From Saprospiraceae bacterium (GTDB lineage Bacteria > Bacteroidota > Bacteroidia > Chitinophagales > Saprospiraceae): a stretch of 64,000 nucleotides of DNA. The notes below the pieces were generated by a model. That model had not been told where the DNA came from. It searched no databases and saw only the letters and a list, made by a program, of their open reading frames with translations. The stretch covers positions 480,009 through 544,008 of the forward strand of contig CBDFIO010000001.1 in the NCBI GenBank assembly GCA_965248155.1. The letters are read 5' to 3'. Made by a program: the position numbers and the translations under genes. This document shows positions 1 through 64,000 of this stretch, piece after piece. Numbering within the stretch: the stretch's first letter is position 1; every line of letters starts with the position of its first letter.

Positions 1-1
1 T

Positions 2-358
2 CAGAATGTAAATAAGAATGTTGACTGGCGAACAGCCGTTGTTTTTGGGATACCTGCGATACTAGGTGTTTGGGTGGTCAGACATTTTGTAATTCCTGCA
101 TTACCTGATGTATTGTTTACGATTCAGGATTTTGATTTTACCAGAAGAATGGGAATGTTTGGTTTATTTGCTTTTCTGATGCTTTGGGCGGCATGGTCAA
201 TGCTCTCAACCAAAGAACGCAAAGGTGGAACTGGAAAGATCAAATATAATTACCCTCTAATACTTGCAGAAGGTTTGATCGTTGGTGCTATTACAGGAAT
301 GGTAGGCGCTGGAGGTGGATTCTTGATCATTCCAGCATTAGTTGGCTCGCCAATTTAG
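2..358 (+). pseudogene. TauE/SafE-family (sulfite-exporter-like) membrane protein, fragment (5' end outside window, C-terminal part missing)
   Basis: The frame is open from nt 2 (the ORF track begins it at GTG 74). It has hydrophobic helices and the family-typical glycine motif MVGAGGGFLIIPALV. The frame stops at 358, about 55 bp before IS-derived sequence and well short of a full-length TauE protein. Confidence 0.6.
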
Positions 359-412
359 AAATAAAAAAAGCATCGTAACAATTAGCTTGAGTTTCGGCTG
401 AAAATATTTTAT

Positions 413-437
413 TGTAGGTCTTCAAACCAAAGTGGAC
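413..437. repeat. Solo 25-bp copy of the orfB-side terminal inverted repeat of the IS3-family element
   Basis: TGTAGGTCTTCAAACCAAAGTGGAC at 413-437 is repeated exactly at 439-463 (the true IS end), separated by a single C. Confidence 0.85.
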
Positions 438-478
438 CTGTAGGTCTTCAAACCAAAGTGGACAATAAGTGAATAAAA

Positions 479-1462
479 TTAAGTTACACTTTTAAAAGTT
501 AAATTGAAATATTTTTGTCTGCGTTTTTTAAATGTTTTGTGTTTACATAATTTTCTTCTCTTCAGTTTTTCTTCTTTTAATCCATAATAAACATCTGCTG
601 GTATCAAGTTTTGTAAAGATTCATGATATCTGTGATGGTTATAATATTTTACAAATTGTGAAAGAGGAAAACTCAATTCACCTGGGCTGTAATAATGATC
701 CAGTTTAATTACATTTTTCATTGTTCTGTGATACCTTTCAATCTTGCCTTGCGTTTGAGGATGACCAGGTCTTCCTCTCACATGTTTAATTTTGTAATCA
801 TCCAAATAAGAGCTCAACTCTTGACTTAAATAACAAGATCCATTATCAGATAATAACTTAGGCGGTTTATTCAAATTTACATTTGGATGGTTTAATGCCT
901 GATTCAAAGTATTTTTTACATCAAGGGTTTTCATCGTTGAGCACAACTCCCAACTTATAATGTACCTAGAATAATCATCTAATATAGTCGATAGGTAATA
1001 CCATCCCCAGCCAATGATTTTGAAATAAGTAAAATCAGTTTGCCACATTTGATTGACAGTTGTTGTTTTGTCTTTAAATTCATCTGCGGCAGATATCAGA
1101 TCATAATGAGGAGGGTTTATCAGTCCAGCAGATTTCAATATTCTGTAAACACTGCTTTCGCTTATAAAGTATTGATTCTCATCAGTATACCTGCAAGCCA
1201 ATTCTCTACAAGAAAGCTCTGAAACTTCCAGTGCCAGATTCAATATATTAGACCTGATCCGATCAGGAATCTTGTTCCAGTAATGCTTCCTTGTACTTTT
1301 CTTTTCCTCTAATCCTACAATTCCATTTTCCCGATATTTCTTATACCAGTTGTAAAAGGTTGATTTGTGAATACCAATTTCCTTGAGAGTTCTTCTAACA
1401 CTCCATTCGGATTGCTCAACCAGCCTAATCAGTTCCATCTTTTCTTTTGCTGTAAATCGCAT
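479..1462 (-). CDS. IS3-family transposase OrfB (DDE/rve integrase core); probably made as an OrfAB fusion by -1 frameshifting
   Basis: DDE signature WQTDFTYF ... LLSDNGSCY ... HPQTQGKIERYHRTMK. The -1 frame is open from the A7G site (KKLEWSKIKFKKY) into the orfB ATG. Confidence 0.9.
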   Translation of the reverse strand: MRFTAKEKMELIRLVEQSEWSVRRTLKEIGIHKSTFYNWYKKYRENGIVGLEEKKSTRKHYWNKIPDRIRSNILNLALEVSELSCRELACRYTDENQYFISESSVYRILKSAGLINPPHYDLISAADEFKDKTTTVNQMWQTDFTYFKIIGWGWYYLSTILDDYSRYIISWELCSTMKTLDVKNTLNQALNHPNVNLNKPPKLLSDNGSCYLSQELSSYLDDYKIKHVRGRPGHPQTQGKIERYHRTMKNVIKLDHYYSPGELSFPLSQFVKYYNHHRYHESLQNLIPADVYYGLKEEKLKRRKLCKHKTFKKRRQKYFNLTFKSVT

Positions 1463-1476
1463 ATACTTCTTGAATT

Positions 1477-1827
1477 TTATTTTACTCCATTCAAGCTTTT
1501 TTTAAGCACACGATTTTTCAGGGTAAGTTCTGCTACTACCTCTTTAAGGTCTTGATTTTCTGTCTTTAGATGTTGAACTTCTGAAGTGTTGGCTTCACGT
1601 TCTGTGTCTCCCTTTAAACGTTTCTTCCCTGCTTCCATGAAATCTTTACTCCACTTATAATATAGTGGTTGTGAAATCTCTTCTCTTCTACAAAGAGAAG
1701 CAACACTTTGTTCTCCTCTTAATCCTTCAATGACTATTCTAATCTTTTCTTCTGTAGAAAATTTACGTCTTGTCCTTCTTTTTACATCTCGGACATAAGA
1801 TTCTGCTGATTTGTTTTTCTTGTTCAT
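1477..1827 (-). CDS. IS3-family transposase OrfA (HTH DNA-binding part)
   Basis: 116-aa ORF with the typical IS3 OrfA layout: a basic N-terminus, FSTEEKIRIV...LCRREEISQPLYYKW, and a leucine-zipper-like C-terminus. The A AAA AAG site lies near its 3' end. Confidence 0.9.
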   Translation of the reverse strand: MNKKNKSAESYVRDVKRRTRRKFSTEEKIRIVIEGLRGEQSVASLCRREEISQPLYYKWSKDFMEAGKKRLKGDTEREANTSEVQHLKTENQDLKEVVAELTLKNRVLKKSLNGVK

Positions 1828-1902
1828 AATAAAGTGAATTTAATAGTTATGTATAACTTTTAATATTTCACTTAATGGTCCACTTTTATTTGACGATTTA
1901 CA

Positions 1903-2237
1903 AGGAAGACCTGGTCATCCTCAAACGCAAGGCAAGATTGAAAGGTATCACAGAACAATGAAAAATGTAATTAAACTGGATCATTATTACAGCCCAGGTG
2001 AATTGAGTTTTCCTCTTTCACAATTTGTAAAATATTATAACCATCACAGATATCATGAATCTTTACAAAACTTGATACCAGCAGATGTTTATTATGGATT
2101 AAAAGAAGAAAAACTGAAGAGAAGAAAATTATGTAAACACAAAACATTTAAAAAACGCAGACAAGAATATTTCAATTTAACTTTTAAAAGTGTAACTTAA
2201 TTTTATTCACTTATTGTCCACTTTGGTTTGAAGACCT
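1903..2237 (+). mobile_element. 3' fragment (335 bp) of another IS3-family copy, opposite orientation
   Basis: Matches the last ~335 bp of the element (orfB codons from RGRPGHPQTQGKIERYH to the stop). It ends in GTCCACTTTGGTTTGAAGACCTACA at 2213-2237 and abuts the orfA-side end of copy 1 at 1902/1903. Confidence 0.85.
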
Positions 2238-2757
2238 ACACCAGGTCAATGTCTTCATTAATTGGTAACCAACGATCAACCTGAACTTGAGAAGGGTTTG
2301 TGCCACTAAATAAATCTTCAGGCGTAAAATGATAAATGTTGTTGGCATCTACACTTTGTCTCAAAAAAGGAAGGTCTTGAAAAGCAACTGTATTGAATTC
2401 AGCAATATTTTGATTGTGATCAAAATGGAAGTGGGATAACAAAATTGAAACCGGTAAGGGAGTAAGCTGATCTATGATGTGTTTTATTTTTGAATTATTG
2501 ATGGCTTGATTTTCACCGGAACCAGAATCAAACATTAAGGCTTGGTTATCTCCCAGAATAAGATAAGAAACATTGTATTGAGAACTTTTTGGTTCTTCAA
2601 GAGCATATGTCCGATCTGCTATACTAGCAATCTCAAACCAATCTGAAGAAACCATCTCTATTGGGTCCGGTTCTTCTTCTACCATTGTTTCTTTATTATT
2701 ACAGCAGTTGAAAAATAGAACTAAGACTAAAATAAAAAATAACATGATTTTGCTCAC
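2236..2757 (-). pseudogene. MBL-fold metallo-hydrolase (secreted/lipoprotein), N-terminal fragment truncated by the IS end
   Basis: Signal peptide, then the HxHxDH zinc motif (SHFHFDHNQN). The frame runs straight into the IS terminal repeat, where the stop lies. It is about 170 aa, against the roughly 250-300 aa usual for this fold. Confidence 0.65.
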
Positions 2758-2943
2758 TATGGTAAAACTTGTTTTGATTTTCAGTTGACTAAACTAGCTA
2801 TCTTTTTATTCTTAATGAATTTTCATTTTGATTGGTGTAATATCATTATATCTATATGATGTCGGGATATTGAGACAAATGATGAGTTAATTGTAAATTG
2901 ATATCTTATATACCGCAATATTTTATTTTTAAGAATATAGTAT

Positions 2944-3624
2944 TTGAACATGCAAGCTGAAGGGACTCCAAAAGAAAAGGCTATACCTGGAATTTGGGAT
3001 AATCAAATTATACATTTCATCGGATTGATATTTTTAATAGTGATAGTCTGGTGCTTGTGGGCCAAAATTGAAAAGCCAAACCCTATCTTCTTCTGGAGTG
3101 CGATCGCAGTTCCGGTTTTGCATCAAATTTATGTCTGGTTATCGTGGAGAATTGAATTGAATTCATCTGGTGTAACTAAGTCAATAGGATTTAAAGCTTA
3201 TTTGATTTTCTTCTTTATTCTTTTTGCTGGAAGGGCCATCAGTATTATATGCATAGCTTACTTAGATATGAACAGTTTGGGATTCGATCCATTACCACGA
3301 TTTGCAATTGCAGGTTTATTGTTATTGCCAGCCTTGTATTTGACATATAGTGTTAAAAAATATTTTGCTTTCACCAGAGCGGCGGGAGGTGATCATTTTT
3401 ATCAAAAATACCGTGACCTTCCAATTGTCCAGAAAGGAATATTCCGATTTTCTTCTAACTCGATGTATGTCTTTGGCTTTATGATGTTATGGGCTATTGC
3501 TATCGGATTTAACTCAAAGGCGGCTTTAATCGTTGCTGCATTCAACCATGCTTATATATGGGTGCATTACTTTGTTACTGAAAAACCAGATATGGAATAT
3601 TTGGTGCTGGGTCAAATAGGCTGA
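2944..3624 (+). CDS. PEMT/ICMT-family membrane methyltransferase; the last 7 native codons are displaced by the IS1-like insertion
   Basis: Multi-TM protein with the family C-terminal block GIFRFSSNSMYVFGFMMLWAIAIG...HYFVTEKPDMEYL. Removing the IS and one copy of the duplication restores ...EYLYGGKESL with a stop at 4453-4455. Confidence 0.6.
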   Translation: MNMQAEGTPKEKAIPGIWDNQIIHFIGLIFLIVIVWCLWAKIEKPNPIFFWSAIAVPVLHQIYVWLSWRIELNSSGVTKSIGFKAYLIFFFILFAGRAISIICIAYLDMNSLGFDPLPRFAIAGLLLLPALYLTYSVKKYFAFTRAAGGDHFYQKYRDLPIVQKGIFRFSSNSMYVFGFMMLWAIAIGFNSKAALIVAAFNHAYIWVHYFVTEKPDMEYLVLGQIG

Positions 3625-4097
3625 TGATCTCCATAAGTTCCTGATTTATAATAGTATTTTTCGATGTACATACCAATGACATTATCGTGAATCTGTTCAT
3701 TTTTGGAAAAGCAAATGGTTTTTCTATTAAGACGTTTGATATGCGTTCTAAAATTCAAGTTTTTCCGTTCTATTTTCCAAGTCAAATCTTTCCCAATAGT
3801 ATGTAAGCTTTTTGGCAATGACCTACTATAAGCTCCCCAATCATCCATATAATAGTCACCAATGGGAATGTCTTTAAGAAGATCCAGAAGTTTTTCAAAG
3901 CTCTCATCGGTACGCTTTCCATTAACCCAAGCCAAAATCATCCCGGAATGCTTATCCATCGCATACCAAGTCCACCTTTGATTCGCCTTACTGCCAACAT
4001 AAGACCAAAACTCATCTGCCTCTGCTGTATAGTGAAAACTTACTGCCAAATTATCAAGGCTTTGAACTTCTTCCTTGTTCAATAGATAAGGGTTCAC
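3612..4097 (-). CDS. insB: IS1-family InsB' (catalytic part; expressed as InsAB' by -1 frameshift)
   Basis: Contains FWSYVGSKANQRWTWYAMD ... DDWGAYS ... KIERKNLNFRTHIKRLNRKTICFSK, typical of IS1 InsB. The -1 frame opens exactly at the A-run. Confidence 0.85.
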   Translation of the reverse strand: MNPYLLNKEEVQSLDNLAVSFHYTAEADEFWSYVGSKANQRWTWYAMDKHSGMILAWVNGKRTDESFEKLLDLLKDIPIGDYYMDDWGAYSRSLPKSLHTIGKDLTWKIERKNLNFRTHIKRLNRKTICFSKNEQIHDNVIGMYIEKYYYKSGTYGDHQPI

Positions 4098-4383
4098 TTG
4101 AAGCGTTTTTTTTTAAGTGAGCTATCACCGTATTTTTATTGATCCCTAAAATCCTTGCTGTATCTCGAACCCCTGAACTATTGAGAATTAATGAGTCAAT
4201 TTGTTCTTTAACACCGGGCTCTCTGGCTTTATAGCTATAGCTATAGCTATAGCTAAGTTGAAAACTCTTTTTGCAGACTTTACAACGCCAACGTTGTCTC
4301 CCGTTTTCTCTATGACCATTCTTTTGAAGGTCAGTACAATTGCAATGGGGACAAGTAATAGTAGTAGTAGTAGTATGTTCCAT
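4054..4383 (-). CDS. insA: IS1-family InsA (zinc-finger/HTH protein)
   Basis: CPHCNCTDLQKNG...RWRCKVCKKSF zinc finger followed by an HTH (VRDTARILGINKNTVIAHLKK), as in IS1 InsA. Confidence 0.85.
   Translation of the reverse strand: MEHTTTTTITCPHCNCTDLQKNGHRENGRQRWRCKVCKKSFQLSYSYSYSYKAREPGVKEQIDSLILNSSGVRDTARILGINKNTVIAHLKKNASSEPLSIEQGRSSKP
4106..4114 (-). promoter_or_regulatory. Probable programmed -1 ribosomal frameshift site of the IS1-like element (A9 run followed by C)
   Basis: The minus strand reads CAC TTA AAA AAA AAC. The insB' frame has a TAA immediately upstream of the run and is open after it (KKTLQVNPYLL...). IS1 classically shifts on A6C. Confidence 0.65.
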
Positions 4384-4490
4384 GTGCTAATATAAGAAAC
4401 TCAACCTATTTAAACCACTATCGAATATTTGTATGGAGGCAAAGAGAGTTTATAATCTATGCTTATTCAATTATTAGAACGAGCACTCAT

Positions 4491-5482
4491 TTATTCTATT
4501 TCTTCCCATTCTTTTCCATCCCAGATCCACAGATCATCTAATGGTAATTGCTCGCCATCCTTGTTTTCTTTGCCACCGAAAAGATATCCTAATTGAGACC
4601 CTGGATCGTAGGCAAAACCAAAACTGTGACGCGCAGATGGACCTTTAATATCAAGAGGAATAATCTTGTTTTGGTCGATTCGAAATGTAGAGCTTTTAGC
4701 TTGATAACGATAGTCTTTGCCACCAAATCCAATTATGCTTTCCAAAGCTTCATCATAAATCATAGCATGATGATCCAGAGAAGAGTTGTCATATGGTCCA
4801 CATAAAGCCGACCATTCTCCATCTTCCCATTTCCATAGATCTGCATATTGTCCATTGATCCAAAGCCCTCCATAAATATTAATGCTTTGTGCGTTCTTAT
4901 TGAAGGCCATTCCAAACGCAGCTCTTTTTGGAGGAGAAATAATATCTAGTTTTTCCCATTGTTCAGACCATTTCCAGCTTTCACTTACAACTTCTTCTCC
5001 ATTCCAACCTCCGAATGCCATTAGTGCGTTCTCTTCTTCCAAATAAACCATTTGATGATGATCGACTTTGTAAGTGTTATTGGTTTCAATTTGTGTCCAT
5101 CTATGACCATCCCACTCCCAGAGGTCAGAGTAAGTTGTGCTATTGTTTCCTCGACCTCCGTGGATAACAATTGACTTTCTCGAATCATGATACGCAACAG
5201 CACAAAAGCCTCTGGGGCTTGGGCCGATTGAGTCTACTTTAGTCCATTTTTCATCTTCCAAAATCCATGTATCATTCAAATAGGGCCCGCCTCTTTTATT
5301 TGTTCCTCCAAACAGAAGCAGTTGATTAGTAGTTGGGTTAAACACTAGAACATGCCCCCATCTTGCTCCAGGAAAATGATTGTTATCATTAATCTTAAAA
5401 GGTAAATGTGAAGACGAAATAAATATAGTAGACAGTAAAATGAGTAGACTAAAAAAAATCTTGCTTTTATTCGTTTTAGCAT
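4491..5482 (-). pseudogene. Secreted Kelch-repeat (beta-propeller) protein, frameshifted in the signal-peptide region
   Basis: Repeated Kelch units (xFGG ... W...W). The Kelch frame is open upstream of 5345 and encodes a signal-peptide-like KSKIFFSLLILLSTIFISSS, but the only ATG (5482-5480) is in another frame. One extra A in the A8 run (5451-5458) joins them. Confidence 0.7.
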
Positions 5483-5630
5483 ATACGCACCAGATTTAAG
5501 TGAATATTTGTAGTTCGCAATTTGTACGATCCAATTTTTATTCAAATTAACAAAAATGATGACCATCTTTATTCAGATTAAATGGATTTCATCTTTTTAT
5601 GTCTTGCTTGAGATTCTTTGAGAATTTTTT

Positions 5631-6086
5631 TTAAATCATTTCTAGCTTTGGATTGATGAAGGTTTTACAGAAAGGTTTTGCGGGATCTTTTATGTAATAA
5701 TTTTGAAATTTGGAATCTGAATGTTTAAAAGCTTTAAAAGGATAAACTTCTGCAACTATCATTTCCTTGAAATCTTTTTGAAGGTGTTTGATGATAAGAT
5801 TTGACTGATGAGTTTGATCTTGATTAAATGTATATATCGCAGATCGATATTTTTCTCTCATCGAATGTTTAGAAGTGGCTGAGTGTGTATGCAGGTGAAC
5901 TTCTATAAGCGTTTGGAGGGAAATTTCATTTTCTTCAAAATGTACGAGCACAGCCTCAGAGAATGAATTTTGTTCATCTGAAGATGCGATATATCCTTGC
6001 TCTACTTTTATTACACCTTTTAGAAACTGGAATACGGCTTCTGTACACCAATGACATCCACCACCTAATCCAATCTTACTAATCAT
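5631..6086 (-). CDS. msrA: Peptide-methionine (S)-S-oxide reductase MsrA-like
   Basis: N-terminal GLGGGCHWCTEAVF (compare the MsrA GCFWG active site), followed by ...EAVLVHFEENEISLQTLIEVH...KYRSAIY. Confidence 0.7.
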   Translation of the reverse strand: MISKIGLGGGCHWCTEAVFQFLKGVIKVEQGYIASSDEQNSFSEAVLVHFEENEISLQTLIEVHLHTHSATSKHSMREKYRSAIYTFNQDQTHQSNLIIKHLQKDFKEMIVAEVYPFKAFKHSDSKFQNYYIKDPAKPFCKTFINPKLEMI

Positions 6087-6186
6087 CTAATAGCTGTTAG
6101 TTTACAAGTACATTTAATTCAGAGTTTGAGAAAATCAGATAATGGGTACCAAAAGGGGATACCCATCGTCTGTGAATATTTTTAAA

Positions 6187-6543
6187 TTAAGCGTGATAAT
6201 ATCTCTCTTTAAGGATTTTACCATCTTTCCATTCGGATGCAACAATTTGTTCCGAGACCATTGTTGTTCCGTTTTTTAATTTCAAAGTCATTACGGCATC
6301 GTAAAAACTATGATTTCCATGAACTGCATAATTGCCTACATTATACCCAATGAATTCTTCCAATTCGTTGTTAATAAAATCTGCTTCAAACTTCACACAA
6401 AAATCTTTTCCTTTTTTAGGATCTCCATTCGCTTCTCTTAATTCTACATCATCATGCAAATATGTTTCCATCGCTTGAATAAATTGGCCTTCAGCCAGCA
6501 GGTCGTGAATATGTAATAAATTCTTTTCTATTTGATTTTGCAT
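6187..6543 (-). CDS. SnoaL/NTF2-like small protein
   Basis: 118 aa. Size and alpha+beta pattern are consistent with the NTF2-like fold. No catalytic motif recognised. Confidence 0.4.
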   Translation of the reverse strand: MQNQIEKNLLHIHDLLAEGQFIQAMETYLHDDVELREANGDPKKGKDFCVKFEADFINNELEEFIGYNVGNYAVHGNHSFYDAVMTLKLKNGTTMVSEQIVASEWKDGKILKERYYHA

Positions 6544-6563
6544 CTTAACTTGTTTTTAAATTA

Positions 6564-6893
6564 TTAATGAGTAGTTTGACTTGAATACTGATGAATTTTG
6601 TCGTGCAATGCAGACTCGGTTTGAAGACCAACTAATGATTCCACAACTTCGCCATCTTGGATAAAGAATAGTGCAGGAATACTTCTCACTCCAAATGATT
6701 CAGCCAACTCTTTATTTGTTTCCACGTTTACTTTTGCTATTGCAAAATCTGATTTGTGGAGTTCCGCAAGTTTTTCAACTGTAGGAAGTAATGTTCGGCA
6801 TGGACCACATCAATCAGCATAGAAGTCTAATAGTACAGGTTTGCCTTCACTAATAATTTCTTGAAAGTCTTTGTTATTTTTTATTTCTCTCAT
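6564..6893 (-). pseudogene. trxA: Thioredoxin with in-frame TGA at the Trp codon of the WCGPC active site
   Basis: Not in the ORF track. The minus-strand translation is MREIKNNKDFQEIISEGKPVLLDFYAD*CGPCRTLLPTVEKLAELHKSDFAIAKVNVETNKELAESFGVRSIPALFFIQDGEVV... The TGA is at 6812-6810, and the frame is otherwise intact for 109 codons. Confidence 0.8.
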
Positions 6894-6991
6894 GTTATAT
6901 ATTTTATGGTAATTAAAAATTATAACACAAATATGAATCCTATTTCAAGCTGAAGAATAGGCTGTTATTCCTTAACTGTTGGCATATTTAC

Positions 6992-7819
6992 CTATTGACC
7001 GGATTCTCTGAAATCAAGCGGAGAAATTCCCATTTGTTTCTTGAAAAAACGGCTAAATGACTGGATGTCTAAGAATCCAAGATCGTAACCGATTTCGGAT
7101 ATAGATTTGTCAGAATACTTCAAAAGTCGCTTCGCTTCGAGTATTAATCGATCCTTTATGAATTGTAAAGGAGATTTGATGCCTAATTTGTTAAAAAGAT
7201 TAGAAAGGGTTTTGGGTGCTTTATTTAATAACTGAGCATAATCTGCAACACTATGCTTCTCTCTGAAATATTTTTCAACAAAATAATTGAACTCTCTGAC
7301 AGTATCTGTATGTATTAAATCGGAGGAGGTAAAACTGCTTTGAGCTTTATAGATTCTAGTGCAAAGTATAAGTATTCTTTTTAACATCATTTGCAGCATT
7401 TCTAATTGTAAACTATCATTTGACTTCATTTCCATATCAAGTACCTTCCAGACGGATTCTAAAATTTCATTATCACTATCCGGAATATCAATGATTGGTA
7501 AAGCGGGTGAGCCATAATATAAAATACCTTTGCAACCAACTTCACTATCATGATCGAGAATGCAATAAAATGGTTTATTGAACCTTAAAAGTTTTAATTC
7601 ACTAATCTTTTCAATTTCTATTTTATGAAATTCAGTATAACAGATGATTTGATTCGTGTTAAAAACATAGGGGGCAGAATCAATAGTAAGTCGATTAGAA
7701 TCAGATGTGAACCAAAGAAGTGACAGTTCATTGCTATCTGAAGATTTCAGAATATCACAATTTTCTTGAGTAATAAGCTCCACTTCAAATGATTCCCCAT
7801 TTCTTCCTCTGTATTTCAT
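6992..7819 (-). CDS. AraC-family transcriptional regulator
   Basis: The C-terminal double HTH (ADYAQLLNKAPKTLSNLFNK...ISEIGYDLGFLDIQSFSRFFKKQMGISPLDFR) is typical of AraC/XylS. Confidence 0.85.
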   Translation of the reverse strand: MKYRGRNGESFEVELITQENCDILKSSDSNELSLLWFTSDSNRLTIDSAPYVFNTNQIICYTEFHKIEIEKISELKLLRFNKPFYCILDHDSEVGCKGILYYGSPALPIIDIPDSDNEILESVWKVLDMEMKSNDSLQLEMLQMMLKRILILCTRIYKAQSSFTSSDLIHTDTVREFNYFVEKYFREKHSVADYAQLLNKAPKTLSNLFNKLGIKSPLQFIKDRLILEAKRLLKYSDKSISEIGYDLGFLDIQSFSRFFKKQMGISPLDFRESGQ

Positions 7820-7848
7820 TATGAAATTTCAAGTATTTAAAATTGTCC

Positions 7849-8265
7849 TTAATTAAAGGGTAATAAATCGGGTTCCAAATAATTTAACCTTGCTTGCTTT
7901 GATATAAAAATATCTGAACTATAATGACTTTGGATCAGCTCTTTAAAGTTTGATTTTAACCTTGGGAATTCTGATATAAAATCCTTGAAACTGCCTGATT
8001 CAGATTTTTGTATAAATTGGTTTACAATTTTAATGGCAGCTAAGGTTAGGGTAGTGTGGTACTTGTCTTCGGCGCCTACATGTTTCACAAAAGACTTAAT
8101 TTGAGATTGGATATCTTCTTCAGCTTTCTGAACACCATTTTTCGTGATTTTAATCCAGGCAAGACGTAAGTGTGCTTCGTGGCTAAATAGCTCAGGCTTG
8201 AGTTGGCATGAAAAGAATTGCGCTTCAAATTCGTTGTCAGACAGATCCCAATGAGAGTTGCTCAT
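7849..8265 (-). CDS. Hypothetical protein (138 aa)
   Basis: Long ORF, co-directional with and 39 bp downstream of the Rieske-ThDP gene. No motif recognised. Confidence 0.5.
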   Translation of the reverse strand: MSNSHWDLSDNEFEAQFFSCQLKPELFSHEAHLRLAWIKITKNGVQKAEEDIQSQIKSFVKHVGAEDKYHTTLTLAAIKIVNQFIQKSESGSFKDFISEFPRLKSNFKELIQSHYSSDIFISKQARLNYLEPDLLPFN

Positions 8266-8303
8266 ACTTGATTTTTAAAAATTGAAATACAAATATAAGC
8301 GCA

Positions 8304-10253
8304 TCAAATCAATTTAACATCCGCCTTAACTTCGAGAAGTCCAGGACCATCATGGTCGAATAGTTTGTTCATTGCATCTTCTAAGTCTTCTGTTTTTTGA
8401 ACTAAGATTCCTAATGCACCGCAGCTCTCAGCATAGGATGCAAAATTCGGATTGACAAGACTTGTAGCCCACACATCAAATTCTCCAGCTCTTTGTTCCT
8501 TGGATATTTTGCCCAGTTCATTATTGTTAAGCAAAATAATCTTAATTGGCATTTTGTATTTCACGGCAGTAGTCAATTCTGCGAGGTATTGACAAAATCC
8601 ACCATCACCTGCAACTGCAATTACAGGTTGATCACTTCCAACTGCAGCCCAGGCTCCAAGTGCTGCTGGAAGGGCAAACCCTATCGAGCCTAGATATCCG
8701 GACATCAGAAACCGATGATTATCACTTTCAAAATATCTACCAAAAGAATAAGCATTGTTTCCTACATCTACACACATGACTGCATTCTTTGGTGCTAATC
8801 GAGTCAATGTATCAAAAACAGCAATTGAGCTGATACCTTCACCTCTGTCCTCTAATAAGCGTTTTTGTTTTTCTGCACGCCAAATAGACCAGCGCTTTTC
8901 AATTTCCTCTCTTTGATTTACTTTATTGTCAGAGTTGGATAATTGCTGATTGAGCATTTCCACGGTAACAGAAATTTCTCCCCAAACGGGAATTTGTACT
9001 TTATGGAATTTACTCAAAGCCATTGGGTCAAAATCGATTTGTATTGTAGGAATTTTAGGTGTGATTCCCGTATGTTTTGAAAAAGAAGCTCCAATTACTA
9101 AGAGTAGATCAGCCTCATTCATAAACCAGGATGCAATCGGTGTTCCGCTCCTTCCTAAAACACCACAACCTAATGGATGACTATCTGAGATTTGTCCTTT
9201 TGCTTTAAAAGTAGTCATGACAGGACAATTCATTTTTTCTGCGAGGGCAATGACATTTTCCATGTGGAATCGAGCACCATGACCTACTATAATTGCCGGT
9301 CTTTGTGCTTTGTTTAACTGTTCTAAAGCTTCATTAAATGTTTCCTGAGGTGGTGCAATCGTCATCGGTGTTATCCTTCCTTTAGGAGTCTTTGATTTTG
9401 CTTTTGTAGATGCGGGAAGGGTTTGGATTTCATCCGGAAAAGTAAGATGAGAAACATCTCTTTTTATAATGGTATGCTTAATCGCTAGAAGCATAAGCTC
9501 TGCATGTCGACTGTTTTGCTGAACTCTATGATTGAATTCAGCAACAGTATCAAATGCTCTCACCAGATCTAATTCCTGAAAATTACCTGTACCTACGACC
9601 TGTGTTGCAACTTGTCCTGTCAATGCCAGGATTGGTGCACGGTCTACTTTTGCATCCCACAAGCCAGTATACATGTTGGTAGCTCCTGGTCCGGCAATTG
9701 CAAAACATGCAGCAGGTCTGCCCGTTAATTTACCATAGGCAGAAGCTGCGAAAGATGCTGCACCTTCATGTCTTATACCAATAAACTTGAGATTTCCTTT
9801 TTCTTCTTGTCGCTTTAAAGCATCAGCTAATCCCAAATTAGAATGACCCACCATGCCAAAAACTGTATCTATGCCCCAGTTGACCATGGTTTCTGCCATG
9901 ATATCTGTTATCGTAAATTCAGGATCTGCTTCTTTTTCTAATCCTACATAGATTCCATCCGCTTCAATCTTAATCGGAAAAGTATCTACACCATCATCAT
10001 ATCCAGGAATTTTCCCAGTACAAGGATTAAAATCCCAACCATGCCAGGGACACCTTAACATTCCATTTTCAATAGATCCTTCTCCAAGTGGACCACCCTG
10101 ATGTGGACATTTGTTATCCAAAGCACTAATCGTTCCCTCATATTTTGTCAGGCAAATCCCTTTATGACCAGCTGTTACAGTCATTACCCGCCCTTCCAAT
10201 AATTCATTTTCTTTATCTAGTACTTTATGCCAAACGATTTGATTTTCGTCCAT
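8304..10253 (-). CDS. Rieske [2Fe-2S] domain fused to a PoxB/acetolactate-synthase-type thiamine-diphosphate enzyme
   Basis: N-terminal CPHQGGPLGEGSIENGMLRCPWHGW (CxH..CxxH). Then the ThDP-enzyme N-domain (IRHEGAASFAASAYGKLTGRPAACFAIAGPGATNMYTGLWDAKVDRAPILALTGQV) and the C-terminal ThDP motif GDGGF...LNNNELG. Confidence 0.8.
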   Translation of the reverse strand: MDENQIVWHKVLDKENELLEGRVMTVTAGHKGICLTKYEGTISALDNKCPHQGGPLGEGSIENGMLRCPWHGWDFNPCTGKIPGYDDGVDTFPIKIEADGIYVGLEKEADPEFTITDIMAETMVNWGIDTVFGMVGHSNLGLADALKRQEEKGNLKFIGIRHEGAASFAASAYGKLTGRPAACFAIAGPGATNMYTGLWDAKVDRAPILALTGQVATQVVGTGNFQELDLVRAFDTVAEFNHRVQQNSRHAELMLLAIKHTIIKRDVSHLTFPDEIQTLPASTKAKSKTPKGRITPMTIAPPQETFNEALEQLNKAQRPAIIVGHGARFHMENVIALAEKMNCPVMTTFKAKGQISDSHPLGCGVLGRSGTPIASWFMNEADLLLVIGASFSKHTGITPKIPTIQIDFDPMALSKFHKVQIPVWGEISVTVEMLNQQLSNSDNKVNQREEIEKRWSIWRAEKQKRLLEDRGEGISSIAVFDTLTRLAPKNAVMCVDVGNNAYSFGRYFESDNHRFLMSGYLGSIGFALPAALGAWAAVGSDQPVIAVAGDGGFCQYLAELTTAVKYKMPIKIILLNNNELGKISKEQRAGEFDVWATSLVNPNFASYAESCGALGILVQKTEDLEDAMNKLFDHDGPGLLEVKADVKLI

Positions 10254-10254
10254 T

Positions 10255-11499
10255 TTAATAGATTTTTTTCACCAATTTAGAAATCGTTAGTCCTTGAATC
10301 AGTATGGAAAAAATAACCGTTCCATAGGTTAATAAGAGAATCGTGTTTTTTGAAAACTCCGGGGCCAATGAAAATGCCAAAGCCAGTGAGATACCGCCTT
10401 TTAATCCTCCCCATGTAAGAACATAGGTGGTTTTTAACCAGGAACTTTCTTCGTGTTTTAATAGGGAGCACGGAAGCCATACTGAAATAAACCTTGCAAT
10501 TAAAACCAAAATAATGGATAGCACCGCAAGTATTAAATAACTGCTATTTTCAATGACTATGAGATGAAATGCCAGACCTAAAAACACAAAGAGCACTCCA
10601 TTCAAACTATCATCAAGAATATGCCAAAAGCCAACAAGATTTTTTCTGGTTTCAGGGTTGAAATCAGGCGCTTTAATTTTACTACCAATATATAAACCGG
10701 CTACAACCATCGCTAATGGACCGGAAGTAAGTAATAACATAGCAATACTATAACCTCCAAAAACAACAGCAAGACTTAGTACAGTAGGTAAATAGATTTG
10801 ATCTTCAGATGACTTCATGAGTCTATAACCTCCAATACCCAATACGAGGCCTAATAGGAGACCCAGGAAAACTTCTTCGGCAAAAAGAAGCACGATTTCC
10901 AGGTATATATTGCTGCTTTGTTCCATCATTTCTCCCACACCACTAACAAGAAGAATAGCTGTAAAAACAATTACTCCAATTCCGTCATTAAATAAGGATT
11001 CACCTTCAATTTTCAACTTCAATGATTCACTGATATTCGTGTTTTTTAGTATTCCCAGTACGGCTATTGGATCAGTGGGTGAAATTAGAGCACCAAATAA
11101 CAGACAGTGCAGATATGGAATAGAACAGTTGATCATTTTTGCCAAATAAAAGAGTCCAGTTCCTACGAGGAACGTTGATATTAATACACCTACTGTTGCG
11201 AATAGAAGCACAGTTACTTTTTCCTTTTTCAATTTATTAATGTCAACATGTAATGCTCCGGCAAATAATAGGAAACCAAGCAATACATCCAGCATGATAT
11301 GTGTGAAGTCAGTATTCAGGATGAGATCACAAAAGAAACTATAAACTGGTGGAACCACCGGTCTTAAAGCGAGCACTATAATAGCCAAAATCAATGCCAT
11401 GATCATCTGTCCTATGGTCATTGGTAGTTTGAGCCATTTATAATTAATGAAGCTTAACAGCGCCGCGAGCGCAAACATTATGCTAAAGGATTCATACAT
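10255..11499 (-). CDS. CPA1-family Na+/H+ (cation:proton) antiporter
   Basis: About 12 TM segments with the family blocks LFGALISPTDPIAV and ESLFNDGIGVIVF. Confidence 0.8.
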   Translation of the reverse strand: MYESFSIMFALAALLSFINYKWLKLPMTIGQMIMALILAIIVLALRPVVPPVYSFFCDLILNTDFTHIMLDVLLGFLLFAGALHVDINKLKKEKVTVLLFATVGVLISTFLVGTGLFYLAKMINCSIPYLHCLLFGALISPTDPIAVLGILKNTNISESLKLKIEGESLFNDGIGVIVFTAILLVSGVGEMMEQSSNIYLEIVLLFAEEVFLGLLLGLVLGIGGYRLMKSSEDQIYLPTVLSLAVVFGGYSIAMLLLTSGPLAMVVAGLYIGSKIKAPDFNPETRKNLVGFWHILDDSLNGVLFVFLGLAFHLIVIENSSYLILAVLSIILVLIARFISVWLPCSLLKHEESSWLKTTYVLTWGGLKGGISLALAFSLAPEFSKNTILLLTYGTVIFSILIQGLTISKLVKKIY

Positions 11500-11500
11500 G

Positions 11501-12295
11501 TTATTCGTATTTCATTTTAATGTCATTAATATCTAAGTACAAAATATCCCAACTAGAAAACTTATTAGTGGTTCCAGTTACAGAAACTTTTTCAGCAACA
11601 TATTTTAATGTCTCTTTGTTTAATGGACTACCTTGCTTATCCAGCATAAGATAATATTTATAATCTTGATTATTGTCTTCAGGTTCATATCTAAAAACTG
11701 GAGGGATGCCACCACTTATGCATCTAATTGCACAGCTTTTATGAATCTTACCTTCTCCGGGTTTCATTACGCCGAAATAACATTTTGGATCCAAAATCTC
11801 GCCCTTGACAGAAATAAATTCTTTCGGAGTTAAATTGATTTCTTTTTTGGATGTTGCCTCAAGTTGTTGAATAAGAGAATCGTCTTTTTGAGTTAACTCC
11901 ATTAATGTCTTACCATCTCCTTTGATTAATGTTCCCGCCAATACAATTTTTTTTCTATGAAGAGATCCGGTTCTTTCCTGAATTTTATTCATTGTTGCAT
12001 TAGCACCAACTTTGCCAAATCCAACCAATAAAATCTCATTCGAAATGCCTTCAGGTAGTTGCCCCTCATCAGCTATTAACATGGGATAAGGTATATTATA
12101 ATAGAGTCCTGAAATCTGACTTGTTTTTCCTAATTGAAATGAATGAGTGTTAAAACCCTTTTGAAAAAAAACCAGTAAAAAAACAAAAACTGGAATCAAA
12201 GCAAAAAATAAAATTATTCGCTTTCTTAAAAAACGTCGATGCTCATCTCCCATTTTTTCCTGCCAACCAATATAAAATCTATCATCCTTATTCAT
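11501..12295 (-). CDS. Membrane-anchored hypothetical protein with a Cys-rich C-terminal motif
   Basis: One N-terminal TM helix. Motif DPKCYFGVMKPGEGKIHKSCAIRCISGGIPP. Overlaps the upstream gene by 8 bp and abuts the antiporter gene. Confidence 0.5.
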   Translation of the reverse strand: MNKDDRFYIGWQEKMGDEHRRFLRKRIILFFALIPVFVFLLVFFQKGFNTHSFQLGKTSQISGLYYNIPYPMLIADEGQLPEGISNEILLVGFGKVGANATMNKIQERTGSLHRKKIVLAGTLIKGDGKTLMELTQKDDSLIQQLEATSKKEINLTPKEFISVKGEILDPKCYFGVMKPGEGKIHKSCAIRCISGGIPPVFRYEPEDNNQDYKYYLMLDKQGSPLNKETLKYVAEKVSVTGTTNKFSSWDILYLDINDIKMKYE

Positions 12296-13334
12296 GAGAC
12301 TCTATTTTGGCAGGATCAACAAAGGTTCCTTCAAATTTGGGAGTAGGGTTTAACCAGACAGTATTCTCCCAAATACGTGTTTCATATGTTTTTACTTTTT
12401 CGGTAAAAGGCGGTGGAGATTGACCATTATGAGGCAGATATTGGTAGCCATGCCATGGACAGGTAATGCATCCATCTATAATTTTTCCTTCTCCTAAAGG
12501 TCCCATTTGATGTTTACAAACATTGTGCACTGCAGATACTTTATTGTTATACTTGAAAATGGCAATATTTTCACCTTTAATAAAAACTGTTTTAGCGCAA
12601 GATTCTGGAATTTCATGAATGGAAGCTATTTCATAGAATCCTTCTTTTTCCAATTTTGTTTTATTCGATTTTAAATTTTTTCTTTCATTCCATCCACTGT
12701 AGAAATGTAAAGTAGATACAACTAAAAAACCTGTAATCAACAGCGTCCAGTAAACAGGATGACTTTCATATTGCAATGCTCCTGTTGCGACATGAATGAT
12801 GATCAGGCCATAAGCAAAATAGACCATCATATGTAAAGCTTTCCAGATTTCAGGCGACAGGTTTTTAAGCCAAAAATCATGGCTCGTAACTGCCATTAAG
12901 TATAATATTATCAATGCAAAAAATCCTAATATTTGGAATGGAAATTCACTGATTGAAGTATAATTTAAATTAGAAGTAAATATACTTACAACAGGATTTG
13001 TATCGCCGAGGGTATGGAACTCAATCATACAGAATAGTCCATGAGTCAAAGCGAGTAAAAACATAGAGACGCCCATATGGCGCCTATTATAAAGTAAGGG
13101 TAAAAAAAGCTTATTTAGCCTGGAAACTGGTCCGATTATTAAAATCAAATGAAGTAATAAGAATGAGCAAAGACCTGTAGCTCTGATAATTAATGTTTCA
13201 ATTGTAATTTCAGGATGAAAAATGAATTGAAAAGCGATATAAGAAACGAAAAACAATAATATTCCTAACCATAGAATTTTGTCATATTCCTTCTTTTGCT
13301 TGTTCCATAGAACCGGGACATAATTATTGCTCAT
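12288..13334 (-). CDS. Ferric-reductase/MsrQ-like six-TM (di-haem b type) domain fused to a C-terminal Rieske [2Fe-2S] domain
   Basis: TM helices with spaced His residues (LLLHLIL, RRHMGV, LALTHG, ALHMMVYFAYGLIIIHV), then CKHQMGPLGEGKIIDGCITCPWHGY. Confidence 0.7.
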   Translation of the reverse strand: MSNNYVPVLWNKQKKEYDKILWLGILLFFVSYIAFQFIFHPEITIETLIIRATGLCSFLLLHLILIIGPVSRLNKLFLPLLYNRRHMGVSMFLLALTHGLFCMIEFHTLGDTNPVVSIFTSNLNYTSISEFPFQILGFFALIILYLMAVTSHDFWLKNLSPEIWKALHMMVYFAYGLIIIHVATGALQYESHPVYWTLLITGFLVVSTLHFYSGWNERKNLKSNKTKLEKEGFYEIASIHEIPESCAKTVFIKGENIAIFKYNNKVSAVHNVCKHQMGPLGEGKIIDGCITCPWHGYQYLPHNGQSPPPFTEKVKTYETRIWENTVWLNPTPKFEGTFVDPAKIESHE

Positions 13335-13416
13335 TGTATGGCAAGTATTATAATTAGAGAAACAAGCAGACTAATTACTACCCAACTATAAAAATGTCTG
13401 TGTCGTAATGAAGGCT

Positions 13417-13629
13417 TCATGATTTCGATACTCTAATCCATTTAATTAAAAAAAGAAGCCACAACAAGCTTAATCCCGGAAATATTAAGACCCTGAAAAG
13501 GAAGCTTGCATTTTTAGTGTTTGGATCTACTTGATGAATCCCTTTCCATAAAAATATTATTGAAAACAAAACTCCAAGCGCTAAGTAAAATCCAATACAG
13601 TTGATTAAAATGTTTATAATATTTTCCAT
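13417..13629 (-). CDS. Small two-TM membrane protein (70 aa)
   Basis: Two hydrophobic helices. It starts 8 bp downstream of the glutamate-synthase-like gene. Confidence 0.5.
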   Translation of the reverse strand: MENIINILINCIGFYLALGVLFSIIFLWKGIHQVDPNTKNASFLFRVLIFPGLSLLWLLFLIKWIRVSKS

Positions 13630-13637
13630 GATTTGAA

Positions 13638-14612
13638 TTATGATGAACTTACACCGGCAAATGGAATTCCGGTGAGTTTATGGATATCATAATGAAATGT
13701 ACTTAAATCATTAAAGTTAAACTTAGCTATATCATCATGACCACAAGACCTTGCAATCACTTTGATCAGATCATTCGATGCTCTAAAAAAGTTGTTAAGT
13801 TGATTCGCAGATGACTCGATAATCAATCGTTTTCTCAATCCTTCTTTCTGTGTAGCTATACCCACGGGACAATTATTAGAACCACAGGCACGCATTCCTA
13901 AACATCCAATAGCTTGCAGTGCAGAATTAGAGACGGCAATTGCATCTGCACCCAACATCATGGCTTTTGCAAAATCTTCGGGTACACGTAATCCTCCTGT
14001 GATAATGAGTGTGACATCATCTGCTTGTATACTATCAAGATGTTTTCTTGCTCTTGCTAGAGCAGGTATAGTTGGAACATTAATATTGTCTCTAAGAATC
14101 GTGGGTGCGGAACCTGTTCCACCACCTCGACCATCAAGAATGATATAATCTACACCAACTTCAAGTGCAAAATCAATATCTGCTTCAATATGACTAGCAG
14201 CAATTTTATAACCCACGGGAATGCCTCCTGTTCGTTCTCTCACTTCTTGGGCTACTTCCTTGAAATCTTTTGCGGTGAATAAATCTGGAAACGCGGCCGG
14301 AGATATGGCAGCACGACCTTCTTCCAATCCACGCACTCCTGCAATCTCCTTGGATACTTTATGAGCAGGAAGGTGACCTCCAGTACCTGTTTTTGCACCT
14401 TGACCTCCCTTAAAATGGAAAGCCTGTGATTTTGCTACTTTGTCGAGTGTATAGCCAAATTTACCTGAGGCTAATTCATAAAAGTATCTTGAATTATTTG
14501 CTTGTTCCTCTGGAAGCATTCCTCCTTCTCCACTACAAATTCCAGTTCCTGCCATTTCAACACCCATGGCCAAAGCAATTTTAGCTTCCCGGGATAAAGC
14601 GCCAAAACTCAT
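13638..14612 (-). CDS. FMN-dependent glutamate-synthase-domain-2-like oxidoreductase, C-terminal (TIM-barrel) part
   Basis: Begins exactly at the family motif MSFGALS. Also contains GEGG, FHFKGGQGAKTGTGGHLP, and DGRGGGTGSAP. Confidence 0.8.
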   Translation of the reverse strand: MSFGALSREAKIALAMGVEMAGTGICSGEGGMLPEEQANNSRYFYELASGKFGYTLDKVAKSQAFHFKGGQGAKTGTGGHLPAHKVSKEIAGVRGLEEGRAAISPAAFPDLFTAKDFKEVAQEVRERTGGIPVGYKIAASHIEADIDFALEVGVDYIILDGRGGGTGSAPTILRDNINVPTIPALARARKHLDSIQADDVTLIITGGLRVPEDFAKAMMLGADAIAVSNSALQAIGCLGMRACGSNNCPVGIATQKEGLRKRLIIESSANQLNNFFRASNDLIKVIARSCGHDDIAKFNFNDLSTFHYDIHKLTGIPFAGVSSS

Positions 14613-15250
14613 ATGGAAACAAAGATGGGCATATCAAGTAAAAGTGGTTTTTTGGCTTTTGGCCCTATGGTAACTTTAGTTTTAACCTCCTCATGATCTA
14701 ACAAGGGACGTGATGCCAGTTGTGCTGGAAGAAATTGAATGTTTTCCCATTTAGGAAGTGTATTCCGATCAACACCCATTGATGCTGATGGCCCATGATG
14801 TCCATATTTTTTTAATCCATTTTGAGTCAGTTCTTTGATGTATCGAGTATAAGGTTCAGTACTTTCTGGATGGGTGTCTGAATATTGTCCCAGGTACTGC
14901 TCCCGATCGAACGGTTGTGGATAATCAAGTAAATATTGATTTATTTCATTTTCATCTACCAATACAAAATCCTCGTGAATCTCCGAGTAGAATTTATGCA
15001 GGACTTCTTTATTATTGTATTCGCTTACTCCAGAGTCGATACGATAGTCCCATCCATGAAGTCCACATATTATATTATTACCATCAACATATCCATCCGC
15101 CATTAAAGCACCACGATGCAGGCAGCGTCCATATAGAACAGATACTTTTTCGTCATAGCGGAGGACCACAAGATCTAGTCCGTTAAGTTGTGCAGCTTTT
15201 GGTTTTCTGTCTTCAAGTGAGGAAAAGGAAGTTAGTTTTATCTTATGCAT
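14609..15250 (-). CDS. Rieske [2Fe-2S] domain plus the N-terminal segment of the same glutamate-synthase-like fold
   Basis: CLHRGALMADGYVDGNNIICGLHGW. The C-terminal half (...LPKWENIQFLPAQLASRPLL...LLLDMPIFVS) is the segment that normally precedes MSFGALS in a single polypeptide. There is an ATGA overlap with the next ORF. Confidence 0.75.
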   Translation of the reverse strand: MHKIKLTSFSSLEDRKPKAAQLNGLDLVVLRYDEKVSVLYGRCLHRGALMADGYVDGNNIICGLHGWDYRIDSGVSEYNNKEVLHKFYSEIHEDFVLVDENEINQYLLDYPQPFDREQYLGQYSDTHPESTEPYTRYIKELTQNGLKKYGHHGPSASMGVDRNTLPKWENIQFLPAQLASRPLLDHEEVKTKVTIGPKAKKPLLLDMPIFVSI

Positions 15251-15446
15251 TTGAATTCAGTTGATTTCGTTTAAAATTTGAATATCAATGTTACTTTATA
15301 GAAGCTATTCAATTCTATCTTTGATATGAACCTGATAAAATTGCAAATTGTTCAAATCCGCATCATTTCTTTTTTTATTGTTTACTGATTCAATAAATTC
15401 ATTTACATCCTTATCGGTTTCCTCATTGACTAATTTCTTCATAATA

Positions 15447-17209
15447 TCAATTCTCAATAATGAACCCTAACTCTTGAGAAATTTTTATATCATCAAGTGC
15501 TTTCTTGTTTTCATTCAAGGCTTTATGAATGATAGATCGGAAATAATAAAAAGATCCTTCGTCATTACTTAGATCTATAGCCCGATTGATATATTGGAGA
15601 GCTTCAGTGAAGTTGCCTAATTTTTGAAGTAGAATTGACATATTGTAATAAGAAAGAACATCTTCTGAATTCAATTCAATGAGTTTTGAAAAATCTACCA
15701 TTGCCAAACTATCTTGATTCAACCGCATTAATAATACAGCACGATTTCCGATAGCACGTTGATAGTCTGGGTATATTTCGATAGCTCTACTAAAATCCTC
15801 TAGTGCAGTTTGGTTGTTAGAAGAAGCTAAATTTGCAAGTCCTCTGTTATTGTAAGATTCATGTAAATCAGGATTTATTCTTATGCATTGATTACAATCC
15901 AATAGAGCACTATCAAACTTGCCGCTTTCATAATAACTGGAAGCTCTATTGCAATACGCAAGACGATGATCAGGGTATTTTTTTATAACATCGCTCCAGA
16001 GCGTAATATTGTTTTTCCACACTTTTGTTCTTTGATGACTAATGAAAACGAGTGAAACGATATAGAGGATAGCAACTGTTTTTATTATTTGTCGAGTAAA
16101 ACCTGTCTTTGTTTGTTTAGCGAAATAATTGACCCAAATAAATGAAATGATATAAAAGATGCCGATGTATGACAAGTAAGTAAATCGATCAGAAATAATA
16201 GCCTTTCCTGCTGGGATTATTTGTAAGACTGGAGCTATGCTAATAAGGAAAAACAGAAATCCGAATGCATAGTCTCTGTTTCTTTTCATTGATTTTATTG
16301 TAAAAAAGAATAGTGCTATACCAGGTAATATTGCTGCATATATATACCAAGGCATATCTCCGCCTGAAGTATAAGGATAAGGATGAAAAGCACAAAGATT
16401 GTACGGGAGGATACATTTAATGAGGTATACCATCATACCGTAAGCTCCTACGAAAATGCTTTTGTACCATTGAAGCTCTGATAATTCAAACATGGCTTGT
16501 CCGGCTTGCTGAGTTTTGATCAGAATAATTCCAAATACTATACTTAAAAGAAAGAAAGGAATTTTTTCGAAAAGGTTTTGCCTCCAATTTTTGTGTCGTA
16601 ATAAGTAGTCTATTGCTATTAGAATTACGGGCAATGTGACGGCCATTCCTTTTGCGAATAAGCTCAAAATGAAACAGGTCAAAGTAGCCAAATAGTACCG
16701 TAGTTTGTTTGAAGGTGACTTAAGATAATTCATGTAAAATACGAGAGCAAGCAGGTAGTAAAAACTATATAGAACATCCTTCCTTTCAGAAATCCATGCC
16801 ACAGATTCAACATGCATTGGATGGATGCCGAACAATAGAGCCGTAATAAATGCGATTGTTATATTATCCGATATTTTCCTGATAAATACATATACGAGAA
16901 AGGCATTTAGTAAATGCAGTACCAGATTATGAATATGATATAATGCAGCATCAAATCCGCCAAGACTATAATCAATAGCAAGTGAGATGAGTGTCATAGG
17001 ATGATATAATCCCTGCACTTGAAAAGTACCAAAGATATTGCAGAGCCCTGCCATGACAGGTCTTGGATCAGGAGATTGTCAAGAACATAAGCTGGATCAT
17101 CCCAATTAACCCAACCGTTGGAAACGACAGGAAACATTGCAGCACATGATCCCAATAGAACAATTAGGATAGGATAAGAACTTTGTTTAGACCATTTGGA
17201 ATTTTTCAA
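15447..17209 (-). pseudogene. Multi-TM DUF1736/TMTC-like protein with C-terminal TPR repeats, frameshifted near the 5' end
   Basis: ORFs 16994-17209 and 15447-17054 overlap. N-terminal ...NGWVNWDDPAYVLDN... and then YHPMTLISLAIDY, HPMHVESVAWISERKD are consecutive blocks of one family. One extra G after TGG (CC at 17051-17052 on the plus strand) restores DLSWAGLCNIFGTF. Confidence 0.7.
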
Positions 17210-17232
17210 TGAATATTGTTTCCCAAAGTATA

Positions 17233-17673
17233 TTATTGAGGCTTTTCCATATAAGATTTAAGACTATCTCTGATGAAGTAATTCCATCCTGCAATTCCGC
17301 TCTCTCTTTTAAACTCTGGAATATCTTGAGGAAAATCTTCTGTTACAATAGAAGTGACTTGCAATAATGTCTGATCATTATTTTGTGATAATTCAAAACT
17401 TACGAGACCAATTCCTGGATATCCCTCATAACGCCAGTCATAAGTGATCTTTGAATTAGAAACTACTTCTACTATTGTCCACAAATGAGGAAAGACTCGA
17501 TCTTCAAGTTGAACAATAAATTGTGTTTTAAATCCAACTTCAGGTTTGAAATCAGGAATATTATTAAAGAACCATTGCCTCATTTTATCGACATTGGTGA
17601 TAGCATCCCATACATCTTCAATTGAATTGCTAAAAGATTGTTCTACGATGATAGGAGGATCAGACTTTTTCAT
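17233..17673 (-). CDS. SRPBCC/AHSA1-like small protein
   Basis: 146 aa. The pattern (VWDAITN..KMRQWF ... ITYDW) is typical of Aha1-domain SRPBCC proteins. Confidence 0.55.
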   Translation of the reverse strand: MKKSDPPIIVEQSFSNSIEDVWDAITNVDKMRQWFFNNIPDFKPEVGFKTQFIVQLEDRVFPHLWTIVEVVSNSKITYDWRYEGYPGIGLVSFELSQNNDQTLLQVTSIVTEDFPQDIPEFKRESGIAGWNYFIRDSLKSYMEKPQ

Positions 17674-17796
17674 TGCTCTCTTGTTTGAATAAATAGATGT
17701 AGAATTAAATTGAATTGATTTTTACAAAAAACTCAAGATTCTATAAAGTTATACAAAACAAAAGTACTTCATCGGCCATCTTAGCAAAAAGCGACA

Positions 17797-18666
17797 TTAG
17801 CCATAATCACTAATATAATTTGCGAGATATTCCGATGGTGTGCATGACATAAAGTTCTTGAATGCCCTATTAAATGTAGCCTTACTTGAAAATCCGGACT
17901 CATAAGCCAATTCTAGTAATTTAACATTGGTACTTCTTCTAGAATGGATAATCTTAATAAAATAATTGATTCGGGCCTCATTAATGATGGCGTTAAAATT
18001 AGTATTGGATTGGTTACCAATAATTCTGGAAAGGTATTTCGATGAAATTTCCAGTTGATTAGCCACACGAACTACTGAAATTCTATCATCAAGAAAAATT
18101 TTATCCTTGCGAATAAGTTTAAGGAATCTGTGCCAGTAAATATTGTTTTGTGGTGAGACTTGAATATCCTGAAGATATGGGGCGATTACTACAGCAAGCA
18201 AATTAATAGATCTTTTAATCTCAGTACTATTTGCATTGTTTTTTCGATATTTTGAATATATCATTCCTGTCAACTTGTTTTTAAATATGATGGACTTTGA
18301 CAATTCAAGATTTTGAGCATGACCAATATTAGTTGGAATGGCCCTGTCTTTAGAATCAGACTTGAGCCTTCGTCTCCAATCAGAAGTTCTAAGTGGAATA
18401 TGATTTTTCTCTGGTAATGATTCTTGTAAAGATGACAGGGATGCAATCCTATCCAAGGATTTCGGTAATTTTTTAAACGTATTAGTCGAAGGACATAATT
18501 TAAAAAGGCTTAATTCCTGAAGCTTTAACTTCGATTCAAATTCATTCAAAAGATATTGAATAATTTCTTTGGAAGATTGAATCGGATTTAGATTTGGTAT
18601 AATATCTAATACGATATCTATAATGGGATTATCCCCATGCTGAGTTTGGACTGTTCTATAATTCAC
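17797..18666 (-). CDS. AraC-type HTH domain regulator
   Basis: C-terminal VVRVANQLEISSKYLSRII...LLELAYESGFSSKATFNRAFKNFMSCTPSEY. Confidence 0.75.
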   Translation of the reverse strand: MNYRTVQTQHGDNPIIDIVLDIIPNLNPIQSSKEIIQYLLNEFESKLKLQELSLFKLCPSTNTFKKLPKSLDRIASLSSLQESLPEKNHIPLRTSDWRRRLKSDSKDRAIPTNIGHAQNLELSKSIIFKNKLTGMIYSKYRKNNANSTEIKRSINLLAVVIAPYLQDIQVSPQNNIYWHRFLKLIRKDKIFLDDRISVVRVANQLEISSKYLSRIIGNQSNTNFNAIINEARINYFIKIIHSRRSTNVKLLELAYESGFSSKATFNRAFKNFMSCTPSEYLANYISDYG

Positions 18667-18898
18667 CCTTAAAATGATTTAGAAGTTGACAATTAACACT
18701 GGGAGAGTTTAAATATAACGATTTAAATATACATAATGTTGACATTGGCATGCTTACTTGAGGTCTCAAAAAGTATACAAGGAAATCTGAAGCGATAGCT
18801 ATAATAAATAGGGCTAAATTGAAGGTATTATATGTTATATATTTCCTTAAACCGTTTCCAAAGAATCACCGGATTAACAGGTGAATCATGTTTCGGCG

Positions 18899-18931
18899 GT
18901 GCCTTTATCTTCATAGTCAGGATGAAGGCAC
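18899..18931 (+). other. Stable hairpin followed by a T-run on the plus strand (orphan terminator-like structure)
   Basis: GTGCCTTTAT (18899-18908) pairs with ATGAAGGCAC (18922-18931), with one G-U pair and a 13-nt loop. It is followed by TCCTGTTTTAT. Both neighbouring genes are on the minus strand. Confidence 0.3.
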
Positions 18932-18970
18932 TCCTGTTTTATATAAATTATTGATGTAATAAAAATGAAA

Positions 18971-20782
18971 TTATTTCAGTATTATCTTTTCAGTTCTATA
19001 TGTAGTTCCAGTAAATAAATCTGATCTGAAAGTCATTTCAAATTTCACTTCTTTAGAGTTATTGACCTCTATGATCCTGGTTTCAATTTGTTCCGTATTC
19101 GCAGAAGTATAATTAGTTAAACTGTCGACGTACACTAGATCAAAACTAGTGGAACCGGCAGTAATTAGTATATTTTCAGAAGCTTCCAAGTAGTCTACGT
19201 CACTTACAAAAGGAAAGAACATGTCATCTCCTCTTTCTTTACCATATTCCCATTCCTGAGTAATATAACCTCCAATATCATTGTTGTTTTCAGAGATTGA
19301 ATATTCAACAGCTCGACTATAATCTGAAGATGCTTCACCAAAGTCTCTTCCATATCCATTGTCAAAAACCAAAAGGTTTCCATCAGGAAGAATAGCTGGT
19401 GAATGTTGCCCCCAACTCCAATCAAAATCTACACCACTTGACCTTAATACGTAATCAGAATATGGGTAGCTCCATCCTTCAGGAGGAGATAGAATCCATT
19501 TTAGTTTATTATCCCAAGTTATTTTGAATATCCCTTGGGGTTGACTTGAAACTATAATAGAGTTATCACTTTCGTCATAAATGACAGCGTTTGTATGAAT
19601 CCAATCTTGACCATCGGCTATTTTCCTGAGTGTATATCTATCCTTAGGAAGTATTTCGGCCAGATTCCAAACATTGTTAATGGTTTGGTTTTGTCTATCC
19701 AATTCAATTATATGATCATAAGGGTGAAGATTACCAACTTTACTTACAGTAATTAAAAAATTCCCATTTGGTATTTCTAAGACATCATGATGAGGGTCAA
19801 CATAGTCAGGATTGAAAAAACACTCACTTACAAAATCACCCATTATAGTGTATTCTATAATGCTTCCTTCTCCAGCTTTTCCATATGCTAAGTTTCCATT
19901 TCTAAGCATTTGTAAAGCAAATTTCCTGTCGGTAGAAAAACCCGTTGAATACCATCTCACTTTTCCAAAGGGATCAACCATAAATGGAATATGAATAGGT
20001 CTGTAATTGACAAGGAAGAGAACGTTTTCTTCTAGGGGACTATAATTTTTCACAATATCAATTTCTGGAAATTCTTCCTGCAATTCTTCTGTCATGATCG
20101 ATACTGGAATTTTTTTCCTTTCTACTCCATCTTTATTCGTAAAAATAAGTTCGACTTGATTATTAAATTCGCTATACATTCCATAAATTTTGATGAGATG
20201 ATGTTTCCCAAAAAAATCAGGATATAAAGTAATATTAGATTTTTCTCCATCAACTCCTAAAACCTTTACGATGAACTTACCCTTTACGGGCGTTTCTACT
20301 TCCACTACCGCAGTGAGCGGTGCATTACCATAAGGATTTACGTTGATTTGGTTATTCTCGATGTAAAAATCGTTCCCTAGAAATCCTGTTGAAATGGAGC
20401 TGGCATCTATTAGTTCCAAATTTACCATCCAATTAGCTGTATCAATAGAGTGATTTAGTACAATATCATCATTGACTTCGTAGAGAAGACCATCTTCATA
20501 CTCTAGGATTATCTCATTATCGATTTGATTTATAGTTTTAATAAGTGATCCGCATTCGTTAGCCTGCGCAATCATAACTTTGAAATTGAGTAAATTGTTT
20601 ATTTGAGTTAGATTTTCAATTTCATCTTCTAGTTCTAGAATTTGAGTTTCCAAATCCTCCTCATTTGTACTGCATGAAAGAATGAATACAAATAATAATA
20701 CACATATTATTAACGACAAGTAATTACATATTCTCATTTCGTAAGTTGAACTTAAAATAAATATTATGCTTAAGCTAAACAT
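18971..20782 (-). CDS. Aryl-sulfate sulfotransferase (ASST) family protein, probable lipoprotein
   Basis: Signal/lipobox LFVFILSCS. Beta-propeller part with WIHTNAVIYDESDNSIIVSSQPQGIFKITWDNKLKWIL and WGQHSPAILPDGNLLVFDNG, as in bacterial ASST. Confidence 0.65.
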   Translation of the reverse strand: MFSLSIIFILSSTYEMRICNYLSLIICVLLFVFILSCSTNEEDLETQILELEDEIENLTQINNLLNFKVMIAQANECGSLIKTINQIDNEIILEYEDGLLYEVNDDIVLNHSIDTANWMVNLELIDASSISTGFLGNDFYIENNQINVNPYGNAPLTAVVEVETPVKGKFIVKVLGVDGEKSNITLYPDFFGKHHLIKIYGMYSEFNNQVELIFTNKDGVERKKIPVSIMTEELQEEFPEIDIVKNYSPLEENVLFLVNYRPIHIPFMVDPFGKVRWYSTGFSTDRKFALQMLRNGNLAYGKAGEGSIIEYTIMGDFVSECFFNPDYVDPHHDVLEIPNGNFLITVSKVGNLHPYDHIIELDRQNQTINNVWNLAEILPKDRYTLRKIADGQDWIHTNAVIYDESDNSIIVSSQPQGIFKITWDNKLKWILSPPEGWSYPYSDYVLRSSGVDFDWSWGQHSPAILPDGNLLVFDNGYGRDFGEASSDYSRAVEYSISENNNDIGGYITQEWEYGKERGDDMFFPFVSDVDYLEASENILITAGSTSFDLVYVDSLTNYTSANTEQIETRIIEVNNSKEVKFEMTFRSDLFTGTTYRTEKIILK

Positions 20783-20899
20783 TAAAAGTAAAATTAATAT
20801 AATGAAACAGACATGACATTAATAACTGTTCCTTGAAGAAAAACTGTTTGAATTTGGTTTGTTGATGATATCCATTCAGAATTCTTTATTTTTCAGACA

Positions 20900-22909
20900 A
20901 TGAATTTGAAAGGATCCATAACACTATCTTGTATAATTACGATTCTAGGGTTCGTAGCTTGCAATCTGGACTCTTCACCTAATACTAAGTCAGAGTCTTT
21001 TGATTATTATCCTACATCTAAACCATTCGCTCGCTGGTGGTGGTTTGCAACAGAAATAAAGAAAAACGATATACGGTTCCAATTGGATTGGGCAAAAGAG
21101 AAGAACTTTGGTGGGGTAGAGGTCGCCTGGGTTTATCCTTTATATCGCTATCAAAGAATGTATGCCAGAAATTATAACAGACATTATCCTAAAGATACAA
21201 CTGCCCAGAAATGGTTGAGTCCGGAATGGGTTGATGTAGTCTCTTTTACTAAATCTTATGCAGATTCCATCGGATTGGTGTGCGATTTTACTTTTGGAAG
21301 CGCCTGGCCCGTTGCAGGTTCAAATATCACCAAGGAGTATTCATCTCAGGTTTATGGAGATTCTACATTTCGACAGTTGTTAACTTTTGCTTGGACATTC
21401 CCGGATACTCAATACGTAATCAATCATCTGGATAGCAATGCCTTTCATCAATTTGCCGAGCCTGTAGGCGAAGCGCTAACACAAGCATTAAAAGGATCTA
21501 AATCCGCTTTGTTTACTGATTCCTGGGAGATAAAGCTAAATTCCAATTATAAGATTTGGACACCTGGTTTTGATAAAAGCTTTTTGGAAAAATATGGGTA
21601 TGATATTATTCCATATATGGAAACCGGTCTTGATTCTTTCTCCGATGTCCGATACGATTATCAAATGCTATTGGATGACTATGTTACCGAGGGGTTCTAT
21701 AAACCCTATGTTAATAAGTGTAAAGAATTAGGTGCTTGGTCCAGGGTTCAGTGTCTTGCATCTCCTACGGATGTTATGACCACTTATGGGCTCGTCGATA
21801 TTCCTGAAACGGAAGCCATGTTGAACAACCCCAATTATTCAAGGATTGTAAGTTCTTCAGCTTGTTTGAGTTCTAAATCACTTGTTTCAAGTGAATCATT
21901 TACTTGTATGTATGGCTTTCCTTCCACTTATTTGAGAGAAGAACAAACTGCAGACCTCAAATTGGTAGCCGATGCGCTCTTTTCCCAAGGTGTTAATCAT
22001 CATGTTTATCATGGAATGCCTTATAATCCTGAAGGAAGTGACACTATTGAATTCTTTGCAACAACATATTTTGGACCTGGTGGTAGCTTGTCTGAAGAGT
22101 TAGCAGATTTCAATTCCTATATAGAAAAAGTTTCAGGAATTCTTCGAACTGGTCATAGCTATTCTGATGTAGCACTTTATATTCCATATGAAGATGGTGT
22201 AATGAAGGGAGCCTATCCTCCGGAACGACAAAGGGTATGGGTCTGGGGAGAGTACGAGTTAAGATATATATATCCACCTGAGGAGACTGAAGGATATCAT
22301 CCTTTATGGATAAATCGACATTTTTTAGAACAAGCCCATTTTAATAAAGGACAATTACATGTCGGTGATGCTCATTTTTCTTCGCTTTATGTTGATGTAG
22401 AATTCATGGATAGTCGTGCTTTGAAACGAGTTGTTGAGCTTGCTGCAGAGGGTCTTCCTGTGTGCCTGAAAAGTATGCCGAAAGAGCCAGGTAAAATGAA
22501 ATCCAGTGATTATCAAGATTTATTAGAGCAATTGTCTTCCTTCAGCAATGTGTCTTCTGATTTGAAGAGTCTGATCAATCACCCTCCACTTATTGAAGGA
22601 ACCGATATTCCAGAATATTGGTGTAGAGTTGATGATGAAGGAACATATTATCTGTTTTTAGCACAGCCTAAGACTAAACATCTGAAGTATCCTCTCTTTT
22701 CAGGACAATCATTTATGGAAGAACCCGAAATTAAAGACTTAAGTATAACTGTAAATGGCCTTTCTATTCAAAGGCAATTTGAATTTAAACCCTACCAATC
22801 ATTGCTCGTTAAAATTTCTTCGGATGGAGAAATCGAGTTGATGGATATTGACTTTATTCCAAAGGATCCAGTTATTCGTCCAAAAGAAAAACAAAAAATG
22901 TACTTTTAA
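20900..22909 (+). CDS. Putative glycoside-hydrolase-like lipoprotein (family not assignable by eye)
   Basis: Lipoprotein signal (LGFVAC). The N-terminal block ARWWWFATEIKKNDIRFQLDWAKEKNFGGVEV resembles the start of large Bacteroidota glycosidases. It lies immediately upstream of a GH28 gene. Confidence 0.4.
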   Translation: MNLKGSITLSCIITILGFVACNLDSSPNTKSESFDYYPTSKPFARWWWFATEIKKNDIRFQLDWAKEKNFGGVEVAWVYPLYRYQRMYARNYNRHYPKDTTAQKWLSPEWVDVVSFTKSYADSIGLVCDFTFGSAWPVAGSNITKEYSSQVYGDSTFRQLLTFAWTFPDTQYVINHLDSNAFHQFAEPVGEALTQALKGSKSALFTDSWEIKLNSNYKIWTPGFDKSFLEKYGYDIIPYMETGLDSFSDVRYDYQMLLDDYVTEGFYKPYVNKCKELGAWSRVQCLASPTDVMTTYGLVDIPETEAMLNNPNYSRIVSSSACLSSKSLVSSESFTCMYGFPSTYLREEQTADLKLVADALFSQGVNHHVYHGMPYNPEGSDTIEFFATTYFGPGGSLSEELADFNSYIEKVSGILRTGHSYSDVALYIPYEDGVMKGAYPPERQRVWVWGEYELRYIYPPEETEGYHPLWINRHFLEQAHFNKGQLHVGDAHFSSLYVDVEFMDSRALKRVVELAAEGLPVCLKSMPKEPGKMKSSDYQDLLEQLSSFSNVSSDLKSLINHPPLIEGTDIPEYWCRVDDEGTYYLFLAQPKTKHLKYPLFSGQSFMEEPEIKDLSITVNGLSIQRQFEFKPYQSLLVKISSDGEIELMDIDFIPKDPVIRPKEKQKMYF

Positions 22910-22962
22910 ACTGTTACTTGTATTTGTTACTATACACTATAAATAAGGACTTTCAAATAATT

Positions 22963-24459
22963 ATGCAGTATATACTTTTCATTTTCTTCATGTTTTTCGC
23001 GATGAGTTATAATAATGCTCAAGAATATAATATCCTCGATTTTGGAGCGATTCCAGATGGTAAGACCTTGTGCACAAAGCAAATTCAAAATGCGATTAAT
23101 ACCGCTAACGAGCGGGGCGGTGGCCAGGTGATCTTTCCTAAAGGCACATTTCTCAGTGGCAGTATACTTATGAAATCCGGTGTTGAACTTTACTTAGAGG
23201 AAGAGGCTGTTTTATTGGGTAGTACAGATCCAAAACATTATCTGAAACTAAATAGATGGAAAGCTTTCATCTTGGCTGATCATCAGGATAATATTTCTAT
23301 TAAAGGGACTGGTGAAATTAATGGACAAGGCAGACAGTTGGCGCTCCATATTGACAGTCTTTTCTATGCTGGGCAAATCGATAGTTCAGATTATAATTTT
23401 GTTGAGATGCGTCCTAAATATTATTTGCGTCCGCAGCTTATTGAATTCGTGGATTGTAATAACGTGGAAGTCATCGATGTTACTTTGAAAAATGCGGCAT
23501 GTTGGGTTCAAACACACGACCGATGTGTAAATGTAATTATTGATAATGTTACCACAATAAGTGATGCCTATTGGAACAATGACGGCATAGATATTTCAGA
23601 TTGTAAAAATGTCAGAATCACGAATTGTTATGTCAATGCAGCAGATGATGGGATTTGTCTCAAGTCTCACTCTGACGATTATTATTGTGATAGTATATAC
23701 ATTGCAAATTGTACAGTTCGTTCCAGTGCCAGTGCCATCAAATTTGGAACAAAATCGGCAGGAGGGTTTAAAAATGTGACCATAGAAAATATAAAAGTCT
23801 ATGATACATTCAGGTCAGTTGTTGCTATTGAAAATGTAGATGGCGGTATCGTAGAAAATATTCTTATCAAGAATGTCACAGCAAAGAATACCGGTAATGC
23901 CATTTTTATTAAGATAGGAAACCGGAGGCGTCAAAAAGACACAGGTGTTTTGCGAAATGTTGTTTTGAAAAACTTTAAGGTGGAGGTGGCATTCGGTCGA
24001 CCGGATAACGACTATGAGATTAGAGGACCTTCACTTCCGTTTTTTCATAATACTTTTCCTTCGTCGATTACCGGAATCCCTGGATATCCAGTTGAAAATG
24101 TCGTTCTTGAAAACATTGAAATTATCTATCCCGGGAAAGGTAATGATGGGCTTGCCAATATGCCTTTGTCAAGATTGAAAGATGTGCCGGAAAAAATTAA
24201 AGCCTATCCTGAATTTTCGATGTTTGGTGAATTACCTGCATGGGGCTTTTACGTAAGACATATGGATGGATTGGTAATGAGTAATATCCGGATAAGTATT
24301 AAAGAACCAGATTACAGACCTGCTGTCGTTTTTGATGATGTTAACAACTTAATTGTTCGATCCTTGATCATTGGAGGAGACGAAAAAAATAATAAGATCA
24401 TTTTGCATAACACGGATAATGTGAGTATTGATAATAGATCTTCAGTTGTGAAAATGTAA
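22963..24459 (+). CDS. Glycoside hydrolase family 28 (polygalacturonase-like, right-handed beta-helix)
   Basis: YNILDFGAIPDGKTLCTKQIQNAINTA...GGQVIFPKGTFLSG, and catalytic-region NNDGIDISDCKNVRITNCYVNAADDGICLKS. The start was chosen at the ATG preceding the signal peptide (the ORF track begins at 22918). Confidence 0.8.
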   Translation: MQYILFIFFMFFAMSYNNAQEYNILDFGAIPDGKTLCTKQIQNAINTANERGGGQVIFPKGTFLSGSILMKSGVELYLEEEAVLLGSTDPKHYLKLNRWKAFILADHQDNISIKGTGEINGQGRQLALHIDSLFYAGQIDSSDYNFVEMRPKYYLRPQLIEFVDCNNVEVIDVTLKNAACWVQTHDRCVNVIIDNVTTISDAYWNNDGIDISDCKNVRITNCYVNAADDGICLKSHSDDYYCDSIYIANCTVRSSASAIKFGTKSAGGFKNVTIENIKVYDTFRSVVAIENVDGGIVENILIKNVTAKNTGNAIFIKIGNRRRQKDTGVLRNVVLKNFKVEVAFGRPDNDYEIRGPSLPFFHNTFPSSITGIPGYPVENVVLENIEIIYPGKGNDGLANMPLSRLKDVPEKIKAYPEFSMFGELPAWGFYVRHMDGLVMSNIRISIKEPDYRPAVVFDDVNNLIVRSLIIGGDEKNNKIILHNTDNVSIDNRSSVVKM

Positions 24460-24468
24460 GCTTTACTT

Positions 24469-25386
24469 ATGTCCAATTATCGCACTATACCCATTGCTTT
24501 TTTATTAATCATATCGGGATGTAATAAATCAATTTTTGAGACTTCTTACAACGATGGATCAACAGGATTTGGAAAAGGAGCGTTACTTACTACCAAATTT
24601 AATTCATTCGAAGAATTGAAAGAAGTCATTCAAATTGACTATTCCCGACAAGGAAGAAATCAAGTGACTTTACGACACAATGGAGGAAGAGCAGGAGTTG
24701 TCAGCATACTCAAATCTGGTATTAATAAAACTGATTTTATTCTAGCTAAGAAGGGAACATTATGGAATAAACTATCATTGGGATTACAGACGCCATATGC
24801 TGTCATCAATAAAACAAAATTGCTTGAAGCCTATATCCTTGCAAGACGACGTTTCGATGTGTTTGGAGAAGGAGATATTGCATTTTTCGACTTTGCACAA
24901 AAAATGGTGTCTCATATTAATTCAAGCGATTTGCAAAAAATCCGTAGAGAGGATTTAACTGAAAAAGGCTACCTCAATACTTTTAATCATATTACTGCTC
25001 AAGCATTTATGACGACTCTTTTCTCTGAAAAGATGGCAGACTTTATTGCTGACGTTCATGAACGTGATCGTTTGCCGGAATTAATTACTGGAGATTTTAC
25101 TGAGGAACAATTATCAGACCTCGACAATGGGGCTGTCGATAATTATGTGGACATAATTAATAATGAGTGGGGACAAGAGCTTGGCAAATTTCTAAAAAAG
25201 AAATTTAGAATAGAATCAGATACATATTGGACTGCCGAATTACTAGCCAATTACTTAAATGAAATTCAAAGCTATTTTAGTTGGAATTTTCAGATTGGAT
25301 TTGAACCATTCAGACCTTCAGATGATATTGTAATAAGGTTTGCTTACAAGTTGGAAAGTATAAAAGCAGATGTTTCAGTTTACTAG
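24469..25386 (+). CDS. Hypothetical lipoprotein (305 aa)
   Basis: Lipobox LLIISGC. No motif recognised. Confidence 0.5.
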   Translation: MSNYRTIPIAFLLIISGCNKSIFETSYNDGSTGFGKGALLTTKFNSFEELKEVIQIDYSRQGRNQVTLRHNGGRAGVVSILKSGINKTDFILAKKGTLWNKLSLGLQTPYAVINKTKLLEAYILARRRFDVFGEGDIAFFDFAQKMVSHINSSDLQKIRREDLTEKGYLNTFNHITAQAFMTTLFSEKMADFIADVHERDRLPELITGDFTEEQLSDLDNGAVDNYVDIINNEWGQELGKFLKKKFRIESDTYWTAELLANYLNEIQSYFSWNFQIGFEPFRPSDDIVIRFAYKLESIKADVSVY

Positions 25387-25426
25387 GCGGATATTCAAGA
25401 CAGACGTCAACTTTCTTTAGTGGCTA

Positions 25427-26470
25427 TTACTTCTTAATCAGTTGATATTTGGTTCTTCCGGTTGTATCATCAATAATATTGTAGTTATTCTGAATCTCTT
25501 TTCTCCCAACGACCAACCAATTGTTTATAGCATTCATCCAGTCTTCTTCTTCAACGGTTGCTTTATGAAGATCAGCGCCACTAAAGTTGGCTTCTGTCAG
25601 ATTGATTCTCCTCAAATTGGCATCTACAAGAATTGCATCACTCATGTTTACTCGCAATAAATTTGATCCAAAGAAATCAGCTCTTTCCATATTTGCTCCG
25701 TTGAACAGTGCATTGTTTAAATCTGCCCATTGTAAGTCTGTATTGCTTAAATCTGCTTTTTTTAATGTGGCATTTGAGAAATTTGCGCCATTAAGATCAG
25801 CATTATTAAAGTTCGCTTTGTTACAGTCTGACCAACTAAAGTCTGCTCTTTTCATATCTGCAGATTGTAGTTTTGCTTTTTTTAGATTCGCTCCCCAAAA
25901 TATAGTTTTCTTTAAATCAGAATAACTGAAATCTACTTCTTCAAGTTGTGCATCTTTCAGGTTGGCTTGACTTAAATCAACATAACTTAAGTCTGCACTT
26001 TTTAGGTTCGCTCCGGTTAAGTCAGCATGTGAAAAGGAGGAGTTCACTTTTATATTATGGAAAGAAGTCGAATCGATATTCATGGTCGCCAAGTAAAGCA
26101 AGAGGATTCCTCTTTCCGGGCTCAGTGCGTTGCTGGAAAGGCTGTCTCCATTTATAAATTTATATGGCTTGAGAGAATAACTAAGTACTTCAATTCTATT
26201 TATTGTTTCAACAGAGAGGACCCGGGTGGAGTTATTCTTTAATTCATCATCTATAATATCAAAGAGATTATTCATCAATGTTGATACATTACTATTTCTA
26301 AAAGAATCAATAAGTGAAGTTTGATAATCTATAATATTACTGAGCTCTTGAAATTCGTACTTAAAGTTTTTATTCTGTTTGTAAATGAAAAAACAACAAA
26401 CAATAATCCCAACCAGAAGGAAGGAAGTTGTTAATGTCCCACTACGATTAATCTTTCTGCTCGCGTTCAT
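25427..26470 (-). CDS. Membrane-anchored pentapeptide-repeat protein
   Basis: N-terminal TM helix, then about 35 consecutive A(D/N)LxX pentapeptides (ADLTGANLKSADLSYVDLSQANLKDAQL...). Confidence 0.85.
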   Translation of the reverse strand: MNASRKINRSGTLTTSFLLVGIIVCCFFIYKQNKNFKYEFQELSNIIDYQTSLIDSFRNSNVSTLMNNLFDIIDDELKNNSTRVLSVETINRIEVLSYSLKPYKFINGDSLSSNALSPERGILLLYLATMNIDSTSFHNIKVNSSFSHADLTGANLKSADLSYVDLSQANLKDAQLEEVDFSYSDLKKTIFWGANLKKAKLQSADMKRADFSWSDCNKANFNNADLNGANFSNATLKKADLSNTDLQWADLNNALFNGANMERADFFGSNLLRVNMSDAILVDANLRRINLTEANFSGADLHKATVEEEDWMNAINNWLVVGRKEIQNNYNIIDDTTGRTKYQLIKK

Positions 26471-26671
26471 GATGAAAAATTAATCATTTACACTCAGTCC
26501 ATAATTATTTCTCTAGTAAAAGTTTAGAATGTACATCTTCATCAATTCATTTGGATGGAAAAACCATGGGATTTTAGTATATTTAGAAAATAGGGTCTCA
26601 TTCTTTAAGTTAAAGTTTATAGAGCATATTGGATTCCTATTTCAACCTTTAATAACTAAACCAAATGAATT

Positions 26672-27043
26672 ATGGCAACTAGGACAATTTATGTAAGCAA
26701 GGAAGCTACAAACAATAACCTCGTTTTGAGGGATAGCGAAGGACATAATCCGGGTAATGACCAACTCACAACCGATGTACGACCCGGAGATACAGTAATT
26801 TGGGAGCTTGACCCCACAGCCAGACCTCCACGAACTATTTATTCACTTGAAGGTGTAATGGAAAAGCCATTTACTACTGTAGATCTTTTAGTTGCTCCTC
26901 CAACTAAATCCGATAATCAATATCAGGGAACCGTTACCAGTGCTACTAATAAAACAGGACAAGAAGAAAATTATAATATAAGATATAAGGTTACTTCTGA
27001 TGGACAGGTATTAACGGATGATCCAAAATTGAAAATGATTTAA
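26672..27043 (+). CDS. Hypothetical small protein (123 aa)
   Basis: Isolated ORF with its own intergenic regions. No motif recognised. Confidence 0.45.
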   Translation: MATRTIYVSKEATNNNLVLRDSEGHNPGNDQLTTDVRPGDTVIWELDPTARPPRTIYSLEGVMEKPFTTVDLLVAPPTKSDNQYQGTVTSATNKTGQEENYNIRYKVTSDGQVLTDDPKLKMI

Positions 27044-27126
27044 TTTCAATTTGTTATTATTAATTTTAATTAGATAGCATATTTAGTTATAGACCTTGAA
27101 AAAGGATCATCTTTACTTTATCGCAT

Positions 27127-27741
27127 ATGCAAATGGGCAATAGATTTCTCCTGGGTATAATGATGTTGTTATTCAATTTGGCACTTATTGGGCAAAACCA
27201 AAAAATGTCTGATAGCCTGAAAGCAATTTATCATTCCGGTTCAAAAATTGATTCTACACTACAGCTTCTTGTTGAAATTACAATCTATGAAAGTAGCCCC
27301 GATAGCTTACTGTTTTATTCTGACTTGCTCATTGAAAAAGCATTAGAATTAACTGATTTAAACGCACTACATAATGGTTATTTGCAGAAAGGAAATGCAT
27401 TACGACTGAAAGGAGATCTTGACCATGCATTAGATGCCTTTTTCAAAAGTATTGATTACGCAATAAAAATCGAAGATAACAAAGGTGTCGGCAAGCTCAA
27501 TATCTCAATTGCCGATATTTATTCTGAAAACGGAAACAGTAATAATGCTTTGCTTTATTACCATAAAGGGATAGATATACTGAGGGAAACACAGGATTCG
27601 GTTTCGCTTGCTACAGCACTTAATAATATCGGTGATGAATGTTTTTACTCCGGACAGTTAGATTCTGCAATCATTTATACACAGGAAGCGGCCAAGATTT
27701 TCAATGATGTAAATCGTCAAATAAAAGTGGACAATAAGTGA
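27127..27741 (+). pseudogene. TPR-repeat protein, N-terminal fragment (native sequence to 27707) truncated by IS3-family copy 2
   Basis: Signal peptide plus TPR units (ALRLKGDLDHALDAFFKSIDYA, ALLYYHKGIDIL, ALNNIGDECFYSGQLDSAIIYTQEA). The last 11 codons (VNRQIKVDNK) are read from the IS terminal repeat. Confidence 0.75.
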
Positions 27742-27747
27742 ATAAAA

Positions 27748-28731
27748 TTAAGTTACACTTTTAAAAGTTAAATTGAAATATTCTTGTCTGCGTTTTTTAA
27801 ATGTTTTGTGTTTACATAATTTTCTTCTCTTCAGTTTTTCTTCTTTTAATCCATAATAAACATCTGCTGGTGTCAAGTTTTGTAAAGATTCATGATATCT
27901 GTGATGGTTATAATATTTTACAAATTGTGAAAGACGAAAACTCAATTCACCTGGGCTGTAATAATGATCCAGTTTAATTACATTTTTCATCGTTCTGTGA
28001 TACCTTTCAATCTTGCCTTGCGTTTGAGGATGACCAGGTCTTCCTCTCACATGTTTAATTTTGTAATCATCCAAATAAGAGCTCAACTCTTGACTTAAAT
28101 AACAAGATCCATTATCAGATAATAACTTAGGCGGTTTATTCAAATTTACATTTGGATGGTTTAATGCCTGATTCAAAGTATTTTTTACATCAAGGGTTTT
28201 CATCGTTGAGCACAACTCCCAACTTATAATGTACCTAGAATAATCATCTAATATAGTCGATAGGTAATACCATCCCCAGCCAATGATTTTGAAATAAGTA
28301 AAATCAGTTTGCCACATTTGATTGACAGTTGTTGTTTTGTCTTTAAATTCATCTGCGGCAGATATCAGATCATAATGAGGAGGGTTTATCAGTCCAGCAG
28401 ATTTCAATATTCTGTAAACACTGCTTTCGCTTATAAAGTATTGATTCTCATCAGTATACCTGCAAGCCAATTCTCTACAAGAAAGCTCTGAAACTTCCAG
28501 TGCCAGATTCAATATATCAGACCTGATCCGATCAGGAATCTTGTTCCAGTAATGCTTCCTTGTACTTTTCTTTTCCTCTAATCCTACAATTCCATTTTCC
28601 CGATATTTCTTATACCAGTTGTAAAAGGTTGATTTGTGAATACCAATTTCCTTGAGAGTTCTTCTAATGCTCCATTCGGATTGCTCAACCAGCCTAATCA
28701 GTTCCATCTTTTCTTTTGCTGTAAATCGCAT
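27748..28731 (-). CDS. IS3-family transposase OrfB
   Basis: A few substitutions relative to the copy-1 OrfB. Confidence 0.9.
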   Translation of the reverse strand: MRFTAKEKMELIRLVEQSEWSIRRTLKEIGIHKSTFYNWYKKYRENGIVGLEEKKSTRKHYWNKIPDRIRSDILNLALEVSELSCRELACRYTDENQYFISESSVYRILKSAGLINPPHYDLISAADEFKDKTTTVNQMWQTDFTYFKIIGWGWYYLSTILDDYSRYIISWELCSTMKTLDVKNTLNQALNHPNVNLNKPPKLLSDNGSCYLSQELSSYLDDYKIKHVRGRPGHPQTQGKIERYHRTMKNVIKLDHYYSPGELSFRLSQFVKYYNHHRYHESLQNLTPADVYYGLKEEKLKRRKLCKHKTFKKRRQEYFNLTFKSVT

Positions 28732-28745
28732 ATACTTCTTGAATT

Positions 28746-37826: not shown

Positions 37827-38127
37827 CGGTATTATTTTTACTTAGTAATTGTTCAATAGCTGAAATGTGTTTTATGAAAGCTGATTTACCTTGCTTTGTT
37901 GTATAGTATTTTGTATTTGGTTTTCTATCGAGGAATTCCTTCTTGAAAGTGACATACTTGCTTTTTTCTAAATATTTCAGATGGCTAGCGAGATTACCAT
38001 CTGTTACATCCAGTAAATTTTTAAGTGTATTAAAATCTAAATAGTCGTTGACTACCAATGCCGACATGATCGCCAGACGTATTCTGTTTTCAAATGCTTT
38101 ATCTAAGTCTTTTAAAATCTTCTTCAC
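37819..38127 (-). CDS. Small winged-helix transcriptional regulator (ArsR/MarR-like, 102 aa)
   Basis: FENRIRLAIMSALVVNDYLDFNTLKNLLDVTDGNLASHLKYLEKSKYVTFKKEF is a typical wHTH pattern. Confidence 0.65.
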   Translation of the reverse strand: MKKILKDLDKAFENRIRLAIMSALVVNDYLDFNTLKNLLDVTDGNLASHLKYLEKSKYVTFKKEFLDRKPNTKYYTTKQGKSAFIKHISAIEQLLSKNNTDE

Positions 38128-38738
38128 GACTTATATTTCAATTGCATAATTATTCCATAGACGATATGAAGTAGTCCAAATCCAATGGCCCAGATTATTA
38201 ATCCATAACTGATAAAGAAAATACCAAGCAGCCCAAGTAGAATTTGCATCAGACCTAAACTTCTTAATTCATCCAAAGTGTATTTACTGGCATTTATCAA
38301 CGCAAGGCCATAAAATATAAGCGTTAAAGGAATAATTATTCCTATATATCCATGATGTAAAAGCATTAGGCAGAGGATGCCTCCGGTCACCAGTGGTATT
38401 GATAAACTGATGAGTAGTCTTTTTGTTTGAAGGTCCCAAACCTTTAGATTGCGTTTTGCAGTTTCTCTGGTCGTGAAAAAGATACCAGCTGCTAATGTGA
38501 TAATTATTGTTCCGAACGCGATAAGCATTAGATCGATCATGTTTTCATCACTTAGGAAAGTTAGTTGATGATTGAGGTAATCCTGATTACTAAAAATATT
38601 GCGATGGGCAATATAGGCGCCTATCAAGGCTGTTATTCCAGTGGAAATACCTGATATTCCACTCAAAGAAATAAATCGTGAAGATCGGCTCATCATTTCT
38701 TTGATTTCTTTTAGATCTTCTTTGTATTTTTCTTCCAT
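38124..38738 (-). CDS. Multi-TM membrane protein (204 aa)
   Basis: About five hydrophobic helices. 4-bp overlap with the regulator gene. Confidence 0.5.
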   Translation of the reverse strand: MEEKYKEDLKEIKEMMSRSSRFISLSGISGISTGITALIGAYIAHRNIFSNQDYLNHQLTFLSDENMIDLMLIAFGTIIITLAAGIFFTTRETAKRNLKVWDLQTKRLLISLSIPLVTGGILCLMLLHHGYIGIIIPLTLIFYGLALINASKYTLDELRSLGLMQILLGLLGIFFISYGLIIWAIGFGLLHIVYGIIMQLKYKS

Positions 38739-38789
38739 GTAAAAGTACTTTGTATTACAAAATTACTAAATGAAATTGATTCACGCAAA

Positions 38790-39143
38790 TTAATTCCTTG
38801 TGCTTTGATTTGTGTTAAAGCGTGCTATTCCATATTTTAAAATGATGAAGGAAATGAAAACAAGTCCAATGATAGAAGCTATTAAATCATTGAAATCATA
38901 AATATTGTTTCCTCCAAGATTATGGAATTTTAATTCCTGAGTAATCACATATGTTGTTGATAATCCAATACCTAACAATTTCAAGTTTGCATCATTAGCT
39001 TCTCTGAGGAATTTGACATTATTAAATTTTAGAGTTAGAAGGATTAATACCAAAAGACTTGTCCCTAAAATGGCCTCAAAAAAATTAGGTATGGAATAAC
39101 TTATAATTTCTTGTGTCTTGGACAAGTCTCCATTTTGCAACAT
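38790..39143 (-). CDS. Small membrane protein (117 aa)
   Basis: Three hydrophobic segments. No motif recognised. Confidence 0.4.
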   Translation of the reverse strand: MLQNGDLSKTQEIISYSIPNFFEAILGTSLLVLILLTLKFNNVKFLREANDANLKLLGIGLSTTYVITQELKFHNLGGNNIYDFNDLIASIIGLVFISFIILKYGIARFNTNQSTRN

Positions 39144-39241
39144 CTTTCTTATGTAAACTTTATTGATTACAAAAAGGATGAAGCTCAGCCAAAATATAAT
39201 TCTAATGTGATTTTTAATATTATTTGGATTTAAAATTGTTA

Positions 39242-39739
39242 TTACTTCATTCCTTTCTTTATGTGCTTAATGGCCCATTCGTAATGGCTTGAAGTATTTG
39301 ATATTAAATAAGCTCCCAAAGATGTTGTTCCTGTCCATTTGTATTTTTTCTTTTCAAATAATTCCTTGTTTGTATGTCTGTTAATTATTTTCTGAACATC
39401 TAGATATGATTGCTCAATTAAGTCTTTGATAGTATCAATGTCATAGTGCTGATATTCTTCCCAAATTTTTTTGTTTAGATCTGGGAGTGTCGTCCAGCTA
39501 AATCCTTCTGCCGGCATATGCGGTTTCTCACCTATCATTCCTATGTTATACCAGTCCAGCATCATCAAGTGCCAATGGTGTAAATGTGCCAGAATATCTT
39601 TTAAGTTTCTATTGAGCGTACCTTTGGGAAATTGTGTGTTAAGTTCTTCTTTAGTATAGGAGTTTACCAATTCAAAAAGCCTGACAAAATTATGCTGACT
39701 TAGTTTTATAAGCTCGCTTTTGGATTTAGGTTTTGGCAT
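39242..39739 (-). CDS. ClbS/DfsB-family (DinB-like four-helix-bundle) protein
   Basis: Size and blocks (KSELI..L...F..L...V, ILAHLHHWHLMMLDWY, TTSLGAYLISNTSSHYEWA) resemble the DUF1706/ClbS family. Confidence 0.5.
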   Translation of the reverse strand: MPKPKSKSELIKLSQHNFVRLFELVNSYTKEELNTQFPKGTLNRNLKDILAHLHHWHLMMLDWYNIGMIGEKPHMPAEGFSWTTLPDLNKKIWEEYQHYDIDTIKDLIEQSYLDVQKIINRHTNKELFEKKKYKWTGTTSLGAYLISNTSSHYEWAIKHIKKGMK

Positions 39740-39800
39740 TTAGGTATTGACTGTGAATTTAAACAAAAGGAATAATTGTTTTCTTTCTGAAATGTGTTTA

Positions 39801-40369
39801 TTATCTATCTACATTTATATCATACTTGTCCAACAAGCCAGCAACTTCTTGTAAGGAAAAACTTGCGCCTCTAATCCTATTTATTTCAGGGTCTATGGAA
39901 TAGTTGAATGAATTTCTTAGGTCGGCACCTTCCAGATTTGTTCTTTCGAATTTTGCATTTAGCAAATCGCAGTGCGTTATTTCAATATTTACTATTTCTG
40001 CTTCAGTAAAATCGACTCCTTGTAGTTGAGAATTGTTAAAGGATAATCTCTTGATTTTCATCTGATAAAAAGTTGAATAATTCAGGATACATGCATCAAA
40101 AACTCCTGAGAATCCAATTGGATTACACATATCAAACTGCAAACCTAACATTTTACAGGTAAAGAACTTTATATTTTGAAATGAAGTTTTATGAATTGAG
40201 GCATTGCTCAGATTACATTCATGAAATTCAGAATCCAAAAACTTAAATTCCGAAAGATCAAAATCTGAAAAATCACAATTTTAAAAATACAATTTTCGTA
40301 TTCTCCTTTAGTAAATGGACTCTTTAAACTATCAATCCCATCGAATGTTCTTTCGTTTATATACTCCAA
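39801..40369 (-). pseudogene. Cytoplasmic pentapeptide-repeat protein, frameshifted
   Basis: The ORF track has only 39801-40238. Upstream, a TTG-initiated frame (40369) encodes EYINERTFDGIDSLKSPFTKGEYENCIFK. One extra A in the A4 run (T4 at 40279-40282 on the plus strand) gives ...CIFKNCDFSDFDLSEFKFLDSEFHECNLSNA, a continuous pentapeptide pattern. Confidence 0.65.
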
Positions 40370-40407
40370 ATGTGTCGAATTGTTATTTTATTAGGGCTTT
40401 AATTAAT

Positions 40408-40821
40408 TCATTTATGTTGAAGTCTATTAAGGTAGATGTAATTAGTGATAATCCCAACAAATGATATAGCCATCCACATGAGTAAGTAGGCTCTTTCTTC
40501 GTTATTATTGAATCCCTGATAAGTCCATATTGTGAAATTGGAAATTAGTATAATATAGAAAAATGCTGATTGACGCAGATGGTCTTTTAAACCAGGATTA
40601 GTCAGCTTTTCTATTCTTAAAAGAAGCATACTGGCTATCCAATAAATAGGAATCCCAGTAAGTAGGATAATACATGAAAAGAAAATAAACCCTGGGAAGT
40701 CTATAACTCCATGATATTCTCCCAGAACACCTATTTTCCTGGCTATAGTTTCTGCACCTACTGCAATGGCTGTCATTGGAAAAAGTAGAGCAACATAGAT
40801 AAATGGAGTAAACCATTTCAT
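40408..40821 (-). CDS. Four-TM membrane protein
   Basis: Hydrophobic ORF. The start was chosen at the internal Met (MKWFTPF...), which removes the overlap with the upstream gene. Confidence 0.45.
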   Translation of the reverse strand: MKWFTPFIYVALLFPMTAIAVGAETIARKIGVLGEYHGVIDFPGFIFFSCIILLTGIPIYWIASMLLLRIEKLTNPGLKDHLRQSAFFYIILISNFTIWTYQGFNNNEERAYLLMWMAISFVGIITNYIYLNRLQHK

Positions 40822-41300
40822 ATCAAAAGCTTTGACATATTTATTAATTCTTATAAGGTATAGATATTTCCATAACCCCGAGAGGCATTTCATCATTTAG
40901 AAGCTCAACTTGTTCATCAAATGATTTCATGTCTTCATCAAAAAACACCGCTTTCGAGTACGCCATCACAATTTCACAAATGGCTTCATATCCTATCTGC
41001 GCTTCTTTTCCCCCTCTTGACCAACTTTGAACATTGTTGGTCCGTAATAGGCCTGGTATCATTCCCTCAATAACATTAAAATTGCCATGTGATAACTCAT
41101 TGAATGAAAAATAACGGGAATCAGGATGCATTATATCATACATTTCCGGAGGAGTCCTCTGTCTTCCATTTGTTCCAATTTTTTCAGATAAGATGAGATA
41201 TGGAATGTTGATGTTTTCAGGCTTAATTCTTTTGGATAATTCTTTGCCAAGATATACCCCATTTGAAAACCCAATAGAACTTAAACCAACAACTAGTTTA

Positions 41301-42330
41301 ACGTGAGTTCGATGTAAGACTAGGCCAAAAGGAGTTGTTTGGTATCGACCAGATTCTTATAAATGGAGGGTTTAGATTCTTTAAACCCGTAGGCACAAAG
41401 TCCACCAAGTATATTGACGAAAAATCCGGCAAAGGAACGATGCCTTGTATGTTCGATCTGTGAAATATTTTTGAGTTGGTCAATAATGGTTTCAGAGATA
41501 GCAAGTTTTCGGAGCAGAAGAGCATCCTGTAGGGGTGTAATCATTTTGGATTTCATATTCCGTCTCAACTTAGTAATCAAATGAATACCTCTCAAGAAAA
41601 GAGTGTCAAAGATTTGCTTGTTGACAATATAGCCTTTATCACCGAACAACCGGCCATAGACCTTCTTCATAAACCGTTTACACTTCAATACGGCATTATC
41701 ATGCACATTGCCCGGAGTGAGTTGAAAATCAATCACTTCGCCCCGGTCATTATGAACCAGATGAAGTTTGAAACCATAAAACCAACCCTTTGAAGTCTTG
41801 CCTCGTTTGGCCAGTCCAGCAAACACCTTGTGGGAATGAATCCTTCGATTGTGACAGACCCGGATACTGGTTGAATCAATAAAGGATATCCCACTACATT
41901 TACCCATTCGGTACATCTTTACAAACAAGGCTAATGGTAGGACCGCTTTGGTTTGCAACTCCACCATCCGATTATAAGATACCAGATTGGGAAAATAGCC
42001 GCGCATATGTTGGCAGACATGATTCTGGTAAAAGTGCTTAAAGCAACGGTATCCACTCATATGAAAAAATACGATGATGCTCATCACCTCGCTCATGGAT
42101 AACCTGCAGGTACGATTCCGTCGATTTTTCTTTCCCTCTAGGGTATGAGATTTTTAAAAGTGATCGAAATCGGTGAAAAAATCATCGAAAGCACAGAAAA
42201 TTGCAATAATTTGACTATCTTTCATAGTAGAGCTTTTTTGTTTTAATTAATTGATTATCAACTATTAAGATAAACAAAATTGCTCTTTCTTTTTATCCTA
42301 TTTTTCCACTTCCTTACGTCGAACTCACGT
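41301..42330 (-). mobile_element. IS982-family insertion sequence (1030 bp) with 7-bp target-site duplication TAGTTTA
   Basis: Inverted repeats ACGTGAGTTCGATGTAAG (41301-41318) and CTTACGTCGAACTCACGT (42313-42330), with 1 mismatch. TAGTTTA occurs at 41294-41300 and 42331-42337. Confidence 0.9.
41320..42225 (-). pseudogene. IS982-family DDE transposase with an in-frame TAA at codon 24
   Basis: From the ATG at 42225 the frame reads MKDSQIIAIFCAFDDFFTDFDHF*KSHTLEGKKNRRNRTCRLSMSEVMSIIVFFHMSGYRCFKHFY..., with the stop at 42156-42154. The remainder (..DSTSIRVCHN..GFKLHLV..DKGYI..) is IS982-like. Confidence 0.8.
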
Positions 42331-43052
42331 TAGTTTAATATTCGGATTACTCATCTGAGTGAGGACAGCTGACTCTCCGGCATAACTCCAGGAAAGAATT
42401 CCAATCTTTTCTTCATCAATATACTCCTGTTGTTGTAGGTAATCGATTGCGATATTCAGAATGTTAATTTGATTATTGAGCGCCTCTGGCTTTTCTTCAG
42501 CTGATTCTATAGCCCATGGGAAAGCTTGATTTGGAATGGTTTCCGCATAGGCGATTACAAAACCGTAACTGGCCAGATATTCAGAAATCTGATTCTGGTA
42601 TTCTATGGTTCCATTTCTCATACTCCAGATTAGAAGAGGGAATTTCCCATTTCTAATATCGACCTCTTTACAAGCCATCATGCGGGAATTGAGGATCATA
42701 GATAATGTATCTGAGCTAAATTGATCTTCATCACCGCTTATACCTATAGATAAGGCTTTATACATTTCAAACTGACTGAGTAGGCCTTTGTAGTTGAAAT
42801 ATTCAGAGAACTTAATTTTCTCTGTGCCAGAATCTGAAGGGTACCATATTCTTATTGATAAAGACTCAAAAAGATCATTGTTCAATACATGTATAGTTGT
42901 TTCTTTAGTTCCTATCTCATATTGACCAAATACATGATTGCCATTTAAGTTAAAATCTAACTGAGCTACTAATGGTTTATTGAGTAATGAGCAGAAGAAG
43001 GTGCACAGAAGAATTAGATATATATTGAATTTGGGGCTCTTCAATTTTGTTA

Positions 43053-43553
43053 TTATTTTATTCTCGTATCATGAAAACCGGCTCTTTTCCAGGTACTGGC
43101 TTCTTTAATCCAAACATTTGTAATTCTAAATTCGTTTTCTTTTTGTTCATTATTTCTAATACTTGAAAATGAAATTTTTGCTGTAACAATTGCCATGTCA
43201 TCGTAGATTGCGATTTCTGTTTCACCCATCTGGTATTTGTCAATAACTAGATCACCGCTTGATAACTCCGTTTTTCTCTTTTTTAAATATTTCAACCATT
43301 CATTTCTTCCTATAGCTTTTGAATTGCTATTCGTATGTAGATAATTAATAGTGATCATTTTTTCTAACTTCTCCATATGACCATCTCTGAAAGCGATATT
43401 AAATTCTTGAACCCTTTTCAACAATATTTCTTTTTCATTATTTAGCTGAACGTCTTTCTTAATTTCGTTTTGACACCCATAGGATGAAAGTGTCACTATT
43501 AGAAGAGCCAGAAGATAAGTACTTAATGAAATATTGGATTTTGAAAAATACAT
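43053..43553 (-). CDS. NTF2/SnoaL-like (DUF4440-type) lipoprotein
   Basis: Lipobox LSSYGC. The C-terminal pattern (..FRITNVWIKEASTWKRAGFH) is typical of DUF4440-like proteins. Confidence 0.45.
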   Translation of the reverse strand: MYFSKSNISLSTYLLALLIVTLSSYGCQNEIKKDVQLNNEKEILLKRVQEFNIAFRDGHMEKLEKMITINYLHTNSNSKAIGRNEWLKYLKKRKTELSSGDLVIDKYQMGETEIAIYDDMAIVTAKISFSSIRNNEQKENEFRITNVWIKEASTWKRAGFHDTRIK

Positions 43554-43580
43554 TTACAGTTGTTATGTGCTTAATTAGGT

Positions 43581-43982
43581 TCAGTTCAAATGGCGAACCA
43601 TATTTTTATTGAATAATATTTTTCTGAAATCAGCAGGTTTCTTATCGTTCATTAACTTCAAAGGTCCCTTATCTTCTATTAATTCTCCAAAGTGATCTTC
43701 ACGCAAATCATACTGCTTCTGATGAGCGAAAGTCGTGATTAGCATTATTTGAAAAGGAGCATCTTCTGTACTTTGAGTTTCCAGTAGTTGGTATGATGCA
43801 ATGTATTCTTTTTCTATAGCCATATCCCTTAATACTTTCCAATTATTTTGATAGTAGTATATGGTTTCATCTTTATTATCATTCAGAATCTGTACAAAAT
43901 CAATCGTTGTGATTCTATCATCAACTTGACCATAAGACAAATAATTAAAATTTAATGCGATCAACAATAGTAAGATTTTCAT
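43581..43982 (-). CDS. Hypothetical secreted protein (133 aa)
   Basis: Signal peptide. No motif recognised. Confidence 0.45.
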   Translation of the reverse strand: MKILLLLIALNFNYLSYGQVDDRITTIDFVQILNDNKDETIYYYQNNWKVLRDMAIEKEYIASYQLLETQSTEDAPFQIMLITTFAHQKQYDLREDHFGELIEDKGPLKLMNDKKPADFRKILFNKNMVRHLN

Positions 43983-44035
43983 AGTATCGATTTAGTGTAA
44001 TTGTAACTAATTAATTATAAAAGATTATTTGCCTA

Positions 44036-45307
44036 CTAATCAGCTGTCTGTTTCTTTATTCTATACATTCGAAAATAAACCCAAGAAGAAAGCCCTCCAA
44101 TAAATGAGAATAAAGCCAACATCCAGAAGACATGCTGATGCCCCTCCACACCTGGTGAGTTATCGAGAAGATATCCCATTACCGGACCAGCGAATATATC
44201 TGGTGTGTATCCTACGAGAGAAATGAGACCTACAGCAGTCCCAGTTAGGATCAAAGGAATCTTACCACGTTCCATAACTGCGAAATAAAGTGAACGAGCA
44301 GCATAAACTCCGGTAGCCACAATGACGATGGAAATAAAAAACAATGTTGTTGCCGAAGCTGAGATAATACCAGTTGCAAACAGTAGAGCTCCTAGAAAAG
44401 AAATGATGAAACTGACGATTAACCAGAATGTAATCTGTGTTTTATCTGCCAATATTCCTATTGAAACACCAACTATCGGTCTTATCGAAAGAAGTAAAGT
44501 ACCAACTTGTGCAGATTGAACTTGGTCATATAACATCACATCTTGTGCGTAAAGAGAGAACACATCTGTAATCTTATATCCTACATATGCACACAGAATG
44601 ATGACCATTAGCAACCATACGGACGGAAGAGATAGCACCTCTTTTATTTGAGAAGTAGAAATTCTATCGAGGAGAATGTCCTTTTCCTTTAGCTGATCCA
44701 GTCTCATAAAAAACCAAGCTAATAATCCTATGATACTCACAATTCCTGAGGACACGAGAATAACTTGTCTAAATGCAGCTCTGCTTTCTGTCAGGCTTAC
44801 ATCGGAAATGTTTGAACCGATGAATAATGAAAAGATAAAGACACCTAAAGCTCCAAACATAGCACCTACTAATCCACGACCACCATCCAGAAAGCCAAAT
44901 GCCTTACCCTGTGATTTGCTTCCTCCCCAAACACGAGTCGCTTTTATCATTGGAGCCCAAAAAAGGAATATAGTGGTGAAACCCCAATAGCCATACAAGA
45001 TTTTCAAAACTGTAAAACTTGGAAAACTGGCATAGACCAACCCTCCTAATGCTGTCATCCACAATGCCACAGCAATCAATTTTCGCGGTGGATATTTATC
45101 AGCTATCGGACCACCGATAAGATATGAGAACAGAGCAACAATTCCATACACAGAAAAGCAAAGCCCCAACTGTAAATTATCAAGCCCGAAAGCATCTAAA
45201 ACTGTAGGTCGGAAGACACGTGCTAACACGAATGGGAGGATGAAAACGGACTCCCCAGCAAGTATCAATAATAACAAAAAATACCAAGGTGCTTTTTTTT
45301 GAGGCAT
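44036..45307 (-). CDS. MFS transporter
   Basis: About 12 TM helices in a 6+6 arrangement with a central loop, and an MFS-type motif around GPIADKYPPRKL. Confidence 0.75.
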   Translation of the reverse strand: MPQKKAPWYFLLLLILAGESVFILPFVLARVFRPTVLDAFGLDNLQLGLCFSVYGIVALFSYLIGGPIADKYPPRKLIAVALWMTALGGLVYASFPSFTVLKILYGYWGFTTIFLFWAPMIKATRVWGGSKSQGKAFGFLDGGRGLVGAMFGALGVFIFSLFIGSNISDVSLTESRAAFRQVILVSSGIVSIIGLLAWFFMRLDQLKEKDILLDRISTSQIKEVLSLPSVWLLMVIILCAYVGYKITDVFSLYAQDVMLYDQVQSAQVGTLLLSIRPIVGVSIGILADKTQITFWLIVSFIISFLGALLFATGIISASATTLFFISIVIVATGVYAARSLYFAVMERGKIPLILTGTAVGLISLVGYTPDIFAGPVMGYLLDNSPGVEGHQHVFWMLALFSFIGGLSSWVYFRMYRIKKQTAD

Positions 45308-45488
45308 TGAGAATAATGTTTATAACTAGGTTTTAAATGTGCATTGTTTAAAGAGGTCGATAACTTTGATCCGTTTAATTGTATATTGATTTAAATGCCT
45401 GCTTTACTTTAGCCTAAGTTACAATTTCATTTAAATACTCAATAACCAAAAATTCGATTTTTAGTAGCTTAGACTATGATTACAGGTT

Positions 45489-46799
45489 ATGAATATGGAT
45501 TCTGAGTTCAAAGCAATAGAAATTCTAAAGAGCAATTGGCGTAATGGATTTACTATTCCTACCGCAAATTTGTATCCCTTTCAATGGCTATGGGATTCCG
45601 GTTTTGTAGCAATGGGTGCCGGTCATTTTAATCTACAAAAATCCATGACGGAGTTGTCTAGTATGTTCGCCAGTCAATGGAAAAATGGCTTCTTACCTCA
45701 TATCGTATTCCACAGTGAGACGGAAAGCAGCTATTTCCCAAATTGGGATTTTTGGAATAGCAATATCAATCCGGGTGCTCCTGTCAAACCCAAATCCTCC
45801 GGGATTACTCAACCCCCGGTGATTGGTTTTATACTTCAGGAACTTTGGAAATACAATAGTGATAGTGAAGAACTGAAACTTTTTATAAAAGAGCTATTTC
45901 CTAAAGTTGTTTCATATCATCGGTTTTTATACGACTATAGGGATCGCGACAGAGAAGGTTTGTTCTATATGTTTCATCCCTGGGAGTCCGGACGTGATAA
46001 CTCACCAGTTTGGGATGAAGCATTGAATTCCATTGTAATAAATGATGGAGATATTCCAGATTATAAAAGAAGAGACCTTCAGATAGCAAATGTAAATGAA
46101 CGACCAACGAATGATAAATATGATCGATACGTATATCTTTTGGAGTTGGGAAAAAGGCATAGATATGATGGCAAAGCCATAGCTGATGAAAGTCCCTTTC
46201 TCATTCAAGATTGTATGATGAATGCTATTCTTATTAAATCAAATAGGGCGCTTATTGAATTGGCTGAAGAACTTGGTTTGGATTCATCTGAGATCAAAGA
46301 ATGGCAAAGCAATTCTGAAAAAAATTTCAATTCTAAATTTTGGAACGAAAAATTGGGGTTCTATACTTGTTATGATCAAAGATCGGAAAAGCAGCTTACG
46401 CTAAAAGAGGTGGGCGGGCTTGTTCCTCTGTTCTCGAACTCTGCAAACGACAGCCAAGCAAATAAGTTGGCAGACTATCTAAGACGACTACATGACAATG
46501 GTTATTACTTATGTCCGAGTTTTGACCCCGATCATAAACTTTTTGATTCAAAACGATATTGGAGAGGTCCGGTATGGCCACAGATGAATTGGATGATTTA
46601 TGAAGGATTAATCAATTATTCATATGATGAGTTGGCCCAATTTGTTAAAAATGATTTGTTGGATTTAATCGATAAATTAGGATTTTATGAATATTTTGAA
46701 TCTGACAAAAACAAAGCTAAATCTTTGAATAGAGGCTATGGAGGAAACAATTTTTCTTGGACCGCATCTACCTATTTGATGTTTAATAATAAGAATTAA
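45489..46799 (+). CDS. GH63/MGH1-like (alpha/alpha)6-barrel glycoside hydrolase (glucosyl-/mannosylglycerate-hydrolase-like)
   Basis: YPFQWLWDSGFVAMG, FHPWESGRDNSPVWD, and RYWRGPVWPQMNWMIYEGL resemble the MGH/GH63 family blocks. Confidence 0.55.
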   Translation: MNMDSEFKAIEILKSNWRNGFTIPTANLYPFQWLWDSGFVAMGAGHFNLQKSMTELSSMFASQWKNGFLPHIVFHSETESSYFPNWDFWNSNINPGAPVKPKSSGITQPPVIGFILQELWKYNSDSEELKLFIKELFPKVVSYHRFLYDYRDRDREGLFYMFHPWESGRDNSPVWDEALNSIVINDGDIPDYKRRDLQIANVNERPTNDKYDRYVYLLELGKRHRYDGKAIADESPFLIQDCMMNAILIKSNRALIELAEELGLDSSEIKEWQSNSEKNFNSKFWNEKLGFYTCYDQRSEKQLTLKEVGGLVPLFSNSANDSQANKLADYLRRLHDNGYYLCPSFDPDHKLFDSKRYWRGPVWPQMNWMIYEGLINYSYDELAQFVKNDLLDLIDKLGFYEYFESDKNKAKSLNRGYGGNNFSWTASTYLMFNNKN

Positions 46800-48367
46800 A
46801 TGAATTATATAGACTATTGTGTAATTGTATCCTATATCATTGGCTTCCTGCTATTGGGAAGACTATTTAAAGACAATAAGGATAAAAAGGATTACTTTCT
46901 TGGAGGTAAAAATTTTGGCTGGTTTCCACTTTCACTGAGCACTATTGCCACACAATTATCTGCAATAAGTTTTTTCTCTGCACCAGCTTTTGTTGGTCTA
47001 AAAGAAGGCGGAGGAATGATGTGGCTTACATATGAATTTGCTGTTCCATTGGCCATGTTATTTTTAATGGTTTTTCTGATACCACCAATGTATAAGGCTG
47101 GTGTTGTTAGTGTTTATTCTTTTCTTGAAAATCGCTTTGGAGTCTCTACAAGAGTATTGGTTAGTGGAGTCTTTCAAGTCAGCCGAGCATTTGGAACCAG
47201 TGTTATGGTTTATACAGTTGCGCTCATCCTTACAAGTGTTATGTCTATCCCAATGTGGCAGACGATTTTGATTATTGGTGTCGTGACATTAATATATTCT
47301 TATCAGGGGGAATGAAAGCAGTCGTCTATGGCGATATGATTCAAATGATCATTCTTTTCGTCGGGATAATAATTTGTCTCTTTGCAGGAATATATCATTT
47401 AGGAGGTTGGTCAGAATTTATTACAAATATTGACAGGCCGCGATTGACTGCAGTCAATTTTAATTCAATGGGATTTCAGAAAGGGAAGGAATTCGGATTT
47501 TGGCCTATGCTTATAGGTGGATTTTTCTTGTATGCATCCTATTATGGTACAGACCAGAGTCAAGTACAGAGATTATTTTCAGCTAAAGACATGGGGACAG
47601 TTAAGAAGACATTGATGTTTAATGGGCTATTAAGATTTCCTATCACTTTTATCTACTGTCTGATGGGATTGGTTGTCGGGACTTTGGTGCTTACTCAGAC
47701 TTCTTTTGCATCAGCTATTCCTGTCGATAAGCCCGATTTAATGATTCCTATTTTTATCAGGGATTACTTGCCTCATGGGGTCATAGGAATATTATTGGTG
47801 GCCATATTATCAGCTGCTATGTCTTCACTAAGCTCTGCTATAAATTCATTGAGCGCTGCTACAGTTGAAGATTTTTTCAACCGGGACAATCAACTATCTT
47901 CTAAAAAGTATTTGGGTATCTCAAAACTCGCTGCCATCTTTTGGGGTGTAGTATGTATTGTGCTGGCCTTTTTTACCGGTGATATTGCAAAGACCGTAAT
48001 TGAAGCGATTATTAAAGTTGGATCAGTATTTTATGGGCCGATTTTGGCCACATTTATAGCTGCTATTGCCTTCCGTCGAATAAATACCATTGGAGCCAAT
48101 ATTGGCATCCTTGCTGGAGTTGCAGTCAACGTTTACCTATGGTTGTTTGTACCGGAAGTGTTCTGGTTCTGGTGGAATGCCGTCGGTGCACTAGTAACAT
48201 TATTTGTAGGCTTAGCTGTAAGTATGATTTTTAAAGATCATCAAGCTAAAAGTTCGAAAGAGATGTCCTCTTTTGGTATGACTTGGGATAAAACGAAAAC
48301 CATTATCCTAGTTTCATTCTTTATTTTGATAGTCGTCTTTAGCTACTTTTTTGATAAGCTTTTTTAA
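46800..48367 (+). pseudogene. Sodium:solute symporter (SSS) family transporter, frameshifted at a G5 run
   Basis: ORFs 46800-47315 and 47255-48367 overlap. One extra G in GGGGG (47306-47310) gives ..TLIYSYQGGMKAVVYGDMIQMI.., the conserved SSS block (GGmkAV.wtD..Q). Confidence 0.8.
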
Positions 48368-48396
48368 GTAAAGTCTATACTTGAATATAAGTTGGA

Positions 48397-49797
48397 CTAT
48401 TTTGCTTTTTCAATCTTGCTTTTAAGATTATCTAAATTTTCTTTAAATAGTTGAAGATTTCCATCTTTATTTTCGATAGCCAGTTCTACAGCTTTTTGAT
48501 AATTAATAAGTGCAGTATCCAATTCTCCATTCATCACTAGTGATTCTGCGTAGCTATCATAAACATTTGCAGAATTGGGGTTGAGCATCGTATTGGCTTT
48601 GAAAATAGATTCTGCTACTTTGGGTTTTTCGTGTTCCAATAAGTATTCATAACCCAGGATATTGATATCTCCTTCTACTAAAAAATTAGCTTCCTGACAT
48701 TTTGTTAAACTTTCTAGAATGGCTTCATCTGATTTTTCAATAGAGTATTGATCCAGTTGGTTATTCAAATTCAAAAACAGTGAGGTATACTGTTCTTTTT
48801 TCTCTGCTCTATAGGCTTCTGCCGCTGCTCTGGCTAATTCTTGTGTCTTTTCCAATGTCTCTTCAACGGAGGTTTTTATTTCTGGAATTACACCAACCCC
48901 TTCCCAGTTTTTATGCGTAATAGGGTTGATTGCCATTCCGGTAGGAATAAAAACATTCAGGTACTCATTGAGACCCATGGAACGTCCTGGATTTGCACCC
49001 CCTCCGGATGTCTGACCAATTAAGGTTGCTCTTCGCCGGGTTTGCATATTGTAAGCAAATTCTTCCGCTCCGGAAAAAGTTCGACTACTTGTAATCACAA
49101 ATAAGGGAACATCAGCCATTTTAAGACCTCCAACTTCATCCAGAGTCCAATATTCAATAGTATCGTTACCTGCTCTATAGTAAAGGCTGTTCAGATGTAA
49201 ATGCTGATCAAAAAAGAAACTACACAAATACTGAACCATTGCCGGACTTCCTCCACCGTTCTTACTCAAGTCAATAATAACAGCATCAGCTCTGGACATT
49301 AACTTCATATAGGAATCAGTAAGCTCTTTTCCAGAGTCCATACCGGCAAAACCTCTATAATCTAAGTAAGCAACATTGCCTTCCAAAATTTTTACGGTAT
49401 TAAAACCGGTATTAAAACTTCTTGATCTATTGATTTGATGCAAGCGCTCTTCTACTTTTCTTTCAGGAGTATTGTCAGGTTTTTCATATGGAGGATTAAC
49501 CCTTATACGCATATGCTTGTCATTGTTAATTGACTGTACGGATTCTGTTAAAGCTTCAGCAAAGCTTTCATTAGTTTCAAATTGCTTGAAGTGACCTTCG
49601 GAGAATTGTGTTATTAAGTGCTCTTCGGTTGATTTGGCAATCTCAGGAAATACGTAATAGTCGTCCATAAATTGTGAAAGACTTTGTATTGTTTGTTCTT
49701 TATATTCTTCAGAAAGAGGACTGTCTTGGGCTGTAGATCTATTGGAGTTAAAAGTTAATACAGCGATAAGTATAATCAAACGGAAAGAAAGCTTCAT
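48397..49797 (-). CDS. S41-family (tail-specific-protease-like) peptidase with C-terminal TPR region
   Basis: Signal peptide. IIDLSKNGGGSPAMV and TSSRTFSGAEEFAY match the S41 DLRxNxGG and catalytic-Ser blocks. Confidence 0.65.
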   Translation of the reverse strand: MKLSFRLIILIAVLTFNSNRSTAQDSPLSEEYKEQTIQSLSQFMDDYYVFPEIAKSTEEHLITQFSEGHFKQFETNESFAEALTESVQSINNDKHMRIRVNPPYEKPDNTPERKVEERLHQINRSRSFNTGFNTVKILEGNVAYLDYRGFAGMDSGKELTDSYMKLMSRADAVIIDLSKNGGGSPAMVQYLCSFFFDQHLHLNSLYYRAGNDTIEYWTLDEVGGLKMADVPLFVITSSRTFSGAEEFAYNMQTRRRATLIGQTSGGGANPGRSMGLNEYLNVFIPTGMAINPITHKNWEGVGVIPEIKTSVEETLEKTQELARAAAEAYRAEKKEQYTSLFLNLNNQLDQYSIEKSDEAILESLTKCQEANFLVEGDINILGYEYLLEHEKPKVAESIFKANTMLNPNSANVYDSYAESLVMNGELDTALINYQKAVELAIENKDGNLQLFKENLDNLKSKIEKAK

Positions 49798-49888
49798 TAT
49801 TTATAAGGTATTTGTGAACCCTAAATGTAAATGAATTATACACAATAAGAAAAAGAGATTTTTTTTGAAGTTTTTATCTTAGGGCTAG

Positions 49889-51520
49889 TTAATTTTGAAT
49901 ATAAATTTTGTGTGTTTGATTCGAATCAAACCTTAAAAAATACAAACCTGAGTTAATTGAAGACAGATCTAAAGTACCATTTGCTGGAATTCGGCCGGTT
50001 ATGACACTCTGTCCTAAGATATTAAAGAGTATATAGTTTTCTGAATTGCCTTCAATTTTAACAAAGCTATTTGCTGGATTAGGATATATATTAAAATTGG
50101 ATGCGTCTGCATCTTCTATATTAACAGTCTCGCAATTGCTGAAATGAGGATTTAATTCTACAGGTTGCCCAGGACTTAAGTCTTTGCCATCAAACCCATG
50201 ATAAGACAAAGCGTATTTATGTGCTTTAAAAACAGAGTTCGATTTTTGACCTGAAGGTACAATGTCTCCTTGTGAAGCAATACCAAACGATGTAACAGGA
50301 TTAACATATTTCCACACCAACTTGCCCATGTTGGTGATTTCAAAAAAAGTGCCACGGACCCCATCGTTTATCAAAATATTACCATTAGGAAGTTGTTGGG
50401 CACTCGAAATAATAGCTGAATAGAAACTTGTTGGTGGGTCAGCAGTATATTCATAATCAAATGTAGCTGGGAGGAATTGCTGATTTAGATCTTGAAGATA
50501 TTTACCGTTTTCAATAACTGGATTAATTTTAACAACAGAAGAATATTTGCCTTCGGGGCGACCCTTTCCGTTATTAAATACCATAATCTTGTTTTCATCA
50601 GGCAATCCCTTCGAAATCCAATGAGCACTATGTTGCCCAAATAATTGTTTGTCATCTGGTGTTCCTCTTTTATAAGTTTGGGGATTACCCCATCTAAATA
50701 ATATATCACCTTTTTCTCCTGAAGCTTCCTCTGAAGTAATACTATGATCAATAACCCAGATTTCATCGAAACAATTAGAACTTACCATAATTTGATCTAG
50801 TTCTGCATTATAAGCAATTGAGTTGGCATGCATCCAATCGGCATCGTCATGTCCTGGTCCAGTATAATTGACATCAATTTTTACAGGATTATCAGACACC
50901 ACTCCATAATTATTTTTTTCAGGATCATAATCTTGAATTAAATGATCCCAAGCATGCCATTCCCAAACAATCAAACCCGTATCAAAACTTGTAGGTTGTA
51001 CTTCAACGATATGTTCTGGCCGTAATTCTTGTCCCTGTAAGACCTGAATATTTTTCCCGGCATCTATAACATCTGATAATTGTTTTATCTCCCAAGCTAA
51101 TATCAAAACATTCCCGTTTGGTAAAACTTGAAAATCATGATGTGCTTTAACAAATTCAGAACTATACTTATAAGTCCAAAGCAAATTGTTTTCCCAATCA
51201 TATCTCTCAATTATGCCTCCACTACTAGCACCTTGAATCTGAGGGTATTTGTCATTTGCTGCTCTGTAAATTGATCCATCAGTATGCAGATATACACTAA
51301 GTCCTGGTCGAGCTGAACAATTCCAGGTATTTATGATACGGCCGCAATTATCAATTAAGTATACATCTGTGCTCGGTGAGGGAGAAAAAAGAGTCAATCC
51401 TTCAAATGTGTTTTCTTCGTATAACAAAAGCCCCACTGTTGTATCTTGTGCAAGTAGAATAGTTGTGCCAAAACAATGGCAAAGAAATAAGAAGCAAAGT
51501 TTAATTTGATTACATATCAT
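49889..51520 (-). CDS. Arylsulfotransferase-family (ASST/Arylsulfotran_2-like) beta-propeller protein with T9SS C-terminal sorting domain
   Basis: ADWMHANSIAYNAELDQIMVSSNCFDEIWVIDH and FGQHSAHWI. The last ~70 aa (FNIYPNPANSFVKIEG...GLYFLRFDSNQTHKIYIQN) are a typical Por/T9SS CTD. Confidence 0.6.
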   Translation of the reverse strand: MICNQIKLCFLFLCHCFGTTILLAQDTTVGLLLYEENTFEGLTLFSPSPSTDVYLIDNCGRIINTWNCSARPGLSVYLHTDGSIYRAANDKYPQIQGASSGGIIERYDWENNLLWTYKYSSEFVKAHHDFQVLPNGNVLILAWEIKQLSDVIDAGKNIQVLQGQELRPEHIVEVQPTSFDTGLIVWEWHAWDHLIQDYDPEKNNYGVVSDNPVKIDVNYTGPGHDDADWMHANSIAYNAELDQIMVSSNCFDEIWVIDHSITSEEASGEKGDILFRWGNPQTYKRGTPDDKQLFGQHSAHWISKGLPDENKIMVFNNGKGRPEGKYSSVVKINPVIENGKYLQDLNQQFLPATFDYEYTADPPTSFYSAIISSAQQLPNGNILINDGVRGTFFEITNMGKLVWKYVNPVTSFGIASQGDIVPSGQKSNSVFKAHKYALSYHGFDGKDLSPGQPVELNPHFSNCETVNIEDADASNFNIYPNPANSFVKIEGNSENYILFNILGQSVITGRIPANGTLDLSSINSGLYFLRFDSNQTHKIYIQN

Positions 51521-51584
51521 AATAACTTCCGTGTTGAATTAAAGCTAATATGGGAATCCTCTAACAATAGAAGTAAGAAGTTTC

Positions 51585-53798
51585 TTAATAATTCTCGTTT
51601 GCGATTAACAAATTTCTCATTTTGTCGAGCATTTTAATAATCTTGGCATATTCATGAATAGGCGCCACTCTGAATTGATCTGGAAATATTAATATCGCTT
51701 CACCGCTACTTTCAATATGATCAATATTACTATTCTCTAAAAAACGCTTCAAATCATCACTTAAAAATTTATCCATACCTGCAGGATCATCAACCTTTAC
51801 GATGAAATTGTCTGAGAAATGAGGATACGATGTAAAATCTATATCCGTTTGTGGGGATAAATGAATGATCTTGCCAAAAAAGCTCTTCTTCTCAATAGTA
51901 AACTTTGGAATTTTATAAGGCAATCTGATGAGGGCCATTGTTGCTTTATATTCTTCATAAGCCATATAAGCACCTTCCTCAAAAAACAAATCTGCAATTT
52001 CCCATTTGTAGTCTTCGTTACGTGTCCAGATACAATTTCTTTTATATTCTATGGGGCGTGATTTGAAAAAATAGAAATCCTGGAAATAATCAACCCATTC
52101 TTCAGATTCGCCAACATAGCTGTAACCATATGCTATACCTGTTTCTTTTATTCCTTTTTCCCGGCTTGTTAATTGGTGAGGTGCTGAAGTTAAAATTTTC
52201 AATGCTAACTTATGCTGAGTGGAAGAAGTATGATTTTCTAATCCAAATATTTGGACACTTCCATTGGCATTATTTTGTGCATCCTGGAAATCATCAAATT
52301 TTTCCAAAATGGAATAATCTACAAGACGCGCTTCGGAAAGATCAATATGTACATTACTGCCGAGAGGAATCTGATTTAATAAATTATTCATTTTAATGGC
52401 TCCAAGGAAGTTTGCAATTCCTTTAATTTTTAGGTCGTAGGATCCACCTTCACTTATAAGCACATTTGAACCCGAATTAAAGATCATATTATAAAATTGG
52501 CGAATAGATACTTTGGCCAGCAGAAAGTGAGCAGTTAAAGCGAGAAGCAAACCGGCAAAGATTCCAACCATCAGATCTGTGTAGAGTGTGATTACAAGTG
52601 TACCTACAAAAAATATCAGCTGTTCGACTCCATGATCATAAATATGTTTGAACACCTTGGGAGAAGCCAGTTTGTATCCTGTAAATACAAGTAGCGCTGC
52701 AAGTGCAGCGAGAGGAACTTTAGTAATAACCGGAGTCAATACAAAAACAAAGGCTAGTAAAATTAATCCATGATATAAATTAGACCACTTCGTTTTCGCA
52801 TGATTATGGACATTTACTGTACTACGAACAATTACAGTAATAATTGGTAAGCCACCTATAGCTCCGGAAGCCATAGTACTCATTCCAATACCAATAAGAT
52901 CTTTGTTAAGATCCGTTTTTCTTTTGTAAGGATCAAGTTTGTCGACGGCTTTACTACTTGCCAAAGACTCAATACTGGCAATCATCGTTATCGATATCAC
53001 AGAAGTCCAGAACTTCCAAGTACCGATCATTGAAAAATCGGGATGAGCAATTGCATCCATAATGTTTCTGGGGATATCAACCAATAAATGCGGTCCTACA
53101 GTATAATCATTTCCGAAAAAGGAAAGTGATCTTGCATCAAAAAAGTTAAATAAATAGACAAATGGAATTGATATCACAAGAACCCACATCGGGGCAGGTA
53201 TTAAATGAAATAATTTATAACTGATCTTTGATTGAAAGATGAGCAATATGAGACCAGTCAAGGAAATTGTAGCTACAAATGGATTTACATTTGGTATTTG
53301 TTTAACTGCATCTACTAATAGTTCGATTGTGCCGCTTGCTTCAGTTGAGACACCCATTGCTACATGTATCTGTTTTGCAAAGATTATGACACCTATCGCA
53401 GCAAGAATTCCATGAACTATACTGGAATGGAAAATCTCTGCCAGCTTTCCCAGTTTTAATAAGCCCAAAAGAACCTGAATTCCTCCAGAGACGACGATGG
53501 CAGCTAAAACATAGTTTAATGCTTTTGGATCTCCTTGCCATAAGGCCAAAGAACTTAAAATAACAGCAATAAGGCCAGCAGCAGGACCATTAATTGCCAT
53601 ATGACTTCCGCGAAAAAAAGTTGTGACTATTCCTCCAATAATCGCCGAAGTAATCCCGGTCATTGGTGGCACATTAGAAGCATAGGCAATTCCTAATGCT
53701 AATGGTAGTGCCACCAGTGCGACGCTAATCGCAGCTAGTACATCGCTTTGCCAGTTTTCTATTAAGCCTTTATATCCAGTTTTAGGAATTGTCTGCAT
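51585..53798 (-). CDS. SulP-family anion (sulfate/bicarbonate-type) permease with STAS domain and a ~190-aa uncharacterised C-terminal extension
   Basis: The N-terminal SulP blocks (AAISVALVALPLALGIAYASNVPPMTGITSAIIGGIV..) come first. A STAS-like segment (about residues 430-545) follows. Then there is a further domain with no motif I recognise. Confidence 0.8.
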   Translation of the reverse strand: MQTIPKTGYKGLIENWQSDVLAAISVALVALPLALGIAYASNVPPMTGITSAIIGGIVTTFFRGSHMAINGPAAGLIAVILSSLALWQGDPKALNYVLAAIVVSGGIQVLLGLLKLGKLAEIFHSSIVHGILAAIGVIIFAKQIHVAMGVSTEASGTIELLVDAVKQIPNVNPFVATISLTGLILLIFQSKISYKLFHLIPAPMWVLVISIPFVYLFNFFDARSLSFFGNDYTVGPHLLVDIPRNIMDAIAHPDFSMIGTWKFWTSVISITMIASIESLASSKAVDKLDPYKRKTDLNKDLIGIGMSTMASGAIGGLPIITVIVRSTVNVHNHAKTKWSNLYHGLILLAFVFVLTPVITKVPLAALAALLVFTGYKLASPKVFKHIYDHGVEQLIFFVGTLVITLYTDLMVGIFAGLLLALTAHFLLAKVSIRQFYNMIFNSGSNVLISEGGSYDLKIKGIANFLGAIKMNNLLNQIPLGSNVHIDLSEARLVDYSILEKFDDFQDAQNNANGSVQIFGLENHTSSTQHKLALKILTSAPHQLTSREKGIKETGIAYGYSYVGESEEWVDYFQDFYFFKSRPIEYKRNCIWTRNEDYKWEIADLFFEEGAYMAYEEYKATMALIRLPYKIPKFTIEKKSFFGKIIHLSPQTDIDFTSYPHFSDNFIVKVDDPAGMDKFLSDDLKRFLENSNIDHIESSGEAILIFPDQFRVAPIHEYAKIIKMLDKMRNLLIANENY

Positions 53799-54000
53799 CG
53801 TAATAAGTGTTTTGTTACTAATAGCTAAATAAATGAAAGGAAATTATTGCTTCAATTCATTTTTTCCAATATGCAAAACTATAAGATTGATTGAAATTTC
53901 CTAAAAACTTAATGCCGAAAAATGAAAATTAATTCAAAGCTAAATCTTTAATTATGGTCTTCTCTAAAAGGGCTGTCCCAAAATTCTAAATAATATAAAA

Positions 54001-55170
54001 TCACCGTACCGCATGATTTCGCATCATTTCTATTATTTGATTTGGCAATGAATATTCAGTTGGAAAAGTCTCTCCTTCTGAGTAATATTCAAAACTTCTT
54101 TTAATTTCAGTTCTAAATCTTCCATCAAGATGTTCCTCTTGTTTTATCCAGTTCCCAATATTATCATATTCATACTTATACACCATTATTAATTCATTGA
54201 CATACCTTTCTTTAATAATATTTCCATGTGAGTCATATTCTAAGAGATTGTCCATATTCTCTTTTACATACTTGCCTTCTTTATAATTATGGACATATAT
54301 CGAGTCTGAATTCAACACATTGATGTAATCTTCAATGTCAAAGTCATTATCATCATATATCCATTTTTGAATTCTATTCCCATTCGATGATCTATGACAA
54401 AACAATTTTTTTCTACCCAAAGAATCATAGAATTTATATCGTTCGTATCTGGTTCTACTGGATTTTGAAAGTTTGGAATAACCTTCTGCTATGATAGATT
54501 TAAGGACCCCATTTGAATGATAAGTAAAACTTGATTCAGCTTCATTTGGCTTGATAAATTGAACTTTCTTCCCGTTAACATAGTTTCTATAGCTACCTGT
54601 TAAGTTTTCAGAAGAATAGATAGAGATAGTGTCGTTTTTTGAAATATGGGTAAATGTATTTCCATATTCATCTAAAACTTCGTCGCCTATTGGGAGACCC
54701 TGATCATTATAGAAATAGACATGTCGGTTGATTCTTTTGGATCGGTAATATCTATCACTATATATTTTCTGGCGATCACTATGATCTTTGTACCATATTC
54801 TAGATTTAATTATTCCATTGGTGTCAATAGTTTCACAGTATTGAATTTCTCCGTCAAGATCAAAAATGACTTTGTAAGCATATTTGTAATCATTTGAAGG
54901 ATGAAAATCGGTAGCATGAGTTGTAATTGATTTAATAGACCCTCGAAGACTTGGATAATCAAGATAAAAATCATCATCATAAATTGACAGGTTTTTTGCT
55001 TGATACTTGTAGCGGTCCCACAAATCATCTAATTGATGCAAGTCATCGACGGAATCCTCCTTTTGATATCCTTGAAATTGACAAGCAATAAATAAAATAA
55101 TGAGAACAAAAAAAACTTTGGAAATTAAAAACGGAAATGTTTTAGTTGTTTTTTTAATGATTTTATTCAT
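54001..55170 (-). CDS. Hypothetical membrane-anchored protein with Tyr/Asp-rich beta-repeat-like sequence
   Basis: N-terminal TM helix. Loosely repeated Y-x-Y/D-x-G-x motifs. No confident family. Confidence 0.4.
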   Translation of the reverse strand: MNKIIKKTTKTFPFLISKVFFVLIILFIACQFQGYQKEDSVDDLHQLDDLWDRYKYQAKNLSIYDDDFYLDYPSLRGSIKSITTHATDFHPSNDYKYAYKVIFDLDGEIQYCETIDTNGIIKSRIWYKDHSDRQKIYSDRYYRSKRINRHVYFYNDQGLPIGDEVLDEYGNTFTHISKNDTISIYSSENLTGSYRNYVNGKKVQFIKPNEAESSFTYHSNGVLKSIIAEGYSKLSKSSRTRYERYKFYDSLGRKKLFCHRSSNGNRIQKWIYDDNDFDIEDYINVLNSDSIYVHNYKEGKYVKENMDNLLEYDSHGNIIKERYVNELIMVYKYEYDNIGNWIKQEEHLDGRFRTEIKRSFEYYSEGETFPTEYSLPNQIIEMMRNHAVR

Positions 55171-55205
55171 ATCATAATAATAACAAAATATGATTCAAAA
55201 TAGCC

Positions 55206-56839
55206 CTAGTGTTGAATATACACCTTATGAATTACTCCACTGTCCATTTTTAAAAAATATAAGCCTTCTGTGACATTGGGTATTTCTATTTTTCTTGTAG
55301 AAGGAATCATATTACTTATGATTTTTTCACCCAGTTGGTTGAAGAGTGTATAATTTTTTGAATTGCCTTGAATTGTGAATGTACCATTTGAAGGATTAGG
55401 GAAAATGTTATGATTATTCGATTCTGTTTCTTCAGCACTTAAAGTTATGCATAAACTCGAATTTGGTTCACCTTCAATAGGGTCACCAGGACTCAGGTCT
55501 TTACCTTCGAAACCACGATAGGTGAAAGGGTATTTGTGAATTCTAAAAACAACATTTATTCCTTCACCATAAGCGTCTTCGACGCTATCTCCCTGAGTTG
55601 CTATACCATGAGTTGTAACAGGATTAATATATTTCCATACGGTCTCTCCAGAATTTGTGATTTCAAAAAATGTTCCATGAATACCGTCATCAATGAGGAT
55701 ATTTCCATTGGGAAGCTGTTGAGCTCCGGAGACAATTCGTGAATAGAAATTTGTTGGAGGATTTGCCGTGTATTCCCAATCATAAGTTATTGGGAGAAAT
55801 CTATTATTTGAATCAATCTGGTATTTTCCATTATGAATTATTGGCTCGATTTTAACAACTGACGAATACAAATCATCTGGACGGCCTTTTCCATTATTGA
55901 AGATGAGAATTTTGTTTTCATCTGGTAATCCTTGTGGAATCCAGTGTGCGCTATGCTGTCCAAATAACTGTTTATCCCCATCAGTGCCTTGCCTGTAGGT
56001 TTGGGGATTTCCCCACCTGAATAAGAGATCTCCTTGTACTCCAGCCGCTTCTGAAGTTGTAATGTTATGATCTATAACCCATATCTCATCGAAGCAATTA
56101 GAACTTAAAAGAATTTGGTCCAATTCAGAATTGTAATCAATCGAATTCGCATGTATCCAATCAGGTCCATCATGACCAGGGCGAATGTAATTGATATCAA
56201 TTTTTCCTGGATTTTCAGATACAACTCCATAGTTCATTTTATCTGGATCATTATCTTGAATCAAATGATCCCATAGATACCATTCCCATACAAGCTCTCC
56301 GGAATTCAAACCTGTGGGTTTAATCTCAACGATATGTTCCGGCCATAATTTACTTCCAGTTAAAACATTTGTGATCCTTCCGGCATTAACTGCTGATTCT
56401 ATATTTTTTTCTTCCCACGCCAGGATTAATACATTGCCATTTGGCATAACTTGAAAATCATGATGAGCTCTAAATGATTCTGAACTGTATTTGTATGACC
56501 AAAGAAGATTGTTGTCCCAATCGTATCTTTCAATGAGGCCGCCTCCTCCTCCAGCTTGGATTTGAGGATCTTCTACGTTTGCAGCCCTGTAAAGAGTACC
56601 ATCCTTCTCTAAATAAACAGTATTTCCAGGTCTTGTTGAACATTGCCAAGAGTGAACCAGCCGACCACAATTGTCAATCAAATACACATTTTATCTGCAG
56701 ATGGAGAAAAAAGCGTTAATCCTTCGGATGTGTTTTCATTGAATAGGAAAAGGCCTACTGTTCTTTCTTGTCCTTTGGAGTCTGATACTCCAAGGAAGTA
56801 AAACAATAGCAGAAAAATGACTCTATGTTTTTTATACAC
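55206..56839 (-). pseudogene. Paralog of 49889-51520 (arylsulfotransferase-family protein with T9SS CTD), frameshifted near the 5' end
   Basis: About two-thirds to three-quarters identical to the paralog by eye. Upstream of 56687, a GTG-initiated frame (56839) encodes the signal peptide and ..TVGLFLFNENTSEGLTLFSPSADK. One extra A in the A4 run (T4 at 56689-56692 on the plus strand) restores ..SADKNVYLIDNCGR... Confidence 0.75.
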
Positions 56840-56866
56840 TTTTCCTGATTTTTAATAGAATGATGA

Positions 56867-57412
56867 CTATTTTAAATTAAAAGTTACTACAGGAGGTTTC
56901 CAGGATTCTGGATCACCGAGGATGCCATGTGTTTCACTAATTATCTCCATCCATTCTGGAATCACTTTTATTAAGAGGTAATCTTCAATCTGATTCGGAT
57001 AAAAAGCTTTCCATTCCGCTTTCCATCTCCTTTCTTTTTCTATTTGATCATTTACCAGTTGAGCTGTACCATGAATCATAACATATCCTGAGGCATCTTT
57101 GTCTAAATAGTATAATGTTACCCTCGGATCATCTTTTATTTGCTGAACTTTTCTGCTATTGGGATTGGTTCCAAACCAAACCGTCATATCGTCTTCCGGG
57201 TGGAAGGGATCCATAGCTCTTACTCTGGGTCGACCATCTTTATCTACAGTTATCAATGCGCAAGTTTCTGTAGAGATCATAATCTGTTTTGCTGCTTGGA
57301 TTAGCTGATTGTTGATTGAGTCTATTGGGTCAGAAACCTGACTAAAAGCTGAACTTGATATCAAAGCAACCACAAAGAGTGCTGTTGGAATGGCTTTTCT
57401 TATTAGCATCAT
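56867..57412 (-). CDS. Pyridoxamine-5'-phosphate-oxidase-family (FMN-binding split-barrel) protein with signal peptide
   Basis: ETCALITVDKDGRPRVRAMDPF...TVWFGTNPNSRKVQQIKDDPRVTLYY is typical of the family. Confidence 0.65.
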   Translation of the reverse strand: MMLIRKAIPTALFVVALISSSAFSQVSDPIDSINNQLIQAAKQIMISTETCALITVDKDGRPRVRAMDPFHPEDDMTVWFGTNPNSRKVQQIKDDPRVTLYYLDKDASGYVMIHGTAQLVNDQIEKERRWKAEWKAFYPNQIEDYLLIKVIPEWMEIISETHGILGDPESWKPPVVTFNLK

Positions 57413-57552
57413 TTCATTAATTAGTAAACGCTGATTTTTATATCAGAAATTAAAGCTGGAATGTTATTGCCCATGCCTATAATTTCTTTTGATTTGTAAA
57501 CTATTATGACTTATATTTTCTCAAATCTAAAAATCAAATTACTAATCTTCAC

Positions 57553-58290
57553 TTACTTCCCAAACTTTGTGAAAGGGAAAATCATAGGGACTCTCTTTTG
57601 ATAATCAACATAGGGGTCTCCGATTTCTGCACGAAGGTCTTTTTCTTCAAGGTATTTAACAGAAATCAGAATATATGCCGTAGTCACAGCAGCAAAAAGC
57701 AAATGTCCCGTAGTCATTACAGGAGTCGCCCAAAATGCAATAATAAATCCTGTCATGAGTGGGTGTCGAACAAATTTGTAGAAATAGTTTTCCTTAAACT
57801 TTAATCCTGTAGGAGGCTGATTCCTAAAATTATTATATACGTGATCCAGACCAAATAAATGAAAATGGTTAATCATAAATGTAGAAAGGAAAACAATAAG
57901 CCAACCAATCCAAAATAAGGCTGTTAAAATCATGGCTCCTGTGCTATTCTGAAATTCCCATATTATATCTGTCATTGGCCGCCATTGCCAAAAAATGAGC
58001 AACAATATCAAACTGGTTAATAGTACAAAAGTACTTCGTTCAACAGCTGGACTGATTATCGTTGTCCACCATTTTTTAAAACTTGGGCGAGCCATAATTG
58101 AATGCTGAACAGCAAACAGACTTAACAATAATAAGTTGATGACGATTGATGTTACAAGTCCGGATTCTGGACCTGAATCAATTCCTTTTGGAAGGACCAA
58201 ATTGCCTACAAAGCCAATAGAGCATAAAAAGGCAATTAAAAATAATACATAGGCCACAAGGCCATACAAGAGTGTGATAGTTTTTAACAT
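57553..58290 (-). CDS. ICMT/PEMT-superfamily membrane methyltransferase (NnrU/MddA-like)
   Basis: Five or six TM helices. C-terminal block FVRHPLMTGFIIAFWATPVMTTGHLLFAAVTTAYILISVKYLEEKDL...YVDYQKRVPM. Confidence 0.6.
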   Translation of the reverse strand: MLKTITLLYGLVAYVLFLIAFLCSIGFVGNLVLPKGIDSGPESGLVTSIVINLLLLSLFAVQHSIMARPSFKKWWTTIISPAVERSTFVLLTSLILLLIFWQWRPMTDIIWEFQNSTGAMILTALFWIGWLIVFLSTFMINHFHLFGLDHVYNNFRNQPPTGLKFKENYFYKFVRHPLMTGFIIAFWATPVMTTGHLLFAAVTTAYILISVKYLEEKDLRAEIGDPYVDYQKRVPMIFPFTKFGK

Positions 58291-58415
58291 GGTTATTTTA
58301 GGTTATGCTAAAAGGTACGATTATTTAAGAAGGAGGAAGAATTAGTTTATAATTATTGAACTGTGGAAATCTTGATGGTTCATCTTTGAATCCGTCGACA
58401 TAGAGGATGTCTAAC

Positions 58416-64000: not shown

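Follow-up and report, generated by a model that had tools for sequence, protein, structure and literature searches.

Three dissimilar proteins encoded side by side in a Saprospiraceae genome each carry a Rieske [2Fe-2S] domain, which raises the question of whether they serve one electron-transfer chain and, if so, where that chain leads. The relevant features of the window (the whole stretch of DNA analysed, 64,000 nucleotides) are as follows.

6992..7819, minus strand: AraC-family regulator (Pfam HTH_18)
8304..10253, minus strand: Rieske-ThDP, an N-terminal Rieske domain and a PoxB/pyruvate-oxidase-like ThDP enzyme
10255..11499, minus strand: CPA1-type Na+/H+ (or K+/H+) antiporter, optional, usual neighbour of the Rieske-ThDP gene
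11501..12295, minus strand: DUF264, 264 aa, one N-terminal anchor helix with the N-terminus predicted inside, and a predicted periplasmic domain of ~220 aa
12288..13334, minus strand: FRD-Rieske, a six-helix ferric-reductase domain (FRD) and a C-terminal Rieske ferredoxin-type domain, predicted cytoplasmic
13417..13629, minus strand: 70-aa peptide with two hydrophobic transmembrane helices, member of the membrane sub-module
13638..14612, minus strand: Rieske-FMN 3' fragment, 324 aa, glutamate-synthase domain-2 FMN barrel with a C-x5-C-x4-C-P 3Fe-4S motif
14609..14615, minus strand: frameshift site, G of an invariant Asp codon missing at 14612/14613
14609..15250, minus strand: Rieske-FMN 5' fragment, 213 aa, Rieske [2Fe-2S] domain, linker and the first ~73 Glu_synthase profile positions

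Layout of the cluster

All cluster ORFs are read from the minus strand and have the coordinates given in a preliminary description of this DNA. There is an 8 bp overlap at 12288-12295, the neighbouring genes at 11499/11501 and at 10253/10255 are one base apart, and the remaining intergenic gaps measure 8 bp (13629-13638) and 82 bp (13334-13417), in agreement with that description. Its domain calls were also right in every case: Pfam models for Rieske, TPP_N/M/C, Glu_synthase and Ferric_reduct were all matched, and the Rieske model was found in three proteins with different fusion partners, each containing the motif quoted for it. The Cys/His ligands of these domains are kept in 96–100% of relatives.

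Judged by comparison with related sequences, the cluster consists of six genes, one of which is frameshifted. It is composed of two separable sub-modules that travel together, with variable gene order and make-up. The membrane sub-module comprises the 70-aa peptide, FRD-Rieske and DUF264. The soluble sub-module comprises Rieske-FMN/3Fe-4S and Rieske-ThDP, often accompanied by the CPA1 antiporter and elsewhere by an unknown protein of 263 aa, which is common at other loci and absent from the window's cluster.

A frameshift within the Rieske-FMN gene

Seven genes had originally been counted, two of them meeting in an ATGA overlap at 14609-14612. Rieske-FMN is one continuous ORF of 535–541 aa in 50/50 relatives, which rules out two separate genes at that point. 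The relatives read ...FVS-D-MSFG... in one frame, with the Asp invariant in all 50, and the window reads GTTTCC-ATATGAG, in which the Asp codon lacks its initial base. The apparent overlap is therefore a one-base deletion within a single gene, and the seventh gene is an artefact of the resulting split; the other six stand. The 213-aa ORF matches Pfam Rieske (E = 4e-13), its ligands C43, H45, C62 and H65 being kept in 96% of 50 relatives. The 324-aa ORF matches Pfam Glu_synthase (1e-82, 278 bits) at profile positions 74–368 only, and the three cluster Cys of its 3Fe-4S motif are 100% conserved among the 50 relatives aligned. The nearest solved structures to this part of the protein are GltS large chains (122–124 bits).

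The deletion may be a fault of the assembly or may have inactivated the gene recently. It takes the first base of an invariant codon, outside any homopolymer run, and the surrounding DNA contains two more disruptions: a thioredoxin gene has TGA in place of the Trp codon of its WCGPC motif (6810-6812), and a TPR/membrane protein gene is split near 17040-17060. The deposited record, moreover, annotates both Rieske-FMN fragments as separate proteins. A real frameshift, with the module decaying and the cluster at least partly non-functional in this genome, is thus a possibility that we take seriously but lean against. Error-prone long-read metagenome assembly (the contig measures 1.88 Mb) would also produce three disruptions within 11 kb of a window that is gene-dense and otherwise intact, and the remaining five cluster genes are complete and strongly conserved.

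The membrane sub-module

FRD-Rieske matches Pfam Ferric_reduct (1.6e-14, 54.5 bits) and Rieske (1e-14, 54.5 bits), and its AF2 model contains six long helices and a beta domain. The haem-ligating residues H86 and H98 on helix 3, and H168 and H181 on helix 5, are invariant in 75/75 relatives; the Rieske ligands C273, H275, C292 and H295 are 99% conserved in the same set. These four His match the four-His, two-haem FRD class described in PMC3591440, in which the FRD+Rieske architecture is also catalogued, with no function given. FRD-Rieske would accordingly hold two b-type haems, one near each membrane face. The best Foldseek matches are dioxygenase Rieske ferredoxins (TM 0.80–0.87), the Rieske fold being closest to the electron-shuttling ferredoxins CarAc and BphA3. 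By the positive-inside rule, the termini of the FRD and the Rieske domain are predicted to be cytoplasmic, with the C-terminal domain of DUF264 on the outer side. The 70-aa peptide, which has no match in Pfam or NCBIfam, is found directly upstream of FRD-Rieske in 39 of the 43 fully flanked loci, and at locus L071 it is fused to a 136-aa family.

DUF264 is a new family, with 2148 homologues, with 2038 cluster representatives at 50% identity, and with no match in Pfam or NCBIfam; its AF2 model (pLDDT 87.7) found no match in the PDB either (best E 0.07). It contains a Cys3His motif, C172/H185/C188/C192, that is invariant among relatives. The gene adjoins FRD-Rieske in 42/43 fully flanked loci, most commonly with a 4 bp overlap, and natural fusions exist: four diverged FRD-Rieske-DUF264 proteins, plus one FRD-DUF264 fusion. 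One fusion is seen at the DNA level, at locus L100. In view of the four His of the di-haem FRD, of the predicted topology and of these fusions, we propose the Cys3His protein as the extracytoplasmic end-point of the chain. The family has no conserved twin-arginine signal, which speaks against an Fe-S cluster in the periplasm, and the Cys3His site of what appears to be a Sec-exported protein could equally well be a structural Zn site or a redox centre.

The soluble sub-module and its neighbours

Rieske-ThDP is 66–81% identical across bacterial families and matches Pfam Rieske (4e-16) and TPP_N/M/C (1e-32 to 1e-33), keeping the ThDP motif GDG...NN and the cofactor-activating Glu. The top NCBIfam model is pyruvate oxidase (410 bits, under the cut-off of 742), and among solved structures E. 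coli PoxB comes nearest (3EYA, 228 bits), with an alignment that stops at PoxB residue 526. The membrane-binding peptide at the PoxB C-terminus is missing, and PoxB F465 aligns with Lys582, invariant in the Rieske-ThDP family (residues counted by hand on the alignment); both features would fit with electrons leaving by another route. Between the ThDP and FRD proteins, the Rieske domains show 42% identity and have an extended motif in common.

The antiporter (Pfam Na_H_Exchanger, 1e-58, 199.5 bits) occurs in 10/43 genome loci and 5/16 well-flanked metagenome loci. Regarding the two genes previously said to follow the cluster, none of 160 related loci contains a relative of the 138-aa ORF. Relatives of the AraC gene (36–45% identity) occur near the module in ~7/160, often on the opposite strand, which makes it a loose neighbour at most, one that might conceivably regulate the module. 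Redox-stress genes recur in the neighbourhood, namely OsmC and ergothioneine genes, and MsrA and thioredoxin are encoded in the window.

Conservation of gene linkage

Synteny was counted over the 43 fully flanked loci with membrane genes, "near" meaning within 10 kb for the soluble Rieske enzymes. The gene cluster is real, widely conserved in marine Bacteroidota and unstudied. The genes are co-located in related genomes (Saprospiraceae, Lewinellaceae, Balneolaceae, Chitinophagales, Flavobacteriaceae), and the preliminary description was right to recognise no characterised pathway of this composition, our searches of the published literature having turned up no account of it. In 38/43 loci one or more Rieske-fused soluble enzymes lie near the membrane genes on the same strand, in several orders and across families; 30 have Rieske-FMN and 16 Rieske-ThDP, and the remaining 5/43 have no such enzyme nearby. 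In the reverse test, with Rieske-ThDP as query, another module gene was present in 13/16 well-flanked loci.

The composition does vary, CPA1, Rieske-ThDP and the 263-aa family each being missing from some loci, as would be expected if unrelated genes lay side by side by chance. We give this explanation practically no weight: same-strand adjacency persists with rearranged order over at least five bacterial families, together with 4 bp overlaps and gene fusions, and the synteny and fusion data already contradict it.

The closest neighbours of Rieske-ThDP are the 263-aa family (10/16) and Rieske-FMN (8/16), with FRD-Rieske at 4/16; in Fluviicola and the marine bacterium AO1-C the soluble set occurs without the membrane genes within ±10 kb, and in 8 metagenome loci it adjoins EgtD with EanB or EgtB. 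The two parts are thus sometimes separated by more than 10 kb or found singly, which leaves direct electron transfer between them a hypothesis. The soluble genes might instead form a self-contained cytoplasmic pathway, in which the ThDP Rieske domain would pass electrons directly to the FMN Rieske domain, with the 263-aa protein included, the antiporter optional and a possible tie to ergothioneine/histidine-betaine metabolism, while the membrane genes would be co-regulated for a separate job. We consider this unlikely, although not remote, in view of the same-strand linkage at 38/43 membrane loci, for which functional coupling is the most natural cause, and of the otherwise unusual Rieske add-on common to all three proteins.

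A proposed electron path

The reading that we favour, with confidence only slightly better than even, is a conserved two-part redox module in which electrons would run from the soluble Rieske enzymes through the FRD-Rieske haems to periplasmic DUF264. Domain content, ligand conservation, gene linkage and the natural fusions are observed; cofactor loading, direction of flow, substrates and acceptor we infer. Two cytoplasmic dehydrogenases, the FMN/3Fe-4S enzyme and the PoxB-like ThDP 2-oxoacid oxidase, each with its own Rieske domain, would between them act on an amino acid or imine and on a 2-oxoacid, oxidising these substrates, and hand electrons singly, Rieske to Rieske, onto FRD-Rieske. Rieske ferredoxins and Rieske oxygenases provide a precedent for such transfer. 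The electrons would then cross via the two haems to the Cys3His centre of DUF264, adjoining the outer haem, and DUF264 would reduce an extracytoplasmic acceptor, candidates being a metal ion, or a protein or thiol in oxidised form. The optional Na+/H+ antiporter may clear the protons left in the cytoplasm. A dedicated chain from cytoplasm to membrane had been suggested before; the 38/43 loci fit a shared relay of this kind, but the chain probably continues beyond the membrane.

The flow could also be inward, from a periplasmic donor or quinol through DUF264, the haems and the Rieske domain to a reductive FMN/3Fe-4S reaction, which might for example run in the glutamate-synthase direction and reductively aminate a 2-oxoacid. 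In true glutamate synthases, Fe-S clusters reduce FMN, which in turn reduces the substrate; the 3Fe-4S motif of Rieske-FMN is conserved throughout, and no other soluble partner accompanies the membrane genes as often. However, FRD proteins of known function (NOX, FRE, STEAP, MsrQ) all work outward (PMC3591440), the PoxB-like partner is of an oxidising, electron-releasing type, and low-potential Rieske ferredoxin-type domains accept poorly from b-haems, which makes the inward direction quite improbable.

Comparison with known systems

The outward module resembles NOX/FRE and bacterial "long-form" FRD proteins, which likewise have a six-helix FRD with four haem His on helices 3 and 5. In NOX/FRE, too, a cytoplasmic electron-input domain follows helix 6, and transfer is presumed outward for both. 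The input domain is an FAD/NADPH dehydrogenase in NOX/FRE, of which Pfam found none in FRD-Rieske, where a Rieske [2Fe-2S] domain takes its place; the acceptor is O2 or free Fe3+ in the former and, as proposed, the anchored Cys3His protein in the latter. In MsrPQ (YedYZ), a haem FRD protein likewise feeds an extracytoplasmic partner encoded alongside. FRD-Rieske is often automatically annotated as "YedZ", but its score against the MsrQ NCBIfam model is 43.9 (cut-off 130), and it keeps all four His, whereas MsrQ-type proteins keep two or three (PMC3591440). No molybdoenzyme partner was seen among the recurrent neighbours, the module's partner being DUF264, a new family without a Pfam match.

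The soluble enzymes depart from their relatives in a similar way. Rieske-ThDP has the ThDP N/M/C architecture of E. coli PoxB and Lactobacillus pyruvate oxidase, but adds an N-terminal Rieske domain and loses the PoxB C-terminal membrane peptide. Rieske-FMN has the PF01645 barrel (278 bits) and C-x5-C-x4-C-P motif in common with the GltS large subunit and the stand-alone "FMN-binding glutamate synthase family"; it lacks the GltS amidotransferase, central and C-terminal domains, scores 128 against the GltB NCBIfam model (cut-off 1047) and carries an added N-terminal Rieske domain. Finally, three-component Rieske dioxygenases (CarAc, BphA3/BphF) likewise use ferredoxin-type Rieske domains with CxH-x16-CxxH spacing. 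Those systems include an oxygenase catalytic domain and a reductase component, neither of which is present in the module, whose Rieske domains are instead fused to a haem membrane protein, an FMN enzyme and a ThDP enzyme.

Organization of the gene cluster

Every sizeable ORF between 15250 and 8304 lies on the minus strand, and an ORF check of this interval bore out the coordinates and the single strand of the preliminary description. Five of the ORFs matched Pfam profiles.

Predicted ORFs of the cluster with their Pfam matches
14609-15250, minus strand: 213-aa ORF, Rieske (E 4e-13)
13638-14612, minus strand: 324-aa ORF, Glu_synthase PF01645 (E 1e-82)
12288-13334, minus strand: 348-aa FRD-Rieske, a ferric-reductase-domain (FRD) membrane protein with a C-terminal Rieske domain, Ferric_reduct (E 1.6e-14) and Rieske (E 1e-14)
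10255-11499, minus strand: 414-aa CPA1 antiporter, Na_H_Exchanger (E 1e-58)
8304-10253, minus strand: 649-aa Rieske-ThDP, a Rieske domain joined to a PoxB-like enzyme, Rieske (E 4e-16) and TPP_enzyme N, M and C

The tight packing was found as described: two genes overlap by 8 bp at 12288-12295, a single base separates those meeting at 11499/11501 and at 10253/10255, and the remaining gaps measure 8 and 82 bp. The Pfam HMM check agreed with the domains first proposed (three Rieske domains, Glu_synthase, Ferric_reduct, TPP_enzyme and the antiporter). The Rieske profile PF00355 scores 49.5, 54.5 and 59.2 bits in the three proteins, all above the cut-off of 20.3, and all four CxH...CxxH ligands are kept at 96-100% in the relatives of each of the three families. 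A motif scan of 160 related loci (80 from genomes and 80 from metagenomes) for other Rieske-fused enzymes yielded one fusion and otherwise nothing but fragments of these three families. The cluster also encodes a 70-aa peptide and an anchored 264-aa protein with a Cys3His motif, which we label DUF264; neither matched any Pfam or NCBIfam entry. No RNA family was found in an Rfam scan of 5000-18000, and a promoter and terminator scan of 6800-15700, uninformative for Bacteroidota promoters, gave counts at the level of shuffled sequence (33 versus 35 and 9 versus 6, respectively).

A frameshift in the Rieske-FMN gene

The Glu_synthase profile matches the 324-aa ORF only from position 74 of 369; what precedes it in the domain is encoded at the end of the 213-aa ORF. 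In 50 related loci one ORF of 535-541 aa, here called Rieske-FMN (Rieske plus glutamate-synthase domain 2), spans both parts, and its junction reads FVS-D-MSFG with an invariant Asp (50/50). The corresponding sequence in the window is gtttcc-atatgag, which lacks the initial base of the Asp codon, and this loss produces a TGA and the apparent ATGA overlap. What had been read as the junction of two overlapping genes is thus a frameshift inside one gene, continuous in all 50 relatives, and the cluster contains six genes, one of them broken, instead of seven. The same break is present in the public record, where both fragments appear as separate proteins on a 1.88-Mb contig. We lean towards an assembly error, rather than real decay, as its probable origin.

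Two other genes nearby are disrupted. A thioredoxin gene (6564-6900, minus strand) reads DFYAD-TGA-CGPC, the TGA at 6810-6812 replacing the invariant Trp codon of the WCGPC active site and leaving only a C-terminal 53-aa ORF. An alternative genetic code with TGA as Trp, raised by this codon, was ruled out because TGA terminates 13 of the 49 long ORFs in the window, the full-length Rieske-ThDP gene among them; since TGA is a normal stop here, the thioredoxin TGA reflects either a nonsense mutation or an erroneous base. The gene of a TPR-repeat membrane protein is apparently split by a frameshift at about 17040-17060 (minus strand), between ORFs 16994-17209 and 15447-17054; from similar TPR membrane proteins, we take the N-terminal part of the 71-aa upstream ORF (…WVNWDDPAYVLDN…) to belong to the 535-aa ORF, which continues in another frame. 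Together with Rieske-FMN this makes three disruptions within 11 kb, a number that points to gene decay or to an error-prone assembly.

Conservation of the linkage

The linkage was followed from both the membrane part (70-aa peptide, FRD-Rieske and DUF264) and the soluble part of the module. For the former, one genome per species was queried with DUF264; relatives were found in 316 genomes of Saprospiraceae, Lewinellaceae, Balneolaceae, Chitinophagales and Flavobacteriaceae (Psychroserpens, Polaribacter, Spongiivirga), and 43 loci extended at least 9 kb on both sides. FRD-Rieske lies directly upstream of DUF264 in 42/43 loci, most commonly with a gene overlap of 4 bp, and the 70-aa peptide is near it in 39/43. 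The other neighbours are Rieske-FMN (30/43), a 263-aa family that the window does not contain (17/43), Rieske-ThDP (16/43) and CPA1 (10/43). At least one Rieske-fused soluble enzyme occurs in 38/43 loci and both occur in 8/43, like in the window, and the module-family genes found by ORF clustering are all on one strand in the 43 loci. Gene order varies by lineage, an argument that the linkage is under selection and not simply inherited from one ancestral arrangement.

For the soluble part, the Rieske-ThDP family was searched in metagenomes, yielding 80 loci, 16 of them flanked by 5 kb or more on each side. Its most frequent neighbour is the 263-aa family (10/16), followed by Rieske-FMN (8/16), CPA1 (5/16) and FRD-Rieske (4/16), and at least one module gene is near it in 13/16. 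Fluviicola and the marine bacterium AO1-C carry the soluble genes, preceded by a Crp-family regulator, with no membrane genes within 10 kb; the module is thus composed of two sub-modules, usually but not always adjacent. The module genes are usually kept together across several bacterial families, the outcome that the preliminary description required of a synteny check. Of the two flanking genes mentioned in the preliminary description, the 138-aa ORF does not belong to the module and the AraC gene is at most a loose neighbour.

The 263-aa family, which has no relative in Pfam, NCBIfam or the PDB, contains invariant DDSH and WPHHFDTG motifs (for example L016:10849-11640, L114:9181-9993 and L161:8980-9786, L-numbers denoting related loci). 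In Flavobacteriia-type loci, a Crp/FNR regulator (cNMP_binding and HTH_Crp_2) is often found directly upstream of Rieske-FMN (L162:5460-6122, L161:6383-6967 and 13 other loci); the window has the AraC-family gene instead.

The membrane components

FRD-Rieske scores 54.5 bits against PF01794, above the cut-off of 28. Hydropathy indicates six transmembrane helices, and six long ones, together with a beta domain, appear in the AF2 model (pLDDT 80.7). Four histidines, H86 and H98 in helix 3 and H168 and H181 in helix 5, are invariant in 75 relatives, in which the Rieske ligands are 99% kept. According to a 2013 survey (PMC3591440), which also listed the combination of FRD and Rieske without a function, a set of four such histidines distinguishes FRD proteins binding two haems from the YedZ/STEAP-type short forms, in which only two or three are retained. 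By its domain, helices and histidines, FRD-Rieske is a predicted member of the four-His, di-haem type of the FRD superfamily. Hydropathy and the positive-inside rule place both its N-terminus and its C-terminal Rieske domain in the cytoplasm. The model is best matched in the PDB by Rieske ferredoxins that serve dioxygenases (CarAc, BphA3 and the NDO ferredoxin; target TM-scores 0.80-0.87); these proteins shuttle electrons and dock on a second Rieske centre. Flavobacteriaceae have a further 136-aa protein, with a single helix, between the 70-aa peptide and FRD-Rieske (L071:1552-2169; L069:8549-8968), and in L071 the peptide and this protein form one fused ORF.

DUF264, the tightly coupled partner of FRD-Rieske, begins with eight Lys/Arg residues that precede a single helix, so that by the same two approaches its N-terminus is placed in the cytoplasm and the following domain of ~220 aa outside. 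The conserved Cys3His domain is therefore predicted to face the periplasm. All of 80 relatives keep its residues C172, H185, C188 and C192, which lie in the motif DPKCYFG.MKP..GK.H.SCA.RC.SGG.PP. The AF2 model is confident (pLDDT 87.7), and a Foldseek comparison with solved structures gave nothing significant (best E 0.07, a weak OB-fold resemblance only). Flavodoxin, the best PDB sequence-profile match (E 0.24), was rejected as spurious. A twin-arginine signal was also discarded: the window sequence reads RRFLRK, but the relatives mostly have a single R/K or none. As no twin-arginine motif is conserved, the site of this presumably Sec-exported protein more likely holds a metal ion (Zn, Cu or Fe) or acts through its thiols than carries an Fe-S cluster.

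A profile search of 1.84 billion cluster representatives gave 2038 relatives of DUF264. Four mutually diverged representatives of 608-626 aa contain FRD, Rieske and DUF264 in one chain, and a further one, of 481 aa, contains FRD and DUF264 without Rieske; one fusion was seen as a single ORF, adjoining a Rieske-ThDP gene, in L100. These natural fusions tie FRD-Rieske and DUF264 together physically, and they agree with the predicted topology, with the Rieske domain and a conserved N-terminal FYIGW motif on one side, one helix, and the Cys3His domain on the opposite side.

The soluble enzymes and the antiporter

Among 50 relatives of Rieske-FMN, 96% have the Rieske ligands and 100% the three-Cys 3Fe-4S motif C-x5-C-x4-C-P; the PF01645 barrel scores 278 bits. 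In the 28 relatives of Rieske-ThDP the four Rieske ligands, the activating Glu and the ThDP motif GDG...NN are all conserved, with E163, G549, D550, N576 and N577 invariant (GDGGF...NNN in the window), and the sequences are 66-81% identical across distant bacterial families. At 8001-10000, the Rieske-ThDP gene also reaches the G+C maximum of the window (0.397, compared with about 0.35); this and the unusual conservation could reflect strong constraint or lateral spread.

Rieske-ThDP is closest to E. coli PoxB (228 bits) and scores 409.8 against the pyruvate oxidase PRK08611 and 304 against the ubiquinone-dependent pyruvate dehydrogenase PRK09124, below the cut-offs of 742 and 792. It stops at the point aligned with residue 526 of the 572 in PoxB, short of the C-terminal lipid-binding activation peptide that PoxB has at residues ~532-572. 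At the position of PoxB F465 the family has an invariant Lys582 (residue counted by hand on the PoxB alignment). From the missing membrane peptide and this substitution, the Rieske domain may stand in for the direct route of PoxB to quinone.

The antiporter scores 199.5 against PF00999 (cut-off 26.2) and 125.7 against TIGR00831 (cut-off 279.6), and is by sequence a family member, a putative Na+/H+ (or K+/H+) antiporter of the CPA1 type. When present it adjoins the ThDP gene, in two CPA1 subtypes with about 40-46% and 64-75% identity to the copy in the window.

Genes surrounding the module

Redox-stress genes recur around the module. They include OsmC in the Fluviicola locus, a peroxiredoxin-like (thioredoxin-fold) ORF recognized from its sequence alone, an NAD(P)HX epimerase domain and secreted YHS-domain proteins in 13 loci. 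In the window, an MsrA-like gene (5631-6086, minus strand; PMSR E 2e-23) and the gene of a SnoaL-like 118-aa protein (6187-6543, minus strand) lie downstream of the AraC gene on its strand, as does the disrupted thioredoxin gene, and the SnoaL-like protein recurs beside the module in L076 and L089.

EgtD (TIGR03438, 295 bits, cut-off 290.9) was found beside the 263-aa gene and Rieske-ThDP, on the same strand, in 8/80 metagenome loci (L110, L114, L116, L118, L120, L122, L125 and L126). It is accompanied by EanB in four loci, a true orthologue with 668 bits to PDB 6KTV, or by EgtB in one (TIGR03440, 510 bits), plus a DUF427 protein. Except for one 87% pair (L122/L126), the EgtD copies are 30-55% identical to the query copy, so that the link with the module recurs in mostly diverged lineages. 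Ergothioneine genes were found neither in the window nor in the 80 genome loci, and this neighbourhood is a lead from metagenome loci rather than a finding about the window.

Proposed mechanism and comparison with known systems

By their domains, the two cytoplasmic enzymes belong to types that release or handle electrons, and both bear a Rieske domain of one kind. We infer every functional step that goes beyond domain content and linkage. In the likeliest mechanism, electrons from the soluble enzymes would pass from Rieske to Rieske, as in three-component dioxygenase systems, and then via two haems across the membrane to the periplasmic domain of DUF264. More speculatively, the soluble enzymes might act in sequence, the FMN enzyme converting an amino acid into a 2-oxoacid and the ThDP enzyme converting this into acid and CO2. 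The antiporter, when present, could dispose of the protons that electron export would leave in the cell, a role that Na+/H+ exchange plays for the phagocyte NADPH oxidase.

A more far-reaching reading, possible rather than probable, is that marine Bacteroidota and Balneolaceae have a previously unrecognized extracytoplasmic reductase system, in which cytoplasmic oxidation of a 2-oxoacid and an amino acid would feed, from Rieske to Rieske, a di-haem FRD and, beyond it, a novel Cys3His redox protein in the periplasm. Such a system, based on thiols or a metal, would parallel MsrPQ and NOX and serve in oxidative-stress defence or metal reduction, and it may be tied to ergothioneine metabolism. The dedicated electron-transfer chain of the preliminary description keeps a reasonable core in a real cluster, modified in that there are two sub-modules and that the predicted end-point is the periplasm, not the membrane. 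As that description had also supposed, literature searches returned no account of a cluster of this make-up. Public annotation is only generic ('Rieske 2Fe-2S domain-containing protein', 'sulfoxide reductase heme-binding subunit YedZ', 'pyruvate oxidase', 'hypothetical protein'). Large families are involved, none with a functional annotation (DUF264 alone accounts for ~2,000 clusters at the 50% identity level and occurs in no fewer than 316 species-level genomes), and the module is common in abundant marine heterotrophs. Its culturable carriers, Psychroserpens jangbogonensis, Spongiivirga citrea and Sediminitomix flava, make the hypothesis directly testable.

Rieske-FMN shares with the glutamate synthase GltB domain 2 only, the amidotransferase, central and C-terminal domains being absent, and scores 127.6 on PRK11750 (cut-off 1047). 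Rieske-ThDP has the TPP_enzyme N, M and C domains of PoxB, but it falls below every equivalog cut-off and lacks the C-terminal membrane-binding peptide. The likeness to NOX/FRE and MsrPQ lies in an FRD haem protein that would pass electrons to an outside target, but the module belongs to neither system. NOX and long-form FRE have C-terminal FAD- and NAD(P)H-binding domains, whereas Pfam finds only Ferric_reduct and Rieske-type domains in FRD-Rieske. Unlike MsrQ (YedZ), FRD-Rieske has all four histidines, and it scores 43.9 bits on NF003831, below the cut-off of 130. MsrQ is paired with an adjacent periplasmic molybdoenzyme, MsrP; the named families that recur in the 160 loci (six module families, the 263-aa and 136-aa unknowns, DUF2721, EgtD, Crp, YHS, YjeF_N, DUF427 and PycTM) include no molybdoenzyme. 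To our knowledge, FRD proteins (NOX, FRE, STEAP and MsrQ) are the main transmembrane electron route to outside targets, and all those we know to be characterized draw electrons from NAD(P)H/flavin or quinol. If the proposed reading is true, an FRD fed through Rieske domains by dedicated ThDP and FMN dehydrogenases would represent a new input logic, and the periplasmic Cys3His protein a new output.

Follow-up and report, generated by a model that had tools for sequence, protein, structure and literature searches.

Thiamine-diphosphate (ThDP) enzymes of the pyruvate oxidase (POX) family are known to use one of two electron acceptors: O2 in the case of pyruvate oxidase, and membrane quinone in the case of PoxB, PQO and CidC. 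A gene on the minus strand of the window analysed here (a 64,000-nucleotide stretch of a Saprospiraceae contig) joins a Rieske domain to an enzyme that resembles this family, and thereby raises the question of whether the fusion is a genuine enzyme and, if so, where its electrons would go.

The gene (positions 8304..10253, minus strand, stop included; 649 aa) is complete. Its frame starts with ATG and is open throughout, with zero internal stops, and its product matches four Pfam domains (Rieske and TPP_enzyme_N, TPP_enzyme_M and TPP_enzyme_C), which bears out the earlier note's reading of a Rieske domain directly preceding a complete three-domain ThDP enzyme. Besides the protein itself (100% self-match), sequence searches returned at least 120 listed homologues, all of them near-full-length orthologues at 70–82% identity, and a pattern scan placed relatives in 531 species, with near-full-length matches, 70–80% identical, at every one of the best 80 loci. 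Median identity to the window protein is similar for the two parts (71% for the Rieske part versus 74% for the ThDP part), and all residues that are invariant in the family, as judged from 82 orthologues and from a 150-sequence alignment of Rieske and rubredoxin fusions (A1), are intact in the window protein. An AlphaFold2 model built from A1 was confident over the whole chain (mean pLDDT 93.9, pTM 0.91). The Rieske-fused form occurs in Bacteroidota, Acidobacteria, Myxococcota and some Proteobacteria, and a rubredoxin-fused form is found in other lineages. A built-in acceptor of this kind had been called unusual; the architecture proved to be common in sequence databases, and it is not one to which a function has already been assigned. 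Full-text literature searches found no paper on the Rieske–ThDP fusion, and neither the PDB sequence matches nor the Foldseek matches included a solved structure with an N-terminal Rieske domain on a POX-type ThDP enzyme. The Rieske–ThDP fusion is an intact, widespread and as yet unstudied bacterial enzyme. Current annotation of the family is inconsistent, its members being labelled 'pyruvate oxidase', 'thiamine pyrophosphate-binding protein' or 'Rieske domain-containing protein'.

The Rieske domain occupies residues 1–105 (9939..10253, minus strand), with the PF00355 match at residues 11–82 (E 3.9e-16), and was modelled as beta-rich at a pLDDT of about 90. Among solved structures, it comes closest to the soluble Rieske ferredoxins that serve oxygenases (2QPZ at 5e-13, followed by T4moC, CarAc and BphF). 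The CxH...CxxH ligand set, for which we allowed a spacing of 15–17 residues, is complete: box I (C49-P-H51; 10101..10109, minus strand) and box II (C68-P-W-H71; 10041..10052, minus strand) lie 16 residues apart, and C49, H51, C68 and H71 are each invariant in 82/82 orthologues, so the cluster ligands on which the earlier claim depended are present on alignment. The site of the bc1-type disulfide cysteine at box I +5 is Gly in 82/82 orthologues, and the middle residue of box II is Trp in 82/82, versus Cys in the bc1-type CxCH. By these sequence features the domain is of the ferredoxin type (low-potential class) and lacks the disulfide cysteines of bc1/b6f proteins. Unlike a small, free-standing, soluble Rieske-type [2Fe-2S] ferredoxin, this one is fused to a 540-aa enzyme through a short linker (about residues 106–113; 9915..9938, minus strand), which is poorly conserved between the two conserved parts and falls where Pfam domains end (82/103) and restart (114).

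Beyond the linker, the protein has the three Pfam domains, the catalytic Glu and the GDG-X(24-27)-NN pattern of the POX/AHAS-type ThDP superfamily. The pyrimidine-binding (N) domain (residues 114–231; 9561..9914, minus strand; PF02776, TPP_enzyme_N, E 4.8e-33) contains Glu163, which is invariant in the 82 orthologues and aligned with PoxB E50. The central (FAD-type) domain (residues 307–434; 8952..9335, minus strand; PF00205, TPP_enzyme_M, E 1.5e-32) is followed by the diphosphate-binding (C) domain (residues 496–642; 8328..8768, minus strand; PF02775, TPP_enzyme_C, E 1.7e-33). Within the latter, the ThDP/Mg motif GDGGF...NNN that had been noticed from the sequence is in place at residues 549–578 (8520..8609, minus strand; G549...N576-N-N) and invariant in the 82 orthologues, with D550 and N577 (82/82) aligned with PoxB D433 and N460.

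Family placement of this ThDP core was consistent across methods. The top NCBIfam model was the pyruvate oxidase PRK08611 (NF006377; 409.8 bits versus a cut-off of 742), with PoxB PRK09124 (NF006591; 304.2 bits, cut-off 792) and SpxB TIGR02720 (285.7 bits, cut-off 637.85) also below threshold; no curated NCBIfam cut-off was reached by the fusion protein, whose score can be compared with the roughly 955 bits of the true PRK08611 members P0159 and P0170. E. coli PoxB was the best PDB sequence match (1e-66). In a tree anchored by E. coli PoxB and by representatives labelled by NCBIfam, the clade of iron-carrier fusions is sister to the POX/PoxB clade (E. coli PoxB plus true PRK08611 oxidases; SH-aLRT 99), and POX-type models ranked first in all of the tree-nearest representatives scanned. 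The top Foldseek matches were L. plantarum POX (1POX, 4FEE), E. coli PoxB and C. glutamicum PQO, with TM values of 0.90–0.91 on the target for E. coli PoxB (3EYA) and a probability of 1.00 to many superfamily members. Model rank, PDB match, tree and structure comparison thus agree with the impression that the ThDP part is nearer to pyruvate oxidase/PoxB than to sulfoacetaldehyde acetyltransferase (Xsc; PRK07525, NF005713), which ranked 20th and, at 243.4 bits against a cut-off of 620, was rejected as an identification. A biosynthetic acetolactate synthase was likewise rejected (large subunit TIGR00118, 311.2 bits, under its cut-off of 538.35; tree neighbours POX-type).

Likeness to PoxB therefore stands, but identity with PoxB proper does not: besides falling below every curated cut-off, the fusion lacks a membrane peptide and has Lys where PoxB has Phe465. 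The three-domain ThDP fold is common to the fusion and to the pyruvate:quinone oxidoreductases (E. coli PoxB, C. glutamicum PQO and S. aureus CidC; NF006591, NF005114), as are the catalytic Glu, the GDG...NN Mg/ThDP motif, equivalents of PoxB Val380 and Glu469 and conserved columns of the central domain. Twelve such POX/PoxB-conserved columns are kept in the iron-carrier clade (G209, G211, P229, K237, G249, G252, G255, D267, G273, F276, Q290 and D292 in PoxB numbering), which may be structural and not cofactor-specific. The C-terminal lipid-binding/activation peptide of PoxB (about its last 40–50 residues) is absent, because the fusion protein stops ~12 residues after the equivalent of P520 (the PoxB alignment stops at 526/572, with 6 query residues remaining), and this short C-terminus is common to the entire iron-carrier clade. 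L. plantarum POX and SpxB (phosphate-dependent; NF006377, TIGR02720) belong to the same superclade as the fusion, which lacks their C-terminal extension of roughly 50 residues and alone has the Rieske domain. Lys582 (8508..8510, minus strand), invariant in the 82 orthologues and in A1, occupies the position of PoxB Phe465 and of a Met in yeast AHAS. Phe465 (Phe479 in L. plantarum POX) lies between ThDP and FAD and is a proposed electron relay from the former to the latter; the L. plantarum residue has already been studied (PDB 2EZ4, 'variant F479W', was among the Foldseek matches). Other POX-conserved active-site neighbours are changed as well (D27 to H137, E51 to G, H80 to N and N83 to T), and the N-domain motif is an AHAS-like GPGATN..TG in place of the GPGNLHLING of PoxB. 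From the invariant Lys at the Phe465 site and the AHAS-like N-domain motif, we infer that the internal electron route may differ from that of POX.

Relatives of the fusion suggest what its N-terminus is for. In the tree, the Rieske clade is sister to rubredoxin-fused enzymes (SH-aLRT 100) and nested among further rubredoxin-fused ones, the nearest relatives being the rubredoxin-fused POX-like proteins P0128, P0130, P0137, P0144 and P0146 (36–47% identity) and many others. Like the fusion, these carry a one-electron iron carrier at the equivalent N-terminal position, although theirs is a 45-aa rubredoxin versus the 105-aa Rieske domain here; their hosts include Opitutales, Desulfobacteraceae and further lineages, and the Rieske-tagged glutamate-synthase-like neighbour described below is absent in both contexts examined. 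At the Phe465 position, the two nearest (P0128 and P0130) have Lys, P0137 and P0144 Met, and P0146 Asn. A free-standing rubredoxin gene lies directly upstream of one rubredoxin-fused relative, and P0124 combines two CDGSH domains, Fer4_19, Rieske and the ThDP enzyme in a single chain. Because the nearest relatives have rubredoxin at this position and P0124 adds CDGSH and Fer4_19, the N-terminus is, on sequence comparison, a swappable slot for one-electron carriers. That the slot takes interchangeable carriers of this kind argues for oxidative, electron-releasing chemistry, and lends comparative backing to the earlier note's proposal of an attached electron acceptor and an oxidative reaction.

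The surrounding genes are themselves rich in Rieske domains. The gene immediately upstream, separated from the fusion's start by a single base, encodes a 414-aa Na+/H+-exchanger-family membrane protein (10255..11499, minus strand; PF00999, E 1e-58). Among 41 well-flanked loci, 61% have this gene no more than 7 kb from the fusion gene, without exception in the same orientation, and in one Polyangiales contig it sits between both Rieske enzymes. A 264-aa single-pass protein without a Pfam or NCBIfam match follows (11501..12295, minus strand), its gene overlapping by 8 bases the next one, of which it is a constant companion in related loci. This next gene (12288..13334, minus strand) encodes a 348-aa protein with a ferric-reductase-type haem-b membrane domain and a C-terminal Rieske domain (FRD-Rieske; PF01794 and PF00355); its Rieske domain is the window's closest to that of the fusion (36% over 89 aa, 67.8 bits), and 51% of the 41 loci have it at a distance of 7 kb or less. 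The FRD-plus-Rieske architecture has already been catalogued (PMC3591440). Beyond a small 70-aa membrane ORF (13417..13629, minus strand), which recurs in 19 loci, always on the same strand, and has no family match, comes a Rieske-fused glutamate-synthase-like FMN enzyme (Rieske-GltS-like; 13638..15250, minus strand; PF00355 and PF01645). Here it is split into ORFs of 213 aa and 324 aa by a frameshift (one base missing versus three relatives), whereas in relatives it is contiguous at 535–547 aa, and an intact orthologue keeps the three Cys of the GltS 3Fe-4S cluster and the FMN barrel. The Rieske-GltS-like gene adjoins the fusion gene in Bacteroidota, Acidobacteria, an alphaproteobacterial MAG and Polyangiales, and is within 7 kb of it in 66% of the well-flanked loci; the recurrent neighbours were all absent in 2 of the 41. 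An obligate three-gene system was nonetheless rejected. Of 301 sampled genomes, 7 have the fusion, 17 have FRD-Rieske and about 50 have the Rieske-GltS-like gene; each of the three can be found in genomes that lack the other two, and all pairwise combinations exist, including FRD-Rieske and the Rieske-GltS-like gene together without the fusion enzyme in nine genomes. Neither Pfam, NCBIfam nor the PDB yielded a match for unk258, unk264, unk133, the 70-aa ORF or a 138-aa downstream ORF. Over positions 6500–15600, predicted promoters (32 sites versus 34 expected from shuffled sequence) and terminators (9 versus 5, counted as no excess) gave no sign of enrichment.

Taking anatomy, ligand conservation, phylogeny, carrier swapping and the conserved neighbourhood as its basis, and inferring from these the FAD, the substrate, the direction of flow and the acceptors, we consider it reasonably probable that the fusion is a soluble oxidative enzyme of the POX/PoxB lineage that routes electrons through its own Rieske domain to partner proteins. 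The enzyme would be cytoplasmic and probably also a flavoenzyme; it would oxidatively decarboxylate a 2-oxoacid (with pyruvate as the default guess), and two electrons would pass singly from the flavin to the N-terminal low-potential [2Fe-2S] domain and from there to other proteins instead of directly to membrane quinone. The predicted chemistry is that of PoxB, oxidative decarboxylation with electron exit through flavin; PoxB, however, docks to the membrane by its C-terminal lipid-binding peptide and reduces quinone directly, whereas a protein acceptor is predicted for the fusion with its added Rieske domain. Relative to L. plantarum POX, whose Phe479 is not kept, the acceptor is presumably not O2. 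The likeliest acceptors would be the other Rieske-tagged proteins of the recurrent neighbourhood: the Rieske-GltS-like enzyme, as a candidate reductive sink in which electrons could run from Rieske to [3Fe-4S] to FMN, and the Rieske-fused di-haem ferric-reductase-type membrane protein, as a candidate route towards the periplasm or the pool in the membrane. Three-component Rieske oxygenase chains (naphthalene dioxygenase, biphenyl dioxygenase and T4MO), whose ferredoxins (2QPZ, 1VM9, 1FQT and 1VCK) are the most similar to the N-terminal domain, offer a precedent for transfer from a flavin to a Rieske ferredoxin and on to a partner Rieske centre, the same logic as proposed here. In those chains the reductant is NAD(P)H, the ferredoxin is separate and the partners are oxygenases. 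Here, by contrast, a 2-oxoacid would supply electrons via ThDP, reductase and ferredoxin form a single chain, and the GltS-like FMN enzyme and the haem-b membrane protein take the place of the oxygenases as putative partners.

Other readings of the same anatomy were weighed. The fusion could be a non-redox ThDP carboligase or lyase (AHAS- or glyoxylate carboligase-like) with a vestigial flavin (if any), its Rieske or rubredoxin domain sensing redox state or iron, or regulating activity as a structural module, and conveying no catalytic electrons. AHAS does retain FAD without a redox role, the GPGATN..TG motif is AHAS-like, the Phe465 site is non-aromatic as in AHAS (Met), and AHAS models score only moderately below POX models (311 versus 410 bits). 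The clade nevertheless groups with POX/PoxB and not with AHAS, carriers that replace one another (rubredoxin or Rieske), with CDGSH and Fer4_19 domains piled on top in P0124, fit a wire and not a sensor, and the neighbours are themselves Rieske-tagged redox enzymes; we judge this reading unlikely. It is improbable, too, that electrons run the other way, from a partner through the Rieske domain to the flavin/ThDP site, where they would power a reductive reaction or hold the flavin in its reduced state. Direction is not readable from sequence, and the nine genomes in which the Rieske-GltS-like and FRD-Rieske genes co-occur without the fusion imply other donors and acceptors in the network; yet we know of no POX-family enzyme with a net reductive reaction, oxidation is the natural direction because HE-ThDP is a strong reductant, and the GltS-like enzyme, the sole conserved neighbour in several phyla, has characterised relatives that consume electrons.

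The replacement of Phe465 by Lys and the several changed active-site neighbours would also suit a flavin-independent oxidation in the manner of PFOR, in which the ThDP enamine passes through a radical to the Rieske cluster in two one-electron steps and the central domain is structural only. PFOR is a precedent for direct transfer from ThDP to an Fe-S cluster and a functional analogue of the fusion (oxidative decarboxylation on ThDP, with single electrons to iron–sulfur centres), but it is CoA-dependent, contains [4Fe-4S] clusters and no flavin, and belongs to an unrelated family and fold with the cluster inside the catalytic domain; no homology of the fusion protein to PFOR was detected in any search. 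Against such a route, the fusion keeps the central-domain columns of the FAD-containing POX/PoxB group and its best structural matches are FAD enzymes, leaving it little likelihood. Lastly, the fusion might have been an artefact of assembly or frameshift, a case that the earlier note had itself raised, or else a pseudogene in decay, as the frameshift in the adjoining Rieske-GltS-like gene might have suggested. This reading is refuted by the open frame, the same fusion in all 120 listed homologues and each of the best 80 loci (531 species with relatives), and the retention of every family-invariant residue.

If the soluble, Rieske-wired oxidase that we favour is extended to its neighbours, a more speculative and rather doubtful scheme follows, in which the Rieske–ThDP and Rieske-GltS-like enzymes might form a self-contained redox couple without NAD(P)H or free ferredoxin. 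Oxidation of a 2-oxoacid would then directly drive a GltS-type reduction (for example, the reductive amination of 2-oxoglutarate) by Rieske-to-Rieske transfer, the di-haem protein would let electrons pass reversibly to and from the quinone pool or periplasm, and N-terminal iron carriers (Rieske, rubredoxin and CDGSH) might represent a general plug-and-socket wiring of flavoenzymes.

Together, these results concern a large, strongly conserved lineage that, to judge from its sequences, seems to pass electrons to a covalently attached iron carrier. If true, this would be a third electron exit for the POX family and would join central 2-oxoacid metabolism to protein-based electron transfer chains in a new way. 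A concrete hypothesis, testable by reconstitution, comes from the association with a Rieske-tagged GltS-like enzyme in which the 3Fe-4S/FMN site is retained. Because family labels are inconsistent, establishing the function would improve thousands of annotations, and it would assign a function to part of a recurrent unannotated gene island of marine Bacteroidota.

The Rieske-ThDP fusion gene (8304-10253, minus strand) is a single open reading frame of 649 aa in the ORF listing. Pfam placed a Rieske [2Fe-2S] domain at residues 11-82 (E 3.9e-16), ahead of TPP_enzyme_N (114-231), TPP_enzyme_M (307-434) and TPP_enzyme_C (496-642; E ~1e-33 each), bearing out a description that an earlier note had drawn by eye, as does the ThDP/Mg motif (G549-D-G-G-F...N576-N-N). 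The Rieske ligand boxes, C49-P-H51 and C68-P-W-H71, have a spacing of 16 residues. A homologue search returned thousands of matches, and all 120 listed (99-100% query coverage, 71-82% identity) have the Rieske domain together with TPP domains in Pfam. Relatives also occurred in 531 species in a pattern scan that used one genome per species (near-full-length matches at 70-80% identity in 80 of the 80 best loci), yet these proteins bear unspecific names that differ between sources ('pyruvate oxidase', 'thiamine pyrophosphate-binding protein', 'Rieske 2Fe-2S domain-containing protein'), rather than the settled assignment that the earlier note had allowed for. When 82 orthologues are aligned, no substitution occurs at the four cluster ligands, at Glu163 (the catalytic residue), at D550 and N577 (which bind Mg) or at Lys582, and median identity to the window protein is 71% for the Rieske part versus 74% for the enzyme part. 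An AlphaFold2 model of the whole chain, built from a 150-sequence alignment, was confident (mean pLDDT 93.9, pTM 0.91). Full-length orthologues, invariant residues, similar conservation of both parts and this model together exclude an assembly or frameshift artefact.

The ThDP core lies nearer to pyruvate oxidase (POX) and E. coli PoxB than to Xsc, as had been supposed from the sequence, with NCBIfam, solved structures, Foldseek and the tree in agreement. The fusion protein attained no curated NCBIfam cut-off; its top rank was pyruvate oxidase PRK08611 (409.8 bits, cut-off 742), followed by PRK06457 (330.6), biosynthetic ALS (311.2) and PoxB PRK09124 (304.2), with Xsc well below (243.4). The best solved-structure sequence match was E. 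coli PoxB (3EYA/3EY9, E 1e-66); because this alignment ends at PoxB residue 526 of 572 with six query residues left, the fusion lacks PoxB's C-terminal membrane-binding peptide. Foldseek matched the model to L. plantarum POX, E. coli PoxB (TM 0.90-0.91 on target, rmsd 2.8 A), C. glutamicum PQO and AHAS, in alignments of ~540 columns, and the Rieske part is therefore absent from every solved structure matched. Among 88 columns that at least 80% of the 18 POX/PoxB-clade representatives share, 57 are retained in the clade holding the fusion protein, including twelve in the central domain (PoxB G209, G211, P229, K237, G249, G252, G255, D267, G273, F276, Q290 and D292). In contrast, PoxB D27 is replaced by H137 and E51 by G, while H80 to N193 and N83 to T196 give an AHAS-like GPGATN..TG motif. 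PoxB F465 (LpPOX Phe479), which has been proposed as the ThDP-FAD electron relay, is K582 in the fusion, invariant in the 150-sequence alignment of Rieske-fused and rubredoxin-fused relatives; this lysine of the substrate/flavin region may, speculatively, point to an acidic substrate such as 2-oxoglutarate.

Two analyses bear on the N-terminal domain: an exhaustive search across 1.84 billion representative sequences and a maximum-likelihood tree of 63 ThDP cores. The Rieske-fused family is compact, with few full-length 50%-identity clusters (representatives P0121, 66%; P0122, 56%; P0124, 54%), and its next-nearest relatives carry an N-terminal rubredoxin instead (Pfam; P0128, 47%; P0130, 43%; P0137, 39%; P0144, 37%; P0146, 36%) or, in P0134 and P0136, no fused carrier. 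The 873-aa P0124 combines CDGSH, Fer4_19, a second CDGSH and Rieske domains ahead of the ThDP enzyme (Pfam), an arrangement resembling a wire of four clusters within a single polypeptide. In the tree, the Rieske-fused sequences form one clade (SH-aLRT 89), which has the rubredoxin-fused P0128 and P0130 as its sister group (SH-aLRT 100) and is nested among the remaining rubredoxin-fused and two unfused sequences (SH-aLRT 93); this iron-carrier clade is in turn sister to a clade of E. coli PoxB with P0159 and P0170 (SH-aLRT 99), the latter two being true PRK08611 oxidases (~955 bits, NCBIfam). A search with P0128 recovered abundant rubredoxin-fused forms (Opitutales, Desulfobacteraceae) and Rieske-fused forms beyond Bacteroidota (Acidobacteria bacterium Mor1, Polyangiales, Alphaproteobacteria MAGs). 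Rieske and rubredoxin thus exchange at the same N-terminus, which is therefore a slot for interchangeable one-electron iron carriers, and this exchange is the strongest argument available, from sequence comparison, that the N-terminus would carry catalytic electrons. The fusion's Rieske domain belongs to the ferredoxin type and has no counterpart of the disulfide cysteines found in bc1-type Rieske proteins; among solved structures, it is closest to naphthalene dioxygenase ferredoxin (5e-13), T4moC, CarAc and BphF. At related locus L086, a free-standing 45-aa rubredoxin gene (6751-6888) precedes the gene for a rubredoxin-fused POX-like ThDP enzyme (7001-8827) by ~110 bases. Separately, P0141, P0151, P0162, P0165, P0184, P0188 and similar representatives (~1000-1190 aa, two to five ThDP-core match stretches) have the appearance of doubled ThDP enzymes, in tandem or fused, kin of the POX group.

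The genes around the fusion are tightly packed, all on the minus strand: a Rieske-fused glutamate-synthase-like (GltS-like) FMN enzyme gene (13638-15250, split), a 70-aa membrane ORF (13417-13629), a gene for a ferric-reductase-type haem-b membrane domain with C-terminal Rieske (FRD-Rieske; 12288-13334), which overlaps by 8 bases an unannotated 264-aa gene (11501-12295), a Na_H_Exchanger gene (10255-11499) one base from the fusion gene, and, beyond the fusion gene, a 138-aa ORF and an AraC-type regulator (ORF listing, Pfam). Within the window, the fusion's Rieske domain is closest to that of FRD-Rieske (36% over 89 aa; GltS-like, 27% over 48 aa). Downstream lie methionine sulfoxide reductase A and SnoaL-like genes (5631-6543 and the 6564-6893 region), and in Fluviicola the gene after the fusion encodes OsmC, hinting at an oxidative-stress setting. 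An intact GltS-like orthologue aligns to the FMN domain of Azospirillum GltS and retains the three 3Fe-4S-region cysteines (GCLGMRACGSNNCPVG). In this genome, one base is missing relative to three relatives (GTTTC-CATATGAG versus GTTTCAGATATGAG; 14560-14670, minus strand, at the junction of ORFs 14609-15250 and 13638-14612), which splits a ~537-aa protein into 213-aa and 324-aa ORFs; the gene may truly be a pseudogene, or the sequence may be in error there. The fusion gene itself is intact; given the split neighbour, its enzyme would here need FRD-Rieske or unlinked partners. Genome-wide searches of this genome and Acidobacteria bacterium Mor1 found no canonical GltS large subunit (~1500 aa); each genome instead has just a pair of GltS-like genes (open frames ~540-575 aa), of which one is fused to Rieske and the other encodes membrane helices at the N-terminus; the latter gene here is a 542-aa open frame on contig 2.

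Across 80 related loci, genes of this set come back in rearranged order. Within 7 kb of the fusion gene at the 41 loci flanked by 7 kb or more on each side (interrelated loci, so that shares are descriptive only), we found Rieske-GltS-like in 66%, Na_H_Exchanger in 61%, an unannotated 258-aa protein in 54%, FRD-Rieske with its 264-aa partner in 51%, and none of the recurrent genes in 2 of the 41. The Rieske-ThDP/Rieske-GltS-like pairing extends to Acidobacteria Mor1 (27-base gap), an alphaproteobacterial MAG, a fourth large contig, Pyrinomonadaceae and Balneolaceae loci, and Polyangiales (Na_H_Exchanger in between). The 258-aa, 133-aa and 264-aa proteins and 70-aa membrane ORF that recur in loci L001-L082 had no Pfam, NCBIfam or PDB match (for example, L065 8488-9264, L081 12123-12524, L079 11949-12164, and window 11501-12295 and 13417-13629); they accompany YHS, DUF2721, DUF427, YjeF_N and FMN_red genes, and the gene of the 258-aa protein is often the one immediately upstream of the fusion. 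Among 301 genomes sampled evenly from the phylum, full-length fusion orthologues occurred in only 7 (this genome included), FRD-Rieske in 17 and full-length Rieske-GltS-like in ~50; no fusion orthologue was found in the five same-family or 20 other same-order genomes searched. This patchy distribution, with 80% identity to Saprospiraceae proteins, suggests probable horizontal spread. One same-class orthologue (G191:C2:445174-447120, 71% identity) has an in-frame TGA.

Coordinate comparison recovered every pairwise combination of the three Rieske-tagged genes: GltS-like adjoining FRD-Rieske without the fusion (nine genomes), fusion adjoining FRD-Rieske without GltS-like (three genomes), and fusion adjoining GltS-like without FRD-Rieske (two genomes plus the other phyla). 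These combinations rule out one obligate three-protein complex; the three genes are modules of a loose network. Beyond the directly observed anatomy, phylogenetic position, carrier swapping and neighbourhood conservation, we infer that the fusion enzyme would oxidatively decarboxylate a 2-oxoacid, that a central-domain flavin would split the electron pair, and that the Rieske domain would take single electrons to partner proteins. Characterized relatives of the GltS-like enzyme consume electrons via 3Fe-4S and FMN, and FRD-type di-haem proteins link cytoplasmic donors or the quinol pool to the other membrane side. The ThDP enzyme would be the one natural electron source of the three. Alternatively, the GltS-like enzyme might run as a dehydrogenase, with both enzymes feeding FRD-Rieske, which agrees with the membrane-linked loci but leaves the two-gene loci of other phyla with no acceptor. 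By comparison, assigning the ThDP enzyme as putative donor, the GltS-like enzyme as sink and FRD-Rieske as reversible membrane link fits all three pairwise combinations.

HMM, PDB sequence, Foldseek and full-text literature searches found the fusion in no curated NCBIfam family, solved structure or paper. This analysis contributes the sister architectures with rubredoxin or CDGSH domains, the tree, the residues that differ from PoxB and the co-occurrence at genome level, and, judged from its sequence, we class the fusion as a putative POX/PQO-type oxidoreductase with a built-in iron carrier.
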